Below are positions 1 through 64,000 of a stretch of 64,000 bases of DNA, piece after piece. Positions within the stretch are counted from its first letter, which is position 1. Each line of letters begins with the position of its first letter. The notes under the pieces are model-generated. The model worked only from the letters and a program-made list of their open reading frames with translations, was not told the origin of the DNA and did no database searches. The stretch comes from an uncultured Chloroflexia bacterium (GTDB lineage Bacteria; Chloroflexota; UBA6077; JACCZL01). The DNA lies in contig CAVXYC010000014.1 in assembly GCA_963765765.1 (NCBI GenBank), forward strand, positions 160,001-224,000, given 5' to 3'. Position numbers and translations under genes: made by a program.

Positions 1-1527
1 AACGTGCGAGGCGGATTGAACCAAGGGCCCCGACTCGTCAATGGCACCGTTCTCGAGTAATCGCGCCTGCACGCGATTGTATGAGCGAGCGTCCAGCCCC
101 AGACGAGTCCGCAGCTCCTCCCTGGGCATACCTGAACGGAGTGGGTACGTTTCATGATATTGATTGAGTACGGCGGCGGCCCGGCTGGCGAGAAGCTCCC
201 ACCCTGAGCGGCTTATCAGCAGTGTAGATGGCAGCAGTCCCGCATCGACGCTGTCCAATGCGAACACGTCACCGGACTTGATCAGGTCCGCGACAACGCT
301 CCGAGCATCCTCCGCGGCGAGGCCAGCGCGCGATAGCACATCACGGAGCTCAGCGGGCTCTCGTGATCGCAGCTGCTGCAGCACGATGTCTTCGGGCGCT
401 CCCAGCTCGAGAACCTGCAGGCGCTCCAGGACGGGCTCTTGAAAACGGCGATGGCGCCGCGCGTGCGGCTCAATGATCACCCCGCCCCCAACGGTTTGCG
501 CAGGCGTGAGCAAGCGCACCACAAAGAGATCTCCCTTGCCCACAGCGACGGGCCGCTTGAGCCGAATCTGGGCCATGCCATCATCGCCTGGAGACAGCTC
601 GTTTGAGTCCAGCAGGGCAACCTTCCCAACAGACTCGGAGCTTCCTGTGTGAAACGTGATCTCATCGTTGTGGCGCAGATTGCGAGCTCCCTGGCGGACC
701 ATCTTGAGACGCACGTCTAGGAGTCGCGTCGCCGTGAGCGCACCCGGTGCGGACAGGACCTCGCCCCGCTCGAGCTCATCAGTACTAACCGCGGAGATAT
801 TCACCGCGACGCGCGTGCCAGCCGGCGCTGAGTCCACCTTGTGCTTATGCGATTGCAGGCCGCGTACTCGCGCACGCAATCCGCTTGGTACGATCTCCAG
901 CTCATCACCTCGATGCAGAGCTCCATCAATGAGCGTTCCGGTCACTACAGTGCCAAAACCCGCAACCGTAAACACTCGATCGATCGGCAACCGGGGAGCT
1001 CCCGAGCTAGGTCTGGTCCGTTCCTGAGCTAGAAGCGAGTCGAGCGTCGAGGTGAGGACGTCAAGCCCCGCTCCGGTAGTCGACGAGACCGGAATCAACG
1101 GCGCATGGTCGAGAGATGAGCCCTTCAGGCCTTCCTCGATCTCGGCGAGCACGAGGTCGAGCCAATCAGGCTCCACCAGGTCGGTCTTGGTGACGGCCAC
1201 CACGCCGGTGGAGATATTCAACAGATCAAGGATGTCAACATGCTCGCGGGTCTGGGGCATGATGCCCTCATCGGCGGCAATGACAAGAAGGGCGATGTCG
1301 ATACCGCCGACACCGGCGAGCATGTTATGAACGAATCGCTCATGCCCTGGCACGTCCACAATGCTGACCTCCATGCCGCTTGGCAATCGTAGCCAGGCGA
1401 AGCCAAGGTCGATTGTCATGCCCCGCTCTTTCTCCTCGCGCAACCGATCCGGATCGATTCCGGTCAATGCGCGGATAAGAGTGGACTTGCCATGATCTAC
1501 GTGGCCGGCCGTTCCAATGACTCGCAA
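1..1527 (-). CDS. selB: Selenocysteine-specific translation elongation factor SelB (3' end runs off the window; absent from the ORF track)
   Basis: Reverse strand from TTG at 1527 reads [46 protein letters not shown]...VDVPGHERF; lies directly downstream of selA. Confidence 0.95.
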
Positions 1528-1590
1528 GATCCAGTTACTCCCCGGCCAGCAGCGAAGCACGAAGAAGGTGAACGGTGGCCGGCAAGATCG

Positions 1591-2970
1591 CTAGTCTCCG
1601 CCGATGCCGATTATTGCCTGAACGATCTCACCGTCCTCAGACGGATCAACGGTTCGTAGATCAAGCACGACTTTGTCGTCTTCGATTCGTCCAACAATGG
1701 AGGGACTCCTCCGACGCAGGCGTCCGGCAAGCTCGGTGGCGCCCATCCCGGGTACTGAGATGCGGATTAGTCGAGTAGGAAGCGTCTCCTCCGGAAGCGC
1801 TCCACCACCGATCGCCGTCCGACCATCGCTCACCTCGGCTCGAACACTGGCGCTCGGACACGCCGCCAGAATGCCGTCGGCGCGCCCCTGAAGCTCGGAA
1901 ACTGTCGTTGAGATCATTCGCCAGACCGGAATGGAACGCGTCGCGCTCCCGTCTATGTATTCAGTAAGCGTTGCCGCCAACGCCGCGATCGTGAGCTTGT
2001 CCGGCCGTAGGGCGCGCATGAGAGGGTGACGTTTGAGTCGCTGTACGAGATCCGCCCGACCCACGACGATGCCGGCCTGTGGGCCGCCCAGCAGCTTGTC
2101 ACCGGAGAAGCACACCAGGTCTACTCCCGCCGCTATTGAAGCCTGAACCGTTGGCTCCGTGGGTACTCCAAAAGGCGCGCTGTCGATCAATGAGCCACTG
2201 CCAAGGTCCTCAATCACCGGAATATCGTGCGATCTGGAAATACTCACGAGCTCCTCGAGTGTCGGTCGGTGCGTGAAGCCAATGACCCGAAAGTTACTCG
2301 AATGTACGCGCATAACCGCAGCCGTATCAGGTCCCACGGCTGATGCATAGTCGTGCGCGTACGTACGATTCGTGGTGCCCACTTCGACAAGTCGCGCGCC
2401 GCTCTGCTCCAGAACGTCTGGGATGCGAAACCCGCCGCCAATCTCTACGAGCTCGCCCCGCGAAATGACGACCTCGTGGCCGGCAGCAAGCGCTGCGAGG
2501 ACCAGCAGAACAGCGGCAGCATTGTTATTGACGACCACACTCGCGGGAGCCCCGGTAAGGCGTGCCAGCAACTCACCACAATGCTCATGGCGGGAGCCAC
2601 GGCGTCCAGGCTCCAGCTCGTATTCCAGGTTTGAATAACCTCGCCCGGCTTCCTGGACGGCATTCAATGCTCGAGTCGAGAGCGGCGCTCGCCCCAGGTT
2701 TGTATGAATGATCACACCGCTCGCGTTGATTACCTGCCGAAGACGCGATCGGATCGTGCCTTCTTTGCGTCTCCCTAGCTCAAGGGCGAGTGACTCCAGC
2801 GATGGAGCAGGCTCTCCCAGGCGAATTCTCGCCCGAGCAGACTCGAGCACCTCGCGAGCCAGCGCGACATCGATTGGGTGGGCCTGACCGTTGCCAGACC
2901 CATTGAGCCCCGCGGCAATGAGGCGCTCAACACTAGGCAGAGATCGGAGCGCGTCGGAGACAGCCACCAT
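1591..2970 (-). CDS. selA: L-seryl-tRNA(Sec) selenium transferase
   Basis: Motifs VINASGVIIHTNLGRAPL, VVNNNAAAV, SRGELVEIGGGFRIP, FSGDKLLGGPQAG. Start placed at ATG 2970 (MVAVSDALRSLPSV); ORF track extends to 3027. Confidence 0.96.
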   Translation of the reverse strand: MVAVSDALRSLPSVERLIAAGLNGSGNGQAHPIDVALAREVLESARARIRLGEPAPSLESLALELGRRKEGTIRSRLRQVINASGVIIHTNLGRAPLSTRALNAVQEAGRGYSNLEYELEPGRRGSRHEHCGELLARLTGAPASVVVNNNAAAVLLVLAALAAGHEVVISRGELVEIGGGFRIPDVLEQSGARLVEVGTTNRTYAHDYASAVGPDTAAVMRVHSSNFRVIGFTHRPTLEELVSISRSHDIPVIEDLGSGSLIDSAPFGVPTEPTVQASIAAGVDLVCFSGDKLLGGPQAGIVVGRADLVQRLKRHPLMRALRPDKLTIAALAATLTEYIDGSATRSIPVWRMISTTVSELQGRADGILAACPSASVRAEVSDGRTAIGGGALPEETLPTRLIRISVPGMGATELAGRLRRRSPSIVGRIEDDKVVLDLRTVDPSEDGEIVQAIIGIGGD

Positions 2971-3081
2971 GGTGAGATGATGATACTCCGCATGCCGAAC
3001 AGCCGAGAGAGACCAACGAGACATCAAGAACTACTGGGACACCGGATACGTCCCAACAGTCTTGGTGTGCCTTACGTCCCT

Positions 3082-4377
3082 TTACGGTGTCTCAGAGGCG
3101 GCTGTGCTCACCGGTACCACGCTCCAGGTTCCATTTGAGCGCAACAGGTAAGCCATGCGCCCAAGCGTTACTGCGGTGCCCTGTTCTCGGTGCTGCACCA
3201 GAGCCGATGAGACTCGCGCCTCGTACACCGCCCAGCCCAGCGCGGTGCGTACAGACGGCACGCCTTTCCAGACAGCCGCGAACGTGCCGCTCGGAGCCAG
3301 CGCTCCCGGTGGAGGAGGCAAACTTGCGTCAGCCTGCACATCACTCAGTCGAGCCGTAGGTTGGGCGAATGACTCCCAGGTGCCTCGGCCTCGTTGCAAG
3401 ACCAGCGTCTGTGATGAGTCCCCAATGCGAACCATCACTCCACCCTGGAATGCCTGCTCCAGCACACGCATCGTTTGATATGGAGCCTGCAAGGCTCCCA
3501 GAGCCTCACCTGTGAGCGTAGACGCGGGAGAGACTTCCACCGCTGGTTGGACGGGATTTGCACGCGAGGAAGGCCACTTGCGCGTCTGCGGCACCAGAAC
3601 CGCGGTGTCGACGTTTGTTCCCGCTACAGAAGGCACGCTTGCAATGCCCGCGATCGAAACATCCGTCACTTTAGACCTGGTGGTCGAATCCGATTGCGCG
3701 GCTGTCGTCGACGGCTCGCCTCGGGGTGAGCCAAGCTCCCCGGTGACGTCTGCCAGGCTCGCGGGCGCGGTGACGAAGCTCACGACCGCGGGATTCTTCA
3801 GCCGGCGCCCGTCAACATCCAGCACGGATTCAACGGCCACTGTGTAGCTCTGGCCCGGCTCAAATGCACGATCAGGCTCAATGCGAAGCGCATTTCCATC
3901 CACTGAGACCCGCACGGGCAAGGCAGGATCAACCGTCACCGTCACACCGCGGGCACCGGGCATGAGCTCACGATCGAACCAGAGCTCGACGGGCCCGTTT
4001 GGCGCAACGCGATTGGCGCCGGTCATTGGTGAGGTCGCTGTTACCGCGAGCTGGGGCGATGGTTCCCCGCGTGGCGCTAAGAACGCGGCGCCGGCGAGAA
4101 CACCGACTACACTCAGGGGCACGCCCACGGCGATTGGAAGCCAACGGAGAGTCGAGTGACGACGGCGCTCTTGGATGCGCGCCTCTACGTTTCGCCCGAG
4201 CTGAGCCGGCGCACGCCGAATTGGCGCGTCCCGAAGTTCGAATCGAAGGCGCCTATACCGCTCGAGCTGCTGGGTGCAGTCGTCGCAGCTTGCGACGTGC
4301 ACCTCTAACGCATGGCGATCATCCGCCTTCAGTTCGTTATCGAGATACGCAGAGAGAAGCGCGCGATTGCACTTCAT
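3082..4377 (-). CDS. Zinc-binding anti-sigma factor (zf-HC2, TM helix, Ig-like Big_5 domain, extracytoplasmic C-terminal module)
   Basis: N-terminal C..LSAYLDNEL...HVASCDDC ZAS motif, hydrophobic helix, then SPMTGANRVAPNGPVELWFD...YTVAV...VLDVDG...SFVT Ig-like pattern; overlaps the ECF sigma stop. Confidence 0.8.
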   Translation of the reverse strand: MKCNRALLSAYLDNELKADDRHALEVHVASCDDCTQQLERYRRLRFELRDAPIRRAPAQLGRNVEARIQERRRHSTLRWLPIAVGVPLSVVGVLAGAAFLAPRGEPSPQLAVTATSPMTGANRVAPNGPVELWFDRELMPGARGVTVTVDPALPVRVSVDGNALRIEPDRAFEPGQSYTVAVESVLDVDGRRLKNPAVVSFVTAPASLADVTGELGSPRGEPSTTAAQSDSTTRSKVTDVSIAGIASVPSVAGTNVDTAVLVPQTRKWPSSRANPVQPAVEVSPASTLTGEALGALQAPYQTMRVLEQAFQGGVMVRIGDSSQTLVLQRGRGTWESFAQPTARLSDVQADASLPPPPGALAPSGTFAAVWKGVPSVRTALGWAVYEARVSSALVQHREQGTAVTLGRMAYLLRSNGTWSVVPVSTAASETP

Positions 4378-4943
4378 ACCGTTGGCGCCGGCTCCACTGT
4401 ATGGTAGACCTGCCGAAACTCTTCACGTGCGCGGAAGAGCAGCGACTTCACGGCTGAGCGAGTGGTGCCCATCACTTCGGCGATTTCCTGGCAGGAAAGC
4501 CCGTCATACTCCCTCAGTACCAGGCACATGCGGTACTTCGGTGAGAGTTTTTCCAGCACAATCTGTACCAGCTCTCGGGATTCCTGCCGAACAGCATCCT
4601 GTTCGGGATTATCACGAGCCACTTGACGTGGGTGAAAGATCGATGTGAACAGATCCCACGGCTCCCAGCGGATAAGCTTCTTACGACGAAGCTGGTCCAT
4701 GCACAGGTTCGTGGCGATTCGATAGAGCCACGGTCCCACCTTTAGCTCACCACGAATCTTGGGAAGCGCGGCGTACGCGCGCAGGAAAGTCTCCTGGGTG
4801 AGATCATTCGCATCTTCGGCATTGCCCATGAACCGATAAACGCAGTTGTAAATGCGATCCTGATACTCATCGAAGATCGCGTGGAAGGCGGCGTCGTCCA
4901 CCTCGTGGGCACGTTCGAGGACGAGGACGTCTCCAACGGTCAT
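4374..4943 (-). CDS. ECF RNA polymerase sigma-70 factor
   Basis: DANDLTQETFLRAY, WLYRIATNLCMD (region 2); LREYDGLSCQEIAEVMGTTRSAVKSLLFRAR (region 4); GGAGGTG RBS. Confidence 0.93.
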   Translation of the reverse strand: MTVGDVLVLERAHEVDDAAFHAIFDEYQDRIYNCVYRFMGNAEDANDLTQETFLRAYAALPKIRGELKVGPWLYRIATNLCMDQLRRKKLIRWEPWDLFTSIFHPRQVARDNPEQDAVRQESRELVQIVLEKLSPKYRMCLVLREYDGLSCQEIAEVMGTTRSAVKSLLFRAREEFRQVYHTVEPAPTV

Positions 4944-4975
4944 GGTCTTCCACCTCCAGAGCTTCCGCCCATTTG

Positions 4976-5000
4976 AACGGTTGCTGAAATCGCCGGTTGC
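4976..5000 (-). promoter_or_regulatory. Putative autoregulatory ECF-type promoter
   Basis: Minus strand GCAAC-N17-GTT about 33 nt upstream of the ECF sigma start, matching the AAC/CGT-GTT pattern of ECF promoters. Confidence 0.5.
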
Positions 5001-5300
5001 GTCTCTAGCTCGGCGCGTGCGGTCATTCTAGAAACAATGGTTGGGGGGCGCAATAGGTCTCACGGGGAAGAATCTGGCTAGTTCCTGAACGATTCCTGGG
5101 GGCACGTGAAGGTAAGGCGGGCGGGAGATCATCCGCAAACCCAATTGGCCGGAGCATCCCCCACGTCATTCCTTGGTTGTCAGGCTTGTCCAGCGGGCTG
5201 AAAGTCGGCAGTTTCGATCGCTCGGCGCATGCTTCGCTGAGCCAATAAATCTCGGATTTCCGACCCCCGTGTGGTATTCTCGCGAACGGAGGGGTCTTCA

Positions 5301-6757
5301 ATGATTCGCCGGAAGCGGCTCAGCTTCGTCCTCGATCTCCTTACGTTATTCATCCTTGTTTCGTCGCTGATTGCTGGCGGCGCCTGGCATACCTCCAGTA
5401 CGGCAGCCTACGCTGCGCCTCGAGAGAGCGATCTTTCACTCGAGTCCACACGCCAGGCATATGAGCTGCTCCTGGATCGATTCGTTTATCCAATCGAGCC
5501 CAGTGCCCTTCTGAGCGCCGCGTGGCAGGGCGCTGTGCCAGCGCTGAATGAAGCCCACAGTACCGTCGACCTCAGTCCCCCCGATTTTTCGGGAGCCGGT
5601 TTGATGCCTGGAAAATGTTCAGTGATCGAATCAACGAGGCCTGGGCCAACAGTGACGGCCTGGATCAGCAATCTCGTCTGACCTTCCCAATGATGCAGGC
5701 CATGGCGAAGGTTGCCAATGAAGGACACACTGCGTTTCGAACGCCCAACGAGTACCAGGACTATCTTTCCTGGCAGCGAAACGACGAGCGCTATGAAGGC
5801 ATTGGCGTGAGCTTCCGCGGCAAGAACTACGTCATCCTCGAAGTGTTTCCCGGTAGTCCTGCCGAAGCCGCGGGCTTACGATCCGGCGACCAGATTGTTG
5901 GCGCCGATGGATTCGATCTTACCGGTACGGAGCTGGAGGAAGGACGCCGGCGGATTCGGGGCCCGGCCGGAACTGAAGTGGAGCTCCTCATAAAGAGAGC
6001 ATCCGCGAACGCGCCGTTCCGAGTGGTCATTCCGCGAGCGCAGATCAAGATCGAAGCCGTTCGATCACAGTTGCTGGAGAGCAATCCCAGCATCGCGAAA
6101 GCGGCTGGGATGCCGAATGTCGAGCCCGCGCGCAAGGATATCGGCTACCTGAGAATCGTGGGCTTTCCAAGTCCGTCCGTTGAGACGGATGTAGATCGAG
6201 TGCTCCAGGAGTTCGACCAGGCAGGGATCAAGGCAATGATTCTTGACCTGCGCGGCAATGGCGGCGGTCGGCTGGATGTAGGTATCAAGATTGCCAGCAA
6301 ATTCATCCAGGACGGTCAGCTATTCGAACAGATGTCACGCGAAGGTCGACAGCGGACGGTTGGTACCGTGGGCGGTTTCTGGAAACATCCGGTGCCCATT
6401 GCGGTGCTCATCGATGGAGGCACCGCCTCCATGGGTGAAATCCTGGCATCAGCGATGCACGAGAACGGCGTGGCCACACTCTTTGGTGTGAAGACGGCCG
6501 GCGTTGTGTCGGCCGCGCAGGTGTTTCCTCTGGTGGACGGAGCCGGACTTCAAGTGACGATTCTGGAAATCCGTTCCAGTGAAGGCCAAAAGATCAACGA
6601 AGTAGGCGTCTCGCCCGACGTCTCCGTTGAGTTCGCGCCGACCGACGCTGACAGTGGCGAGGACCCCCAAATACAGCGTGCGCTGTATTGGCTCCAGACT
6701 CATCCGGGCTACCTGAGCCCCAACACCGCTAACGCTCAGGAAGCAGGCGCCCACTAG
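5301..6757 (+). CDS. S41 family C-terminal processing peptidase with PDZ domain (frameshift near 5600-5615)
   Basis: Signal-like N-terminus in ORF 5271-5681 continues in ORF 5615-6757 with GIGV, GSPAEAAGLRSGDQI, LDLRGNGGG, TASMGEILA; GGAGGGG RBS before ATG 5301. Confidence 0.88.
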
Positions 6758-6775
6758 TCAGCGTCTAGCAGTCGT

Positions 6776-7246
6776 TCAACGACCTGCCAGCCGCCGAGCG
6801 CGACGCTCGGCGGCTTCTGCAAACTCTCGCCGCTCTTCGTCATTAACAAGCTCTAGCGGCGGGACGCTCATTGGATGCCCATCCTCGCCAATCCCCGCAA
6901 ACACCAGGAATGCCGTGGATACGCGCCTCCGTTGGCCCGTACGAGGATCTTCCGCATCGATAATGACTTCCGTTTCCATGCTGGTTCGCCCCACCCACGT
7001 CATGTGCGCATCTAGCAGGAGAAGGTCACCCACGTAAACCGGCTCAAGAAAGGTCATGGAGTCAACGACGACCGTGACGACCCGGCCGCCGGCATGCCGA
7101 ATGGCCACGATGGCGCCGGCCGTGTCCGCGAGCTTCATCAAGGTCCCGCCGTGCACATTGCCCGTCACGTTCGCATCGGTGGGCTGCATGAGCTGCGCAA
7201 GCTGGACGCGAGTTTCGGAAATGTGTCGTGCTGCTACGTCTGTCAT
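6776..7246 (-). CDS. Acyl-CoA thioesterase (hotdog fold, YciA-like)
   Basis: MQPTDANVTGNVHGGTLMKLAD...VTVVVDSMTFLEPV...VGRTSME; start placed at MTDVAAR. Confidence 0.9.
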   Translation of the reverse strand: MTDVAARHISETRVQLAQLMQPTDANVTGNVHGGTLMKLADTAGAIVAIRHAGGRVVTVVVDSMTFLEPVYVGDLLLLDAHMTWVGRTSMETEVIIDAEDPRTGQRRRVSTAFLVFAGIGEDGHPMSVPPLELVNDEERREFAEAAERRARRLAGR

Positions 7247-7408
7247 CGATCGACGCCTCTCAAAATCACGGCCGGATTGTACGCGGCGTGGGATCGCGGG
7301 CGTCCCACCCGTCCCGATCAATTTCGCACCATTACCGTTGAATCGCATGGAGTGCACGGTGAAACGGGCATCCCGCCCAATACGGTTCAGTGAAGCGATG
7401 GAGGGACC

Positions 7409-7484
7409 GGTGGGACAGTAGTCTCGACTGTCCTGAGACTGACGAATGGATCGGGGACTGGACAGTCGAGACGACTGTCCCACC
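7409..7484. repeat. REP-like inverted doublet
   Basis: GGTGGGACAGTAGTCTCGACTGTCC ... GGACAGTCGAGACGACTGTCCCACC, 25-bp arms with one mismatch, each arm internally palindromic. Confidence 0.75.
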
Positions 7485-7583
7485 TATTCACGGGCGATCT
7501 CCTGGCTTAACTGAACCGTATTGCGTGGCTCACCTGTCCGCTGTGCGGGACGCCCGCGGTCCCAGGACCCGTACAATCCGGCC

Positions 7584-8313
7584 GTGGTTGGCACGATTAT
7601 CAACGTTGTCGCGGTCCTCATCGGGGCGACTCTAGGCATGCTGCTGGGCGATCGACTCAGTCCGAAGCTGCGCGCCACGGCAATGGACGGTCTGGGTCTT
7701 GTTGTTCTGGTGATTGGACTGCAGTCGGCTCTTACCACTCACAACGTGCTCATTGTGCTCGCGAGCGTCGTGGTGGGAGGCGCAGTTGGCGCCCGGCTGG
7801 ATATTGAAGCCGGAATCGAGGCTCTCGGGCAGCATCTCGAAAAGCGATTCGCGCCCGCGACTGATCAAGCGACGTCGCGCTTCAGCAAGGGTTTCTTGAC
7901 GGCTAGTCTTGTGTTCTGTGTGGGGCCCATGACGATCCTGGGCTCCATTCAAGACGGGCTTACCGGCGATTTTCGGACACTCGCGGTGAAGTCGCTGCTC
8001 GACTTCTTCGCTGCCGTTGCGTTCGCCTCCACCCTTGGCATCGGTGTCATGTTCTCAGCCTTGACCGTACTTCTGTATCAGGGCGGCCTCACTCTCCTTG
8101 CCTCAGGCACACGTGAGTGGCTCACAGATCCCATGATTCGTGAGATGAGCGCTGTGGGCGGCGTGCTCATCATGGGGATCGGTGTTCGGCTACTCGAGCT
8201 AAAGCCCGTGGCCGTCGGAAACTTACTGCCCGGCTATTGTTTTAGCACCGCTTCTTCAACTCATTGCAGGCGATTGGTTGGATACGCTGCTCCGGAGCAG
8301 CGTATCCCCCTGA
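7584..8313 (+). CDS. DUF554 (YdfK-like) membrane protein (frameshift near 8230)
   Basis: GTIINVVAVLIG, GFLTASLVFCVGPMTILGSIQDGLTGD, KSLLDF, NLLP; the shifted frame gives AIVLAPLL...SVSP-TGA at 8311-8313. Confidence 0.88.
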
Positions 8314-8319
8314 TCCAGG

Positions 8320-9099
8320 CTACGAGACCGTGTATGTGCGCTTTTCGCGTGCCAACGTTACTTGACCCGCGAAGTTGGATCGCGCCTGTTCAAGTACGGC
8401 ATGAAAATCCTGAATGTCGGTGCGGAAGTGCGTCAGGATCAGGCGGCGTACTCCCGCTCTTTGCGCGATCTGGGCTGCTTCAGCCGGGGTGAGGTGTCCG
8501 CGCTCGTCGGAGTTAGGTGCGTCGTCGGCGCGAGTCGTCAGAGCGGCTTCGCAAAGTAATGCTCCCGCGCCCTTGGCCGCCTTCACCAGCTCGTCGCACG
8601 GCGCGCTATCGCCGGAGAACACGAAGCCGTCCCCAATATCGCATCGCAAGGCATGCGACGCGATATAGTGCTGCACTCGGCTGGCCCTAAACGAGATAGT
8701 GCCGATGGTGAAGCTCTCATCGGTCGGATACTCATGGAGCTGGAATGTCTCGCTAAAGAACTTCGGCTCGCCATTCAGCGCTTGCGCAAAGTTGCTGAGG
8801 TACTCAATGCAGCCCGGGGGAACGAAGACTGGAAGAGGTATTCCACCACGGAGTCTTCCGTAACGGAGGCCATAGCAAAGCGGTACGAGATCAAGAAAAT
8901 GGTCGCCGTGGACGTGGGAGATCACCACAGCGCTGAGCTGATCGATCGCTAACACCGCGCGCAACCGGCCAAACGTGCCCGAGCCCGCCTCGATCTGCAC
9001 AGCCGTGGGACCCTGGCGCAGGAGGTACCCTGAGCCTGCACCGCCCGGGTTCGTCCACGCCGGACTTGACCCAAGAATCGTGAGCTTGGCCGGCTCCAC
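8320..9099 (-). CDS. MBL-fold metallo-hydrolase (RNase Z/BN-like)
   Basis: LTILGSSPAW..PGGAGSGYL, ISHVHGDH, FSGDS, GHLTP, LILTH; start uncertain (up to 9171). Confidence 0.85.
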   Translation of the reverse strand: MEPAKLTILGSSPAWTNPGGAGSGYLLRQGPTAVQIEAGSGTFGRLRAVLAIDQLSAVVISHVHGDHFLDLVPLCYGLRYGRLRGGIPLPVFVPPGCIEYLSNFAQALNGEPKFFSETFQLHEYPTDESFTIGTISFRASRVQHYIASHALRCDIGDGFVFSGDSAPCDELVKAAKGAGALLCEAALTTRADDAPNSDERGHLTPAEAAQIAQRAGVRRLILTHFRTDIQDFHAVLEQARSNFAGQVTLAREKRTYTVS

Positions 9100-9269
9100 T
9101 GGCGCATTCCTCCGAGAGCCGCCCGTCCAGAGCGGTTCCATACGATAGCCGGAGGCAGCCTCGCGACTCAAGTCACTCGGGGTTCAGAGATGAGACGCGA
9201 GAGCCGGAGGGCAGGGCAGACTGTCACCAGCCCTCCGTCCCAATGCTAGACTTGCCGCGGGAGAGGGCA

Positions 9270-9779
9270 ATGACCTGGACTGACATCGCGTTTGATTGCC
9301 TCAAAGAGCAGCGGCTCGAGACGATCGTTTACGTTCCCGATATCGTGCTAGCGGACCTCATAAACCGGGTCGAGGCAGACTCCTACTTCACGGCCATTAG
9401 CCCCACGCGGGAAGAGGAAGGCGTAGGAATTATCTGCGGCGCCTTTCTCGGCGGTAGGCGGGGCGTCTTAATGATGCAGAACAGCGGCATAGGAAATGCC
9501 GCGAACGCCATTGCCGGCCTTGTTACACCGTGCCAAATACCATTCATCATGGTGATCAACCCGCGGGGCGATCTGGGCGAGTTCAATCCGGCGCAAGTGG
9601 GTATGGGTCAGGCCCTGCGCCCAGTTCTGGACGGACTCGGCATCCAGCATTTCACCGTGGAGCAAGAAGACGCCTTAGCACCCACTTTGACGGGTGCATC
9701 CAAACTGGCATTTTCTACCGATCGCCCGGTCGCCGTGATCCTCTCGCCACTACTCACCGGAGGAAAAACGGCACCATGA
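9270..9779 (+). CDS. Sulfopyruvate/phosphonopyruvate decarboxylase alpha subunit-like (ComD-like)
   Basis: YVPD, TREEEGVGIICGAFLGG, MQNSGIGN, RGDLGEFNPAQ. Confidence 0.82.
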   Translation: MTWTDIAFDCLKEQRLETIVYVPDIVLADLINRVEADSYFTAISPTREEEGVGIICGAFLGGRRGVLMMQNSGIGNAANAIAGLVTPCQIPFIMVINPRGDLGEFNPAQVGMGQALRPVLDGLGIQHFTVEQEDALAPTLTGASKLAFSTDRPVAVILSPLLTGGKTAP

Positions 9780-10366
9780 TGAACCGTCAGGAGGCCGTTG
9801 CCGCCCTCACCGAGATTCTGGACGATGCGATCGTGGTGACAGGCCTGGGTAACGTTGCTCTGGATCTCTTCGTCGCCGCCGAGCGACCGCTAAATTTCTA
9901 CACTTCGGGGGCCATGGGAACGGCGATCTCGATTGCGTTTGGATTGGCCGTGGCACAACCGGATCGAAGAGTCATCTGCCTGGAAGGCGATGGCTCCTTA
10001 TTGATGAACCTGGGCTGCCTCGCCACCATTGGCAAGTATCAGCCAGCGAATCTCACCTGCCTCATTTTCGACAACGAGCTCTATCAGATCACGGGCGGGC
10101 AGCCGACACACACCGGTGCCACTACCGATCTGGCCGCCGTGGCAAGGGGATGCGGTGTGGAGCAGGCTGCCGCGGTGACCACCGCTCTAGAGCTACGCAA
10201 CGAGCTTGGGCGAACCGTTGACAGATCCGGTCCGCACATCGTGGTGGCTAAAGTCGACACGCAGCTCGCGAACGGCTTCTTACCGCGAAAGGGCATTCTG
10301 TATAAGTATCGGCTGATGCACGCCCTTGGCACCGCTCCGGATACGGACACGATCGTCTGGAGCTAG
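9776..10366 (+). CDS. Sulfopyruvate/phosphonopyruvate decarboxylase beta subunit-like, TPP-binding (ComE-like)
   Basis: NFYTSGAMG, EGDGSLLMNLG, DNELYQITGGQPT; ATGA overlap with the alpha subunit. Confidence 0.82.
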   Translation: MMNRQEAVAALTEILDDAIVVTGLGNVALDLFVAAERPLNFYTSGAMGTAISIAFGLAVAQPDRRVICLEGDGSLLMNLGCLATIGKYQPANLTCLIFDNELYQITGGQPTHTGATTDLAAVARGCGVEQAAAVTTALELRNELGRTVDRSGPHIVVAKVDTQLANGFLPRKGILYKYRLMHALGTAPDTDTIVWS

Positions 10367-10397
10367 CGCGAGTAACGAGTAAATTCTTGCCCGTTGG

Positions 10398-11135
10398 TCA
10401 GGGCGAAGGGAACTCGCTACTCGCTACTCGTTCGACCGATACGTCATCCATAGAATCGTTGAGCAGGCCCATCTCCATAGCTCGCACGGCCGCTTGCGTG
10501 CGGTCGGAGGCGTTGAGCTTGGCGATAATGTGCTCTACATGAGTCTTTACGGTGCTCACCTGAAGAGAGAGCGAGCGCGCGATCTCCGGATTTGTGAGTC
10601 CGCGCACCAGAAGCCTCAGCACGTCGCGCTCGCGCGGCGTCATCGACTCAGGGAGAAGCTTTGGCGCGGGCGGATCCTCACTCGCGAGGCGCTGAACTAA
10701 CCGCAATGCGACGTCGCCAGGCAACGACGTGTCGCCATGTGCCACATGCCGTACCGCCGTCACGATCTCCTGTTTGGCAGCGTCCTTGAGGAGATAGCCG
10801 GATGCGCCGGCCCGTACGGCTTCCAGGAGATAATCCGGGTTTTCAACGATCGTGACCATGATGACAGATGTGGCTGGGCACGTCTTCTTGATCGCTCGAG
10901 TCGCTCGCAGACCATCGATATCTGACATGCGAATGTCCATGAGCACGACGTCTGGTTTGAGCTTTCGTGCAAGCTGCATGGCCTTCCGTCCACTCGATGC
11001 CGTGCCCACAACCTCAAATCCCGGCTCGCTCTCCAGAATGCTCACCAACCCCGCGCGCGCAAGCTCGTGATCGTCCACCACGAGCAAACGAAGCGTCTCA
11101 ACACGAATCGGAGCAACTCGCGAACTCATAATCAT
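10398..11135 (-). CDS. NarL/LuxR-family response regulator
   Basis: VDDH, PDVVLMDIRM, GASGYLLKD, TPRERDVLRLL..GLTNPEIA...TVKTHV. Confidence 0.93.
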   Translation of the reverse strand: MIMSSRVAPIRVETLRLLVVDDHELARAGLVSILESEPGFEVVGTASSGRKAMQLARKLKPDVVLMDIRMSDIDGLRATRAIKKTCPATSVIMVTIVENPDYLLEAVRAGASGYLLKDAAKQEIVTAVRHVAHGDTSLPGDVALRLVQRLASEDPPAPKLLPESMTPRERDVLRLLVRGLTNPEIARSLSLQVSTVKTHVEHIIAKLNASDRTQAAVRAMEMGLLNDSMDDVSVERVASSEFPSP

Positions 11136-14100
11136 TTCCCCTGCGTAGACGGTTCCAGAGGAACGGTGACTGACACGCGCGACCCCTTGCCACGCCGGCT
11201 CTTGATCGTGAGCTGACCACCCATCCAGGAAACTCGCTCCTCCATGCCTCTCAGGCCGATCCGCTCTCGATCATCGATACGTTGACGAGCCTTCTTTGTG
11301 TCAAAGCCGCGGCCCCAATCCTGAATATCAAGCTGGATGCTGTTTACCTGGAGCGAAAGTCGCATCTCCACCCGCGTGGCGCCGGCGTGCTTACGCACGT
11401 TTGTGAGTGCCTCCCTGCCGATACTGAACAGCGTGGTCTCGACCTCTTGAGGGAAACGCCTTGATCCGAGATTCTCCTCGTAGGTCACCACATATCCATC
11501 GGCTTTGAGCGCTTCCATTTCCTGGCGCAACGCGGATGCGAGTCCAAGGTCGTCCAGGACTGTGGGTCGCAATCCGGCGATCACTCGTCGCGCCTCGCGT
11601 ACCGTCTGCTGGGCCGTCTGGCGAGCGGCATCGAGCTCATGGCGCCCCATCTCGGTCCGTGGTCGGTTACGCGCCGCGAATGCCTCGAGATGCTGATGCG
11701 TGGCCGCGGCCACCTGCGCTAGGCTGTCATGCACTTCATAGGCCACGCGGCGACGTTCTTCGTCCTGGGCTCGGAGGAGTTTGCCGACCAGCGTCTTCAT
11801 CTGTTGAGCGCGATCCGACAATTCCGCGTATAGCCGTGCGTTCTCAATGGCAATTGCTGCATGGTCGGCAAACAGGCACAGAAACTCAAGATCTTCCCTA
11901 CTGAAGGGCTCACCGTTGGTGGTCCGGCCAACGGTGATCACACCAATCAGACGCTCGTTGAAAACGATTGGGGCGGACATGACTGCTTGCATGTCGACTT
12001 GCTCCATTACGTATCCGAGTCGCCGGGGAAACCGCGGGTAATCGTTTTCGAAATCGCCCTTGCGAGATCGAGCCACCCGTCCACTCATCCCCTGGCCCAG
12101 TTTGATCATCCGCTGCGGGTCTGACTCTTTAAAGCCGAGGGCGATGCGTCTGCGCAGACCACGATTCGCCTCATCCCATTCGAAAATCACGCTGGTCTGG
12201 CAGTTGGCCAGCGCACGGGCCCGCTCGATCGTTAACTTCAGGACCGTCTCGATATCGAGCTCCCGAATGATGTCCGACGTCAAATCTCGAATCGCCTCGA
12301 GCTGCTGGCGTTCCCTCAGCTCTCGCTGGTAGAGCCGAGCGTTTTCAATGGCGATTGCCGCGTGATCGGCAAATAGACTGAGCAGCGCGAGCTCATCATT
12401 AGAGAACGGGTCTCCCTCGTCCACGCGAATGATGGTGATCACTCCGACGAGCCGGTCCTGATAAAGGATTGGCGCTGCCAGGGCGGCCTGGGCATAGAAC
12501 AACGCTCCGGCGCGAGGGAGGGCGTGCTCCCATTCCGGATAGTTGTTGACAATCACTCCCTCACGCCGGGCCGCCGCGATCCCCGATGCACCCTCACCGA
12601 GTTTGCGGCGACGCGTAAAGTCCCGGGCCAGCGGTACTGTCGTAGCGCTGGGCGCCAATGTCTGGGACACTTCATCCCACAGATAGACCCAACCAAAGGA
12701 TCCAGGGATGAGATCGATTGCTCGCTCAAACGTGAGCTGAAGCACACGCGCGAGATCGAGCTCGCGGGCGATCTCCGCGGCGATATCGCGAATGGCTTCC
12801 ACCTGACGTCGACGCTTCTGCTCCTGCTCGAAAAGACGCGCATTTTCTATAGCCACGGCCGCATGCTGGCCAAAGAGTCGGAGCGTCTCCTGATCCCGAT
12901 CCGTGAACGGCTGCCCGGGTTTGGTTCTGCCGATCCCGATCACGCCAATGAGGCGATCCTGGTAGAGAATTGGCTCTGCCATAAAGGCAACCGCGGGACC
13001 TGCCTTTTGGTATGACGGAAGTGGTTCCGGCCACTCGCGAGGGCCGTTTACCACGATACCGCGACGCACCTGGACGACCTTCCCAACAATGCCGACACCA
13101 GGCTTGAGTCGCATCCCGTCCAGTTCCGCAGCGGCAGCGGGCCAGGCGACCGGACGTATCTCTTGAACGTCCTCATCCCAGAGAAAGAGCGCACCACGGT
13201 CACCCTGGAAAAGTGCAGCCGCGCGCTGCCAGATGATGTTCAACACATTGGGTAGGTCAAGCTCTCGAGTGATCTCAGTTGAAATCTCTCTGAGCGCCTC
13301 GAGCTGGCGCAACCGCTCCTGTTCCCGCTCGAAGAGGCGTGCATGCTCAATGGCTACGGCCGCATGGTCGGCGAAGAGCTGCACCAGATCCTGCTGTCCG
13401 TTCGTAAATCCAGCCTGCCCGACCTCTCTGCTAAGGGTGATGACTCCGACAAGCTGCGACTGATACATCACCGGAGTAGAAAGCGCTGAGCCAAGTACGA
13501 GACGATCGATGAGTCTCGGCAGTGCATCTTCCCAGTGCTGGTAATCGTTCACGACGACGGTTCGACGCTCGAGGGCAGCAATTCCCGTGATTCCTTCGCC
13601 CAATTGGAGTGGTTGCGGGAGAGGCAAGCGGCCACCACGATGGGTGCTTCGTGGAATGAGACGCTGTGATGGCTCGTCCCAGATGTAAAGAATGCCGGTC
13701 GAGTCGTCTGCGATTTGAGCCACGCGACGGATGATGAGATCGAGCAGTCGCGAGAGGTCCAGCTCATTCGTAAGCTCAGCGGCCACTTCACGGACCGCAT
13801 CAAGCTGGCGGCGGCGACGCTGCTCCCGCTCGAGCAAGCGGGCGGAATCCATGGCCTGAGCCATCCGACGACCCAGCTCCTGGCCGAGAGCCGCGTCGTC
13901 CGCGTCATAACAGCGGCTGGGGTCATCAGTGAGAAATGTCAGCGTCCCGAGCATCTCCCCGCGTAGCTTGATGGGGACGGAGCAGCCACTCATTGCGGGC
14001 AGCAGATTGTCGCCGCTGGACTCATTGTTCGTTCCGTAGTAGATAGCGACGGTGCCAGAGTCCAGTGCCTTGCGGGGCAAATCCAACACCTCTCGTGAGT

Positions 14101-14735
14101 GACCACGGAAGGGCACTCAGTGCTTGTGTCATAGCCGCGTCTTGGTGCACCGCCACGATCTGAATCAGCTCACCATCGACGTCGACCACGTGAACGAGAC
14201 ACGAGGATCCCAATGTGGGCAAGGCGAGTCGGGCGAGCTCATCCAACGCCGCAACGTAATCACTGGTCGAGGTAAGCACCGTGCTAGCCGCGGTGAGAAG
14301 CGCAAGCCGCTCACTCGCTCGATGACCGTTGGGAACATCAAGAGCCGATTGCCTCGAGCCGATTACCGCGGAAACCGGCTCGAGCCGTAGCAGCACTTCG
14401 TCGAGATTAGCGAGTGGAGTACTGGTGATTCGGATGGGCAACTGCTCTCCATCCGATTTGCGCACCACCCAGGCTCCGGACCACTCCAGCGAACCTTCCC
14501 CATGAATCAGTCCAAGAACGTCAGCCGACTCAGAGGCCGATGTGAGTAAATCGCCGACGCGGCGGTCCACAAGATCCATCGTGCGAAAGCCGAGGAGCGC
14601 GCCGGCGGAACGATTGGCAAACGCACACGTTGCATCACACGCTCGCACGAGAAGAAGTGCGTCAGGCAGCGACTCGAGCGTAGCTCGAAAAAGCGACTCA
14701 GCCGCCTCACGCTCGAATGCGGTTGTCGTCGTCAC
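11132..14735 (-). CDS. Cytoplasmic sensor histidine kinase: PAS, five GAF domains, HisKA_3/HATPase (frameshift between 14022 and 14116)
   Basis: ORF 14022-14735 (PAS and start of GAF1) joins ORF 11132-14116 with repeated FADHAAIAIENARL GAF ends, EERRRVAYEVHD, EALTNVRKHA, DWGRGF, GLRGMEERV. Confidence 0.88.
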
Positions 14736-14821
14736 GATACCTGCTCAAACATCCAGATGCTCCACCCGGGGCAACCCGGAGACGTAGGGCATCGTAGCAC
14801 CGAGCGCGAGAATGTCAAGCG

Positions 14822-14908
14822 AGAGACGAGAGGTCAGAGGCTAGAGGTCAGGGATGTATAGAGTCATCTCAGTTTCTCCCTGACCTTAGCCTTTGACCTC
14901 TCGTCTCT
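14822..14908. repeat. Intergenic palindrome built from GAGGTCA/GAGGCTA heptamers
   Basis: AGAGACGAGAGGTCAGAGGCTAGAGGTCAGGGA ... TCCCTGACCTTAGCCTTTGACCTCTCGTCTCT; related copies at 24962 and 59703. Confidence 0.7.
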
Positions 14909-15758
14909 ATCGCCTCTTCCGTCGCCCGAGCAATCGCCGTGGCCAATGCTGGCTGCGGTGTGGGCGGCTCGAGGTTCACCGGCGCCGTACATAGTAAATG
15001 GCTCGTTGATCTCCGAGCACCAGACCCAGGTATCCTGCCAGCCTGGCTCCAAACGCCCGGGGCAGTCCTCACGGGCCGATGGCAGATTGAGTCGTAGGTG
15101 TGCAGCTCGTACCAGACCGTCAGTCGCTCCGACCCACAGCTCAATAACGCCATCGATGATCTGCATCTGAGTCGGTGTGGAGCTCGAATTAGTGACGGCG
15201 GGCGCGGGGGTGATCACGAGACTGCCGGTACCGGGGTCATTCCGCAGCTGGGGCTGTATTCCGCCGAGCGAGGGATAGATGCCAGTGATGTTGATGTTGA
15301 CGGACTGAGGCGTTGTTCCGACCGACGGGGACAATTGTCCGCTGGCGGAGGTCGGGGCGGGCTGACTCGGACCAAGTTGGTACGTGGCCGTCAGCGGATT
15401 GGGCGTTGGGATCTGCGAGACGACGAATACGTCCACGCGGCGAACGCGTTCGCCATCGATCTCTTCGGCATACTCGTTGGCCGAACGTCCAGTACCATCT
15501 TGTCGAGTGTCGGGAGGTTCATCACATCAAGCGGCGAGAGAAGGTCCCGAAGGTGAAGGGCGTTGCGGTGGCTGTAACAGTTGATGTGACTTGTACGGGA
15601 ATAGGCGTCGCCGTCTTTGTAGTTGGCACAGGCGTCGACGTGACCGTGGGGGGAGCGAAAGTAGGTGTGAGTGTCGGGGTTGCCGGTGTAAGCGTCAAAC
15701 CCCACGGCTGTGGGAGTGGACGTTTGTGCCATCGTGGGGAAATGCCGATTGGCAGCAT
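14864..15758 (-). CDS. Pro/Thr-rich hypothetical protein, split over three frames (frameshifted or decayed)
   Basis: ORFs 15522-15758, 15391-15732 and 14864-15436 join into TPATPTLTPT... followed by EEIDGERVRRV and ELWVGATDGLV; no convincing N-terminus. Confidence 0.4.
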
Positions 15759-15779
15759 CCGGTGCCAGCGGGCCGAAGC

Positions 15780-15902
15780 TCAGGTCAGCAGTCGCTTGGC
15801 CACCCAGAGTATTCCAATGATCACAACAACGGCCACGATCATCTCGATCGGACCACCGGCCCCAGGCATCCCCACGCCGCCGCTGCTACCTGCTGAAACC
15901 AT
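15780..15902 (-). CDS. Small single-TM peptide, 40 aa (MVSAGSSGGVGMPGAGGPIEMIVAVVVIIGILWVAKRLLT)
   Basis: Hydrophobic helix followed by a positive KR; below the ORF-track cutoff; weak RBS. Confidence 0.45.
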   Translation of the reverse strand: MVSAGSSGGVGMPGAGGPIEMIVAVVVIIGILWVAKRLLT

Positions 15903-15927
15903 GAGTCTCTTCTAATGTCTACAGAAT

Positions 15928-15954
15928 AAAAAAGAGGGGCCATCCGGCCCCTCT
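15928..15954 (-). terminator. Intrinsic terminator
   Basis: Minus strand AGAGGGGCC-GGAT-GGCCCCTCT followed by a T tract. Confidence 0.85.
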
Positions 15955-15958
15955 CGAT

Positions 15959-16111
15959 CAGTAAGCAATTCCGGTGCCTGCGTCGGTATTCGATCGCCTG
16001 GCGATCAATGTTCGCTGCCTGCTACTTACGCGGGCAAAGCGTCTTTCGTCCGACCTTGCAACCGGGGTGATAGCACCTGGGCCCCACCCTCGCAGAGCGG
16101 GGCCTTACCTG
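15959..16111 (-). ncRNA. Candidate structured RNA element of unknown family
   Basis: Nested stems GUAAG/CUUAC, GGCCCCGCUC/GGGUGGGGCC, GGUG/CACC, CCGGU-UGC-GUCGG/CCGAC-GCA-ACCGG, GAUCGC/GCGAUC; G-U wobbles work only on the minus strand. Confidence 0.55.
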
Positions 16112-16164
16112 TCGACTTGAAATCTCCTCAGCAGTACGATCAGACTTCTGCGTTGCATTCGCAT
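16105..16164 (-). CDS. 19-aa short ORF / possible leader peptide MRMQRRSLIVLLRRFQVDR
   Basis: GGGAGGAAT directly before ATG; downstream of a near-consensus sigma70 promoter. Confidence 0.5.
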   Translation of the reverse strand: MRMQRRSLIVLLRRFQVDR

Positions 16165-16208
16165 ATTCCTCCCATCTGCTGGTGTACAGGGATAACCCTG
16201 TTACTTTC

Positions 16209-16237
16209 ACTATACTCGCCATCCGGGGTGCACGCAA
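16209..16237 (-). promoter_or_regulatory. Sigma70-type promoter
   Basis: Minus strand TTGCGT-17 nt-TATAGT. Confidence 0.7.
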
Positions 16238-16326
16238 CACCCATGGGAGTGTCATTCACATCCAATCTCCTGAAGAGATTTGACAAGACCCTATCGCCTG
16301 TCTCGGAGCTCCGAGGCTGGCTAGTA

Positions 16327-16960
16327 GTGAACACTCCCCGGCGTTTCGGCACGGCGACTTCCGCTTGTTTGGACTGGACTGGCGTGCTCGGCAATTGGCG
16401 CGCAGTTTTCAACCGTGGCCATGACCTGGCAGGTCTACCAGCTCACTGGATCGCCGCTCCAAATTGGTCTCCGCGGACTCAGCTGAGCTATCCGGTAAAT
16501 GATGCTCTCGCTCCTAGGAGGTCGCTTCGCCGACGCGATCGGCCGGCGAAAGCTCCTGGCGATCAGTCATGGAGAGTCAATCACCCCCTGGCGCTTTACA
16601 TAGCCACCGCACTATCAGCCGTCTTTACCGCCCTGGAAACACCCATACGTAACGCACTCGTGCCGAATCTCGTTCCAGACGACGACCTGGCGAGCGCCAT
16701 GGCGCTCAACGTCTCGCAGCGCAACCTGGGTATCATTTGCCACGCCGGATGGGCTACGTGGCCGGGTGATCGGCATCAACAGCGTCTTCACCACCGGCGG
16801 GCCGCCCCGCGGCCAGTTTGAATCTGGTCTGGTGGCATCAATCTGGTCCACCGAGGTTTCCGCGCTAAGTGGCGGCGTGGGCACCGTGCTGCTTGCGCTC
16901 GGCATTGCGTCGTTACCTTTTGTTCGCAACTTCGAGCTCACTCACGGTAGCAGCCCGGCC
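16327..16960 (+). pseudogene. Decayed MFS transporter (MFS_3/EntS-like) with frameshifts and internal deletions
   Basis: Fragments in changing frames: AFRHGDFRLF, QFSTVAMTWQVYQLTGSPLQIGL, LLGGRFADAIGRRKLL, PIRNALVPNLVPDDDLASAMALN, GGPPRGQFESGLVAS; about half the usual length. Confidence 0.75.
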
Positions 16961-17038
16961 CCACACCGGGTCCCGCGGCGTGATGCAGTACAACTCCAGC
17001 TACACGGCCGCGCCCCCTGAGCCGACCTGATGATTTCT

Positions 17039-18001
17039 CTAATGAGCTGCCGTCGTTGGATCAGTCAACAACGCCAGAAACGCTTGGTCTGAGATGACCC
17101 TGCGCCGCTGAATGCGCGCCCGTCCCTGCAAGGCGCCGGGGATGAGTAGTACGCCATAGGCCAGGCCTCGCAGCGTAGCGCGAGCAGCCGCCCCTCGCCA
17201 GGCCTCCAGGGCCTCACCTGCTCGGTGCATCTGGGCGCGCAGAATGATGCCCAGAGATTGGCGAAGAACGAATGTGGGAAAGCCGCGGGCCATCAGCCGA
17301 ATGGAGTTCTTGGCCACATGGAAGCTCGCCAGCGGTCCGCCGCCGGTTTCGCTGCCAAGGTGGTTCACCCGAGCGCCTGGCACGTATTGGCAGCTCCAGC
17401 CTCTGAGCTGCGCCCGCAATCCCAGATCAACGTCTTCGAGGTATGAGCCATAGCCCTCATCAAGAAGACCCACGTCCTGGAGCATCGATCTTCGATATGC
17501 GGCGGCGCCGCCACATGCTGAAAAAACTGGGCCGGGCAGATCGTGCTGGCCACGATCCCACTCGCCCGCACCACGCTGCCTGGCGAGTCCGTTTCGTCCC
17601 AGGAGATCGCCTGCCGAATCCAGAACGGTCCCGTCGCGATTGAGCATTTTGGAGGCGCAAGAGCCTGCCCGCGAATCCGTTCCGAATCCCTCAATCAGAT
17701 GCAGCAGCCAGTCCGGGTGGGCCACCGCGTCGTTGTTCAACAGGCACAGGATCTCTCCTCGCGCCGCCCGAAGACCGGCGTTCGCATTGCCCGTGAAGCC
17801 TAGATTTCGTGGAAGGGCCAAAAGTCGCATGTCGGAATAGCTCGACGCCATCAGCTCTCGCGTGCCGTCAAGCGAGCCACCATCCACCACGAGAATCTCG
17901 CTTGAACGGTAGCTCTGCGCACGCAACGAATCCAGGCAGCTCTCGAGAAGGTGCCGCCCATTCCAGGTGGGGATGACAACGGAGACCAGTGGATCGTGCA
18001 C
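17039..18001 (-). CDS. Glycosyltransferase family 2 (WbbL/RfbF-like)
   Basis: VSVVIPTWNG, VVDGGSLDGT, NLGFTGNANAG, LLNND, YLEDVDLGLRA; probable GTG start at 18001; in frame with the upstream radical SAM C-terminus. Confidence 0.88.
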   Translation of the reverse strand: MHDPLVSVVIPTWNGRHLLESCLDSLRAQSYRSSEILVVDGGSLDGTRELMASSYSDMRLLALPRNLGFTGNANAGLRAARGEILCLLNNDAVAHPDWLLHLIEGFGTDSRAGSCASKMLNRDGTVLDSAGDLLGRNGLARQRGAGEWDRGQHDLPGPVFSACGGAAAYRRSMLQDVGLLDEGYGSYLEDVDLGLRAQLRGWSCQYVPGARVNHLGSETGGGPLASFHVAKNSIRLMARGFPTFVLRQSLGIILRAQMHRAGEALEAWRGAAARATLRGLAYGVLLIPGALQGRARIQRRRVISDQAFLALLTDPTTAAH

Positions 18002-18062
18002 GCGGGGTATCGAAATTAGCCTGATATGCCCATGCGCGGAGAGGAGATCAAGGGCGCCACTA

Positions 18063-18987
18063 TCATGCCAGAGAGGCAATGTAAGCTGAGGCCGACGATC
18101 CACCAGAGTCGTGACCCTGTCGCCGGCTCGGCCGCGCATCGCTTCAGCGGTTAAGCCATACTCGGCTTGAATTCGCCTTACCCGTCGATCAAGCTGGCTG
18201 TTGTAGTTCTCAGGCGCGTGGATTTGCACGTAGGCGCGTTCATATCGATCGCGAAGCTCCGGGAAGTCCCGCGCGATGAACCGAAAGTAATGTTCGCGAA
18301 CCGTCGCGCCCAGCCGCAATGTCGTGTAAGTAAAGAAGGCGGCACCGTGGTTTCGGGCTTCTCTGGCAACCGCTCCAATGGAGTCCGACGAATCCGTGAT
18401 GCCGGGGAGGATAGGCGCCAGGATGACGCCCGCCGGCACGCCGGCCAAGTTGAGCTGCTCCATAACATGGAGGCGCTTGAGCGGATTGGCGGTGCCGGGC
18501 TCAAGCACGCGCCAGAGGTCCTGATCAACGGTTGTAATGGTGAAGAAGATTCGGACCGTGGCGCTGGCCGCGATCTCACTGAGCAGGTCGATGTCGCGAA
18601 ACACCAGCGGTGACTTCGTCACAAGGCTCATCGGGTTGGCGAAAGTCGCGTAGTGTCTCCAGCTACACCACGCGTGAGGCCGAAGCGGCCCTCAGCGGGC
18701 TGGTATGGGTCAGTCGCGGTACCGAGTGCAATCAGGTCTGCTTTCCAGCTCGGCCGGCGCAACTCCTGGCGAAGCACTTCCGGGAAATTGCTCTTCACCA
18801 GGATGCGCGACTCGAAATCCGTGCCGCCATTCCCGTGCTCAGCAAGCTCGTAGTAGGCACGGGCGTAGCAATACTGACATGCATGCACACAGCCAACGTA
18901 CGGATTCAGCGACCATCGGAACGGCATGCCCTGCACTCTATTGAGCGCCGACTTGCATCGAATGGGAACATATTCCGCGCGCGCCAT
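18063..18987 (-). CDS. SplB/Rv2578c-like DNA-repair radical SAM protein (frameshift near 18630-18660; stop not seen)
   Basis: LNPYVGCVHACQYCYAR (CxxxCxxC), GTATDPYQPAE, TKSPLVFRDIDLL, LEPG, APILPGITD; ends with a QLTLPL clamp-binding-like motif. Confidence 0.88.
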
Positions 18988-18993
18988 TACGCC

Positions 18994-19022
18994 AGTATAG
19001 AACGAATGTTCGATCCATTCAA
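18994..19022 (-). promoter_or_regulatory. Sigma70 promoter with an overlapping LexA (SOS) box; leaderless start
   Basis: TTGAAT-17-TATACT, 6 nt before the ATG; GAAC-GAAT-GTTC at 19000-19011 lies in the spacer. Confidence 0.8.
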
Positions 19023-19152
19023 TGCACGGCGCGTACTAGATCTCATCGCTTTCCGCGGGCGCGCCGGCCTGGATACCGCTGAAATGCCGACGAGGCGGTC
19101 GCTGAATGGAAGCCCACTTGATTGCGCGCGGCTTTGCTAGACTTCGGCCACG

Positions 19153-19935
19153 ATGGCTCTCCCTACTTCAATAAACTTGTTGCCCGTTCCCAACATGCCG
19201 CTCATTACGCAGGGCGACGACCTGGCGCGCATTATGGTTGACTGCCTGGGCGAATCCGCCCAGCAGTTCGAGTCCGACGATGTGCTGGTCATCGCCCAGA
19301 AAGTCGTCTCGAAATCCGAGGGGCGATTGGTGGAGGTGGCCAGTGTGGAGCCGTCCGCCGCCGCCCTTGAGCTCAGCACCCGCTGTGACATGGATCCGCG
19401 CTTGATCGAGATCATCTTGCGAGAGAGCAAATCCGTGGTACGCGTTCGCAAGACACCGGGCATTCTCGTAGTGGAGCATCGCGGCGGTTTTATCTGTGCG
19501 AACGCCGGAGTAGATCGCTCCAATGTGGAACAGCCGGCGGAAGCGCATGAGGTGGTGGCGCTACTACCGGAAGATTCCGATGCTTCCGCCCGTCGGATTC
19601 GCGAGAGTATTGGCCGACTCACGGGCGCCGACATTGCCGTGATCGTGAACGACTCTCATGGGCGAGCATTCCGAAACGGCGTGATCGGCACGGCCATCGG
19701 AGTCGCCGGGCTGGAACCGGTCATAGAGGAGTTCGGCTGGCCCGACCTGTTCGGCTACGAGCTACAGCGTACAGCCGTGGGTCAAGCAGACGAGCTCGCC
19801 GCGGCAGCGTCCCTGATGATGGGTCAGAGCAATGAAGGCATCCCCGCGGTGATCATCCGAGGCGCACCCATCCATCGCGCCGAGGGCGGCATGGAAACCC
19901 TGATCCGAAGCCCCGAAACGGATATGTTTCGATAA
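19153..19935 (+). CDS. cofE: Coenzyme F420-0:L-glutamate ligase
   Basis: DVLVIAQKVVSKSEGR, CANAGVDRSN, LLPEDSDASA, DSHGRAFRNG, ADELAAAASLMMGQ. Confidence 0.93.
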   Translation: MALPTSINLLPVPNMPLITQGDDLARIMVDCLGESAQQFESDDVLVIAQKVVSKSEGRLVEVASVEPSAAALELSTRCDMDPRLIEIILRESKSVVRVRKTPGILVVEHRGGFICANAGVDRSNVEQPAEAHEVVALLPEDSDASARRIRESIGRLTGADIAVIVNDSHGRAFRNGVIGTAIGVAGLEPVIEEFGWPDLFGYELQRTAVGQADELAAAASLMMGQSNEGIPAVIIRGAPIHRAEGGMETLIRSPETDMFR

Positions 19936-20074
19936 AGCTTTGGATTTAGAGGCGCTCCCGCGGCCCTCACCCTAACCGTCTGCCAGAGGGCAGGGACTGA
20001 TCTAGACCGAGATCGCTGCTCCTGCTCCCTGCCGACCCCGAGCGACCCAGACGCATGAATCTGGGTAGCTTGAG

Positions 20075-20815
20075 CTAATCGGCGATCGACGCGGATAGTC
20101 GGTTCGCCGCTGCATTATCCAGCAGCCAGATGAGCTCACCGCTGGCTGGCGCCACGTGCGCCGCAGGAAATACCGGAGCTTTCTCCTCAATAACCGCGCG
20201 CACGGTTTCGGCCTTGTCAGCCCCGGCAACCAGGAACACCACCGTTCTAGCCGCGTTGATCACAGGGAGCGTCAACGAGAGCCGCTGGCTCGGACCCGCG
20301 GGGTTCATTGTGGGCGCCACCCAACGGTCCTCGATCTTCACGGCCCTCGTACCGGGAAAGAGCGATGCGGTATGCCCATCTGGGCCCATGCCCATCAACG
20401 CCAGATCCAAAGAGAAGGAGGCCCCTCGCCCGAAGAACGCGCTAAGCTCCCGCTGATATTCACGAGCGGCGCGCTCTGGATCATTGGGGATGAACGGCAT
20501 TGGGTGGAAGTTCTCTTCCAAAAGTGGGCTATTGGCCAGAAGCGTCTCGCGAATCATGCGCTGGTTACTCTCATCGTCGTCCGGAGGAACGAATCGCTCG
20601 TCCACAAGGAACACATGCAGGCGTGGCCAATCGATTCGCTCGCGCCAGGGATGGCGACCCAATTCGGCGTAGAGCTTTCGCGGCGTGGACCCACCTGAGA
20701 GCGCGATGGAGGCTCGCGGGCGATCAGGCCGTGCACGCTCCAGGACCTGAACGATCAGCTCGGCCGCGGCGGCGCTCAGCTTTTCCAAATCGTCATGAAC
20801 GCGAACGTCTGGCAT
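20075..20815 (-). CDS. pgl: 6-phosphogluconolactonase (DevB/Pgl)
   Basis: ALSGGSTP, DERFVPPDDDESN, MGMGPDGHTASLFP, RLSLTLPVIN. Confidence 0.92.
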   Translation of the reverse strand: MPDVRVHDDLEKLSAAAAELIVQVLERARPDRPRASIALSGGSTPRKLYAELGRHPWRERIDWPRLHVFLVDERFVPPDDDESNQRMIRETLLANSPLLEENFHPMPFIPNDPERAAREYQRELSAFFGRGASFSLDLALMGMGPDGHTASLFPGTRAVKIEDRWVAPTMNPAGPSQRLSLTLPVINAARTVVFLVAGADKAETVRAVIEEKAPVFPAAHVAPASGELIWLLDNAAANRLSASIAD

Positions 20816-20854
20816 TACTTCGCTCCCTCATTTCAAGTGTATCCGGCCGGATCG

Positions 20855-20976
20855 GGACCGCTGACATCCTGTCGCCCGACCCGCCACGGGCCGCCGGCGG
20901 ACACCTAGACTCCCGGTGTCAGGTATGTTGCGAGGCGGCCCCCTTAAGGGCCGAGCCGACAGGATGTCGGCGATCC
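20855..20976. repeat. REP-like inverted repeat
   Basis: GGACCGCTGACATCCTGTCG ... CGACAGGATGTCGGCGATCC in the divergent intergenic region. Confidence 0.6.
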
Positions 20977-21036
20977 TCTCGCCGCGGACATACTGCTCGC
21001 GGACGCGCGGCCACTCCCCGCCGTATCCTTCTCGAC

Positions 21037-21653
21037 ATGGAGCTTAACGAGCGCGCAGCAGCACTAGAGGGCGTGATCCAGGGGCGACGTTCGGTCCGGA
21101 GTTATTCTGGCCAACCCATACCGGATGTGGTGCTCAACGCGATCGTGGACGCCGGGCGTTGGGCGCCTTCGCCACATCATTCGCTGCCATTCCGCTTCGT
21201 AGTGCTTACCGGGGCGCCCGCGCGCGAGGCGCTCAGCGAGGCTATGGCCAATCAGTGGCGGCGAGACCTGGCCGGCGACGGAGTACCGGAATCGACGATC
21301 CAGACAGAGGTGGCCAAGTCACGCAAGCGACTTCTGGGCGCCGCGGCGATCATCGTGGGATGCGTCTACCTGGATCCGCTCGACACGTACCCGGACGCAA
21401 CACGCCAGCAGGCAGAGCACACGATGGCCGCGCATGCGCTTGGCGCAGCTCTGCAGAACATGATGCTTACCGCGCACGCCCACGGCCTCGGAAGCGCGTG
21501 GATGTGCGCGCCCCTTTTCTGCCCGGACACGGTGCGGCTTGCGCTTGACCTGCCCGGAACATGGATACCGCACGCGCTCATTACTCTCGGCTACGCTGCG
21601 CGGGTGCCACCGCCAGGAGCACGGCCATCAATTGAGGAAATCGTCATCCGTAA
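21037..21653 (+). CDS. fbiE: Stand-alone nitroreductase homologous to the FbiB C-terminal domain (FbiE-like dehydro-F420 reductase); stop probably lost to an indel near 21650
   Basis: RRSVR, APSPHHSLPFRFV, WRRDLAGDG, YPDATRQQAEHTMA, GSAWMCAPLFCPDTVR..LDLP..W; lies about 1 kb from cofE. Confidence 0.78.
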
Positions 21654-21745
21654 GTCAGCACCGGCTCGCCGGCAATCCAGGAGCAGAGTAATCGGCTTCC
21701 CCGCCCGTGGCCGCGATACAGACATCGCGTGTACCCTGAGTCTGC

Positions 21746-22439
21746 ATGAGCCAATCAGTTCCCCAACACCATTCGCCCGCGTTCACCGCGATTGCCGCCT
21801 TGTTCGTGACTGCGCTTATCACGGCCAATATCGTCGCGGTGAAGCTCATTGACATCGGCGGATTTGTACTCTCAGCCGCAATCGTTATCTTCCCGATCAG
21901 CTACATACTGGGCGACGTGCTGACCGAGGTGTATGGCTACGCCAGGGCGCGTCGGGTCATCTGGCTCGGGTTTGGCTGTAATCTGTTGGCCGGCCTCGCG
22001 ATCATGGCAGCCGGGGCGTTGCCTCCAGCAGCGTTCTGGGCCGAGAACCAGAAGGCGTACGACACGATTCTGGGCGTGGCGCCACGAATACTTATCGGAT
22101 CCTTCGCAGCGTATCTCGTGGGCGAATTCGCCAACGCTGTCGTCCTGGCGCGGATGAAAGTCGCCACCGATGGTCGGCATCTCTGGGCCCGGACCATAGG
22201 ATCCACAATCGTCGGGCAGGGGCTGGACTCGCTGGTGTTCGTTTCCATCGCCTTCATGGGCATCATTCCTGGCGATGTGCTCTGGATGACGATCGTCAAC
22301 CAATGGCTTGCCAAAACTGCCTACGAAACCGTTGCCACGCCACTCACCTATGTGGTGGTGGGTTGGCTAAAGCGCATTGAGGGAGTCGACGTTCTATGAC
22401 CGCCAAACGAGCTTCAATCCGCTCACGCTGGTGGACTAG
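21746..22439 (+). CDS. Queuosine precursor transporter (YhhQ/COG1738) (frameshift near 22393)
   Basis: ANIVAVKL, FPISYILGDVLTEVYGYARAR, LWARTIGSTIVGQGLDS; the shifted frame ends DVYDRQTSFNP. Confidence 0.88.
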
Positions 22440-22512
22440 ACGGCGGACCACTCATCCAGAACAGACCATCCTCAGCGTACCTACACTAAACCTCGTACAT
22501 GATGTGCGACTT

Positions 22513-22530
22513 TGTAAGTAATCACTTACA
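22513..22530. promoter_or_regulatory. Palindromic operator candidate
   Basis: TGTAAGT-AATC-ACTTACA, an AT-rich perfect inverted repeat upstream of the VOC gene. Confidence 0.45.
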
Positions 22531-22582
22531 CTGCGCGGAGTGCGTGAGCTAGCGTGTCTAGAATATCCTCGGGAGGCCATCT

Positions 22583-23369
22583 ATGCCTGTTGTGACCAGT
22601 TACAAGCAAGGAACGCCCTGTTGGGTCGATCTGGCAACAACCGACGAGGCCGGCGCCATCGCCTTCTATGGCGGGCTATTTGGCTGGACGGAAGAGGCCA
22701 TGCCAATGGGCCCAGATCAGTACTACCACATGTTCTCCCTCAAGGGGAGCACCGTAGCCGGCATGTATAAGCAGGGTCCTGAGATGGGCGACCACCCTCC
22801 GTACTGGGCCACGTACATCGCAGTGGACAATGCTGATGAAGCCGGGCAAGCGCGCGACGGACGAAGGCGGCAAGGTGGTCATGGAACCGTCGGACGTTAC
22901 GATTCTGGCCGAATGGTGATGATCCAGGACCCACAGGGAGCCTTCGTTGCACTGTGGCAGGCTAAGAACCACATCGGTTCGCAGATCGTCAACGAGCCGG
23001 GCTCCGTGGCCTGGAGCGAGCTCATGACGACCGACTCCAACGCCGCAGGCGAGTTTTACAGTAAGGTGCTCGGCGTCGAGGCCGCGAAGATGCCCATGCC
23101 CGGCATGGTCTACACGCTGCTCAAGGTTGACGGCCATGAGGTCGCCGGAGTGATGGACATCATCGCCGGAGATGGGTCCGATGCCGCCGCACTGGAGCGT
23201 GTATTTCGCCGTGGATGACACCGACGCGATGACTTCCAAGGCGGAGTCGCTGGGCGCGAAGGTCATGGTGCCGCCATCCGACATCCCCGAGGTGGGACGC
23301 TTCGCGGTGCTTCAGGATCCGCAGGGCGCCGTGTTCAACATCATCAGGGTGAACAACTCTCCGCAATAG
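22583..23369 (+). CDS. Two-domain VOC/glyoxalase family protein (Cfp30B-like), frameshifted
   Basis: GTPCWVDLATTD...FYGGLFGW, DPQGAFVALWQ, NEPGSVAWSEL; completed by ORF 23172-23369 (WSVYFAVDD...DPQGAVF). Confidence 0.88.
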
Positions 23370-23386
23370 GGATCTAGGACGACAAA

Positions 23387-23425
23387 CAAAAGGCGGGACG
23401 AGGTGATTCCTCGTCCCGCCTTTTG
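23387..23425. terminator. Intrinsic (possibly bidirectional) terminator
   Basis: CAAAAGGCGGGACGA-GGTGATTCC-TCGTCCCGCCTTTTG. Confidence 0.75.
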
Positions 23426-23517
23426 ATTGCCGCTGAATTTGGCCACTTCGAGATGAATTCTCGCGGTCCAGGATTGTTACGATAACGCCGCGCGTCATCG
23501 ATAGGAAGGGACCAGCT

Positions 23518-23902
23518 ATGACACAGGAAGTTATTCGCCCCGCCGGCACCGGCCCGGCCACCGTTCCTCTCTCGCCCGGAATTCGGGCCAACGGATTCAT
23601 CTTCGTTTCCGGACAGACCGGCCGCAGTCCTGCCACTGGTGCTGTGCCGTGAGGGTATGGCAGCGCAGGCGACCCAGGCGCTGGAGAACATGAAGACCGT
23701 GCTCGAGGCGGGCGGGTCGTCTATGGATAAGGTCGTCAAGTGCACTGTATTCATCACCGACGTCTCGCGCTTTGGTGAGATGAACGAGGTGTATCGCACC
23801 TACTTCCCGAGCGACCGATTTCCCGCGCGTAGTACCGTGGAGGTCAGCGCGCTCGCCGGCAAGGACATGATCGTCGAAATCGAGGCGATCGCCCTTGCCT
23901 GA
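23518..23902 (+). CDS. RidA/YjgF family enamine deaminase (frameshift near 23630)
   Basis: MTQEVIRP...PFLSPGIRANGFIFVSGQTG, then QATQALENMKTVLEAGG, FGEMNEVY, PARSTV, VEIEAIA. Confidence 0.88.
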
Positions 23903-24953
23903 GCCGCCCAACCCTCTACGAGTGTTCATTGCCACGCCGCTCGAGGCAGAATTCGCCCAACAGATTGCTGATCTCGACCCTCGCATCGAGTTGATCTACC
24001 GACCGGATCTACTTGGCCCGAGCGAGTATCCTGGCGATCATTTCGGCGCGCCAATTGAGCGGACCCCGGAACAGCAGGCCGAGTGGGAGGCGTGCTTCGC
24101 GAACGCTCATGTGATCTGGGATTTCGATCGAGATCGTCCCTCGGAGCTGCTTAGTATGGCGCCCAGTCTCAGATTGGCATTCCATACCAGCTCCGGAGTC
24201 GCGGGCTGGCTCGGTCAGTCAGGGCTGATCGAGTCCGATGTGCTGGTCACCAATGCGGCCGGAATCCACGCGATACCGATGGCCGAATGGGCAATGTTTG
24301 CCATGCTGTATTTCGCGAAAAACGTTCGACGCATTCAGACGAGCCAGCGGCTGCATTATTGGGACAAGCGCTACTGTCCGGCCGAGCTAGACGGCGCTAC
24401 GCTCGCGCTCGTCGGTCTGGGCGCGGTGGGCTCTGAGATTGCCCGCCGCGCTCACCAGTTTGGCATGCGAGTTCTCGCCCACCGACGACGTACGGATGAA
24501 CCACTTCCGCCGAATGTGCCGGTCGATGAACAGTTCTCTCGTGAGCGTCTGCGGGAGATGCTCTCTCAGGCGGATTATGTAGTGCTAATTGTCGCATCTA
24601 CTGCTGAGACGATTGGCATGATCGGCCGCGAGGAGCTCGAGGCGTTGCCACCGAACGCGGTACTCATCAACCTGGCGCGCGGCGCCGTTGTTGATCAGCA
24701 GGAGCTAACTGCAGCCCTGGAGAACAACTGGATCGCCGGGGCAGCGCTGGACGTCTTCAATCCGGAGCCGCTCGAGCCCGACAGCATGCTCTGGGACCTA
24801 CCCAACGTGCTCGTGACGTCACATGCGATCAGCCATTCCCAGAACGAGAATGAGCGGCTCACGGCACTGTTCTGCAGCATCTTACGGGCCTACCTGAATG
24901 GCGATCCGATCCCGAACCTGGTGGACAAAAGGCTGGGCTATAGCCCGAGCTAG
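23895..24953 (+). CDS. D-2-hydroxyacid dehydrogenase family protein
   Basis: VTNAAGIHAIPMAE, GLGAVGSEIA, INLARGAVVD, GAALDVFNPEPL. Confidence 0.9.
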   Translation: MPEPPNPLRVFIATPLEAEFAQQIADLDPRIELIYRPDLLGPSEYPGDHFGAPIERTPEQQAEWEACFANAHVIWDFDRDRPSELLSMAPSLRLAFHTSSGVAGWLGQSGLIESDVLVTNAAGIHAIPMAEWAMFAMLYFAKNVRRIQTSQRLHYWDKRYCPAELDGATLALVGLGAVGSEIARRAHQFGMRVLAHRRRTDEPLPPNVPVDEQFSRERLREMLSQADYVVLIVASTAETIGMIGREELEALPPNAVLINLARGAVVDQQELTAALENNWIAGAALDVFNPEPLEPDSMLWDLPNVLVTSHAISHSQNENERLTALFCSILRAYLNGDPIPNLVDKRLGYSPS

Positions 24954-24961
24954 AGCGAGAG

Positions 24962-25040
24962 GGCGGAGAGGTCACAGGCTAGAGGTCAGGGAAGTCATGG
25001 AGATCGGAGCCTGTCCCTGACCTCACGCCTCGCCTCTCCG
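24962..25040. repeat. GAGGTCA/GAGGCTA heptamer palindrome (second copy)
   Basis: GGAGAGGTCACAGGCTAGAGGTCAGGGA ... TCCCTGACCTCACGCCTCGCCTCTCC. Confidence 0.6.
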
Positions 25041-25112
25041 CGGGCAAATCGATATTCAGCTCGTACGCCCGTACCGGGATTTTCGGAACGCGCGGTCGGT
25101 GATAATGGAGCC

Positions 25113-27870
25113 ATGACCGATATTGGGGCTCCGCGAGCCGAGCCGATCGACCGATTGCGCGATGACGTGCACCTGCTCGGGACGTTGGTGGGCGAGGTCC
25201 TGCTCGAGCAGGGCGGCACGGACTTATTCGAGAGCGTTGAGCGAATCCGGCGCGGCGCCATCGCCGCCCGCTCCGCCAACCCACCAGATCCGGTGGTGTT
25301 CGATGAGCTCATTGCCTGGATCTCGACGCAGTCGACTGCCAGACTGCTGGAGATTGTGCGCGCATTTGGCGTGTACTTTCATCTCATTAACCTGGCCGAG
25401 CAGAATCACCGCTTGCGCGTCCTCCGACAGCGCGCGGCGTCCGGCCAGGAGGTGGCCCAGTCAATCGAGGCCGGCATAGAGAGCGCGCGTCGCTCGGGCC
25501 ATTCGGCGGAGCGTATCGCCGAATCGCTTGCCAGGCTCCACATTCACCCGGTGCTCACGGCGCACCCCTCGGAAACGCGTCGGCGAACCTTGCTCCAGCA
25601 CCTGGAAACGGCAACGGCACTGATCGCCCGTCTCGATGACCCCAGGCTCACTCCGAAGGAGCGGGACGGCACACTTGATGAGCTGCGTCTGCGCATCACG
25701 CTTATCTGGCAAACCAGCGAGGTTCGCCTCGAGCGGCCCTCCGTGCTTGATGAAGTGCAAAGCGTTCTGTTCGTTCTCAGCGGCCCGATGCTCCAAGCCG
25801 TGAGCGACGTTCAAAGAGAACTGGACCACTGGCACCGTGAGCTCAAAGCGCCCGGATTTGACCAGCCCCGACCGACGATCCGACTGGGCACCTGGGTAGG
25901 CGCGGATCGGGATGGCAATCCTGCCGTCACGCCCGAGGTCACACGCGCCGCTTTCCGACTGGGTCGGGTCGCAGTGATCCGCCACTATCGCGACGCCGTC
26001 ACGGCCCTGGGCCGCGACCTGAGTATCTCGGGGCGTCTCATCGGCGCGTCCGACACATTGATGGACTCCATTGCCGTGGATCTTCAAGAGCTGGGCGTGG
26101 AGCCAGTCCGCGCCTGGGCCGATGAGCCATACAGGCGCAAACTCGGCCTCATCAATGAGCGCCTGCGGCGCGCGGAGGAGGGTCGGCAGGGTGGTTTCTC
26201 GTCGGCTGACGAGCTCTTAGCGAATCTCGAGCTGATTGCCGATAGCTTGCGCGCTCACGGCGCCGGGCGTATCGCGGATGGCCCGGTTCACACGCTCATG
26301 CGCCAGGCCGAGACGTTTGGATTCCATCTCGCGGAGATGGAGATTCGCCAGCACTCCGAGCGCCACGCACGAGCCGTATCGGAGCTGCTGGGCATCATCG
26401 GCACTCCAGGCTACGTCGAGCTCTCCGAGCCTGAACGATGCGCAACTCTGGAACAACATCTTTCGGGCCCTGCCCTGGCGATCATCCCGGAGGCGCTCAC
26501 GGCCACAACGAGGGAGGTGCTGGCCACTTTCGACGCCATGCGCGACGCCCAGGAGATGTGCGGCGCTGACGCCTGCAAGACGTACGTCATCTCGATGTGC
26601 CGCTCGGTCAGTGATGTCCTGGCGGTCCTTTTCCTGGCGCGGGAAAGTGGCCTCTTCTCCTGGGACGGAAGTAATGAGGCCAGCGTGCGTCTTGACGTTG
26701 CCCCGCTCTTCGAGACAATTCAGGAGCTGCAAAACGCCGGGGAGATCATGAGCCGGCTCCTGGCGAGCCCGGCCTATCGAACCGTGCTGCGGGCGCGCGG
26801 CAATCATCAGCAGGTCATGGTTGGCTACTCCGACAGTAACAAAGACGGAGGCTACCTGGCCGCGGCCTGGGAGACGTATCGAGCCCAACAGCGGTTGGTG
26901 CAGTCGCTCGCGCCAGAAGGCGTGAGACTCACGATTTTTCACGGGCGCGGTGGAGCCATCGGTCGAGGCGGCGGCCCGTCGGCCCGCGCTGTCAGGGCGC
27001 AACCGCCGGAAGTGGCGCGAGGCGGGGAATTCAAGATGACCGAGCAGGGTGAGATCATTACGGCACGCTACTCAAACCGAGATCTCGCCGCCAGACAGCT
27101 TCAGCAAATCTCCTTCGCTCTCCTGACTGTCCTCGTAAATGACTCTGAGCAGTCACCACGGCCGGAGTGGCTTCAGATCATGGATGAGCTGTCCGAAGCA
27201 TCCCGCACGACGTATGAATCGCTCATCAAGCATACGGACGGTTTCATCACCCTTTTCCACCAGATGACGCCGTTCCCGGAGCTCGCCTCGTTGAACCTGG
27301 CATCGCGCCCGGTGAGCCGCTGGTCTTCCGATACAACCACGGCCGATTTCAGCGAGCTGCGGGCCATTCCCTGGGTCTTCAGCTGGACGCAGACTCGCAC
27401 GAATTTGCCCGGCTGGTTTGGCATCGGCACGGCTCTCACTTCAGCAATCGAGAAGCACGGTGACCAGACGCTTCAGGACATGTACCGCGAGCTGGCAGTT
27501 CTTCGCGGCAACCATAGATAACGCCCAGGTTAGCCTTGGCACAGCGGACATGGTGATGGCTCGCCAATACGCCAAGCTCGCCCAGGATGCATCCCAATTC
27601 CAGGCAGTTGATCGCGAGTATCAGCTCGCCGTGACGAGCGTGCAAAGCGTGACCGGCCACGCCACGCTGCTGGGCGATCAGTCACTGCTGGCCCGATCGA
27701 TCCGACTGCGGAATCCGTACGTGGATGCGCTCCACATGGCCCAGATCACCCTGCTTCGTCGTGTCAGGTCGTTGCCAGAGCGAGGCGAGGACAAGGAACG
27801 CGCTACACTCCTGGACGCAATTCATCATTCCATCAACGGCATTGCCGCGGGACTTCAGACCGCGGGCTAA
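25113..27870 (+). CDS. ppc: Phosphoenolpyruvate carboxylase (frameshift near 27495)
   Basis: VLTAHPSE, GADRDGNP, VMVGYSDSNKDGG, FHGRGGAIGRGGGP, LRAIPWVFSWTQ, RNPYVD, INGIAAGLQTAG. Confidence 0.95.
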
Positions 27871-27915
27871 TGTCGCCCGGCACGCCACACGGCTCGGGAG
27901 AGACGGAGCGTCATC

Positions 27916-29016
27916 GTGCTTCCAGGCACCGTCATCGGTCAATCCAAGTGGGACGTCGATACCCCGGCGATTTTGCTCGATCTAGACATCGTTGAGCGCA
28001 ATATCGCCGCCATGGCGGACGTATTCCGCAACTCGCCGGTGAAACTTCGTCCACACGCCAAAACGCACAAATCGCCGCATCTCGCGCTTATGCAGATCGC
28101 CGCGGGGGCCATCGGCATCACCGTCGCCAAGCTGGGCGAGGCGGAGGTCATGGCCGCGGCCGGCGTGGACAACATCCTGATCAGCTCGGAGATCGTTGGT
28201 CCCAGCAAGGTGGCTCGGCTTATTGGGCTCGCGCACCAGGTTAACGTCCTGACGGTCGTGGACGACCTAGCGGCGGCGCGCATCATCGGCGAAGCCGCCC
28301 AAACGGCGGGCGTGCGCCTGCAGACACTGATCGACCTGGACACGGGGCATCACCGAACCGGTATCAACGCCGGCACCCGGCGCTCAATCTGGCGAAGGAG
28401 GTCGCCCGCTTGCCAGGATTAGATCTCATCGGCTTGCAGGGCTATGAGGGTCACCTTCAGCACATCGAGGGCCTGGAAGAGCGGAGCAACGGTGAAGCCG
28501 AGTCGCTTGGCCAGCTAGTCGAGACGCGGCAGATTGATCGAAGCCGCCGGGATTCCGTTGTCCATCGTGAGTACCGGCGGTACGGGCACTCATCGAATTC
28601 TGGCCGCGCAAGGTGGTGTGACGGAGATCCAGGCCGGCTCCTACGTCGTGATGGATACGCATTACGCCACTATCGAGGGAGTAACGTTTGGCCACGCACT
28701 GACGTGCATGACCACAGTGCTCAGCAAGACCAAGCCCAACCGCTGCATCATCGATGCAGGCCACAAGACGCTGAGCCTCGACAGTGGGCCATCCGCTCCA
28801 AAGGATCTACCAGGCGCGCACTACATTGCCGCGGGCGATGAGCACGGCGTGATCGAGTTCGACAATGGTCATTGCCCGCTCAACGTGGGTGACCGCGTTG
28901 AGATGATTCCTCGCCACTGCGACCCCACGATCAATCTTCACGATTGGTATCACGTGACGCGGGGCGATAACGTGGTTGCGCTCTGGCCTGTGGCCGCACG
29001 AGGGCGGGTGCAATAG
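27916..29016 (+). CDS. DSD1/D-threonine aldolase-like PLP enzyme (two frameshifts, near 28375 and 28530)
   Basis: DTPA.LLDL, LRPHAKTHKS, AKLGEAE, HHRTG, QGYEGH, STGGTGT, EIQAGSYVVMD, EHG, PRHCDPTINL. Confidence 0.9.
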
Positions 29017-29135
29017 CCTGACGGATCCTTACTTACTCCACGGATAGAGCATCCGGGAGCGGATTCGCACGGCAGAAGCGTGTCACATGAATCGGGGTCC
29101 GAATACATCGATTGGTGGAGTGATACTCTCGAACC

Positions 29136-30035
29136 ATGCCGCGCATTCTTATCACCGGCGGTAACGGCCTCCTCGGCACCAAAGTCATCGAGCAAGCGCT
29201 TGCTCGACCTGAGATCGACATCATCTCGACCTCACGCGACGTCTGCCAGAACGACTATCTGGGTCAGTTCACGTTCAGCCGGCTCGATATCAGGGATGTC
29301 GATTCCGTTCAGCGCGTGTTCGACCAGCATCAGCCTGACGTGGTGATTCACACCGCGGCAATGACCAATGTCGATGCCTGTGAGAGCCATCGCGACGAAG
29401 CCTGGGCCATCAATGTGAGCGGCACCGAGCACGTGGCGCAGACCTGTCGCGACATCGGCGCGCGCCTGGTCCATCTCTCGACGGAGTATGTGTACGACGG
29501 CACAGCCGGACCGTATACGGAAACGGACCCTGTCAATCCGCTCGGCTGGTACGCAAAGACCAAATGGGAGAGCGAAGAGCGCGTGCGCGCCATAGTTGAG
29601 AATGCCGTGATCGGACGGACAACGATCATCGTCGGCCAGGCGCCGCACGTCCGTCCGAACTTCGTCTTATGGCTGGTGAACCAGCTCCGCAGCGGCCAGC
29701 CAGCGAAGATCGTGGTAGATCAGATTGGCTCGCCGACGCTCGCTGAAAACCTCGCGGAAATGGTGTTAGCCCTGGCGCTGAGCGACGCGCGCGGGGTGTA
29801 CCACACAGCCGGGGATACGGTGATCGGCCGATACGATTACGCGCGTCTCATCTGTGCCGTATTCGATATTGACTCGTCCATGTTGATACCTATTACCACC
29901 GCGGAGCTGAATCAACCGGCGCCACGTCCCCTGAAGGCTGGTCTCTTGATGGATCACTTCAAGCAAGATTTCCCCGGCGTTCACGTGCTCTCAGCCCGCG
30001 AGGGCCTGGAAGCCATCAAAGCCCAGGTGACCTAG
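29136..30035 (+). CDS. rfbD: dTDP-4-dehydrorhamnose reductase
   Basis: ITGGNGLLG, HTAAMTNVDACE, HLSTEYVYDG, NPLGWYAKTK, DQIGSPT, APRP. Confidence 0.88.
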   Translation: MPRILITGGNGLLGTKVIEQALARPEIDIISTSRDVCQNDYLGQFTFSRLDIRDVDSVQRVFDQHQPDVVIHTAAMTNVDACESHRDEAWAINVSGTEHVAQTCRDIGARLVHLSTEYVYDGTAGPYTETDPVNPLGWYAKTKWESEERVRAIVENAVIGRTTIIVGQAPHVRPNFVLWLVNQLRSGQPAKIVVDQIGSPTLAENLAEMVLALALSDARGVYHTAGDTVIGRYDYARLICAVFDIDSSMLIPITTAELNQPAPRPLKAGLLMDHFKQDFPGVHVLSAREGLEAIKAQVT

Positions 30036-30205
30036 AGGTTCCAGGACACGGCAATCGGCCTGGATACCGCGACCACTGGCATTGGTGGGGCACTGAATTT
30101 GCGGAACCTCTACCCGGGAATACGGCGGAAAGCGCTGCGTTATACTCAGCAGACTAAGATGACCACCGTGCACCTGACACGGTTGGACATGGTGGGAGAA
30201 AGCGA

Positions 30206-30528
30206 ATGACAAAGCCCGTTGCGATTCAAGATGCGACGTTTGAGCAGGAAGTGACGCAGTCGGGTACGCCCGTCTTGGTAGATTTCTGGGCAGAGTGGTG
30301 CGGTCCCTGCAAAATGATCGCCCCGGTGCTCGAGCAGATTGCCGAGGAGAAGGGCGAGGCTCTCAAGATTGCAAAGCTCGACGTCGACGCGAACACGGGC
30401 ACGGCTCAGAGCTTCGGAGTGACCGGTATTCCGACCTTGATCCTCTTCAAAGACGGCAAGCCGGTCGAGCGAATCGTTGGCTTCCTCCGAAGCCGCAGCT
30501 CCTCCGACGCATCGAGCCGCATCTCTAG
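30206..30528 (+). CDS. trxA: Thioredoxin (frameshift near 30487)
   Basis: [22 protein letters not shown]; the natural C-terminus [16 protein letters not shown] is in the other frame. Confidence 0.93.
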
Positions 30529-30753
30529 CTTCACAAGCACCAACTATGCAAGAAGCCGCGATGAATGTCGCGGCTTCTTGCATGTATTGATCGAGAGCTC
30601 GTAACAAGCGCGACGTGTCTCCGGTAGCCGGCGCTACCGGAGACACCGGCTCGGAGAGCCCCTGTCCGGCGGGTTCGCTAGATTTGCCTGTCGCACAACC
30701 CGATCGATGAATGCCCGTTCAATGATAAGCACTGCCCACCCCGGAGAACCTGT

Positions 30754-31875
30754 ATGAAGATCCCCACGCTCGCACTCACCGCGTTATGCGCGGCTTTACT
30801 TGGCGCATCCATACTGACGCCAACTGCTCGAGCGCAGTACGTCGCCCAGAGCCCCGAGTATGGCGCCAGCGCCTTTATCTTTGGTGTGCCTGAAACAACC
30901 GCGCGCGATCTGAACACTCTGACAAGCTCAGGCTTCGGCTGGGCCAAGATGATGGTTCCGTGGCGGTCCGTTGAGAACTCGTGCAAGAGCTGTCTCGACT
31001 GGTCCGACCTGGATCGCTCAGTGGTCGCTGCCAACGCCGCGGGTGTGAAGGTTCTGTTGCGCATCGACTTCTCGCCCCCGTGGGCAGCGGAAGTACAGAC
31101 GGACAACAGTCCGCCCGCCAACCCAGACGACTTCATCGACTTCATGAATCGCCTGGTGGATCGTTACCGAACCGATTCAACCATCGGCCGCGTTCATGCC
31201 GTCCAGATCTGGAACGAGCCGAATCTCACCCGGGATTGGGGTGAGAAACCCATCACGCAGCAAGCCGCGGGCGAGTATGCCTACCTGCTGAAGGAGACGT
31301 ACAAGTCGATCAAGGCAGTGGACCCGAACATCACCGTGGTTACAGCCGGACTTTCCCCGACCGCCACGATGGACGGTACGGCAGCGCCCGATGACGTCTA
31401 CCTCGACTGGCTGTTCCAGGCCGGCATCAAAGGTTACTACGACGTGCTGGGAGCACATGGCGCGGGATATGGCAACCCGCCCGAAACCGATGTCATGAGC
31501 GTTCCCGGCTATGACTATCCGGCCTTTTACTTCCGCCGCGTGGAGCAGCTTCGAGCAATCCAGGAGCGTTACGGCGATGGCGCCAAGCAGATCTGGCTTC
31601 TGGAATTCGGCTGGACAACTGACAAGGTGAACCCGGCCTACTCATGGTTTGCTGTGACACCCGAGCAACAGGCCGATTACATCATTCGAGCCTACAAGTT
31701 CGCCAGCGCCAACTGGGCGCCATGGATTGGCGTCATGTTCCTCTGGACCTTCAACGATCCACGCTGGTCGCCCGCGAACGAGCAGTACTGGTGGGCTGTC
31801 AATGAAACCGACGGCACCCCCCGACCGGCGCTTACTGCATTCAAAGAAGCGCGCGCGTCAGGAGTACTTCCTTAG
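30754..31875 (+). CDS. Secreted clan GH-A glycoside hydrolase (GH5/GH39-like)
   Basis: Signal peptide; IWNEPN acid/base and WLLEFGW nucleophile motifs. Confidence 0.8.
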   Translation: MKIPTLALTALCAALLGASILTPTARAQYVAQSPEYGASAFIFGVPETTARDLNTLTSSGFGWAKMMVPWRSVENSCKSCLDWSDLDRSVVAANAAGVKVLLRIDFSPPWAAEVQTDNSPPANPDDFIDFMNRLVDRYRTDSTIGRVHAVQIWNEPNLTRDWGEKPITQQAAGEYAYLLKETYKSIKAVDPNITVVTAGLSPTATMDGTAAPDDVYLDWLFQAGIKGYYDVLGAHGAGYGNPPETDVMSVPGYDYPAFYFRRVEQLRAIQERYGDGAKQIWLLEFGWTTDKVNPAYSWFAVTPEQQADYIIRAYKFASANWAPWIGVMFLWTFNDPRWSPANEQYWWAVNETDGTPRPALTAFKEARASGVLP

Positions 31876-31907
31876 GGGGTGAGGGGGCCAGGGACGAAAT
31901 TCCTGCA

Positions 31908-33287
31908 TCAACGTTCCTGCCCCCTAACCCCTAATTCCTGACCCTTAGCGGGGCATCCCTCACAGGCGTGCTCTCGGCACGTCGTGCGAAAGATGTGCAG
32001 GAGACCTTGCTGGCGGCAAGCGGTGTTGGCCAACCGGAGTCCATCCGCGCCCGCTATCTGCTGAGCCATACCTCGTACGAGACCGTTGGAGGCGATCCGA
32101 GGAAACGTTCGGTACGCTTCGAGACTTGCGTCCTCCAGTGCGCGGTTTTCCCAGAACCGACCAAGTGCGTAGAGCAACGGCAAGGCCGCGTTAATAGCGA
32201 TCTCGGCGGCGCGGTCCCGACCGATGAGGCCGGACACCGGCGGAACAAGACTATGCTCCAGATCCAACAGGCTAGCCCATTCGCGTCCAGGGATGCTGAG
32301 CTCGAAATAGCGGACGAGCGCACGCCCCGGGTGCGAATCCTCCAGGACAATTCGAGCGAGCTCAGTCAACGGCGCGGACCGATTGAACGCCACGGCCAAC
32401 ACCGCCAGCGCTCCGAGCCTGCGGACTGGATGATTGCCCGGCCGAACGCGACGCGTCTCCCAGGCTGGCCCATCATCTACAGCTCGCCATCCGAAAGCTT
32501 GCGCTCGATCCCAGGCACGCTCTACCGCTTCCGCGAAGAGCCCATGCGGCGCGATGTTCCGTTGACTTGGAAGAAGGCCGGCTGCGCCGAGCAGCGCCCC
32601 GAAGACGGCGACCTCAGGCTCCGCTGGCTTGTCAACCTCTAGCAATGAACAAATGTCGTTGAAAGGCATCCGCTCCGCCAGATGTGTCATCGCGTCCGCA
32701 TTGCGCGTGTATCCGAGCGCGCGAGCAACGCCGCGCCAGAGCAGCTCCGACGGCAGTATGACGGAGAGATCGCCTTCCAGCCGATCTGCTCGCGCGCTGA
32801 ACCGCTGAATTCCGGCGCGCTCGAGCATCACGACGATCGCCGCGGGATCAGTCTGGCAGGGTGTGACCGCGAGCGCATGATCGCACTCGAATTCGATCTG
32901 CAGCGTCTCAATGGGCCGGGCGAGGTGAGGTCCCAGCAACAGTGTCGGTACGCGATCACCCAGCACGTTCAGCGTGGGCCCGCTGCTATCCGCGTTCAAG
33001 ACCACGTGCAGCACAACCTGACGATAGGCCGGATCCCCCTGATGACCGTGCTGCTTCCAGTCCTTCGGGCTGACGTGAATCTCCACGTCACCGCGCTCGA
33101 TCCGTCCATCGGGCCAGGCGATCAACGCGCCCTGAAAATCGGGCTGCCCCTCGCCCCAGGATCGTCCCGGAAAGATCACCTGAACAGCGCGACCGTCAGT
33201 ACACACAAGCGGCCCGCGCAAGAGCTGTCGCTGCCAGATCCAGGCGACGAATCGCTCGCTCAGCCGTGGCGCCACTACCGCTGCCAT
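31908..33287 (-). CDS. DUF2851 family protein
   Basis: E....IW, PDF..A, GDVEIH....W..HGH..DP.Y..VVLHVV, LGY..N, VRPGNHPVRRL, INA.LP, QQGL, C...C..C. Confidence 0.85.
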   Translation of the reverse strand: MAAVVAPRLSERFVAWIWQRQLLRGPLVCTDGRAVQVIFPGRSWGEGQPDFQGALIAWPDGRIERGDVEIHVSPKDWKQHGHQGDPAYRQVVLHVVLNADSSGPTLNVLGDRVPTLLLGPHLARPIETLQIEFECDHALAVTPCQTDPAAIVVMLERAGIQRFSARADRLEGDLSVILPSELLWRGVARALGYTRNADAMTHLAERMPFNDICSLLEVDKPAEPEVAVFGALLGAAGLLPSQRNIAPHGLFAEAVERAWDRAQAFGWRAVDDGPAWETRRVRPGNHPVRRLGALAVLAVAFNRSAPLTELARIVLEDSHPGRALVRYFELSIPGREWASLLDLEHSLVPPVSGLIGRDRAAEIAINAALPLLYALGRFWENRALEDASLEAYRTFPRIASNGLVRGMAQQIAGADGLRLANTACRQQGLLHIFRTTCREHACEGCPAKGQELGVRGQER

Positions 33288-33329
33288 ACGGCCAAGTGTA
33301 CGGCAGACCCAGACGTCAGAAGAGGGTGC

Positions 33330-33430
33330 GAATGACGAATGTAGAATGAAGAATTGTCGGCGGGCAACCGGTCCGCTTCTTCATCCTTAATTCTGCATTC
33401 GTCATTCAGCGCCCCTAACCCCTAACCCTA
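33330..33430. repeat. Heptamer-built palindrome (GAATGAC/GAATGTA/GAATGAA) plus CCCCTAA repeats
   Basis: GAATGACGAATGTAGAATGAAGAA ... TTCTTCATCCTTAATTCTGCATTCGTCATTC, then CCCCTAACCCCTAACCCTA. Confidence 0.6.
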
Positions 33431-33449
33431 AATAGATACAATGGCGGCA

Positions 33450-34541
33450 ATGCAGAATTCCGACGATTCCGCCAGCCGGCTGGCCGAGCTTCGAGAGCGA
33501 ATCGACAAGATCGACGCACAGCTCGTCGCACTTCTGAATGATCGCGCGCGGGTCTCGCTTGAGGTCGGCCTGGTCAAGGGGCCGGACGCCCCGATCTTCG
33601 TTCCCGAACGGGAAGCTGAGCTTCTGGAGCACCTGAATGACAGCAACAGCGGACCGCTGAATGCCGAAGACCTGAGCAGCATCTATCGAGAGATCATCTC
33701 GTCATCACGTCGTCTCCAGCGTCCACTGAGCATTGCCTATTTCGGCCCAGCGGCCACCTTTACCCATCAGGCCGCGCTCCAGCGCTTCGGCCAGGCTAAT
33801 GAGTTCCTGCCGATGCCAACGATCGCCGACGTCTTTGGCGAGGTCGAACGGAGAGGGGCTGACTACGGAGTCGTTCCTATTGAGAATACGACCGAGGGAT
33901 CCGTTTACGAGACGCTCGATCTCCTGGCCTCCAAGGATCTCCGCGTGTGCGCCGAGATCACACTGCAGATCGCACAGAACCTGTTGGCCCGATGCACGCT
34001 AGACCAGATCACTACCGTCTACTCACATCGTCAGGGCATCGCTCAAACGCGGAACTGGCTGGCGGCGCACTTGCCGGGCCGAGATATTCGTGAGTCTCCC
34101 AGTACCGCGGCCGGCGCCGAAATGGCTTCCCGAGAGCCGCACACGGCCGCCATCGCGCCACGCCTGGCAGCCGAGGTCTACGGGCTCAATGTTATTGCCG
34201 AAAGCATCCAGGACCTGAGCAGCAACTACACGCGCTTCTTCGTCATTGGAGAGTCCGCGAGTGATCGGCCCACCGGACGAGACAAGACACTATTGCTCCT
34301 GAGCATTCGCGACCGTGTGGGGGCCCTTCGCGACATCGTTAACGAATTTGCCGACGCGGGTATCAACCTCAGCGCCATCCAGTCACGCCCATCGCGCCGG
34401 CGCGCCTGGGACTACCTGTTTTTCGTTGAGCTGCAGGGGCACATCGAAGAGCAGCGCGTGCGTGAGGCCGTCAAGCGGATCGAGCATCACTGCGTATCGT
34501 TAACTATTCTGGGCGCCTGGCCGGACGAACGAGTAGGCTGA
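33450..34541 (+). CDS. pheA: Chorismate mutase/prephenate dehydratase (P-protein)
   Basis: LRERIDKID..L..LLNDR, YFGPAATFTH, VPIENTTEGSV, NYTRF, C-terminal ACT domain (IQSRPS); alternative start 33441. Confidence 0.94.
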   Translation: MQNSDDSASRLAELRERIDKIDAQLVALLNDRARVSLEVGLVKGPDAPIFVPEREAELLEHLNDSNSGPLNAEDLSSIYREIISSSRRLQRPLSIAYFGPAATFTHQAALQRFGQANEFLPMPTIADVFGEVERRGADYGVVPIENTTEGSVYETLDLLASKDLRVCAEITLQIAQNLLARCTLDQITTVYSHRQGIAQTRNWLAAHLPGRDIRESPSTAAGAEMASREPHTAAIAPRLAAEVYGLNVIAESIQDLSSNYTRFFVIGESASDRPTGRDKTLLLLSIRDRVGALRDIVNEFADAGINLSAIQSRPSRRRAWDYLFFVELQGHIEEQRVREAVKRIEHHCVSLTILGAWPDERVG

Positions 34542-34689
34542 CCCAAGAGACGCAGCTCGAGATCGTGCCTTATGAATAGCGATGTCGTGCGGGTGCGCAT
34601 GTCACACTCTCAATACAGCGTTCGCTTGAAGACAAAGATCGTTGTATCGATAGGCATATACTTGGGCGCCAATTTCGAGGAGGAAACGC

Positions 34690-36213
34690 ATGCAGGTCCG
34701 TGTGGAGCCAATCACCGTGACGGAAATTGCGACGCCACTACTGGTCGTGAATCTGTTCGATGGAGTCGAGCTCCCGGGCGGTGCAACAGGCGCGGTAGAT
34801 CGGGCTATGGGCGGCTTGATCGGCCGTCTTGCCGCGAGGCGAGAAATCAACACCGATTTGGGCCAGGTCACCATCATCTACAACATGGGTCAGTTCAGCG
34901 GTCTCGCGGCGGAGCGAGTCGCCGTGGTTGGCCTGGGCAAGCAAGCTGACTTCGATCTCGAAGCGGCGCGAGTCGCAAGCGCGGCGGCCGCCCGAAAGGC
35001 GCGCGACCTCAAGATCGAGCGCTACGCCACCATTATCCATGGCGCTGGAATCGGTGGGCTGGACCCGGCTGACGCCACCCAGGCGGTCGTCGAAGCCTCG
35101 CATCTCGCCCTGTTTACCTTGACAGACTTCAAGAGTCCGCCTGAGAAACCAGTCACCGAAGTGCTCGAGCTAACGATCGTTGAGCGTGATCCCGAGCGCG
35201 TCGAGTGCATGCGTGGCCCGGCCGAGGTGGGCACGGCGTGCGCTGAGGCCACGATGATCACGCGCCGGCTCTCGAGCAGTCCGAGCAATGTCTGCACCCC
35301 TGAGTATCTGGCCAACCGGGCGCGTGAGGTGTGCGACCAGCATGGCCACGAGATCAGCATTTACGGCAAGGAAGAGCTGGAGCGCATGGGCTTTGGCGGC
35401 GTCCTGGCCGTGAATCAGGGGAGCGTCCTACCGCCCCGCTTCGTCGTCATGCACTACTCCAGCCCGCGCGCCACGAAGACGTTGGCCGTGGTCGGCAAGG
35501 GCATCACCTTCGACACGGGCGGCATCTCGATCAAACCTGCCGAGGGGATGGAGTGGATGCGCCACGACATGTCTGGCGCCGCCGCAACGATCGGCTTTAT
35601 GGATTTGATGGGCCGCCTGAAGCCGGACGTGAACGTCATCGGGCTGTTTGCCGCCACGGATAACATGCCTAGCGGAGCCGCCTACAAGCCAGGCGACGTC
35701 ATCAAGGCGTACAACGGCAAGATGATGGACATTCTCAACACCGACGCCGAAGGTCGGGTCACGCTGGCCGACGTGCTGGCCTATGCCGTGGAGCAGAAAC
35801 CCGACGCCATTGTGGACATGGCGACGCTCACCGGGGCATGCGTGGTTGCGTTGGGCTACTTCGCCAGTGGCGTGTTCGGCAACGATGACGCGCTCATTGA
35901 GCAGATGCGCCGAGCCGGCGATAAGTCAGGCGAGCGGGTCTGGCCACTGCCGCTTTGGCCTGTCTACCACAAGCAGATAGAGAGTCCACTCGGCGACATC
36001 AAGAACACTGGTGGACGTCCGGCTGGCTCCATCACTGCCGCCGCGTTTCTTCAGAATTTCGTCGGCGACGTTCCGTGGCTGCATCTCGACATTGCCGGTA
36101 CCGCGTACTCCACCGGCGATAAGAGCTGGATTCCGCCCTACCAGAACAAAAGTGAGTCCACGGGTGTGGGTGTGCGTTTGCTCTATCACTTCCTGCAGAT
36201 CTGGAATAACTGA
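34690..36213 (+). CDS. pepA: Leucyl aminopeptidase (M17)
   Basis: VGKGITFDTGGISIKP, DMSGAA, NTDAEGRVTLAD, ATLTGA, WLHLDIAG. Confidence 0.95.
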   Translation: MQVRVEPITVTEIATPLLVVNLFDGVELPGGATGAVDRAMGGLIGRLAARREINTDLGQVTIIYNMGQFSGLAAERVAVVGLGKQADFDLEAARVASAAAARKARDLKIERYATIIHGAGIGGLDPADATQAVVEASHLALFTLTDFKSPPEKPVTEVLELTIVERDPERVECMRGPAEVGTACAEATMITRRLSSSPSNVCTPEYLANRAREVCDQHGHEISIYGKEELERMGFGGVLAVNQGSVLPPRFVVMHYSSPRATKTLAVVGKGITFDTGGISIKPAEGMEWMRHDMSGAAATIGFMDLMGRLKPDVNVIGLFAATDNMPSGAAYKPGDVIKAYNGKMMDILNTDAEGRVTLADVLAYAVEQKPDAIVDMATLTGACVVALGYFASGVFGNDDALIEQMRRAGDKSGERVWPLPLWPVYHKQIESPLGDIKNTGGRPAGSITAAAFLQNFVGDVPWLHLDIAGTAYSTGDKSWIPPYQNKSESTGVGVRLLYHFLQIWNN

Positions 36214-36372
36214 TTCGGGAATCAGCCACAAGCAGCTTCGAAGGGGCGGGGTTAGCTTGCTCGATCCGAGCACCCAATCGATGATTCGGAAATTGGATCG
36301 GGCGAGCCAGCGCCGCCACTTTTGCATACACCAGCCAAGCACGTCCCCACTCGATCGTTCATCCCGAGCCGC

Positions 36373-39300
36373 ATGCGTTTAAAGCCCACGTGGCGCCTCA
36401 CGGGCATCCGTTGGTCGATTGCAACCGCATTGTTCGCCGCGATGGCGATGCTGCTGTTTGTCCGTCAGCTTGGGCCCGATCGGGTCCTTCTCCCGGCAGA
36501 CGCCCTGTTCACGTTCCCGCCGTACGAGGCGGCTGCTTCGCAGCTCGGGGTGGTCTACCCTGAGAATCCGCTGGTGGCGGATACGATTCTCCAGAACTTC
36601 GGCTGGAAGCAGTTTGCCGCAAGCCAATGGCACGCTGGACAACCGCCGCTCTGGAATCCCTTCATTCTGAGCGGGCAGCCGTTCTTGGCTGCCGGACAGA
36701 ACGCCTCGCTCTACCCGCCTGGTGCGCTCTTTCACCTGCTGCCACTGCCTGATGCGTACGCGGCGTTTGCCATTGTGCACTTCACGCTCGCGGGCGTCTT
36801 CATGGCGATGTTTCTATCCGCCCTGGGCGCTGGCTGGCTCGGCCGCGTCACTGGCGGGCTGATCTTCGAGTTCTGTGGATTCTTGGTGGTGAGCGTGGTC
36901 TGGCCCATGATGGTCAGCACCGCGATCTGGCTACCACTGCTGCTCTGCGTGATCGAGCGCATTGTCTCGAGTCTGGGCCACTGGCGGCTCATCGTGCGTT
37001 GGACGGCCCTGGGCATCGCGGCTGTGGCGCTCCAGTTTCTGGCCGGGCATCTGGAAATCAGCTTTTACATTCTGGCGACCTGCGGGCTTTATGCGGCGCT
37101 TCGCCTGGCACCATCGCTGCTTCGTCGACCAATTCCGACGCTTGGGGCAGGAACAGCGCTTCTGGGCATGATCGGCGCCGGCACGCTGATCGCCGCGGTG
37201 CAGATCGTCCCATTCGTGGATGCGATCGGTCAGAACGTGCGTGTGGGCCAGGTCACGTTTGCAGACGTTCAAGGGTATGCCTTCGATCGCGGGCAATGGT
37301 GGACGTTTGCACTGCCCGACTTCTTTGGGAACCCGACACACCGAACGTATCTCGACGCCCGCGACGGAGCGATTCACACAGCGGAGCACCTCCGTCCACG
37401 ATCAGGCGGTGACGAATTCCGACGCGACACGGAATGGGGCAAGCGCAACTACGTAGAGGGCACCAGCTATCTGGGCATCAGCGCGCTCATTCTGGCGCTC
37501 ATCGGCGGAATGACCCGCCCGCGCCGAAGCTGGCCGCTTGTCGTCATCGCGGTCGCCTCGCTTTGTTTCGCGTTCGGAACGCCGCTCTACGCGCTGGTGT
37601 TCTACGGATTGCCCGGAGGCAACCAGGTTCATACGCCGTTCCGCTGGGTATATCCCTGGACCGTGTGTCTTGCCGCACTGGCCGGATTGGGGGGCGACGC
37701 GCTCACACGGCAGATCACGTCTGGGCGGCAGCGGCGTGCTGTCACCGTAGCAGCTATCGGGACCATTGCCTGCGGCTGCATGCTGGCCTTGAGCGCGATC
37801 TGGCTATGGCGCGCCGCGCAGACGCGTGCGCCCGCGCTTGATTCAATCGTTGCCCGCTGGTCCGAGATCCGAGACGGCTTCAGCGACGGCGCGACGTTCG
37901 CCGCCTACATCGCACCACAGTCACTTGCCACGGCCGTGTTGCTGGTACTTACCGGCATTCTGGTGCTCTCGGCGCTGCGTCGCCCCGCCCGATTCACCGT
38001 AGCCTTGCTCGCCACGCTACTAGCAGTCGATCTCTGGACCTTCGGTGTGGGATTCAACCCGGCCGGCCCCCGTTCGCTACTGACATACGAGCCGCCGGCG
38101 CTCGCCTTTCTGCGCGCGCAGCCAGGACCTTTCCGAATCGCCGCGCTCGGTCCCGCGGATGTGCTTCCGGCAAATCTGGCGATGCGAGCGGGTCTGGAAG
38201 ACGTACGCGGCTACGACACGATCATCAAGCGAGATTATGTCGACTATCTGAATCTCATCGAGCGGCCGGGCGCGCTGCTCTACAGCAAGATCGAGAAGCT
38301 GTTTGACGAACGCTCGCTCACTTCGCCTCTCTTCCATGCCCTGAACGTTGGCTACGTCCTGACGGAGCGATCGATCAACTTTCCGGGGTATGAGCTCGCC
38401 TTTTCGGATGGTATCCAGGTCTATCGCAATACCCGAGCGCTGCCCCGGGCGTTCATGGTCGGCGAAGCTCGCTTCGCGGGATCGGCGGAGGAGGCGCTGG
38501 AGATACTGAAGCGGATCGATCCGAGCCGCACGGTAGTGATTGAGGCCAATGGGTCATACCAATCGGCGGCGCAGTCCGAGCCATCTTCGGCAGAAGCGCG
38601 AATCGATATCACACGCGCCGAGGCGCAGCAGATCACGCTGCGTGCGTCATCGACCTCGGGCGGCTACCTCGTCGTCATGGACGCATTCGATCCTGGCTGG
38701 ACCGCCCAATTGGACGGGCAGGACACCCCTCTGCTGCGGGCCAATCGCGCGTTCCGGGCAATTGCCGTCCCCGCCGGCGAGCATGAGATTCGTATGCTTT
38801 ATCGGCCGCTGAGCTTCCGCGTGGGGATGCTGCTCAGCGGGATCGGCGGGCTCATTCTAGGTTCGATTGCGCTGGCCGGATTCTGGCCAGCACGTCGGGC
38901 TGTAGCCGTGGAGCGGTCGCCGCTGGGCGTCATAGTCCGCAACGTCAGCGCGCCGTTCGTGGCGAATCTGCTGAGCCGCGTCCTGGATCTAGGTCTGGCC
39001 CTGGTCATGTTCCGATTCCTTGGTCCAGCTGGTGTGGGGGCCTACACCTTCGCGATTGTTCTGACGGGGTACCTGGACATTCTGGCGGGGTTCGGCTTAG
39101 GCACACTGGTCACGCGTGACGCCGCTCGCGATCCGAGTCGCCTGGCCACCTATTTCGGAAACAGCCTTATCGCCAGGATGGGCTTCTGGCTCATCGCGGC
39201 CCTCGTTGCCTTGACTATCGTTGGCCCATTTGGAAGTCAGTTTGAGATCAGTGCCGATCTGGCTCTGGCGGTGGCGCTGTTGGTGGCGGGACTCCTGCCG

Positions 39301-40344
39301 TCCGGCGATTCGGCCACGGTGAGCGCGCTGCTTCAAGCGCGCGAGCGATTCGACATTCCCGCCGCCGTGACCATCGTGTCTGCCGTACTCAAGATTCTCT
39401 TCGGCCTCGCGGCACTCCTTGCTGGCTGGGGATTCGTCGGTCTGGCGGCCGTGTCGATATTGACGAATGTCGTTAGCGCGACATTGCTCACGATCCTGGC
39501 AGCGCAAGCCATCGAGCTTCCGCGACCAAAAGTAGACGCCGCACTCACCTGGCTCATGATTGTCGCTGCCTACCCGCTGATGTTGAGCCAGGTGCTTAAT
39601 GCGCTCTTCTTCCGCATGGATGCGTTGCTCCTGAAGCCGCTGGCCGGTGATGAAGCTCTCGGCTGGTACAGCACGGCCTATCGTTTTATCGATGCCTTCC
39701 AGATCATTCCCAGCACCGTGATCCTGGCGCTGTTTCCGCTGCTGTCGCGTCAGGCCGGTCATCGCGATGCCATCGTGAGAAGCGCTACTCTCACCCTGCG
39801 CGCTCTGCTGAGTCTGGCCTTTCCCATAGCCGTCGGCTGCACATTGCTCGCGGAACCGATTATCCTCGCGTTCGCCGGCGCCAGCTACGTTCCTCAGTCG
39901 GTCATCGCACTACAGATCCTGATCTGGTATCTGCCGCTGAGCTTCATCAACGGCCTTGCTCAGTACATGCTCATCGCGCGAGGACGGCAACGCATACTGA
40001 CGCTAGCCTTCGCTATCGGAGTAGTGTTCAATGTCGCCGCGAATCTGGCACTGATCCCACGCCTGGGCTATCAGGCAGCTGCCTGGATTACCGTGGTGTC
40101 TGAGGTCGTGCTGCTGATCCCATTCTGGCTCACCATGCGAGGCGAGCGAGTTGCCCCGGCACTTCCGAGGATCGTCTGGCGTCCGATCGTCGCCGCCCTC
40201 GTGATGGGCGCGGCGATCCTGCCGCTCGCTGGCCTGAGCCCGCTCCTGGCAGCCGTCATTGGCGCCACTGTGTACGCCATTGCGCTGGTAACCCTGAGGG
40301 GCGTGACACCGGATGAGCTAAAAGCGGTGCGACGGGCGCTGTGA
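36373..40344 (+). CDS. YfhO-like GT-C membrane glycosyltransferase fused to a Wzx-type polysaccharide flippase
   Basis: PLWNPFILSGQPF, QFLAGH, RNTRALPRAF, PGWTA.LDG...RAN.AFRA....GEHEI...Y.P (YfhO); then GPAGVGAYTFA, FGLGTLVTRD, FRMDALLL, GWYSTAYR, NLALIP (flippase). Confidence 0.82.
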   Translation: MRLKPTWRLTGIRWSIATALFAAMAMLLFVRQLGPDRVLLPADALFTFPPYEAAASQLGVVYPENPLVADTILQNFGWKQFAASQWHAGQPPLWNPFILSGQPFLAAGQNASLYPPGALFHLLPLPDAYAAFAIVHFTLAGVFMAMFLSALGAGWLGRVTGGLIFEFCGFLVVSVVWPMMVSTAIWLPLLLCVIERIVSSLGHWRLIVRWTALGIAAVALQFLAGHLEISFYILATCGLYAALRLAPSLLRRPIPTLGAGTALLGMIGAGTLIAAVQIVPFVDAIGQNVRVGQVTFADVQGYAFDRGQWWTFALPDFFGNPTHRTYLDARDGAIHTAEHLRPRSGGDEFRRDTEWGKRNYVEGTSYLGISALILALIGGMTRPRRSWPLVVIAVASLCFAFGTPLYALVFYGLPGGNQVHTPFRWVYPWTVCLAALAGLGGDALTRQITSGRQRRAVTVAAIGTIACGCMLALSAIWLWRAAQTRAPALDSIVARWSEIRDGFSDGATFAAYIAPQSLATAVLLVLTGILVLSALRRPARFTVALLATLLAVDLWTFGVGFNPAGPRSLLTYEPPALAFLRAQPGPFRIAALGPADVLPANLAMRAGLEDVRGYDTIIKRDYVDYLNLIERPGALLYSKIEKLFDERSLTSPLFHALNVGYVLTERSINFPGYELAFSDGIQVYRNTRALPRAFMVGEARFAGSAEEALEILKRIDPSRTVVIEANGSYQSAAQSEPSSAEARIDITRAEAQQITLRASSTSGGYLVVMDAFDPGWTAQLDGQDTPLLRANRAFRAIAVPAGEHEIRMLYRPLSFRVGMLLSGIGGLILGSIALAGFWPARRAVAVERSPLGVIVRNVSAPFVANLLSRVLDLGLALVMFRFLGPAGVGAYTFAIVLTGYLDILAGFGLGTLVTRDAARDPSRLATYFGNSLIARMGFWLIAALVALTIVGPFGSQFEISADLALAVALLVAGLLPSGDSATVSALLQARERFDIPAAVTIVSAVLKILFGLAALLAGWGFVGLAAVSILTNVVSATLLTILAAQAIELPRPKVDAALTWLMIVAAYPLMLSQVLNALFFRMDALLLKPLAGDEALGWYSTAYRFIDAFQIIPSTVILALFPLLSRQAGHRDAIVRSATLTLRALLSLAFPIAVGCTLLAEPIILAFAGASYVPQSVIALQILIWYLPLSFINGLAQYMLIARGRQRILTLAFAIGVVFNVAANLALIPRLGYQAAAWITVVSEVVLLIPFWLTMRGERVAPALPRIVWRPIVAALVMGAAILPLAGLSPLLAAVIGATVYAIALVTLRGVTPDELKAVRRAL

Positions 40345-40500
40345 TCGCCCCAGAGTCAGTCGTTCTTGCCAGGAGCCTTCGCGGGAGGAACCCTACCCAC
40401 GGGATGCGGCTCTGCCGCTCCTGACGCTTGCGTCACCCCGCTCCGTCCCACGTAACCTGAAGCTTGCTCGCTCGATCGCGAGCTATGCCTGGGAGGGCTC

Positions 40501-40887
40501 GTGCAGGTAACCGCTTCCGCCATCTCACTGAACGTCGCAAACGTCACCGCGTCGGCCGAATTCGCGACCCAACACTTCGCGTTTACGGAGACGATGTCTG
40601 CTGAAGGGTTCGTCTCTCTCGAACGTGCCGACGTTGGATTCAACCTGATCTTTCTACGTACGGGCCTCCAATCGTTCAAGCCCGTAAGCATGCGGGGCCA
40701 TTCGGCGGATGGTCTGCTGGTGGTCTTTGTCGTCGACGAGATCGATGCGGAGTACGAGCGCATCAAGAGTGAAGGTGTATCGGTCACCACACCGATCGAG
40801 ACGGAATCGTGGGGCGAACGCTACTTTCAGGTGACGGATCCCAACGGCGTGGTGTACCAGCTCGTTCAGTGGATGACTGGGACTTAG
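40501..40887 (+). CDS. VOC/glyoxalase family protein
   Basis: ISLNVANVTASAEF, FVVDEIDAEY, ESWGERYFQVTDPNG. Confidence 0.85.
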   Translation: MQVTASAISLNVANVTASAEFATQHFAFTETMSAEGFVSLERADVGFNLIFLRTGLQSFKPVSMRGHSADGLLVVFVVDEIDAEYERIKSEGVSVTTPIETESWGERYFQVTDPNGVVYQLVQWMTGT

Positions 40888-40965
40888 CCCAGAGGTGATT
40901 TGGACCGCGGCGTCTTGCCGCTTTACGGCTGAGCGAGCAGCTCGTCCGCCGGTGAAACGCAGCGC

Positions 40966-41499
40966 CTACTGAACGCTCGGTCGATCATGCTCGCCGACCT
41001 GAGCACCCAGGGTTTCGACGGCGTGGCCCAGGGCGGGAGCGATGACGTCCAGACATTCACGGACTGCCTTCGGGTTGCCGGGCAGATTCACGATGAGCGT
41101 TCGACCACGCACGCCCACCAGCGCTCTCGAGAGCATGGCTGCCGGAGTCTTCTGAAGACTGGCCGCCCGCATCGCTTCGGCCATGCCGGGTACTTCGAAG
41201 TCGATCACGGAAAGCGTCGCCTGGGGCGTGACGTCGCGTGGGGCGAGGCCCGTTCCGCCAGTCGTGAACACGGCGGCGAGATGCTGGTCATCCACCATGT
41301 CGCGGATTGCCGCGGCGATTTGATCTGCCTCGTCCGGGATCACAACCTGGACCTGGATACTCCCGCCCAGTGATTCAACCACCTCACGCAGGATTCGCCC
41401 ACCTTCATCCTCACGCTCGCCCCGTGATGACTTGTCACTCACGGTGATCAGTCCGGCCGAGAACGAGGCCTTCGATCCATGGCCGTGATGGTCAGTCAT
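40966..41499 (-). CDS. mog: Molybdopterin adenylyltransferase (Mog/MoaB)
   Basis: [41 protein letters not shown]. Confidence 0.9.
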
Positions 41500-41982
41500 T
41501 GACGCTCTCCTCGCGCACGTAATGTCCGCTTTTCCCGCCAGTCTTCTCCATCAAGCGAACGCTGTCGATGATCATGTCCTTATCGACCGCTTTACACATG
41601 TCGTAAACGGTTAGCGCGGCGATACTTACGGCGGTGAGCGCTTCCATCTCGACCCCGGTCTTGCCGGTGACGCGCACGGTGGCGGAGATCTCCACTGCCG
41701 AGTCGTTTTCGTTGAGCTCGAAGGCAAGGTCGACGCCTGTGATCGGCAGCGGATGACATAGCGGAATCACCTCGGGCGTTCGCTTGGCGCCCATGACGCC
41801 GGCCACCTGGGCAATCCCAAGGACGTCGCCTTTGGCCATGCCACCATTACGCACCAGCTCAAGCGTCCGCGGGTCCATCAGTACGCGCCCACGCGCCGTG
41901 GCTACCCGCACGGTATCGTCTTGGCGCTCACATCCACCATCCGCGCGCGGCCCGATTCGTCGATGTGGGTGAAATCGCTCAT
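41492..41982 (-). CDS. moaC: Cyclic pyranopterin monophosphate synthase (frameshift near 41920)
   Basis: [21 protein letters not shown], then [42 protein letters not shown]. Confidence 0.93.
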
Positions 41983-43456
41983 GCCAGCCCCGCCTCGATC
42001 TCACTGACAAGCGGCGTCATATCGAGTCCATCGAAACCGAGAAATCGCGCCAGCTCATCTGCCGTATAACGCTGTCCTTCGCGCCAGCGGTCGCGCAGAA
42101 ACGCCCCGGCGCGGGGATGACGGAACCATTCTTCGTCGTATTCGCGCCGCAGGAAATCTTTGAAGAGCGCTTCCAGTGTCCAGGCACGCATGTACTGGGC
42201 GGAGTAAAACGCGCTGTCCACGTCGCTCAGGAACTCTTCTGGCGCGTAGTTCACCATGCAGGTGGTGGGTGAAGAAATCGGCGTAGTACTCGGCCATCGA
42301 CTCGACGTCCGAAGCGCGATGAAGCTCCTGCTCGTACAGGATCTTCACGGCGTAGCGGCGTAGCATGTACAGCTTCTGGAACATGCTCAGCGTGAGATAG
42401 TCGCTTGGCTCGTTGAACTGAAGCCGATGCCGCAGCCAGGCACGATCCGTGGTCAAGTACTGGAGCTGAAAGGCGAATGATTCAGTGACCGAGTTATCGC
42501 CCAGCCACTTGAAGGCAAATGGGAGACTCGGATCCATGTTGGCAAAGTGCTCAGCATGCCCGCCCTCGTGCAGCAGCGTCTCGTAATCGCTGAAGCCCCC
42601 GCGAGGCATGATCACCAGCCGGACGTCACTTGGAATGCTAATCGGCGCACAGAACGCCCGCGGTGACTTGGTGGGGCGGGCATCAGTATCTAGGCGGATA
42701 CTGGTCTGATCCTCCAGCCGCAACCCCAGGTCCAGCAGCGTCTGGTAGAGCATGGCTATGAGGCCGTCTCGCGGGAAATAGGCATCGTATCGAGGCGCCC
42801 TGAATGCCCAGGCCAGATCGCACTTGGCGGCATCACCCGGATCCACCTCCGCATCGCCCAGCACCTGCCGCAGACCGGATTCGTACAGGTTCGCGGTGTC
42901 AGCCAGAAATTTCTCGAGGCGAACGCTCAGCCCCGCGAGGTCGAGTCCGCGGAGCGAATCCCACATCGCCACGTAGTCCGTGAAATCCAGCTCCTGGGCT
43001 AGATCGCGCGATGCTTCCTCGCGATCGATGTACAGGCGATTGTGCTGACCCGTTTCAGCAAGCCAGCGCTTCCATAGCTCGCGGCGCCGCTCCGGGTCGG
43101 CCTCGTTGGTCCAGCGAACCGGCGTCGTTCGATATGCGACAGCCTCGCCATCCCAATCAATGACCGCGGCGGATTCGATCTCCGCGATCTCTTCCGAGAG
43201 CTGCTTAGACCCGGTTTCCCTGCAGCCCGTCGGCGATGAAATCCAACAGGAATCGGCGCTGCTTGTCATCGAGCGTCTGCTCATCGAGCTCGCGCATCTC
43301 CTGGTACGTGTCCACCTGAAACAGATGGGCGAAGGTGTCATAAATGGGCGTCATGTCCAGGGTCGGCTTGAGACCGGCGCCATGGAGATAGTGCTCACGC
43401 GTGATGGCGCTGTTGAACCGCTCGGCGTCGCGCTCGAAAGCGGCGAGATTCAGCAT
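41979..43456 (-). CDS. Uncharacterised gluzincin (M3/M32-like) metallopeptidase (frameshifts near 42260 and 43210)
   Basis: [20 protein letters not shown], downstream VTESFAF; three ORFs join; ATGA overlap with moaC. Confidence 0.7.
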
Positions 43457-43536
43457 GCTGGCAATCCTTCACAAGCAGTACTGGCCTAAGCATACGGGAG
43501 AAGCCCTACGGCGCTTGGCGTATCATTGGCCGCGAT

Positions 43537-44623
43537 ATGCGCGTCGAGGCAATCGTCCGAGATCCCGAGCTGCATCGCCTCCCGGCGCTCGCCGAACGGT
43601 TGGAGCGACTGGGGTTCGATGGCCTGTCGATCCCGGAGGTCAAGCGCGACCCATTCGTACTCGCGGGGCAGGCCGGCAGCGCGTCTTCTTCGCTCCGGAT
43701 TGCCACCGGAGTGGCGCTGGCCTTCCCTCGCAGTCCAACTCTCACCGCCTACAGCGCGCGCACGATCCACGATCTCACGGGAGGTCGATTTGTCCTGGGC
43801 CTGGGGACACAGGTTCGCGGGCACATCGAACGGCGCTTCGGCGTTCATTGGACTGCACCCGTGCAGCGCCTGCGCGAGTATATCGGGGTGGTGCGAGCGG
43901 TCTGGCGAAGCGTGGGACGCTGGCGATGGTACTCACTTCGATGGTCAGCACTATCGCGTCAGCTTGATGACTCCGGAGTTCAGCCCACCACCTAACGCCA
44001 ACGGGATGATCCCGATTCACATCGGCGCAGTCAACGTCCACATGCTGCGGCTGGCTGGTGAGGCCTGCGACGGTGTGCGCCTACATCCGTTCTGCACGCC
44101 GCGATATCTGCAAGAGGTGGCACTGCCAAACCTGGCTTCGGGAGCCGAGGGCAGCGGACGCCCGCTCTCAGCGCTCGAGATTGTCAGTGGTGGGTTCATT
44201 GCCACCGGACCGGACGAACAGACGGTAGTGACCACTCGTGAAGAGATCCGCCGGCAAATAGCGTTCTACGCATCCACTCGCGGGTACGCTCCGGTGCTGG
44301 AGCTACACGGTTGGAGTGAGCTCGGCGGCGAGCTTCGTCGGCTTATTGCCCAGCAGCGCTGGTCCGAGATGGCCTCGCTGATATCGGACGAGATGCTGGA
44401 CGCATTCGCCGTGGCTGGAACCTACGAGCACGTCGCCCCTCTGGTGAACGCAAGGCTTGGCGGTCTGGTTGACACGCTATCACTCAACGTGCCTGCTGAT
44501 GAAGCGCACGATGAGGCCTTCGCCAGTCTGGTGCGGGAGCTCCAACGGATTCCTGGACGAGCCGGTCAGCCGGCTCCAGCGCAAGGCGCGCTCCGCGCCC
44601 GGTTTCCTCATGGTGGCTGCTAG
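43537..44623 (+). CDS. LLM-class F420-dependent oxidoreductase (TIGR03617-like) (frameshift near 43910)
   Basis: LGFDG...E...DPF, ALAFPRSP, GRFVLGLGTQVRGHIERRFG, LMTPEF, HPF.T..Y, QIAFYASTRGY..VLELHGW. Confidence 0.9.
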
Positions 44624-44646
44624 AATCGAAGCGTGAGGCGCTGGGC

Positions 44647-45919
44647 ATGACGTCACCAATCGCAGGTACGGACCCGCACTCGGGAAAGCCGAGGGAGCTG
44701 TTCAACGTCTTGCCGCCGCCGGACGCGTTACGTCGCCTCCTCGAGCACCTCCCCACCCGCCAGGCAGCCGAGCACATTCGAACCGCTGATGCGCTTGACC
44801 GCGTGCTTGCCGAAGACCTCGTCTCGCCCGAGGATCTTCCATCGTTTCCGCGTTCCACGATGGATGGGTTCGCCGTCCGCGCCGCCGATACGTACGGTGC
44901 CAGTGAAGGGCTACCCGCGTACCTGGACATCGTGGGCGAAGTGCTCATGGGTCGCAGCCCAAGCGTCACACTGAATGTTGGTGAGGCTGCCCGCATTGCC
45001 ACCGGCGGCATGGTGCCCGCGGGCGCCGATGCCGTGGTGATGATTGAGCAGACGCAGGAAGCATCTGGTTCGCTCGTCGAGGTTCTGCGACCCGTTGCCG
45101 TAGGCGAGAACGTGATCCAGATCGGCGAGGACGTCACGCGCGGCGCCCCCTTATTGGCGCGTGGCCACACCCTGCGGTCCCAGGACATCGGTGGATTGCT
45201 GGCCATGGGCGCAACTGAAGTCCCCGTAGCCAGAAAGGCGCGCGTCGCCATCATCTCCAGCGGAGATGAGGTTGTGGCACCGGATCAAGCGCCCGCGCCC
45301 GGGCCAGATTCGGGACATCAACAGTTACACACTCGCGTCGTTGGTGCGGCGCGCAGGACACGACCCAGACATCCTTGGCATCGTCCCGGACGTCTACGAG
45401 CAGCTCGAGGAGGCGGCTCAGCACGCCTTGCGAGATCACGACATGCTGATCCTTTCCGCCGGCAGCTCGGTCAGCACGCGTGATATGACCGCGGACGTCA
45501 TCGCCTCACTGGGCTCGCCCGGGGTGCTCGTGCACGGTGTCTCTCTCAGGCCAGGAAAGCCAACCATTCTGGCTGTGGCGGATGGCAAACCGGTGTTCGG
45601 CCTACCCGGCAACCCGGTCTCGTGCATGGTGACCTTCGACCTGTTCGTAGCGCCCTCGCTCGCCCATATCACCGGTCAGACCGAGGTCCCGCGTATCACC
45701 CGTCGGGCACGATTGACGAAAAACATCGCATCCGCATCGGGGCGTGAGGACTACGTGCAGGTGCGACTTACAGAGCGTGATGGCGAGCCATGGGCGGACC
45801 CGGTCTTCGGCAAATCCAACCTGATCTACACACTCGTCCGCTCCGATGGCATGGTGAAAGTGGAGCTGAATCAGGGAGGACTGGTGGAGGGCGCATGGGT
45901 GGATGTGATCCTGTTCTGA
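44647..45919 (+). CDS. moeA: Molybdopterin molybdotransferase (gephyrin/Glp) (frameshift near 45300)
   Basis: RSTMDGFAVR, IATGGMVPAGADAVVMIE, SSGDE, QIRDIN, PGKPT, LPGNPVS, GREDYV. Confidence 0.93.
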
Positions 45920-45994
45920 GCCACGTCTGCCGCGGCGGGGCGCTCACAGAAGTAGGTGCTGTTGTCCAGGGAGCGTCTGACGGTCTGTTCACGA

Positions 45995-46105
45995 GGGGAC
46001 CCCACCCCGGCCCTCCCCGCTGCGGCAGGGAGGGAGCGTCGTTTACGGTAAACACGAGCTCCGGCTCCTCCTGCCGCAGCGGGGAGGGCTGGGGTGGGGT
46101 TCCCC
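45995..46105. repeat. REP-like inverted doublet (CCCCACCCCGGCCCTCCCC family)
   Basis: ACCCCACCCCGGCCCTCCCCGCTGCGGCAGG ... CCTGCCGCAGCGGGGAGGGCTGGGGTGGGGT; a related single unit lies near 19964-19998. Confidence 0.7.
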
Positions 46106-46209
46106 CGCAAGGTTGCTACGGTCTGAAGCACGTATACCTACCTCACTTCTCCCACCAAGTAAAGCCTCAGCCGGTCGTCGCTTTCACTCGAACGAATCGA
46201 TTACGGACC

Positions 46210-48132
46210 ATGCACGGTAAGCCGTACCTCGAAGACATTCCGCTAGACGAGGCGCGCAGGCGCCTCGATGGAGCGCTCAACCGCGCAGGCGGCGCCCTGA
46301 TGTCGGGTGAAGTCATACCGCTCCAGGAGGCCCTCGGGCGCGTCACTGCCGAGCCAGTGTGGGCAGCTATCTCGTCGCCGCACTATCACGGCGCCGCGAT
46401 GGACGGCGTAGCGGTCAGGGCGCTCGAGACACTGGGCGCTACGGAGTCGCACCCCCTCGCACTCACACTGGGCCGCCAGGCGCACTGGGTGGACACCGGC
46501 GACCCGCTCCCTGAAGGTACGGACGCGGTCATCATGTTGGAGCATCTCCAGCAGATCGGCCACGAGGCGGTGGAGATCATGGCTGCCGTGCCGCCGTGGC
46601 AGCATGTGCGCTCCATGGGTGAGGACATCGTTGCCACGGAGCTGGTCTTGCCACAGGGTCATCTTTTGCGCCCGGCCGACCTGGGAGCCATCGCCGCGTG
46701 TGGCAATACGTCGGTGACGGTTCGCCGCAAACCACGCGTCGCCATCATGCCAACGGGCACCGAGCTCGTCCCGCCAAGTCCGGATGTCAAGCCAGGCGAG
46801 ATCATCGAGTTCAATTCGCTCATCCTGGCCGGCCAGATTACCGAGTGGGGCGGAATCCCAACCCGCCTGCCGGTGACGACCGATGATCGCGCGGCGCTTC
46901 GCGCGCGGCTCGTCGAGGCAGTTGACCAGCATGACGTGGTTCTGGTCAACGCGGGTTCTTCGGCGGGATCGGAAGACTACACGGCAGGCCTGGTGGAGGA
47001 GCTGGGCGAGCTTCTGGTCCATGGAGTGGCCGTGCGTCCGGGGCATCCTGTCATCCTGGGTGTCATCCAGGGCAAGCCAGTGATCGGGATTCCCGGCTAC
47101 CCGGTGTCGGCGACGCTCACCAACGATCTCTTTGTGCGACCACTGATGGCGCGGCTCCTGGGAATCCAGCCCACGGCCCGCCCCCGTCGCACCGCCACGA
47201 TGACTCGCAAGGTGCTCTCGCCCATGGGTGAAGACGAGTTCTTGCGCGTGAACCTCGGTGTTGTAGGCGGCAAGACGATGGCAACGCCGCTCCAGCGCGG
47301 CGCCGGCGTGATCATGTCGCTGGTTCGTGCCGACGGCATCGTGACCCTCCCACGCTTCTCCGAAGGGGTGCACGCCGGACAGGAAGTAGAAGTTGAGCTC
47401 TTCCGAACGCCGGAAGAGATCGAGCGCACGATCGTCGTCATTGGAAGCCACGATCTCACGCTCGACCTCATCTCCAGCGAGCTCGCCGTACGAGCGGGCG
47501 GGCTGAGCCTCTCATCCTCGAACGTCGGCAGCCTGGGCGGGCTGCTCGCGCTACAGCGAGGTGAAGCGCATCTGGCAGGATCTCATCTTCTGGACGAAGA
47601 GACCGGCGAGTACAACTTTTCCTACATTCGGAAATACATCCCGAATCTCCCCGTGACCGTGGTCAATCTGGTCTTCCGTGAGCAAGGTCTGATCGTACCG
47701 CGAGGCAATCCTCAGGAGCTCGCCCAGGTGCAGGATTTAGCACGCGAAGGCATTCGCTTCGTGAATCGTCAGCGCGGGTCCGGAACGCGAGTGCTCCTGG
47801 ACTATCGACTCAAGGAGCTGGGCATCGATCCGTCGAGCATCGATGGCTACGACCGCGAAGAGTTCACGCACCTGATGGTGGCGGCTTCAGTGGCCGGCAG
47901 TACCGCCGATGTCGGCCTGGGCATTCTGGCCGCGGCGCGCGCGCTGAACCTTGACTTTATCCCGCTGCTCCAGGAGCGTTACGACCTCATCATCCCAACC
48001 GAGCACTATGAAAGCGATCTGCTCCAGCCGCTGCTGGCACTCATTCGCGACGTATCATTCCAATCGCGCGTCGAGGCCCTCGGAGGGTACGACACGTCCC
48101 GTATGGGGCAAGTCATAAGGAGTGATGAGTGA
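46210..48132 (+). CDS. MoeA fused to a PBP/LysR-substrate-binding-like domain
   Basis: AAMDGVAV, PTGTE, PGHP, PGYPVSA, then IGSHD, VGSLGGL, AGSHLLD, FVNRQRGSGTRVLLD, ERYD; start placed at ATG 46210. Confidence 0.92.
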   Translation: MHGKPYLEDIPLDEARRRLDGALNRAGGALMSGEVIPLQEALGRVTAEPVWAAISSPHYHGAAMDGVAVRALETLGATESHPLALTLGRQAHWVDTGDPLPEGTDAVIMLEHLQQIGHEAVEIMAAVPPWQHVRSMGEDIVATELVLPQGHLLRPADLGAIAACGNTSVTVRRKPRVAIMPTGTELVPPSPDVKPGEIIEFNSLILAGQITEWGGIPTRLPVTTDDRAALRARLVEAVDQHDVVLVNAGSSAGSEDYTAGLVEELGELLVHGVAVRPGHPVILGVIQGKPVIGIPGYPVSATLTNDLFVRPLMARLLGIQPTARPRRTATMTRKVLSPMGEDEFLRVNLGVVGGKTMATPLQRGAGVIMSLVRADGIVTLPRFSEGVHAGQEVEVELFRTPEEIERTIVVIGSHDLTLDLISSELAVRAGGLSLSSSNVGSLGGLLALQRGEAHLAGSHLLDEETGEYNFSYIRKYIPNLPVTVVNLVFREQGLIVPRGNPQELAQVQDLAREGIRFVNRQRGSGTRVLLDYRLKELGIDPSSIDGYDREEFTHLMVAASVAGSTADVGLGILAAARALNLDFIPLLQERYDLIIPTEHYESDLLQPLLALIRDVSFQSRVEALGGYDTSRMGQVIRSDE

Positions 48133-48191
48133 TGGGTCATGAGTGATGAGTCACTCGCGACCTCATCACTCATGACCCATCACTCATCACT
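48121..48191. repeat. Perfect 30-bp inverted repeat built from TGATGAG/TGATGGG heptamers
   Basis: AGTGATGAGTGATGGGTCATGAGTGATGAG-11 nt-exact reverse complement; contains the upstream gene's stop codon. Confidence 0.85.
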
Positions 48192-48208
48192 ATCTTGAGG
48201 GAGCGCTC

Positions 48209-49621
48209 GTGGATGACCAGCTAGATCTCGTCGTTATTGGAGCTGGGCCGGGCGGGTATGTGGCCGCGATTCGTGCGGCTCAGCTCGGCATGCGCGCCAC
48301 AGTAGTTGAGCGAGACGAGCTGGGCGGCGTGTGCCTCAACCGTGGCTGTATTCCGACCAAGGCGATGCTGCGCAGCGCTGACGTGTTCACGACCATGCAG
48401 CACGCCAGCGATTACGGCGTCTTGGCAGATAACGTTCGGCTGGACTACGCGTCGGTAGTAAAGCGCCGTGAAAAGGTGGTGAAGCAGCTCACCGGCGGCG
48501 TGGGGGCACTTCTCCAGGGCAACAACGTGCCAGTAATCAAAGGCTCCGCTCGGCTCGACGGACGCAGCGTCGTGGTGACCGCCGCGGACGGCGAGCAGCA
48601 GACGATCGCCGCTCGAAATATCATGCTGGCCACGGGCTCGGTCCCGGCTACGCCACCCATACCAGGCGCGGACGGAAACAGAGTGATCGACTCGGACGGT
48701 GCTCTACTGCTCGACCACGTCCCGGCCAGCGTGCTGGTGATTGGCGGCGGCGCCGTGGGCTCAGAATGGGCCAACATCTTCCACAGCTTTGGCGCCTCGG
48801 TCACGCTGGTCGAGATGCTGCCGACGCTCCTCCCGGTCGAAGACGAGGACATGGGCAAAATGCTGGCACGCAGTTTCAGCCGTCGCGGCATCACCGTGCA
48901 CACCGGCGCAAAGCTCCTGGAGATCCTGGATGCGGACGACGGCCAAAAGGTCGGAGTCATCGAGCTGAAGGACGGTCAGCAGACTCGAGTCTCCGCCGAG
49001 TACGTCATGATCGGCATCGGCCGCCGGCCCAATACTGCCGGGCTCGGCCTCGAATCAGCGGGTGTAACGACAGACCGCCGCGGGTTCGTGGAAGTGGACG
49101 ACCACTTGCGCACCAATGTGCCAAACATCGTCGCTATCGGGGATTTAACTGGCAAACAGCTTCTCGCCCACCTTGCATCGCATCAGGGCGTGGTGGCCGC
49201 CGAGAACCTGGCCGGGCACGAGAAGACCATGGATTATCGAGTAGTGCCCTCGTGTACCTTCACCCACCCCGAGGTGGCCACGGTGGGTCTCAGCGAGGTC
49301 GCCGCGCGAAATGCAGGTTATGACGTGCGGGTGGGCACATTCCCGTTCCAGGCCAGCGGCCGAGCCATGACCTACGGCGAGACGGAAGGCATGGTCAAGG
49401 TCGTTTCGGAATCAAAGTACGGCGAGCTTCTGGGCATGCACATCATCGGCGCGAACGCCAGCGATCTCATCCATGAGGCCGCGTTGGGCATTCGTCTCGA
49501 GGCCACGCTGGACGATCTCGCGGACACGATACATGCGCATCCATCGCTTGCTGAATCGATCCATGAGGCCACTCTGGCCGCCTGCGGCAGCCCGATCCAC
49601 CTTCCGCCACGACGACGCTGA
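48209..49621 (+). CDS. lpdA: Dihydrolipoyl dehydrogenase
   Basis: GAGPGGYVAAIRAAQLG, GGVCLNRGCIPTK, HAHPSLAE. Confidence 0.96.
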   Translation: MDDQLDLVVIGAGPGGYVAAIRAAQLGMRATVVERDELGGVCLNRGCIPTKAMLRSADVFTTMQHASDYGVLADNVRLDYASVVKRREKVVKQLTGGVGALLQGNNVPVIKGSARLDGRSVVVTAADGEQQTIAARNIMLATGSVPATPPIPGADGNRVIDSDGALLLDHVPASVLVIGGGAVGSEWANIFHSFGASVTLVEMLPTLLPVEDEDMGKMLARSFSRRGITVHTGAKLLEILDADDGQKVGVIELKDGQQTRVSAEYVMIGIGRRPNTAGLGLESAGVTTDRRGFVEVDDHLRTNVPNIVAIGDLTGKQLLAHLASHQGVVAAENLAGHEKTMDYRVVPSCTFTHPEVATVGLSEVAARNAGYDVRVGTFPFQASGRAMTYGETEGMVKVVSESKYGELLGMHIIGANASDLIHEAALGIRLEATLDDLADTIHAHPSLAESIHEATLAACGSPIHLPPRRR

Positions 49622-50313
49622 TGCTGCGCGTCATCGATCTCGGTCAGATCGACTTCGATTCGGCCTTTGCACTACAAGAGCGCCTTCTCGCGGAGCGCGA
49701 CGCGGAGATAATTCCAGACACGCTGCTCCTGCTCGAGCATCCACCGACGATTACGATCGGTCGACGGGGCAGCGAGGCCGATGTCTGGGCTTCACCAGCA
49801 GCACTGGAATCGGCTGACATCGTCATCCGATCCACGAATCGCGGAGGGCTCGTCACCTATCATGGACCGGGTCAGGTGGTGGGCTATCTCATTTCCCGGC
49901 TGGCCAGCTTCGCAGGCAACGCCCCGGCTCTCGTGCATGGTTTGGAAGACGGGATCATCAAGACACTCGCGCAGTTCGGCATCGAAGCGTTTCGATATCC
50001 CCATCACCGCGGGGTTTTTACGGAGGCGGGAAAGATCGCGGCCGTCGGCCTGGGAGTACGCCGCGGGATCACCATGCATGGCTTTGCCCTGAACCGTGAG
50101 CCCAATCTCGGGCATTTCGCGCTGATCAATCCGTGTGGCCTGGCCGATCTCGGCGTGACATCGATGGAGCGACTGCTCGGCGCCGCGCCCGACGGGCGGG
50201 GCGTAAACGACGCGCTCGCATTCCACATGGGCGCGGTGTTCAACCAGGAGATTACCCGCGCCGACGCCCTTGCGGGAGCGCTCGCCCAGGCTTCGCAGAG
50301 CCGCATCCCGTGA
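49621..50313 (+). CDS. lipB: Lipoyl(octanoyl) transferase
   Basis: LLEHPPTIT.G, RGGLVTYHGPGQ, KIAAVG, HGFALN, INPCG. Confidence 0.93.
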   Translation: MLRVIDLGQIDFDSAFALQERLLAERDAEIIPDTLLLLEHPPTITIGRRGSEADVWASPAALESADIVIRSTNRGGLVTYHGPGQVVGYLISRLASFAGNAPALVHGLEDGIIKTLAQFGIEAFRYPHHRGVFTEAGKIAAVGLGVRRGITMHGFALNREPNLGHFALINPCGLADLGVTSMERLLGAAPDGRGVNDALAFHMGAVFNQEITRADALAGALAQASQSRIP

Positions 50314-50396
50314 GGGTGCGGTCCTTCCGCATATTCTCGTCTGAGGGCGCTGGATTGGCGGCAGAGGAACCGCACCCTCACGGGATGCGGCTCTGC
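50295..50396. repeat. REPIN-like perfect 28-bp inverted doublet
   Basis: GCAGAGCCGCATCCCGTGAGGGTGCGGT ... ACCGCACCCTCACGGGATGCGGCTCTGC; a degenerate single copy lies at about 40387-40416. Confidence 0.8.
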
Positions 50397-50448
50397 CGGA
50401 TCAGTGAATCCATCAGGCCGCGCAATTTTCTAGTAAAATACTAGGGAA

Positions 50449-51678
50449 ATGCCATTTGGACCACTGGCCAACCTGCCGATCTTCGGGAAGCGTGCGGGCA
50501 AGACGCCCCCCGAAACCAACGAGCTCAAGGCCCCCGAGAGGACGAGCGCACCCATGACGCAAGCTGCTGAAACCGCCGAAACCGGGCGCGAGAGTGAGGT
50601 GCTCCAGGCGTTGGGCACCATCCAGGATCCCGACCTGCATCGCGATATCGTCTCACTCGGATTCATCAAGAATCTGGCGATCAATGATGGCGCGGTCAGT
50701 TTCACGATCGAGCTCACGACACCCGCCTGCCCCGTGCGCGATCAAATGCTGGAGTCAGGCAAGTCCGTCGTATCGCGCCTGCCCTGGGTGACCGAAGTGA
50801 GCGTGGAGATGACCGCGCAAACCGTCTCGGGGCGTCGCGGCGCGCAAGGTGAGCTGATTCCCGGCGTGAAGAACGTCTTCGCCATCGCATCGGGAAAGGG
50901 CGGCGTGGGCAAGTCCACCACCAGCGTCAATGTGGCCATGGCCCTGGCGCAGACCGGCGCCAAGGTTGGGCTCCTGGACGGTGACATCTACGGCCCCAAC
51001 GTGCCGCTCATGATGGGCATCAAGGAACGCCCTCAGCTTCATGGCGAAGAAGGCCGCATTGAGCCGATGCAGTCATACGGCGTGAAGCTCATGTCCATCG
51101 GCTTTTTCATCGACGAGGACAACCCGGTCATCTGGCGTGGACCAATGGTGCACGGCGCCATGCAGCAGTTCCTGCGCGACGTAGTCTGGGGTGAGCTGGA
51201 TTACCTGGTCATCGATCTGCCGCCGGGCACAGGCGATGCTCCGCTGAGCCTGGCGCAGCTTATTCCACTTTCGGGAGTCGTCATTGTCACCACTCCGCAG
51301 GACGTAGCGCTCCAGGACGTGGCCAAGGGCATGTCGATGTTCCGTCGACTTGAAGTTCCGGTCATCGGTGTAGTGGAGAACATGAGCTACTTTGTCTGCC
51401 CGAACTGCGACGAGAAGCATGAGATCTTCGGCCAGGGTGGCGGCGAGCGCATTGCCAAGCACTTCGGTGTACCGTTCCTGGGCAAGATCCCACTCCAACC
51501 GCGCGTTCGCGAGGGCGGTGACGCGGGTCAGCCAGTGGTCATCACTCACCCGGACAGTATCGAAGCACAAGCATTTCAGTCGGTAGCCAAGGCCATAGCC
51601 GCGCAGGTCAGTATCCTGGCACTGCAAAAGCAGACCGAGGGGCTGATTCCGATTGACAGCCTGATGATCGAAAAATAG
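50449..51678 (+). CDS. mrp: Mrp/NBP35 (ApbC) Fe-S cluster carrier ATPase
   Basis: LTTPACP, ASGKGGVGKST, DIYGPNVP, WRGPM, DLPPGTGD, VTTPQ, ENMSYFVCPNC. Confidence 0.94.
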   Translation: MPFGPLANLPIFGKRAGKTPPETNELKAPERTSAPMTQAAETAETGRESEVLQALGTIQDPDLHRDIVSLGFIKNLAINDGAVSFTIELTTPACPVRDQMLESGKSVVSRLPWVTEVSVEMTAQTVSGRRGAQGELIPGVKNVFAIASGKGGVGKSTTSVNVAMALAQTGAKVGLLDGDIYGPNVPLMMGIKERPQLHGEEGRIEPMQSYGVKLMSIGFFIDEDNPVIWRGPMVHGAMQQFLRDVVWGELDYLVIDLPPGTGDAPLSLAQLIPLSGVVIVTTPQDVALQDVAKGMSMFRRLEVPVIGVVENMSYFVCPNCDEKHEIFGQGGGERIAKHFGVPFLGKIPLQPRVREGGDAGQPVVITHPDSIEAQAFQSVAKAIAAQVSILALQKQTEGLIPIDSLMIEK

Positions 51679-51751
51679 CCAGCCCCGGGACCGATAGGCG
51701 CTGGGGTTACCGACTCATAGTCTCATCGTCTCATAGGTCCGCTCGCATGGC

Positions 51752-51757
51752 TATACT
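51752..51757 (+). promoter_or_regulatory. -10 element of rnpB
   Basis: TATACT 6 nt before the predicted P1 5' strand. Confidence 0.55.
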
Positions 51758-51763
51758 CTCCAT

Positions 51764-52100
51764 GGACCGTGGAGGAAGCGCGACCGCTCTCTGGATCTCA
51801 CGATTCGGGGAGAGGAAAGTCCAGACAGCGCAGAGCAGGGTGCCCGGTGTAAGCCGGGGTCGGGCAACCGATAGCTAGAGCCACAGAGACTATGACCCGG
51901 GGCGCACGTCCGCGAGGACGGCGCTGCTGGGGGTGAAAAGGGTAATCCTCCCCGCTGCAACCCCAAGCATGACCGCTGAAGCTGCTCGCTAAGGTCAGGG
52001 TAGGGGGCACCCCAACGCAGGTTGGGGGCAGGCGCGGCAACGCGCTTCGCAGATAGATGGTCGCATCCAACAAAATCTGGCTTACTCTCCTCCGCGGTCC
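51764..52100 (+). ncRNA. rnpB: RNase P RNA (lacks P13/P14, Chloroflexota-like)
   Basis: GAGGAAAGUCCAGA ... AACAAAAUCUGGCUUAC (P4), CACAGAGA, GGUGAAA, AGAUAGAU; P1 GGACCGUGGAGGA/UCCUCCGCGGUCC; P8 and P9 with GUAA and GCAA loops. Confidence 0.95.
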
Positions 52101-52385
52101 ATTTTCCCTACCCGGAATAGTCCTTTTGGGTCCCTGACTCGAACGCAACCATCTAAGCCGTGTCTCGTTCACCAGCCGTACGAACTTTCGCCAGTACTGA
52201 AGAAACGTCCCAATCTCCACGGTGGAAACGTTCTCCAATGTACTGACGACTCCGTAACTCAGGTGTGACATTCGGCTGTTGCCCCACACTCGTATGGGCA
52301 ACTACCCTGTTGGGGCGGGAAGCACTGTGCTAATACATCCCGACCCAACAGGGGCGTCAATTCTCAGAGGTGGACCCAGCGTACC

Positions 52386-53594
52386 GTGTTGTTTCGATCT
52401 CTCAACCGCCGTCTAACCAGGGTCTGCCTAGGCGCTCCGCGGATCGCAATTTCCATGGGGCTTTCCCTTTTTGGCCTGGCAGCCGTGCCAATGGGACCCG
52501 CCGCCGCGGCCGGTATCGGCGCAGATCCGGCCCTCGTCTCGTCGGCGCGCTTGCCGATTGGCCCCCTGCAAATAGACGAACCGACGCTTGAGGGCCAGGA
52601 TGCTCCGATCGAGGAGACAGCTTCCCCGACCCCGGTTGAAACGGCTACAGACTCTGTGCCCGCGCCTCCTGCTGAGGCCGCGGCGCCCTCGGCACCCGCG
52701 CCTCCTGAAGCTAACTCATCCCCGGCGGCATCGATAGAGACCGCGGCAGCAACCCCTAATCCAGCCGTATCACGACCCCAGTTTGGTGTTGGAAAATACA
52801 CCGTGTCAAAAGGTGACACGCTGTTCTCGATCGCTCGAAAGGCTGAGTTGAGTCTCGCCGTCCTCAGCTCGATAAACAACATCTCGGACCCGAGCTCGGT
52901 CAAAGTTGGGCAGACGCTCTACATTCCCGCGCGGCCGGGGAGCGTGTACGTTGCCGCCAGGGGTGACTCCGTCCAATCCGTTGCCGACAAGTACCAGACA
53001 AAAATCGACGCCATCCGCGAGGCGAACGGACTTAATAACGATGCACAGCTTGGGGCCGGCCAGCTCGTCCTAATCCCTGGCGTTGTCCAGGCCAGCGCCG
53101 CTATCAAACCCATCACTGCCGCAACGCCTCGATCAATCTCTTCCCAGGGGGGAGTCTCGCCACTCCCTGCGCCGAAGTCCGCTCAGGCCCCGCCCGTGGC
53201 TACCGCGGCGCTGGCAAAGTCGCCGCAGGGTAGTGGAGACACGTTGATCTGGCCAGTGTCAGGTCCAATTTCGACGAACTTTTCGCCAACACACCGCGGA
53301 CTCGACATCGTTGCCAACCAGGGTGTCCCGGTGAAATCAGCACTGGCCGGCCGAGTTGTAGGCGCCGCGGAAGGAGATGGCCCCTATGGTTGGTACGTCA
53401 TCGTGGAGCACGGCGGCACCTTCACTTCGGTCTACGCGCATCTCAGCAAGATTCGGGTCAAAGTCGGTGACGTCGTAGAGAAAAGCCAGATCGTCGGTGA
53501 GGTCGGAACCACTGGCCAGTCAACAGGGTCGCATCTCCACCTCGAGCTTCGCCAGAACAACGTTCCCATCGATCCCCGTCCTTATCTGCCGTAG
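52386..53594 (+). CDS. LysM-repeat M23 family metallopeptidase
   Basis: YTVSKGDTLFSIA and a second LysM; HRGLD, YAHL, TGSHLHLE; start uncertain. Confidence 0.9.
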   Translation: MLFRSLNRRLTRVCLGAPRIAISMGLSLFGLAAVPMGPAAAAGIGADPALVSSARLPIGPLQIDEPTLEGQDAPIEETASPTPVETATDSVPAPPAEAAAPSAPAPPEANSSPAASIETAAATPNPAVSRPQFGVGKYTVSKGDTLFSIARKAELSLAVLSSINNISDPSSVKVGQTLYIPARPGSVYVAARGDSVQSVADKYQTKIDAIREANGLNNDAQLGAGQLVLIPGVVQASAAIKPITAATPRSISSQGGVSPLPAPKSAQAPPVATAALAKSPQGSGDTLIWPVSGPISTNFSPTHRGLDIVANQGVPVKSALAGRVVGAAEGDGPYGWYVIVEHGGTFTSVYAHLSKIRVKVGDVVEKSQIVGEVGTTGQSTGSHLHLELRQNNVPIDPRPYLP

Positions 53595-53723
53595 CGAACG
53601 AGCTCGCAGTTAAGAGTTGAGAGCTCACTGGCGACAGTCGTCTCCGCCTGTGGACCGTTTACTGTGAACTATCAACCGTGATCTCACTGATATACTGCCC
53701 CCATCCACGCTGAGGAGCCCTCT

Positions 53724-54350
53724 ATGACTCAGACATCGAACCCGAGCACGAGCTCGGAGAAGGTTGCCTTCTATTTCGACCCCACTTGACCATGGGCCTG
53801 GCGAACTGCCGATTGGATTCGGCAGGTTCGTCGGGTGCGCCCCGTGGAGGTGCGCTGGCAGCTCTTCAGTCTTGAGGAGATCAACAAAGGCGACGGTGAG
53901 GTTGATTGGAATGGAGGAAGAAGTGCGCCCGTACTACGGGTCATTGCACTCGTCCGACGTAAGCACGGGAACGACGCCGTAGACCGACTGTACGACGCGC
54001 TTGGCCAGGCTCGTTTTCGCAATGAGAAGGTTTACGCTGACGAGGGTGTTGTTGAAGCAGCCCTTGAAGCTGCCGGACTCGATCCGGCGCTGAAGGCGCA
54101 GGCTCTGGCTGACGATTCGACGCGTGAAGAAGTGCTAGAAGAGCACAACGAGATCGTGAAGCGGCTGGGGACCTTCGGTGTTCCGACGATCGTGCTCGAC
54201 GACAACACTGGGCCTGGAATGTTCGGCCCCGTCATCGCCAGTGTGCCCGAGGGCGAGGCAGCAGGAGAGATGTGGGATCATTTCCTGTGGATGACACGCC
54301 AGACTGAGTTCTACGAAATCAAGCGCTCACGTCCCCCGGCAAGGCACTAG
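53724..54350 (+). CDS. Selenoprotein: DsbA-fold, Rv2466c-like oxidoreductase with Sec at codon 22 (UGA at 53787-53789)
   Basis: GAGGAG RBS; MTQTSNPSTSSEKVAFYFDPT-U-PWAWRTADWIRQVRRVRPVEVRW, in frame with ORF 53835-54350 (FGVPT, FGPV, FYEIKRSR); UGA aligns with the catalytic Cys of FDPxCPW. Confidence 0.82.
53796..53836 (+). promoter_or_regulatory. SECIS-like hairpin
   Basis: GCCUGGCGAA-CUGCCGA [UUGGAU] UCGGCAG-g-UUCGUCGGGU; G-containing apical loop about 23 nt 3' of the UGA. Confidence 0.7.
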
Positions 54351-54430
54351 GGCTTCGACCAGAGAAGGGGTAAGAGTTCACAGTTGAATCGAGGAGACTG
54401 CTCCCTCACCTATCACACAACTGTGAACTC

Positions 54431-56098
54431 TTAACTCTTAACCAAGAGCATCCTCGAGCGCAGCTCCTGGGCGTTGGGTAACACGCGCACTAGCAGCGGG
54501 TCAGTTCGCCCACGAACCTCCACCTCACGAACCTCGAAGCCGCTCAAATCCACATCTGCCCGGGCGGCAACGTCCTCTGAGACGATGAGCTGGCTTTTCA
54601 TCTCCTTGTTCATCGACTCCAGACGGCTCGCGGTATTGACCGCGTCCCCAATGGCCGTAAACGTCCGCGCTGTGCCGTACCCCATCTCACCCACGATGAC
54701 TGGCCCCATGTGGACACCCAGACCGATACGCAGCGGCTCCTGCAAATCGATCTGAAGCTCGGCGTTGAGCGCGTCGAGGCTCTCGGACATGGCCAACGCT
54801 GCCCGAAGCGAGTCTCGACATCCCTCAGCAGGGCCGTTGTGAATGCCAAAGAGCGCCATCACGCCGTCGCCGATGAATTTATCGAGATGACCGCCTGAGC
54901 GCTCAACAGCCTCACCCATGGCGGCGAAGTAGCGATTGAGCAGGAACACGACGTCATAGGGGAACCGATGCTCGGCGAGCTGCGTGAACGATCTGATATC
55001 CGCAAAGAGGATCGCAATGTCTTTCTCTGCACCGAGCGTCAGCGAAGGACGAACCAGGCCTTCCGTTGGACCAATGGACCACGGTACCAGGGGAAAGACC
55101 GCGACGTCGGAAATAGGCCGAAGCTGGCAAGCCAATCGAACGTTTGGCGGCGCCCCAATTCGCTGAAGCGCACCGGCCTCATAGGTCGACGGCTGGGGCA
55201 AGAGGTCCTTTCCATCGGCAATGCGCAATCTGCAGGTCGTGCACCGTCCACGCCCACCACAAATGGACGCGTGGGGAATGCCTGCTGATCGACTTGCCTC
55301 TAGCACCGTCATGCCACGCGGAATGACAACTCTGCGTCCTGCAGGATACGTCAAGCGCACCACGCCCTTGCGGCGCTGCAGGACTGAGCGAACCCAACGG
55401 CCAATGAACACGCTGGCAGCCACAACTACGAAGATACCCACGGCGACATTTGCCCAGCCCAGCACCGTGTTGTTCTGCTCTTCGATTCCGATTGGAAACG
55501 TCGTCGAACGCCAGGTCGGATCGTCCGAGAGTGCCCCAAACGTTCGGCCTGCGTGGAAGAAGCCGAGCAAGCCGAAGACAGGAAGTAAGAGGGCCGTGGA
55601 CCTCAACCAGGGCACGGCCTTCGGATACCAGGGTCTGAAGCGTAGCCAGAAATGAACGCCCATGCTGCCGTGGGCCCAGGCCAGAACGAGCAACAGCGAC
55701 TGCAGAATGACCGACTCGGGATGCTCCACCCACATCCCAGCCACAACGTACGCATATGAGTCGTTCACACCGTAGGTCGCGCTCAGTACCCTGGTGCCGA
55801 AAATGTGGGGAATCAGGAACACGGGCATCAACAGCCCCATGACAAGTCGAACGATCTCCCATCGAGGCAAGCGGAGATGACGCCGTCTATACAGCGCCAT
55901 AAGCACCAGCGCAACATGGACGATCAGTGACGAGTAGAGAAGGAGGCTCCCCAGCGGGCTCCGCCAGATGAGTAAGAACACCTGTCGCCCGCGCTCCAAG
56001 AGCTCCACCGAAATAAGGCCGAGCGAATGGTTGATGAAATGCGTCGCCACGAAGACGAACAAGACCAGTCCCGACCAGAGACGAAGTCGATGTTCCAT
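54431..56098 (-). CDS. CyaC-like class III adenylate/guanylate cyclase with cytochrome-b-like membrane domain and 2Fe-2S ferredoxin
   Basis: His-bearing TMs (THFINHSLG, HV.L, PHIFGTR, WAHG.MGVH), CGGRGRCTTCR...RLACQ, FADIRSFT, DKFIGDGVMA, IGDAVNTASRLE. Confidence 0.9.
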   Translation of the reverse strand: MEHRLRLWSGLVLFVFVATHFINHSLGLISVELLERGRQVFLLIWRSPLGSLLLYSSLIVHVALVLMALYRRRHLRLPRWEIVRLVMGLLMPVFLIPHIFGTRVLSATYGVNDSYAYVVAGMWVEHPESVILQSLLLVLAWAHGSMGVHFWLRFRPWYPKAVPWLRSTALLLPVFGLLGFFHAGRTFGALSDDPTWRSTTFPIGIEEQNNTVLGWANVAVGIFVVVAASVFIGRWVRSVLQRRKGVVRLTYPAGRRVVIPRGMTVLEASRSAGIPHASICGGRGRCTTCRLRIADGKDLLPQPSTYEAGALQRIGAPPNVRLACQLRPISDVAVFPLVPWSIGPTEGLVRPSLTLGAEKDIAILFADIRSFTQLAEHRFPYDVVFLLNRYFAAMGEAVERSGGHLDKFIGDGVMALFGIHNGPAEGCRDSLRAALAMSESLDALNAELQIDLQEPLRIGLGVHMGPVIVGEMGYGTARTFTAIGDAVNTASRLESMNKEMKSQLIVSEDVAARADVDLSGFEVREVEVRGRTDPLLVRVLPNAQELRSRMLLVKS

Positions 56099-56322
56099 AG
56101 GCGCAATACTACGCATGTCCGGGGTAGGACGCTAGCTGGACCAACCCACAGTCAAGGTCGATACGCGGGCTCACCTACGGGACAATGTCACCTTCGTCCC
56201 CCCACCGCGCGTGGCCTCATGTTGTCACCAATGGCGCTCCCAAATCCGTCGAAGCCGTGCCTTCACGTTCCGAGGATCAAGGAGACAGCGCTAAAGTGCT
56301 TAACTACAAACCGGCTGGCGGC

Positions 56323-57394
56323 TTAGGTGCCCGCGAACACGATACTGACCGGGCTGCCAATCTCGACAATCTGACCCGTTGGAGTGAGGGTGCCGCTCCC
56401 GCCGTCCACGCGGAACGTGACGATGGTGTCCGTGGCCTGGTTCGCGGCGTAGAGCAGGCCGCCGTCCGGGGACAGCGCGAAAAAGCGCGGCTGCTTTCCC
56501 TGTGTCGGTTCCCAGGCTACGGGGGACAGCTTGCCGGTCGCGTCGTCCACCTGGAAGATCGCAATGGTGTTGTGCCCCCGATTTGAGACATAGACGAACT
56601 TCCCGGATGGCGCGATCTGGATCTCGGCTGTGGTGTTCACCTCCGAGAAGTCCCTCGGCAGCGTCGTCTGCACATCCAGCTCGTCAAGCTGGCCAGTCGC
56701 CGTATCGTAGGCGAACGTCGTGACGGTCGAGCTCAGTTCGTTGCATTGGTAGGCAAACGCGCGATTCGGATGGAACGCCAGGTGTCGCGGTGCGGCGCCG
56801 GAGGCCGCCACGATGGAGCCCTGGGCCGACGGAACAATCTTGCCGTTTGCGGGGTCCACCCGAAACACGTAAGTACGGTCGTGGCCCTTGTCCGGCACGA
56901 TGAAGTGATTGCCGGCTCGGATCAGCCGGTATATGGTGAGGATGGGACGATTCCTGACCGGGGTGCGGACCATGCGTTCCGACCAACGTGACGATGTCGC
57001 TCAGAGAACCGAGCGAGCCGTCCGGGTTCACCGGTAGCGCCGAGACCTTGCCAGCATAGTAGCCAGCCACCACCGCAAATGGCATGTTGGGCAAGATCGT
57101 GATGGCGACCGGGTTTGCGCTACCGCAGTCCTGTGAGTTGAGCTTCGTCAGCGTGCCACTCGCGGCGTCTCTCGCGAACGCGCTGACGGTAGTAAGATCG
57201 TTACCGCCATGGACGCTGTAGAGATGTTCCTGGCTGGCATCGACGGTCAACCACGACGGGTTGACAACATCCTCCACGCACTGGACGTGAGTCCAGGCGC
57301 CGCTATCGCAATCCATCTCGAAGACCTCGATGCCTTTGCCACGGCCATCCCGATCCGGCGTGGTGTAACAGCCCACATAGGCGTACGTCGCCAT
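56323..57394 (-). CDS. Lactonase family beta-propeller (YbhE-type 6-phosphogluconolactonase-like) (frameshift near 56925)
   Basis: YVGCYT, NPSWL, SHPHH, PRHLAFHP, NELSSTV, YVSNRGHNTI, PRFF. Confidence 0.88.
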
Positions 57395-57433
57395 AATGTT
57401 CCCTCCAATCAAGAGCTTCATCCGCTTCAGGTT

Positions 57434-57646
57434 CTACGAGCGGATCGGCGCCTTGTACGGGTCGAAGGCCAGGTACGGCTTATCCTTCCAGCTCGCGGCG
57501 ATGACTTTGAGCGTGAGGCCGCTCTTGAAGCGCAGCTCCAGTCGATCGAGGTTGGACCAGGCGCTCTCGATCTCCTGCTCCGCCAGCCAGCTCCAGTCCA
57601 CCGTGCAGCCGCTCTCATCCTGCGGCGTGATCTCGTTTGTTGCCAT
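57434..57646 (-). CDS. Hypothetical protein, 70 aa
   Basis: AGAGGA RBS; MATNEITPQDESGCTVDWSWL...LAFDPYKAP; upstream of the lactonase on the same strand. Confidence 0.65.
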   Translation of the reverse strand: MATNEITPQDESGCTVDWSWLAEQEIESAWSNLDRLELRFKSGLTLKVIAASWKDKPYLAFDPYKAPIRS

Positions 57647-57742
57647 GCAGTCCTCTCTTTGTCTCATTCTGGCAGGAACGGCGACGGCTGGGCAGGCCTG
57701 CGGCGCCGGTCCGGTACCATTTCGATTGCCATCTAACTTCCC

Positions 57743-59065
57743 ATGAAGAACTACACATCGAAGAACTACACATCCGTCACCCAACCGCGCGCCGTCCGCT
57801 TCTTCCAGTCTCGTGGCATCTTTTATGGCTGGGTCGTCGTCGTGGTCACCTGGATGACGGTTCTGGCCGGTGCGGGCTTGCGGCAGGTGCCCGCCGTGGT
57901 CATCAAGCCCCTCGAGGCTGAGTTCGGCTGGGATCGGGCGTCTATCTCGTTGGCCGTGGCCGTGAGTCTGATGGCGTACGGTCTGGGAGCACCCTTCTCC
58001 GGCAAGCTCATCGATCGCTACGGTCCGCGAACCGTGACGCTGTGGGCGCTCGGGCTCACCCTGGTGGGGGCTGCCGGACTGGTGACGATCCGCACTGTTG
58101 GCGAGCTGGTGTGGTGGCTGGGCGTGGTGGTGGGCCTGGGAACCGGAGCACTCGCGCTGGTACTCAGCGCCACAGTTGCCAATCGCTGGTTCGTCACGCA
58201 TCGCGGACTGGTCACCGGGCTGCTCGCGGCCGGGACGTCCGCGGGGCAGCTCGTCTTCATTCCGGTCATGATGGCACTCACACTCACTTTCGACTGGCGT
58301 GCGCCAATCATGCTGTCGCTGGTTGTTCTCGTACTCGTCATCCTGCCGCTGACTGTTTTTCTCGTGCGCGACGGTCCAAAAAGCGTCGGGCTGGCGCCCC
58401 TCGGCTGGACGACGGACGACGATCAGACGGCCATCAACTCAGCGCCCATGGCGAACATGCGCGACGTCATCCGCACGGGTGATTTCTGGCTCCTAGCTAG
58501 CAGCTTCTTCGTCTGCGGCGTCACGACGAACGGCCTTATCGGGACGCACCTCGTCCCCCACGCGGTTGAGCATGGCTTCTCGGAATACACCGCAGCCGGC
58601 GCACTCGCCCTGTTGGGCGGCATGAACGTAATCGGCACGACCGCGTCGGGCTACCTCTCCGACCGAGTTGATCCACGCAAGCTTCTGGCGATCTACTACG
58701 GGCTGCGCGCGACGGCCCTGCTATTGCTACCGCTCGTGAACGAGCCGATCGGCCTCACTGCTTTCGCGATCATCTTCGGCCTCGACTGGATTGCCACCGT
58801 TCCGCCCACAATCGCGCTTACGGCGGATCGCTTCGGTCGCCCGTCGGTTGGCACTGTGTTCGGTTGGATCTTCTGCTGTCACCAGGTCGGCGCGGCGGCC
58901 GCCTCGTATGCTGGCGGCCTTGCCCATGACCTACTCGGTGACTATCAGGCAGCGTTCATCGTGGCGGCGATCATGGGTTTCATCGCGGCCGGCATCAGCA
59001 CTCGCATAACGCGGCCTGGCACCCGCGGTACTGGATTCGCAGCCCCAGGAGCTGCACGGGCCTAG
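57743..59065 (+). CDS. MFS transporter (OFA/MCT-like)
   Basis: FYGWVVV, EFGWDRASIS, GKLIDRYGPR, ANRWF..HRGL, GYLSDR, HQVGAA. Confidence 0.92.
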   Translation: MKNYTSKNYTSVTQPRAVRFFQSRGIFYGWVVVVVTWMTVLAGAGLRQVPAVVIKPLEAEFGWDRASISLAVAVSLMAYGLGAPFSGKLIDRYGPRTVTLWALGLTLVGAAGLVTIRTVGELVWWLGVVVGLGTGALALVLSATVANRWFVTHRGLVTGLLAAGTSAGQLVFIPVMMALTLTFDWRAPIMLSLVVLVLVILPLTVFLVRDGPKSVGLAPLGWTTDDDQTAINSAPMANMRDVIRTGDFWLLASSFFVCGVTTNGLIGTHLVPHAVEHGFSEYTAAGALALLGGMNVIGTTASGYLSDRVDPRKLLAIYYGLRATALLLLPLVNEPIGLTAFAIIFGLDWIATVPPTIALTADRFGRPSVGTVFGWIFCCHQVGAAAASYAGGLAHDLLGDYQAAFIVAAIMGFIAAGISTRITRPGTRGTGFAAPGAARA

Positions 59066-59218
59066 TGAGCTCCGGTGGGACAGGCGTCTCTGCCTGACCG
59101 GTGGATAACCTCGAGTGCGATCTGCGCGCCGATTGCTATCCGCCGAGTCCGATGGTGTCGATTCTCTGTCGGTTCATTCGTCAGTTAGCCAGACCGAGTT
59201 GACGAGGAGGGTCCCACA

Positions 59219-59701
59219 ATGAGACCGGAGCAGACGATCACCCCATTCTTATGGTTCGATGGCAACGCCGAAGAGGCTGTGAACTTCTACACGTCCACAT
59301 TCAAGGACGGCAGAATTGTGAGCATCGATCGTTACCCGGACGAATTCGAAGGGATGCAAGGCAAGGTACTTACCGCGGTGTTCGAGCTCAACGGTCAGCA
59401 GCTCATGGCCATAGATGGCGGCCCGCAGTACAAGTTCACCGAGGCAGTCTCGCTGTATGTGAACTGCGAGTCGCAGGAAGAGGTTGACGCCTACTGGAAC
59501 AAGCTGGCCGAGGGTGGTGAGATCCTCATGTGCGGCTGGCTCAAGGACAAGTACGGCCTGACCTGGCAGATCATTCCGAAGGCGCTACCCGAAATGCTGC
59601 AGGACAAAGATCGCGCCCGAGCGAAACGCGTGATGGACGCCATGATGCAGATGAAGAAGATCGACGTCGCCGAGCTGCAGAAGGCGTACGACAGAGTTTG
59701 A
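59219..59701 (+). CDS. VOC family protein (PhnB / 3-demethylubiquinone-9 methyltransferase-like)
   Basis: ITPFLWFDGNAEEAVNFY, GGPQYKFTEAVS, CGWLKDKYGLTWQI, MQMKKID. Confidence 0.9.
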   Translation: MRPEQTITPFLWFDGNAEEAVNFYTSTFKDGRIVSIDRYPDEFEGMQGKVLTAVFELNGQQLMAIDGGPQYKFTEAVSLYVNCESQEEVDAYWNKLAEGGEILMCGWLKDKYGLTWQIIPKALPEMLQDKDRARAKRVMDAMMQMKKIDVAELQKAYDRV

Positions 59702-59702
59702 T

Positions 59703-59788
59703 GAGAGGTCAGAGGCTAGAGAAGTCAAAGGGCCACTCCGGTGCTTTTCGGATTCCTTGACCTCTAGTCCCTGACCTCTAGCCCCTCT
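59703..59788. repeat. GAGGTCA/GAGGCTA heptamer palindrome (third copy) between convergent genes
   Basis: GAGAGGTCAGAGGCTAGAGAAGTCAAAGG ... CCTTGACCTCTAGTCCCTGACCTCTAGCCCCTCT. Confidence 0.65.
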
Positions 59789-59796
59789 TATCAGAT

Positions 59797-60267
59797 CTAG
59801 ACAACGGCTGCCCGCTTCGCAATCTCCGCGTCGATGTCCAGGGGACGATTCTGCTGACCGCGGGTCTCCCACTCGTCACGTGGAATCGCCCAGAACACTT
59901 CGAACTCGTTGCCGTCAGGATCCTGACCGTAGATGCTGAGACTGTTCCCGTGATCGTTCTCACCCACGTACCCACCGGCCGACATTAGGCGATCACGCGC
60001 TTCCTTGACCTGCTGAATCTCAGCGAGCTCCCAGGCCACGTGGTACATCCCCACGTGGCGACCGTGCGGGATGCCTTCAGCGTCAGCGCCAATGCCAAAC
60101 AGGCCGAGATCGTGGTGATTTTCGCTGCCGTTCGCTTTCATAAAGACACGCTGCGGATGCGATCCGTCTTTCGGGATGAACCCGAGGACGTCACGGTAGA
60201 AGGCCATCGAACGCTGGGCATCCCGGACCCAGAGAACCACGTGATTCAACCCTTTGATAGTAACCAT
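59797..60267 (-). CDS. VOC/glyoxalase family protein
   Basis: LNHVVLWVRD...FY..VLGF, NHHDLGL, YHVAW, DHG..SIYG.DPDGNEFEV. Confidence 0.88.
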   Translation of the reverse strand: MVTIKGLNHVVLWVRDAQRSMAFYRDVLGFIPKDGSHPQRVFMKANGSENHHDLGLFGIGADAEGIPHGRHVGMYHVAWELAEIQQVKEARDRLMSAGGYVGENDHGNSLSIYGQDPDGNEFEVFWAIPRDEWETRGQQNRPLDIDAEIAKRAAVV

Positions 60268-60313
60268 GATTCGCTCCTTGAGTGCATTGTACTCAAGTGC
60301 TCAAAGAACCCAG

Positions 60314-60329
60314 TGGCACGCCTGTTGCG
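60314..60329 (+). promoter_or_regulatory. Sigma54 (-24/-12) promoter
   Basis: TGGCACG-CCTG-TTGCG, matching TGGCACG-N4-TTGC with exact spacing, 46 nt before the small ORF. Confidence 0.8.
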
Positions 60330-60375
60330 TTAGTTCGGACATCCTCGGAGTCGCGGACCCCCGGAGGCGCAACAC

Positions 60376-60609
60376 ATGAACAATTTATCTGGCGATACCG
60401 TAACCCTGTCTCAGCTCGTGCGCACCGAAGAGCACGGCCTGAACATCAACCGACTGCTGTTCGCGAAGTTCCTGGTCATGACGGGCCGAATCAGCGAAGG
60501 CGATATCTCGAACCCCCGCATGATGACCCGGATCCCGGACATTCAGGAAGCTGAAGGGGCATCTGCTGCGCCTTCACCGACAGCGGCAGCCAAGTCAGCC
60601 GCCCGCTAA
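60376..60609 (+). CDS. Small hypothetical protein, 77 aa
   Basis: GGAGG RBS at proper spacing; amphipathic segment RLLFAKFLVMTGRISE; downstream of the sigma54 promoter. Confidence 0.7.
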   Translation: MNNLSGDTVTLSQLVRTEEHGLNINRLLFAKFLVMTGRISEGDISNPRMMTRIPDIQEAEGASAAPSPTAAAKSAAR

Positions 60610-60619
60610 CGCCAACTGA

Positions 60620-61016
60620 CGCCGGCGAGACAATCTATCCCGTCGGCGCGGTAAGCTCCGGCTGGCTCCGCAAGGAGGGCCACTGTTTCTCCGAGGAGGG
60701 GTGCTGGTTCAGTCGCGTCAGGTGCGAGCCGCCGTAACCCTGCGGATGCACGCCGGCATCAACCGGCCTCCGAAGGATTTGGAGAAGCCAGTCCCGTACG
60801 TTCCGGCGCTCAACGTGATACGAGGTCGTCTAGCGCCAGTCAGTAGAAATGACTGCTGTACGATCTCCTAAGCCGATTCCCGCCAGCCCACGAGCCGGTA
60901 AGCAAGGCCCAACGCAACCCGGTGAAGACGATCATAGATCGTACCCCGCGCCGGGAGAGTGGCCTTGCTGAACGAATGGCAGGAGCGCTTCATCGCTGCG
61001 CTCTAATGCCTGATTC
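60620..61016 (+). ncRNA. Candidate large structured RNA of unknown family
   Basis: No ORF of 60 aa or more; at least 12 helices including a multi-way junction, a GCAA tetraloop and a GGCGCU/AGCGCC pseudoknot; G-U wobbles on the + strand. Confidence 0.55.
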
Positions 61017-61198
61017 ACTACCGACTACTCAATCAAGATCTACGATGAGGACGCTGCATCCGATGAATGGGCGCTAGCATCGCTAGATACCCGCGAATCA
61101 AAACCATCCCCATTGCCGTGCGACACGATGCCCATCCTTGGAGCGCGGCGTGCCGCTAGAATGTGGCTGACTCATTGTGACTTCTCCAACTCCGGCCC

Positions 61199-61975
61199 AT
61201 GGCTGACCTACAACGACCAACCGAGTCCATGCTTCGATTGGAGCATGCGGTGCCGAATCTATCGCCGAAGCGCATCCGGCGAGTCTTGCGGCACGGCAAC
61301 GTGGAAGCCATGGAGATGATCCCCTGGAGCTCCAACTACACCTTTGCCGTGAAGTTGAAGCTGGAGGGCGAGCCTGAGGCGATCGCCGTCTATAAACCCA
61401 AGCGGGGTGAAACTCCGCTCTGGGACTTCCCGAGTGGCACCCTGTATCGACGCGAATACGCTGCGTATCTCGCAAGTCAGATTCTGGGCTGGCGGTTCAT
61501 CCCGTGCACTGTGGTCCGAGACGGACCATATGGTGTGGGCACCATGCAGCTCTTCGTCGATCATGATCGCAAGGCTGATTTCTTCGAGTACAAGGAGGAA
61601 TTCGCCGAGCAGCTCCAGCGCATCGCGCTCTTCGACGTGATCGCCAACAACGCTGACAGGAAGGGCGGACACTGTTTGAAGGGAAGGGACGGAAACATCT
61701 GGGGCATCGATCACGGGCTGACGTTCCATCCGCAGCCGAAACTCCGTACCGTGATCTGGCACTTTGGCGGCGAAGCCATTCCCGACTGGCTCATCCAGGA
61801 TCTGGAGCGTTTTCTAGCGGATCCTGACCGCAGCACACGGATGCGGGCTATCTTGACCGAGCTCCTGGATCCGGCAGAAGTGGATATCTTCTTCGAGCGC
61901 ATTCGGCTTGCCCTTGAGATCCGTACCTATCCCATGATCGGCAATCGTCGAAGCGTCCCCTGGCCCTGGCACTGA
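61199..61975 (+). CDS. SCO1664 family protein (PI3/4-kinase-like fold)
   Basis: SNYTF, AVYKPKRGETPLWDFPSGTLYRREYAAY, RDGPYG.G..Q, FDVIANNADRKGGH, GIDHGLTFH..PKLRTVIW. Confidence 0.9.
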   Translation: MADLQRPTESMLRLEHAVPNLSPKRIRRVLRHGNVEAMEMIPWSSNYTFAVKLKLEGEPEAIAVYKPKRGETPLWDFPSGTLYRREYAAYLASQILGWRFIPCTVVRDGPYGVGTMQLFVDHDRKADFFEYKEEFAEQLQRIALFDVIANNADRKGGHCLKGRDGNIWGIDHGLTFHPQPKLRTVIWHFGGEAIPDWLIQDLERFLADPDRSTRMRAILTELLDPAEVDIFFERIRLALEIRTYPMIGNRRSVPWPWH

Positions 61976-62008
61976 CGCGAGTAACGAGTCAATTCTCGAT
62001 GGCCCGTC

Positions 62009-62944
62009 CTACTCATCACTCAGAAAGATAAGTGCGGCTGCGCCGGCCAGACTGGCTGAGACTCGCAGAGTGGAGATCCGCACGTCGAGGTTGCGGGTGA
62101 AGTCCAGGCGAGTGTAGCTGTCGAGAGCCTCGCGCAACGACGGCATGAACAGGTCGCCGGCCCGAGAGACGCCTCCACCAATAACCACTCGGTCCAGATC
62201 AATGAGATTCGTTGCTGATGCGATACCTTTACCCAGAGCCGAGCCGGCATCCTGAAAAAGCAAATGCGCCAGATCGTCGCCCGATAGCGCTCGGTGCAGT
62301 AAATCCGCCGCGGTGAAATCCGGGGGAAGGGTCGCTCCTTGCTTGGACCAAATGCGGCGAGCTCGCTTGACCAGAGACGTCCCTGAAGCAATGGCTTCGA
62401 TACAGCCAAGCGCGCCACAGACGCAGCGCGGGCCACGCGTGGAAACTGAAACGTGACCGAGGTGGCCCGCGTTCCCGTGGGCGCCGTGAACTAAGCGACC
62501 GTCGATGACAATTCCGCCGCCCACGCCCGTTGATACTACGATGCCAAGAAGCGATCGAGCGCCGGCGCCTCCGCCAATCCAATATTCACCCAGAGCATAG
62601 GCCTTGGCGTCATTGTCAACGATCGTGGGACGTCCATAGCGCTGCTGCAGTCGCTCGCGTAACGGAAATTCCCGCCACACGCCGATGTTCAGAGGGGAGA
62701 CCACACCCTCGGGATAGCGCATCGGCCCACCGCAACCGACGCCAATGCCAAGAATCTCAGCGGCTGCAGTGCCTGACTCCGCGAGTACCGCGTCGCAAAT
62801 TGAAATGAGCACATCAAAAAGAGCGTCACCAGCTGGAGCCCGCGTGGGCGCCTGACGTTCGTAGGCAACAGCGCCGTGCTCATCGACAATGGCAGCCGCC
62901 ATTTTGGTGCCGCCGATGTCGATTGCCAGAACCTGGTTTGCCAC
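62009..62944 (-). CDS. ROK family sugar kinase (glucokinase-like)
   Basis: AIDIGGTK, DNDAKA.A.GE, STGVGGG, GHLGH, CVCGALGCIEAIASG. Confidence 0.9.
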   Translation of the reverse strand: MANQVLAIDIGGTKMAAAIVDEHGAVAYERQAPTRAPAGDALFDVLISICDAVLAESGTAAAEILGIGVGCGGPMRYPEGVVSPLNIGVWREFPLRERLQQRYGRPTIVDNDAKAYALGEYWIGGGAGARSLLGIVVSTGVGGGIVIDGRLVHGAHGNAGHLGHVSVSTRGPRCVCGALGCIEAIASGTSLVKRARRIWSKQGATLPPDFTAADLLHRALSGDDLAHLLFQDAGSALGKGIASATNLIDLDRVVIGGGVSRAGDLFMPSLREALDSYTRLDFTRNLDVRISTLRVSASLAGAAALIFLSDE

Positions 62945-62997
62945 CGTACGTCAGGTGCTGAGCGGTCTGGAGTACGGTGATGATCGCATCCCGCCCT

Positions 62998-64000
62998 CTA
63001 CGAGCGCTTTGAAGTGGGCTCTGCCGTGGGTTGCGGCGCCGAGGCAGTCGGCGTCTTGCGCGTGGCGGTCGCCTTCGGCGTCGCGGTGTTCTTTGCTTCC
63101 TGAGCTCGCTTCTGCACGATGTCATAGCCACGAGGCGTCGGCATGGGCGTGGGCTGATTCTGGGCCGGCGCGGCCGCGGTGGGTGCAGCCGCGGTGGGCG
63201 CAGCCGCGATGGGTGCAGCAGCACCGGTCGCACCCCCAGTAGTCGTGCTGCCACTTGTTGCGCGGGGCGCCGTCGTCGTCGCTCCTGGCGCTGGCGTTAC
63301 AGGCTGCGCCGTGGCCCGGGCGGGGGCCGTGGGCTGCGGGACGGTTGCCGTTCCGGTACGTTGTCCCGTTTGATTGGTCTGCTGCTGCACCACCGCCGCC
63401 GGAATGCCAGGCTGATTGGACGCCGTGGGAGGACCATTGAAGGTGGGCGCCTTAGCGTTGGCCGGAATTCTTGGCACGGAAGCGTACGAGGGCATTGTCT
63501 CCAACGGCATTCTCAGCGGCGAAGCGTTAAATTCCGGTCGGTTGAACTGGTCAAAGGTGAGCCGGGCAATGCGGGCGATCGTCGCGTGGCCGATATCAGC
63601 GTCGCCCGCGCCCTGCGTAAGTACGGCAATTGCAAACGTTGATTTCGGCGAGAAGACCATCCCCACATCATGCGCGTAGTCTTCCCAGTTTCCAGTCTTG
63701 TTGCCCACGGGTGTGTCAGCCGGAAGAAGCGCGGGAATTCGATTTCGCACGAGCTGGCGCCGCATTAGATGGAGCATCTCCGCACTCGTTTTCTCATCGA
63801 TTGCCTTGCCCGTGGTGATCAGCTCCATAAGGCTCATCATGTCTCGCGCCGACGTTGAGAGCTGACTCCCGCCGATCGAAGTGGATTCGAGTCCCAGAGC
63901 CGCCATCTCCTGGTTGATCTGGTTCGCACCCACCAGAGTCAGCAGCATGATCGCTGAGACATTGTCACTGGCCGTGATCATGCGCTCCAGCGCTGTACCA
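62998..64000 (-). CDS. Class A beta-lactamase-like serine hydrolase with Pro/Thr/Ala-rich tail (5' end outside the window)
   Basis: MITASDN, TSARDM, NKTG, HDVG; low-complexity C-terminus. Confidence 0.82.
   Translation of the reverse strand, partial: GTALERMITASDNVSAIMLLTLVGANQINQEMAALGLESTSIGGSQLSTSARDMMSLMELITTGKAIDEKTSAEMLHLMRRQLVRNRIPALLPADTPVGNKTGNWEDYAHDVGMVFSPKSTFAIAVLTQGAGDADIGHATIARIARLTFDQFNRPEFNASPLRMPLETMPSYASVPRIPANAKAPTFNGPPTASNQPGIPAAVVQQQTNQTGQRTGTATVPQPTAPARATAQPVTPAPGATTTAPRATSGSTTTGGATGAAAPIAAAPTAAAPTAAAPAQNQPTPMPTPRGYDIVQKRAQEAKNTATPKATATRKTPTASAPQPTAEPTSKRS

Follow-up and report, generated by a model that had tools for sequence, protein, structure and literature searches.

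A probable selenoprotein of the Rv2466c-type DsbA fold from soil Chloroflexota

Known DsbA-like selenoproteins and the Rv2466c group

DsbA-like selenoproteins have been predicted since 2005, when nine sequences assigned to COG2761 and carrying a UxxC motif were described from the Sargasso Sea (PMC1088965). The GOS study of 2008 distinguished DsbA 1 (UxxC, 63), DsbA 2 (UxxC, 18) and DsbA 3 (UxxV, 5) (PMC2398784), and a 2026 review recognizes a DsbA-like form 1 (UxxC) and a form 2 (DxxUP); the text of the review has no mention of PF22234, UxxA, Chloroflex or mycothiol (PMC13188914). The closest described proteins by fold are Rv2466c (mycoredoxin-2) of M. tuberculosis and NCgl2339 and NCgl2478 of C. 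glutamicum, a group that includes PDB entries 4nxi, 4zil and 5xur. Cys19 is named as the nucleophile and Cys22 as the resolving cysteine, and the C-P-W/F-C dicysteine active site is given as the signature of the 'DsbA-Mrx1 cluster' (PMC8280269). According to the sections of two papers used here, Rv2466c and NCgl2478 act as reductases of mycothiolated mixed disulfides through a monothiol mechanism, a route that uses the first residue of the motif alone, and the resolving-cysteine mutant C24S remains active (PMC6178380, PMC8280269).

We analysed a window of 64,000 nucleotides (the whole stretch of DNA presented here) from an uncultured Chloroflexia bacterium, and found a gene that very probably encodes a genuine selenoprotein: a cytoplasmic Rv2466c-type DsbA-fold protein of 208 residues from soil Chloroflexota, with selenocysteine (Sec) as its sole redox-active residue. 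It has in common with the published DsbA-like families the DsbA domain (PF01323, 50.4 bits), Sec as the first residue of the redox motif and a hairpin following the UGA codon, and it resembles DsbA 3 in that the fourth motif position is likewise not cysteine. Going by the published descriptions, its UxxA motif sets it apart from DsbA 1-3 and form 1, which have UxxC or UxxV. Moreover, whereas the earlier families came from ocean metagenomes, the window gene comes from soil Chloroflexota and its best-matching family is PF22234 rather than PF01323. UxxC relatives occur in sister clades of the window gene. The kind is already known, including a form without the second cysteine (UxxV, 2008), and the window gene adds one member to it, bringing a soil Chloroflexota clade into the DsbA-like selenoproteins.

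Reading frame, predicted fold and active site

The full coding sequence occupies 53724-54350 on the forward strand, from an ATG at 53724 to a TAG at 54348-54350, and contains a single in-frame TGA at 53787-53789, which would be codon 22 and specify Sec (U22) at the position of the nucleophilic cysteine of Rv2466c. An earlier note on this DNA had proposed the same ATG, with a good ribosome-binding site and the frame FYFDPT-TGA-PWAW, and both points hold: a Shine-Dalgarno-like GAGGAG, read off the sequence, lies at 53712-53717, six bases 5' of the ATG, and translation with TGA as U gives ...VAFYFDPT-U-PWAWR... in a frame that stays open to the TAG. The active-site motif is U-P-W-A, and the claim that the resolving cysteine is missing proved correct and even understated, there being no cysteine in the whole 208-residue translation. 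No hydrophobic stretch occurs in the N-terminus MTQTSNPSTSSEK, whose MTQT... beginning is common to the ortholog L017 from the same genus and to the cysteine forms P0002 and P0004. As the note had also said, the mechanical ORF list starts the gene later, at a GTG (53835-54350, forward strand, 171 residues), a truncated product without strand beta1 and the active-site helix alpha1. No promoter or terminator was found in a scan of 53400-54600. In its own genome the gene has an M23/LysM peptidase upstream and a convergent Fer2-adenylate cyclase downstream, an arrangement shared with the L017 locus only and uninformative on function.

In Pfam, PF22234 (Rv2466c-like) gave 119.7 bits (2.1e-34, residues 21-201; cut-off 27) and the general DSBA family PF01323 passed its cut-off of 25.6 (3e-13); NCBIfam has no family for the protein. 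Searches with phmmer matched Rv2466c structures at 1e-28 and aligned U22 with the first cysteine of CPWC in PDB 4nxi. This alignment, together with the part of PMC8280269 drawn on here, bears out the earlier statement that Rv2466c carries FDPxCPWC and that the UGA falls at the attacking cysteine. The AlphaFold2 model (pLDDT 94.5) places beta1 at residues 12-18 and alpha1 at residues 23-38, and in a Foldseek search of the PDB with this model the top ten hits were all Rv2466c or its M. leprae homologue (TM 0.73-0.84), with classical DsbA structures ranking far below. The modelled fold is of the Rv2466c type, and helix alpha1 has U22 at its N-terminal end.

The window protein thus shares with the Rv2466c group the PF22234 family and fold, the sequence FDPx-[C/U]-PW where helix alpha1 begins, and a cytoplasmic character, in keeping with its lack of a hydrophobic leader. 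It differs from Rv2466c, to which it is about 32% identical, in having Sec for the nucleophilic cysteine and alanine for the resolving cysteine, and its host belongs to Chloroflexota, not Actinobacteria; the closest named database record is from a Chloroflexota MAG, in agreement with the host suspected earlier. With Sec and alanine in place of both cysteines, the protein falls outside the C-P-W/F-C signature, and since its cysteine relatives in Chloroflexota are mostly CPWA, not CPWC, this signature is narrower than the Pfam family. The classical periplasmic DsbA oxidase has a signal peptide and a C-P-H-C motif, neither of which is present in the window protein, with its UPWA motif and no leader.

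Evidence for selenocysteine at the in-frame UGA

An alternation of cysteine and TGA among homologues, with conservation on either side, had been suggested as a check, and it was found at exactly the UGA column. Across 111 related loci this column holds TGA in 26 and a cysteine codon (TGC/TGT) in 78, with 7 giving no call; when identity is at least 60% (23 loci), TGA is found in 16 and cysteine in 7. AFYFDP upstream and PWAWR downstream of the UGA are conserved, the former in Sec and Cys forms alike. In the tree, the clade of the gene itself comprises 13 Sec and 4 Cys rows (SH-aLRT 99). L019 and L018 form a natural Sec/Cys pair, sister rows on short branches, and the CPWC forms L048/L049 are sister to the window's UPWA gene. 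UPWC forms also occur among the related loci (L078, L081-L085, L101, L115). A second cysteine is not conserved in the Sec orthologs, 7 of 13 being free of cysteine over the stretch that begins 7 residues ahead of the active site and ends at the C-terminus.

Close-strain contigs from four runs of four independent public studies, which together cover the locus from about 53624 to about 54362, span the TGA and show no other letter there. The possibility of a base-call error, raised earlier, is thereby answered, as these independent assemblies, and also the locus L047, give TGA and not TGC or TGT. All 25 strain differences within the gene affect the third base of a codon; among them are 53741, which precedes the TGA, and 53792 and 53822, which lie between it and the annotated GTG. 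Both 5' and 3' of the UGA the frame is under purifying selection. Beyond these contigs, G106 and G117, two sampled genomes that belong to another family, have TGA as well. A search of genome contigs with the single protein yielded one locus only. Contigs from RNA libraries also contain the gene, which is no proof of transcription, and the limits of contig cover are no evidence of transcript ends.

We then considered the RNA downstream of the UGA. According to the part of the 2005 study used here, the bacterial criterion is a stable stem-loop just 3' of the UGA whose small apical loop includes a G (PMC1088965), and the window's hairpin has the features so worded. The core SECIS-like hairpin, which lies inside the coding sequence at 53797-53835 on the forward strand, has 16 pairs, one bulged G and the apical loop UUGGAU at 53813-53818; the whole predicted stem-loop (53790-53847, forward strand) adds an outer helix of 7 pairs between 53790-53796 and 53841-53847. 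The hairpin of about 17 bp with a G-containing loop announced in the note therefore stands as regards hairpin and loop, its stem being corrected to 16 pairs plus the bulge. The RNA of 53780-53850 has a folding energy of -38.3 kcal/mol (z = -3.3), equalled or bettered by 2 of 200 shuffled sequences. Scanning 53700-53900 against Rfam with E up to 10 returned two chance-level matches and no SECIS family.

Conservation of the hairpin in the Sec forms, another point to be checked, was confirmed: in 13 Sec orthologs 89.9% of cells in the core helix are paired (alignment columns 20-35 with 42-58), and none of the 13 aligned Sec forms departs from GG in the loop. The outer helix is paired in 79.1% of cells in the relatives and lies outside their consensus fold, which retains just 10 + 3 pairs. 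As a control in the same 13 orthologs, overall pairing fell from 86.6% to 36-47% on sliding the partners by 1-3 columns. One pair alternates between C-G, A-U and U-G at synonymous third positions. Covariation is modest, with a double-sided change in 1 of 23 pairs, a count that 212 of 500 shuffles reach. Over the 66 nt from the codon the mean fold is -36.7 kcal/mol in the Sec clade (n=13) versus -26.4 kcal/mol in Cys forms below 60% identity (n=56), and in two other Sec groups the hairpin loop also falls on UGGAU. The Cys ortholog L052 (= L053) still has the hairpin (-40.2 kcal/mol), which is thus found outside the Sec forms too. Since the hairpin lies within the conserved peptide AWRxADWIRQVRRVRP, part of its conservation is a protein constraint.

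The machinery for Sec insertion is present in the genome. As previously noted, selA and selB are in the same window, selA at 1591-3027 on the reverse strand (SelA, 472.7 bits) and selB starting at 1560 on the reverse strand and running off the window start (SelB wing domain, 69.6 bits). The genome also encodes SelD (381.6 bits), itself with one in-frame TGA, and a tRNA-SeC (anticodon tca) whose variable arm is long, which ARAGORN called in a whole-genome scan and whose best Rfam score is that of the general tRNA model (33 bits). The best genome match to the Rfam tRNA-Sec model RF01852, just over its cut-off, was rejected as ARAGORN calls it tRNA-Ser(gct). SelB and Sec-tRNA would bind the hairpin at 53797-53835, leading to insertion of Sec at the UGA.

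Three other readings of the TGA have to be set against a Sec codon. If it were a true stop, the product would be the 171-residue protein from the GTG at 53835, and the 63-nt frame upstream would be a leader that is either not translated or translated on its own. The standard ORF call gives this very product, and in a collection of 5.8 billion proteins 63 of the 70 closest clusters are annotated likewise, starting after the active site at the same point as the GTG; they include a Chloroflexota MAG entry at NCBI that bears the name 'DsbA family protein'. We consider this reading very improbable, since truncation would remove beta1 and the active-site alpha1 from a fold that is modelled with confidence, the 21 upstream codons show conservation at the protein level in both Sec and Cys forms, strain differences ahead of the GTG are all at third codon positions, and Cys homologues read straight through the UGA column. 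The TGA is a single base away from TGC or TGT and might reflect a nonsense mutation in a pseudogene or a sequencing or assembly error, an explanation that is scarcely credible given TGA in 26 loci from separate genomes and metagenomes, its recurrence in the contigs of the four studies and in G106 and G117, and purifying selection on the downstream sequence. A genome-wide reassignment of TGA to Trp or Gly has nothing in its favour beyond the open frame, and its likelihood is negligible: the orthologs L017, L018 and L019 end at TGA, homologues carry Cys rather than Trp or Gly at the UGA column, the full Sec machinery is present, and the lactonase frame at 56323-57423 has six TGAs in sequence that looks non-coding. 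The apparent stop near the start of the gene is almost certainly a codon for selenocysteine, located at the catalytic position.

The note's prediction that standard annotation would truncate the gene is matched by the late starts of these database clusters. Annotation of such proteins is wrong on a large scale, as routine gene calling cuts the selenoproteins short, and the reading proposed here corrects it.

Proposed chemistry and thiol partner

The absence of any cysteine suggests a single-selenol reductase recycled by a small thiol. By analogy with the Rv2466c group, the selenolate would attack the mixed disulfide of a protein or small molecule with a low-molecular-weight thiol, or possibly an oxidant instead, to form an Se-S-thiol enzyme intermediate, which a second molecule of free thiol would resolve because the resolving cysteine is absent. 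We give this scheme about an even chance. A gene of the MDMPI_N/DinB_2 family, a family of thiol-dependent enzymes, lies directly downstream of the selenoprotein-family gene in 6 distinct orthologous loci; the conserved neighbours of the orthologs are missing in the window's own genus.

Two further functions may be weighed against this reductase scheme while retaining Sec. The protein could be a thiol-dependent selenoperoxidase, its main chemistry being peroxide reduction, in which a hydroperoxide oxidizes the selenol to Se-OH and two thiols recycle it, as in glutathione peroxidase. A lone Sec as the sole redox residue, with the resolving cysteine absent, would suit such an enzyme. The CMD/AhpD-like family is linked to peroxide defence, and a member is encoded upstream in orthologs, where the matches to PF02627 are weak (24.7 and 25.1 bits, cut-off 23) and the window's own genus lacks this neighbour. 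The nucleophilic cysteine of NCgl2478 forms a sulfenic acid that reacts with mycothiol (PMC8280269), yet the parts of the two papers used here do not describe members of the family as peroxidases (PMC6178380, PMC8280269), and on balance we hold a main role in peroxide reduction to be unlikely. A main role as a nitro- or xenobiotic reductase, comparable to the prodrug-activating Rv2466c, which is described as a mycothiol-dependent nitroreductase (PMC6178380), is distinctly improbable, because prodrug activation, as set out in the portion of that paper drawn on, proceeds by a dithiol mechanism and needs the second cysteine that the window protein lacks.

For the monothiol-type reductase, a compound related to mycothiol as thiol partner is a lead and not a finding. 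Chloroflexota is, to our knowledge, not a phylum known to make mycothiol. In the host's own genome, which is 91.8% complete, none of the mycothiol genes passed its curated cut-off, and MshD (best 23 bits) and BshC were not found. The same genome has an MshA candidate that is best in its class but below the cut-off (402 of 462.5), MshB/Mca candidates likewise best in class and below (214 of 224; 223 of 277), and a CysRS/MshC-like gene of 400 residues, again best in class (347 of 485, below the cut-off). MshA was considered as an indicator of a mycothiol-like pathway and rejected: of 401 sampled Chloroflexota genomes, 270 carry an MshA-like gene and 70 an Rv2466c-like gene, so the former is too widespread to be tied to the latter. 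In the literature on mycothiol and Chloroflexi, the part of PMC2922099 that was drawn on holds nothing relevant.

One may speculate, as a rather doubtful extension, that the Cys-free U-P-W-A protein is the selenium-dependent hub of a mycothiol-like system in soil Chloroflexota, in which a single selenol, paired with a thiol of the Cys-GlcN-inositol type, would carry out de-thiolation and/or peroxide reduction. Synthesis of that thiol would fall to the MshA-, MshB/Mca- and MshC-like genes without MshD, and Sec would be ancestral in the clade, having reverted to Cys at least three times, once with gain of a resolving cysteine (CPWC, L048/L049). The gene may in any case provide a handle on the low-molecular-weight thiol of soil Chloroflexota, and the close natural Sec/Cys pairs, L019 with L018 and UPWA beside CPWC, allow one to ask what selenium buys the enzyme.

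Reading frame, product and fold

Preceded by GAGGAG at 53712-53717 (+), a reading frame extends from ATG 53724 to TAG 54348-54350 and contains a lone internal TGA at 53787-53789. With this TGA read as selenocysteine (U22), the product is MTQTSNPSTSSEKVAFYFDPT-U-PWAWRTADWIRQVRRVRPVEV... and contains zero cysteines; the mechanical ORF list gives solely a 171-aa piece from GTG 53835. The earlier note, made from the sequence alone, had described the ribosome-binding site, start, frame and downstream hairpin accurately, and its finding of a hidden selenoprotein gene is well supported and correct.

The TGA at 53787-53789 is spanned by contigs of close strains, 95-99% alike, that derive from four public runs, each of a different study (two RNA and two DNA libraries), and none of them reports another letter there. 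The same protein, residue for residue, is encoded with TGA on the metagenome contig L047. Of the 26 differences shown by the close-strain contigs, 1 lies in the 5' leader; the other 25 are within the gene and without exception affect the third base of a codon. Among them are 53741, upstream of the TGA, and two sites separating it from the annotated GTG, 53792 and 53822. These comparisons indicate that the TGA is not the base-call error that had to be considered and that the gene is under selection.

With C substituted for U, the protein matched Pfam PF22234 (Rv2466c-like; 2.1e-34, residues 21-201) and the Pfam DSBA family at 3e-13, while no NCBIfam model matched it. A phmmer search against PDB sequences gave 1e-28 to Rv2466c (4nxi, 4zil and the C22S mutant 5xur) and aligned U22 with the first Cys of FWFDPLCPWCW, which places the UGA at the attacking Cys of the Rv2466c-type motif as had been proposed. 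In the AlphaFold2 model (51-sequence alignment, mean pLDDT 94.5, pTM 0.89), strand beta1 comprises residues 12-18 and helix alpha1 residues 23-38, which puts residue 22 at the helix cap, the arrangement of thioredoxin-fold active sites; according to this model, both elements would be missing from the 171-aa annotated product. In Foldseek, Rv2466c and its M. leprae homologue account for all of the best ten PDB chains (TM 0.73-0.84), whereas classical DsbA structures ranked much lower.

Selenocysteine, cysteine and the hairpin among relatives

We compared 111 related loci, 30 from 61 related genomes (21 of which had a match at E <= 1e-10), 1 from an assembled-genome contig search and 80 from metagenome contigs. 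The active-site codon is TGA in 26 and TGC or TGT in 78; the 7 loci without a call are partial or fall outside the rule that the codon be followed by Pro. Among the 23 loci at least 60% identical to the window protein, 16 have TGA and 7 Cys. Both flanks are conserved as peptide (AFYFDPx-[U/C]-PWAWR), and thus the Cys/TGA alternation with conservation on both sides, for which the earlier note had suggested looking, is found.

In a tree of 86 distinct rows (IQ-TREE quick search, LG+G4, SH-aLRT; 17 duplicates, one short row and the 7 no-call loci omitted; midpoint root for drawing only), the window gene belongs to a clade of 13 Sec and 4 Cys rows with a support of 99. The Cys rows occupy three separate spots, namely L018 as sister to the ortholog L019, L052, and the CPWC pair L048/L049 as sister to the window gene plus L017 from its own genus. 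Parsimony counts 8 Sec/Cys changes over the whole tree, at least 5 of them forced by the starred branches. Judged from the counts, and on a midpoint-drawn tree, Sec appears to be ancestral in the clade. The closest relatives of the window protein outside its genus are L048, L049 and the protein-search clusters P0002 and P0004 (C-P-W-C, 72% identity); in these forms, Cys in place of Sec goes with a resolving Cys at the fourth position, in a single event.

The RNA at 53780-53850 forms a long stem-loop with a folding energy of -38.3 kcal/mol, compared with a mean of -27.2 for dinucleotide shuffles (z = -3.3; 2/200 fold as well or better). When 13 distinct Sec forms are aligned without gaps, the core helix (53797-53812 with 53819-53835) is paired in 89.9% of cells; 7 of its 16 pairs are invariant, 5 vary on one side and still pair, and 1 changes in both partners, occurring as C-G, A-U and U-G through synonymous third-position differences. 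Pairing over the whole structure amounts to 86.6% of cells and falls to 36-47% if the partners are offset by 1-3 columns; 2/500 shuffles attained the covariation score and 212/500 the count of double-sided pairs. RNAalifold independently returned a 10-pair lower stem and a 3-pair upper stem with an invariant GG in the apical loop. The hairpin is thus conserved among Sec forms, the second point flagged for checking, and it agrees with how bacterial SECIS elements have been described, namely as stable stem-loops that directly follow the UGA and have a small loop containing G (PMC1088965). Rfam gave no match to the hairpin region.

As the hairpin encodes conserved peptide, nucleotide conservation alone is weak evidence, and the informative evidence is the pair-preserving pattern together with the contrast to Cys forms. 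Over the 66 nt from the active-site codon, the mean folding energy is -36.7 kcal/mol in the Sec clade (13 distinct sequences) versus -26.4 kcal/mol in Cys forms below 60% identity (n=56), with the four close Cys forms ranging from -15.7 to -40.2 kcal/mol. L018 has lost several hairpin pairs. L052, identical to L053 (metagenome contigs inside the Sec clade; CPWA, codon TGT), has kept a full SECIS-like hairpin of -40.2 kcal/mol, which means that the hairpin is not confined to Sec forms; the pattern suggests a recent change from Sec to Cys that left a 'fossil' SECIS behind. The Sec ortholog L020 of the unpublished genome G006 was included in the census, energies, tree and Cys count, and left out of the hairpin alignment.

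Several separate Sec groups are also present in the family, with UPWAWQ forms (L077/L082), UPWC forms (L078; L081-L085, L101, L115), a UPYV form (L035) and, from another Chloroflexota family in the phylum sample, FWTDPL-U-PWAWR forms (L137 in G106, L136 in G117). L077/L082 have a different stem, yet its loop falls on the same UGGAU codons. In the phylum sample, 70/401 Chloroflexota genomes had a match at E <= 1e-30 and Sec was verified in 6; three rows marked '1 TGA' were rejected as Cys forms whose TGA is the terminal stop.

Decoding capacity, annotation and precedents

Both selA (1591-3027, -; SelA profile 472.7 bits) and selB (1-1560, -, running past the window start) are present as the earlier note had stated, the selB wing-3 domain (69.6 bits) lying in the same 651-aa open frame just beyond the window. 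They are arranged head to tail, ~50 kb from the selenoprotein gene. Elsewhere in the source genome (G000; 6.49 Mb, 33 contigs, 91.8% complete, 6.9% contamination), selD (G000:C21:109702-110619; 381.6 bits) has one in-frame TGA and is therefore a selenoprotein too. ARAGORN found one tRNA-SeC (anticodon tca) on contig C15, for which the best Rfam model is the general tRNA (33 bits); the top genomic match of the Rfam tRNA-Sec model was discarded, being in fact a tRNA-Ser. This gene content points to an organism able to decode Sec. TGA is not reassigned, because the orthologs L017-L019 terminate at TGA. The closest named record, a Chloroflexota MAG with 84% identity and likewise TGA, agrees with the host suspected from the sequence.

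Among 5.8 billion proteins searched, 389 matched at E <= 1e-10, and the best 120 of these include 70 clusters with an identity of 61% or more. Seven of these 70 are full length with Cys (CPWC in P0002 and P0004, CPWA in P0005-8 and P0010), and the remaining 63, of 141-178 aa, start at MRQVR.VRPVEV, VRPVEV or a few residues on, just past the hairpin; one is an NCBI 'DsbA family protein' from a Chloroflexota MAG. Judging from the sampled DNA loci, the 63 short clusters are probably Sec forms. The predicted shortening by standard annotation is seen among the best 120 matches, and public annotation truncates such genes systematically.

DsbA-like selenoproteins had been predicted before, as the earlier note said. 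Published accounts describe 9 'DsbA-like' UxxC sequences (COG2761) from the Sargasso Sea (PMC1088965), members in several genomes (PMC1794560) and, in the GOS survey, DsbA 1 (UxxC, 63 sequences), DsbA 2 (UxxC, 18) and DsbA 3 (UxxV, 5; PMC2398784). A 2026 review distinguishes form 1 (PF01323, UxxC) from form 2 (DxxUP), with functions that remain uncharacterised; its text makes no mention of PF22234, UxxA, Chloroflex or mycothiol (PMC13188914). Likened to these families by their descriptions, the kind of gene is already known. Our literature search returned no paper joining Rv2466c with selenocysteine. What sets the present case apart is a clade of soil Chloroflexota with Sec in most of its members, a cysteine-free protein with a U-P-W-A site, and close Sec/Cys pairs, together with the systematic truncation in databases.

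Candidate mechanism, thiol partner and gene surroundings

The resolving Cys is absent from the U-P-W-A site, as the earlier note had read it, and since the protein has no Cys anywhere, an intramolecular selenenylsulfide is impossible. In 7 of 13 Sec orthologs, the stretch that starts 7 residues ahead of the active site and ends at the C-terminus contains no Cys; the rest have Cys at scattered positions, none conserved. Rv2466c and NCgl2478 are described as reducing mycothiolated mixed disulfides by a monothiol mechanism for which the first Cys suffices, the NCgl2478 mutant C24S being slightly faster and C21S dead (PMC6178380, PMC8280269), and prodrug nitroreduction by Rv2466c as following a dithiol mechanism (PMC6178380). 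Given the monothiol precedent and the lack of Cys, the best-supported reading is that the window protein is probably a mono-selenol reductase, in which the selenolate would attack a thiol-mixed disulfide, or become oxidised, and the resulting Se-S-thiol adduct would be resolved by a second free thiol. The main functional rival is a peroxidase-like cycle; the first Cys is reportedly able to form a sulfenic acid, which reacts with mycothiol (PMC8280269).

In G000, neither BshC nor MshD (best 23 bits) was found. Three genes have a mycothiol enzyme as top NCBIfam family, each below its cut-off, with 402 of 462.5 bits for MshA (next family 155), 223 of 277 for Mca and 214 of 224 for MshB; the MshA-like gene lies at G000:C20:218863-220083 and an MshB/Mca-like gene at G000:C30:110056-110868. 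An MshC-like 400-aa CysRS paralog (G000:C15:647956-649146) scores 386 for cysS, of whose profile it lacks the C-terminal portion, and 347 of 485 for MshC; a second CysRS-like gene is located elsewhere in G000. Because an MshA-like gene is present in 270/401 sampled Chloroflexota genomes, above cut-off in none, it is not tied to the Rv2466c-like protein.

At six distinct orthologous loci (L018 = L050 = L051, L019, L021, L052 = L053, L058, L059), the Rv2466c-like gene lies on one strand between an upstream CMD/AhpD-like gene (PF02627, 24.7-25.1 bits vs a cut-off of 23) and a downstream MDMPI_N/DinB_2/SCP2 gene (PF11716, 1e-16 to 9e-19). The window's own genus has neither neighbour; there, an M23/LysM peptidase gene lies on one side and a convergent Fer2-adenylate cyclase gene on the other. 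In the window the latter (54431-56116, -; 561 aa) encodes a 2Fe-2S ferredoxin domain and, C-terminal to it, an adenylate/guanylate cyclase domain, which hints at a redox-sensing cyclase. Further along, a lactonase-type gene (PF10282; 56323-57421, -) seems split: the 216-aa ORF 56323-56973 covers profile positions 152-344 only, the same frame contains numerous TGAs further upstream, and the ORF 56684-57421 overlaps it in another frame, which may reflect a frameshift or an assembly error. Upstream of the selenoprotein gene by ~1.6 kb lies a class A bacterial RNase P RNA (51768-52100, +; 127 bits, Rfam gathering 100), and at 45790-48132 (+) a 780-aa MoeA with molybdopterin molybdenumtransferase domains is fused to a C-terminal PBP_like domain of the periplasmic-binding type (PF12727, 256.6 bits).
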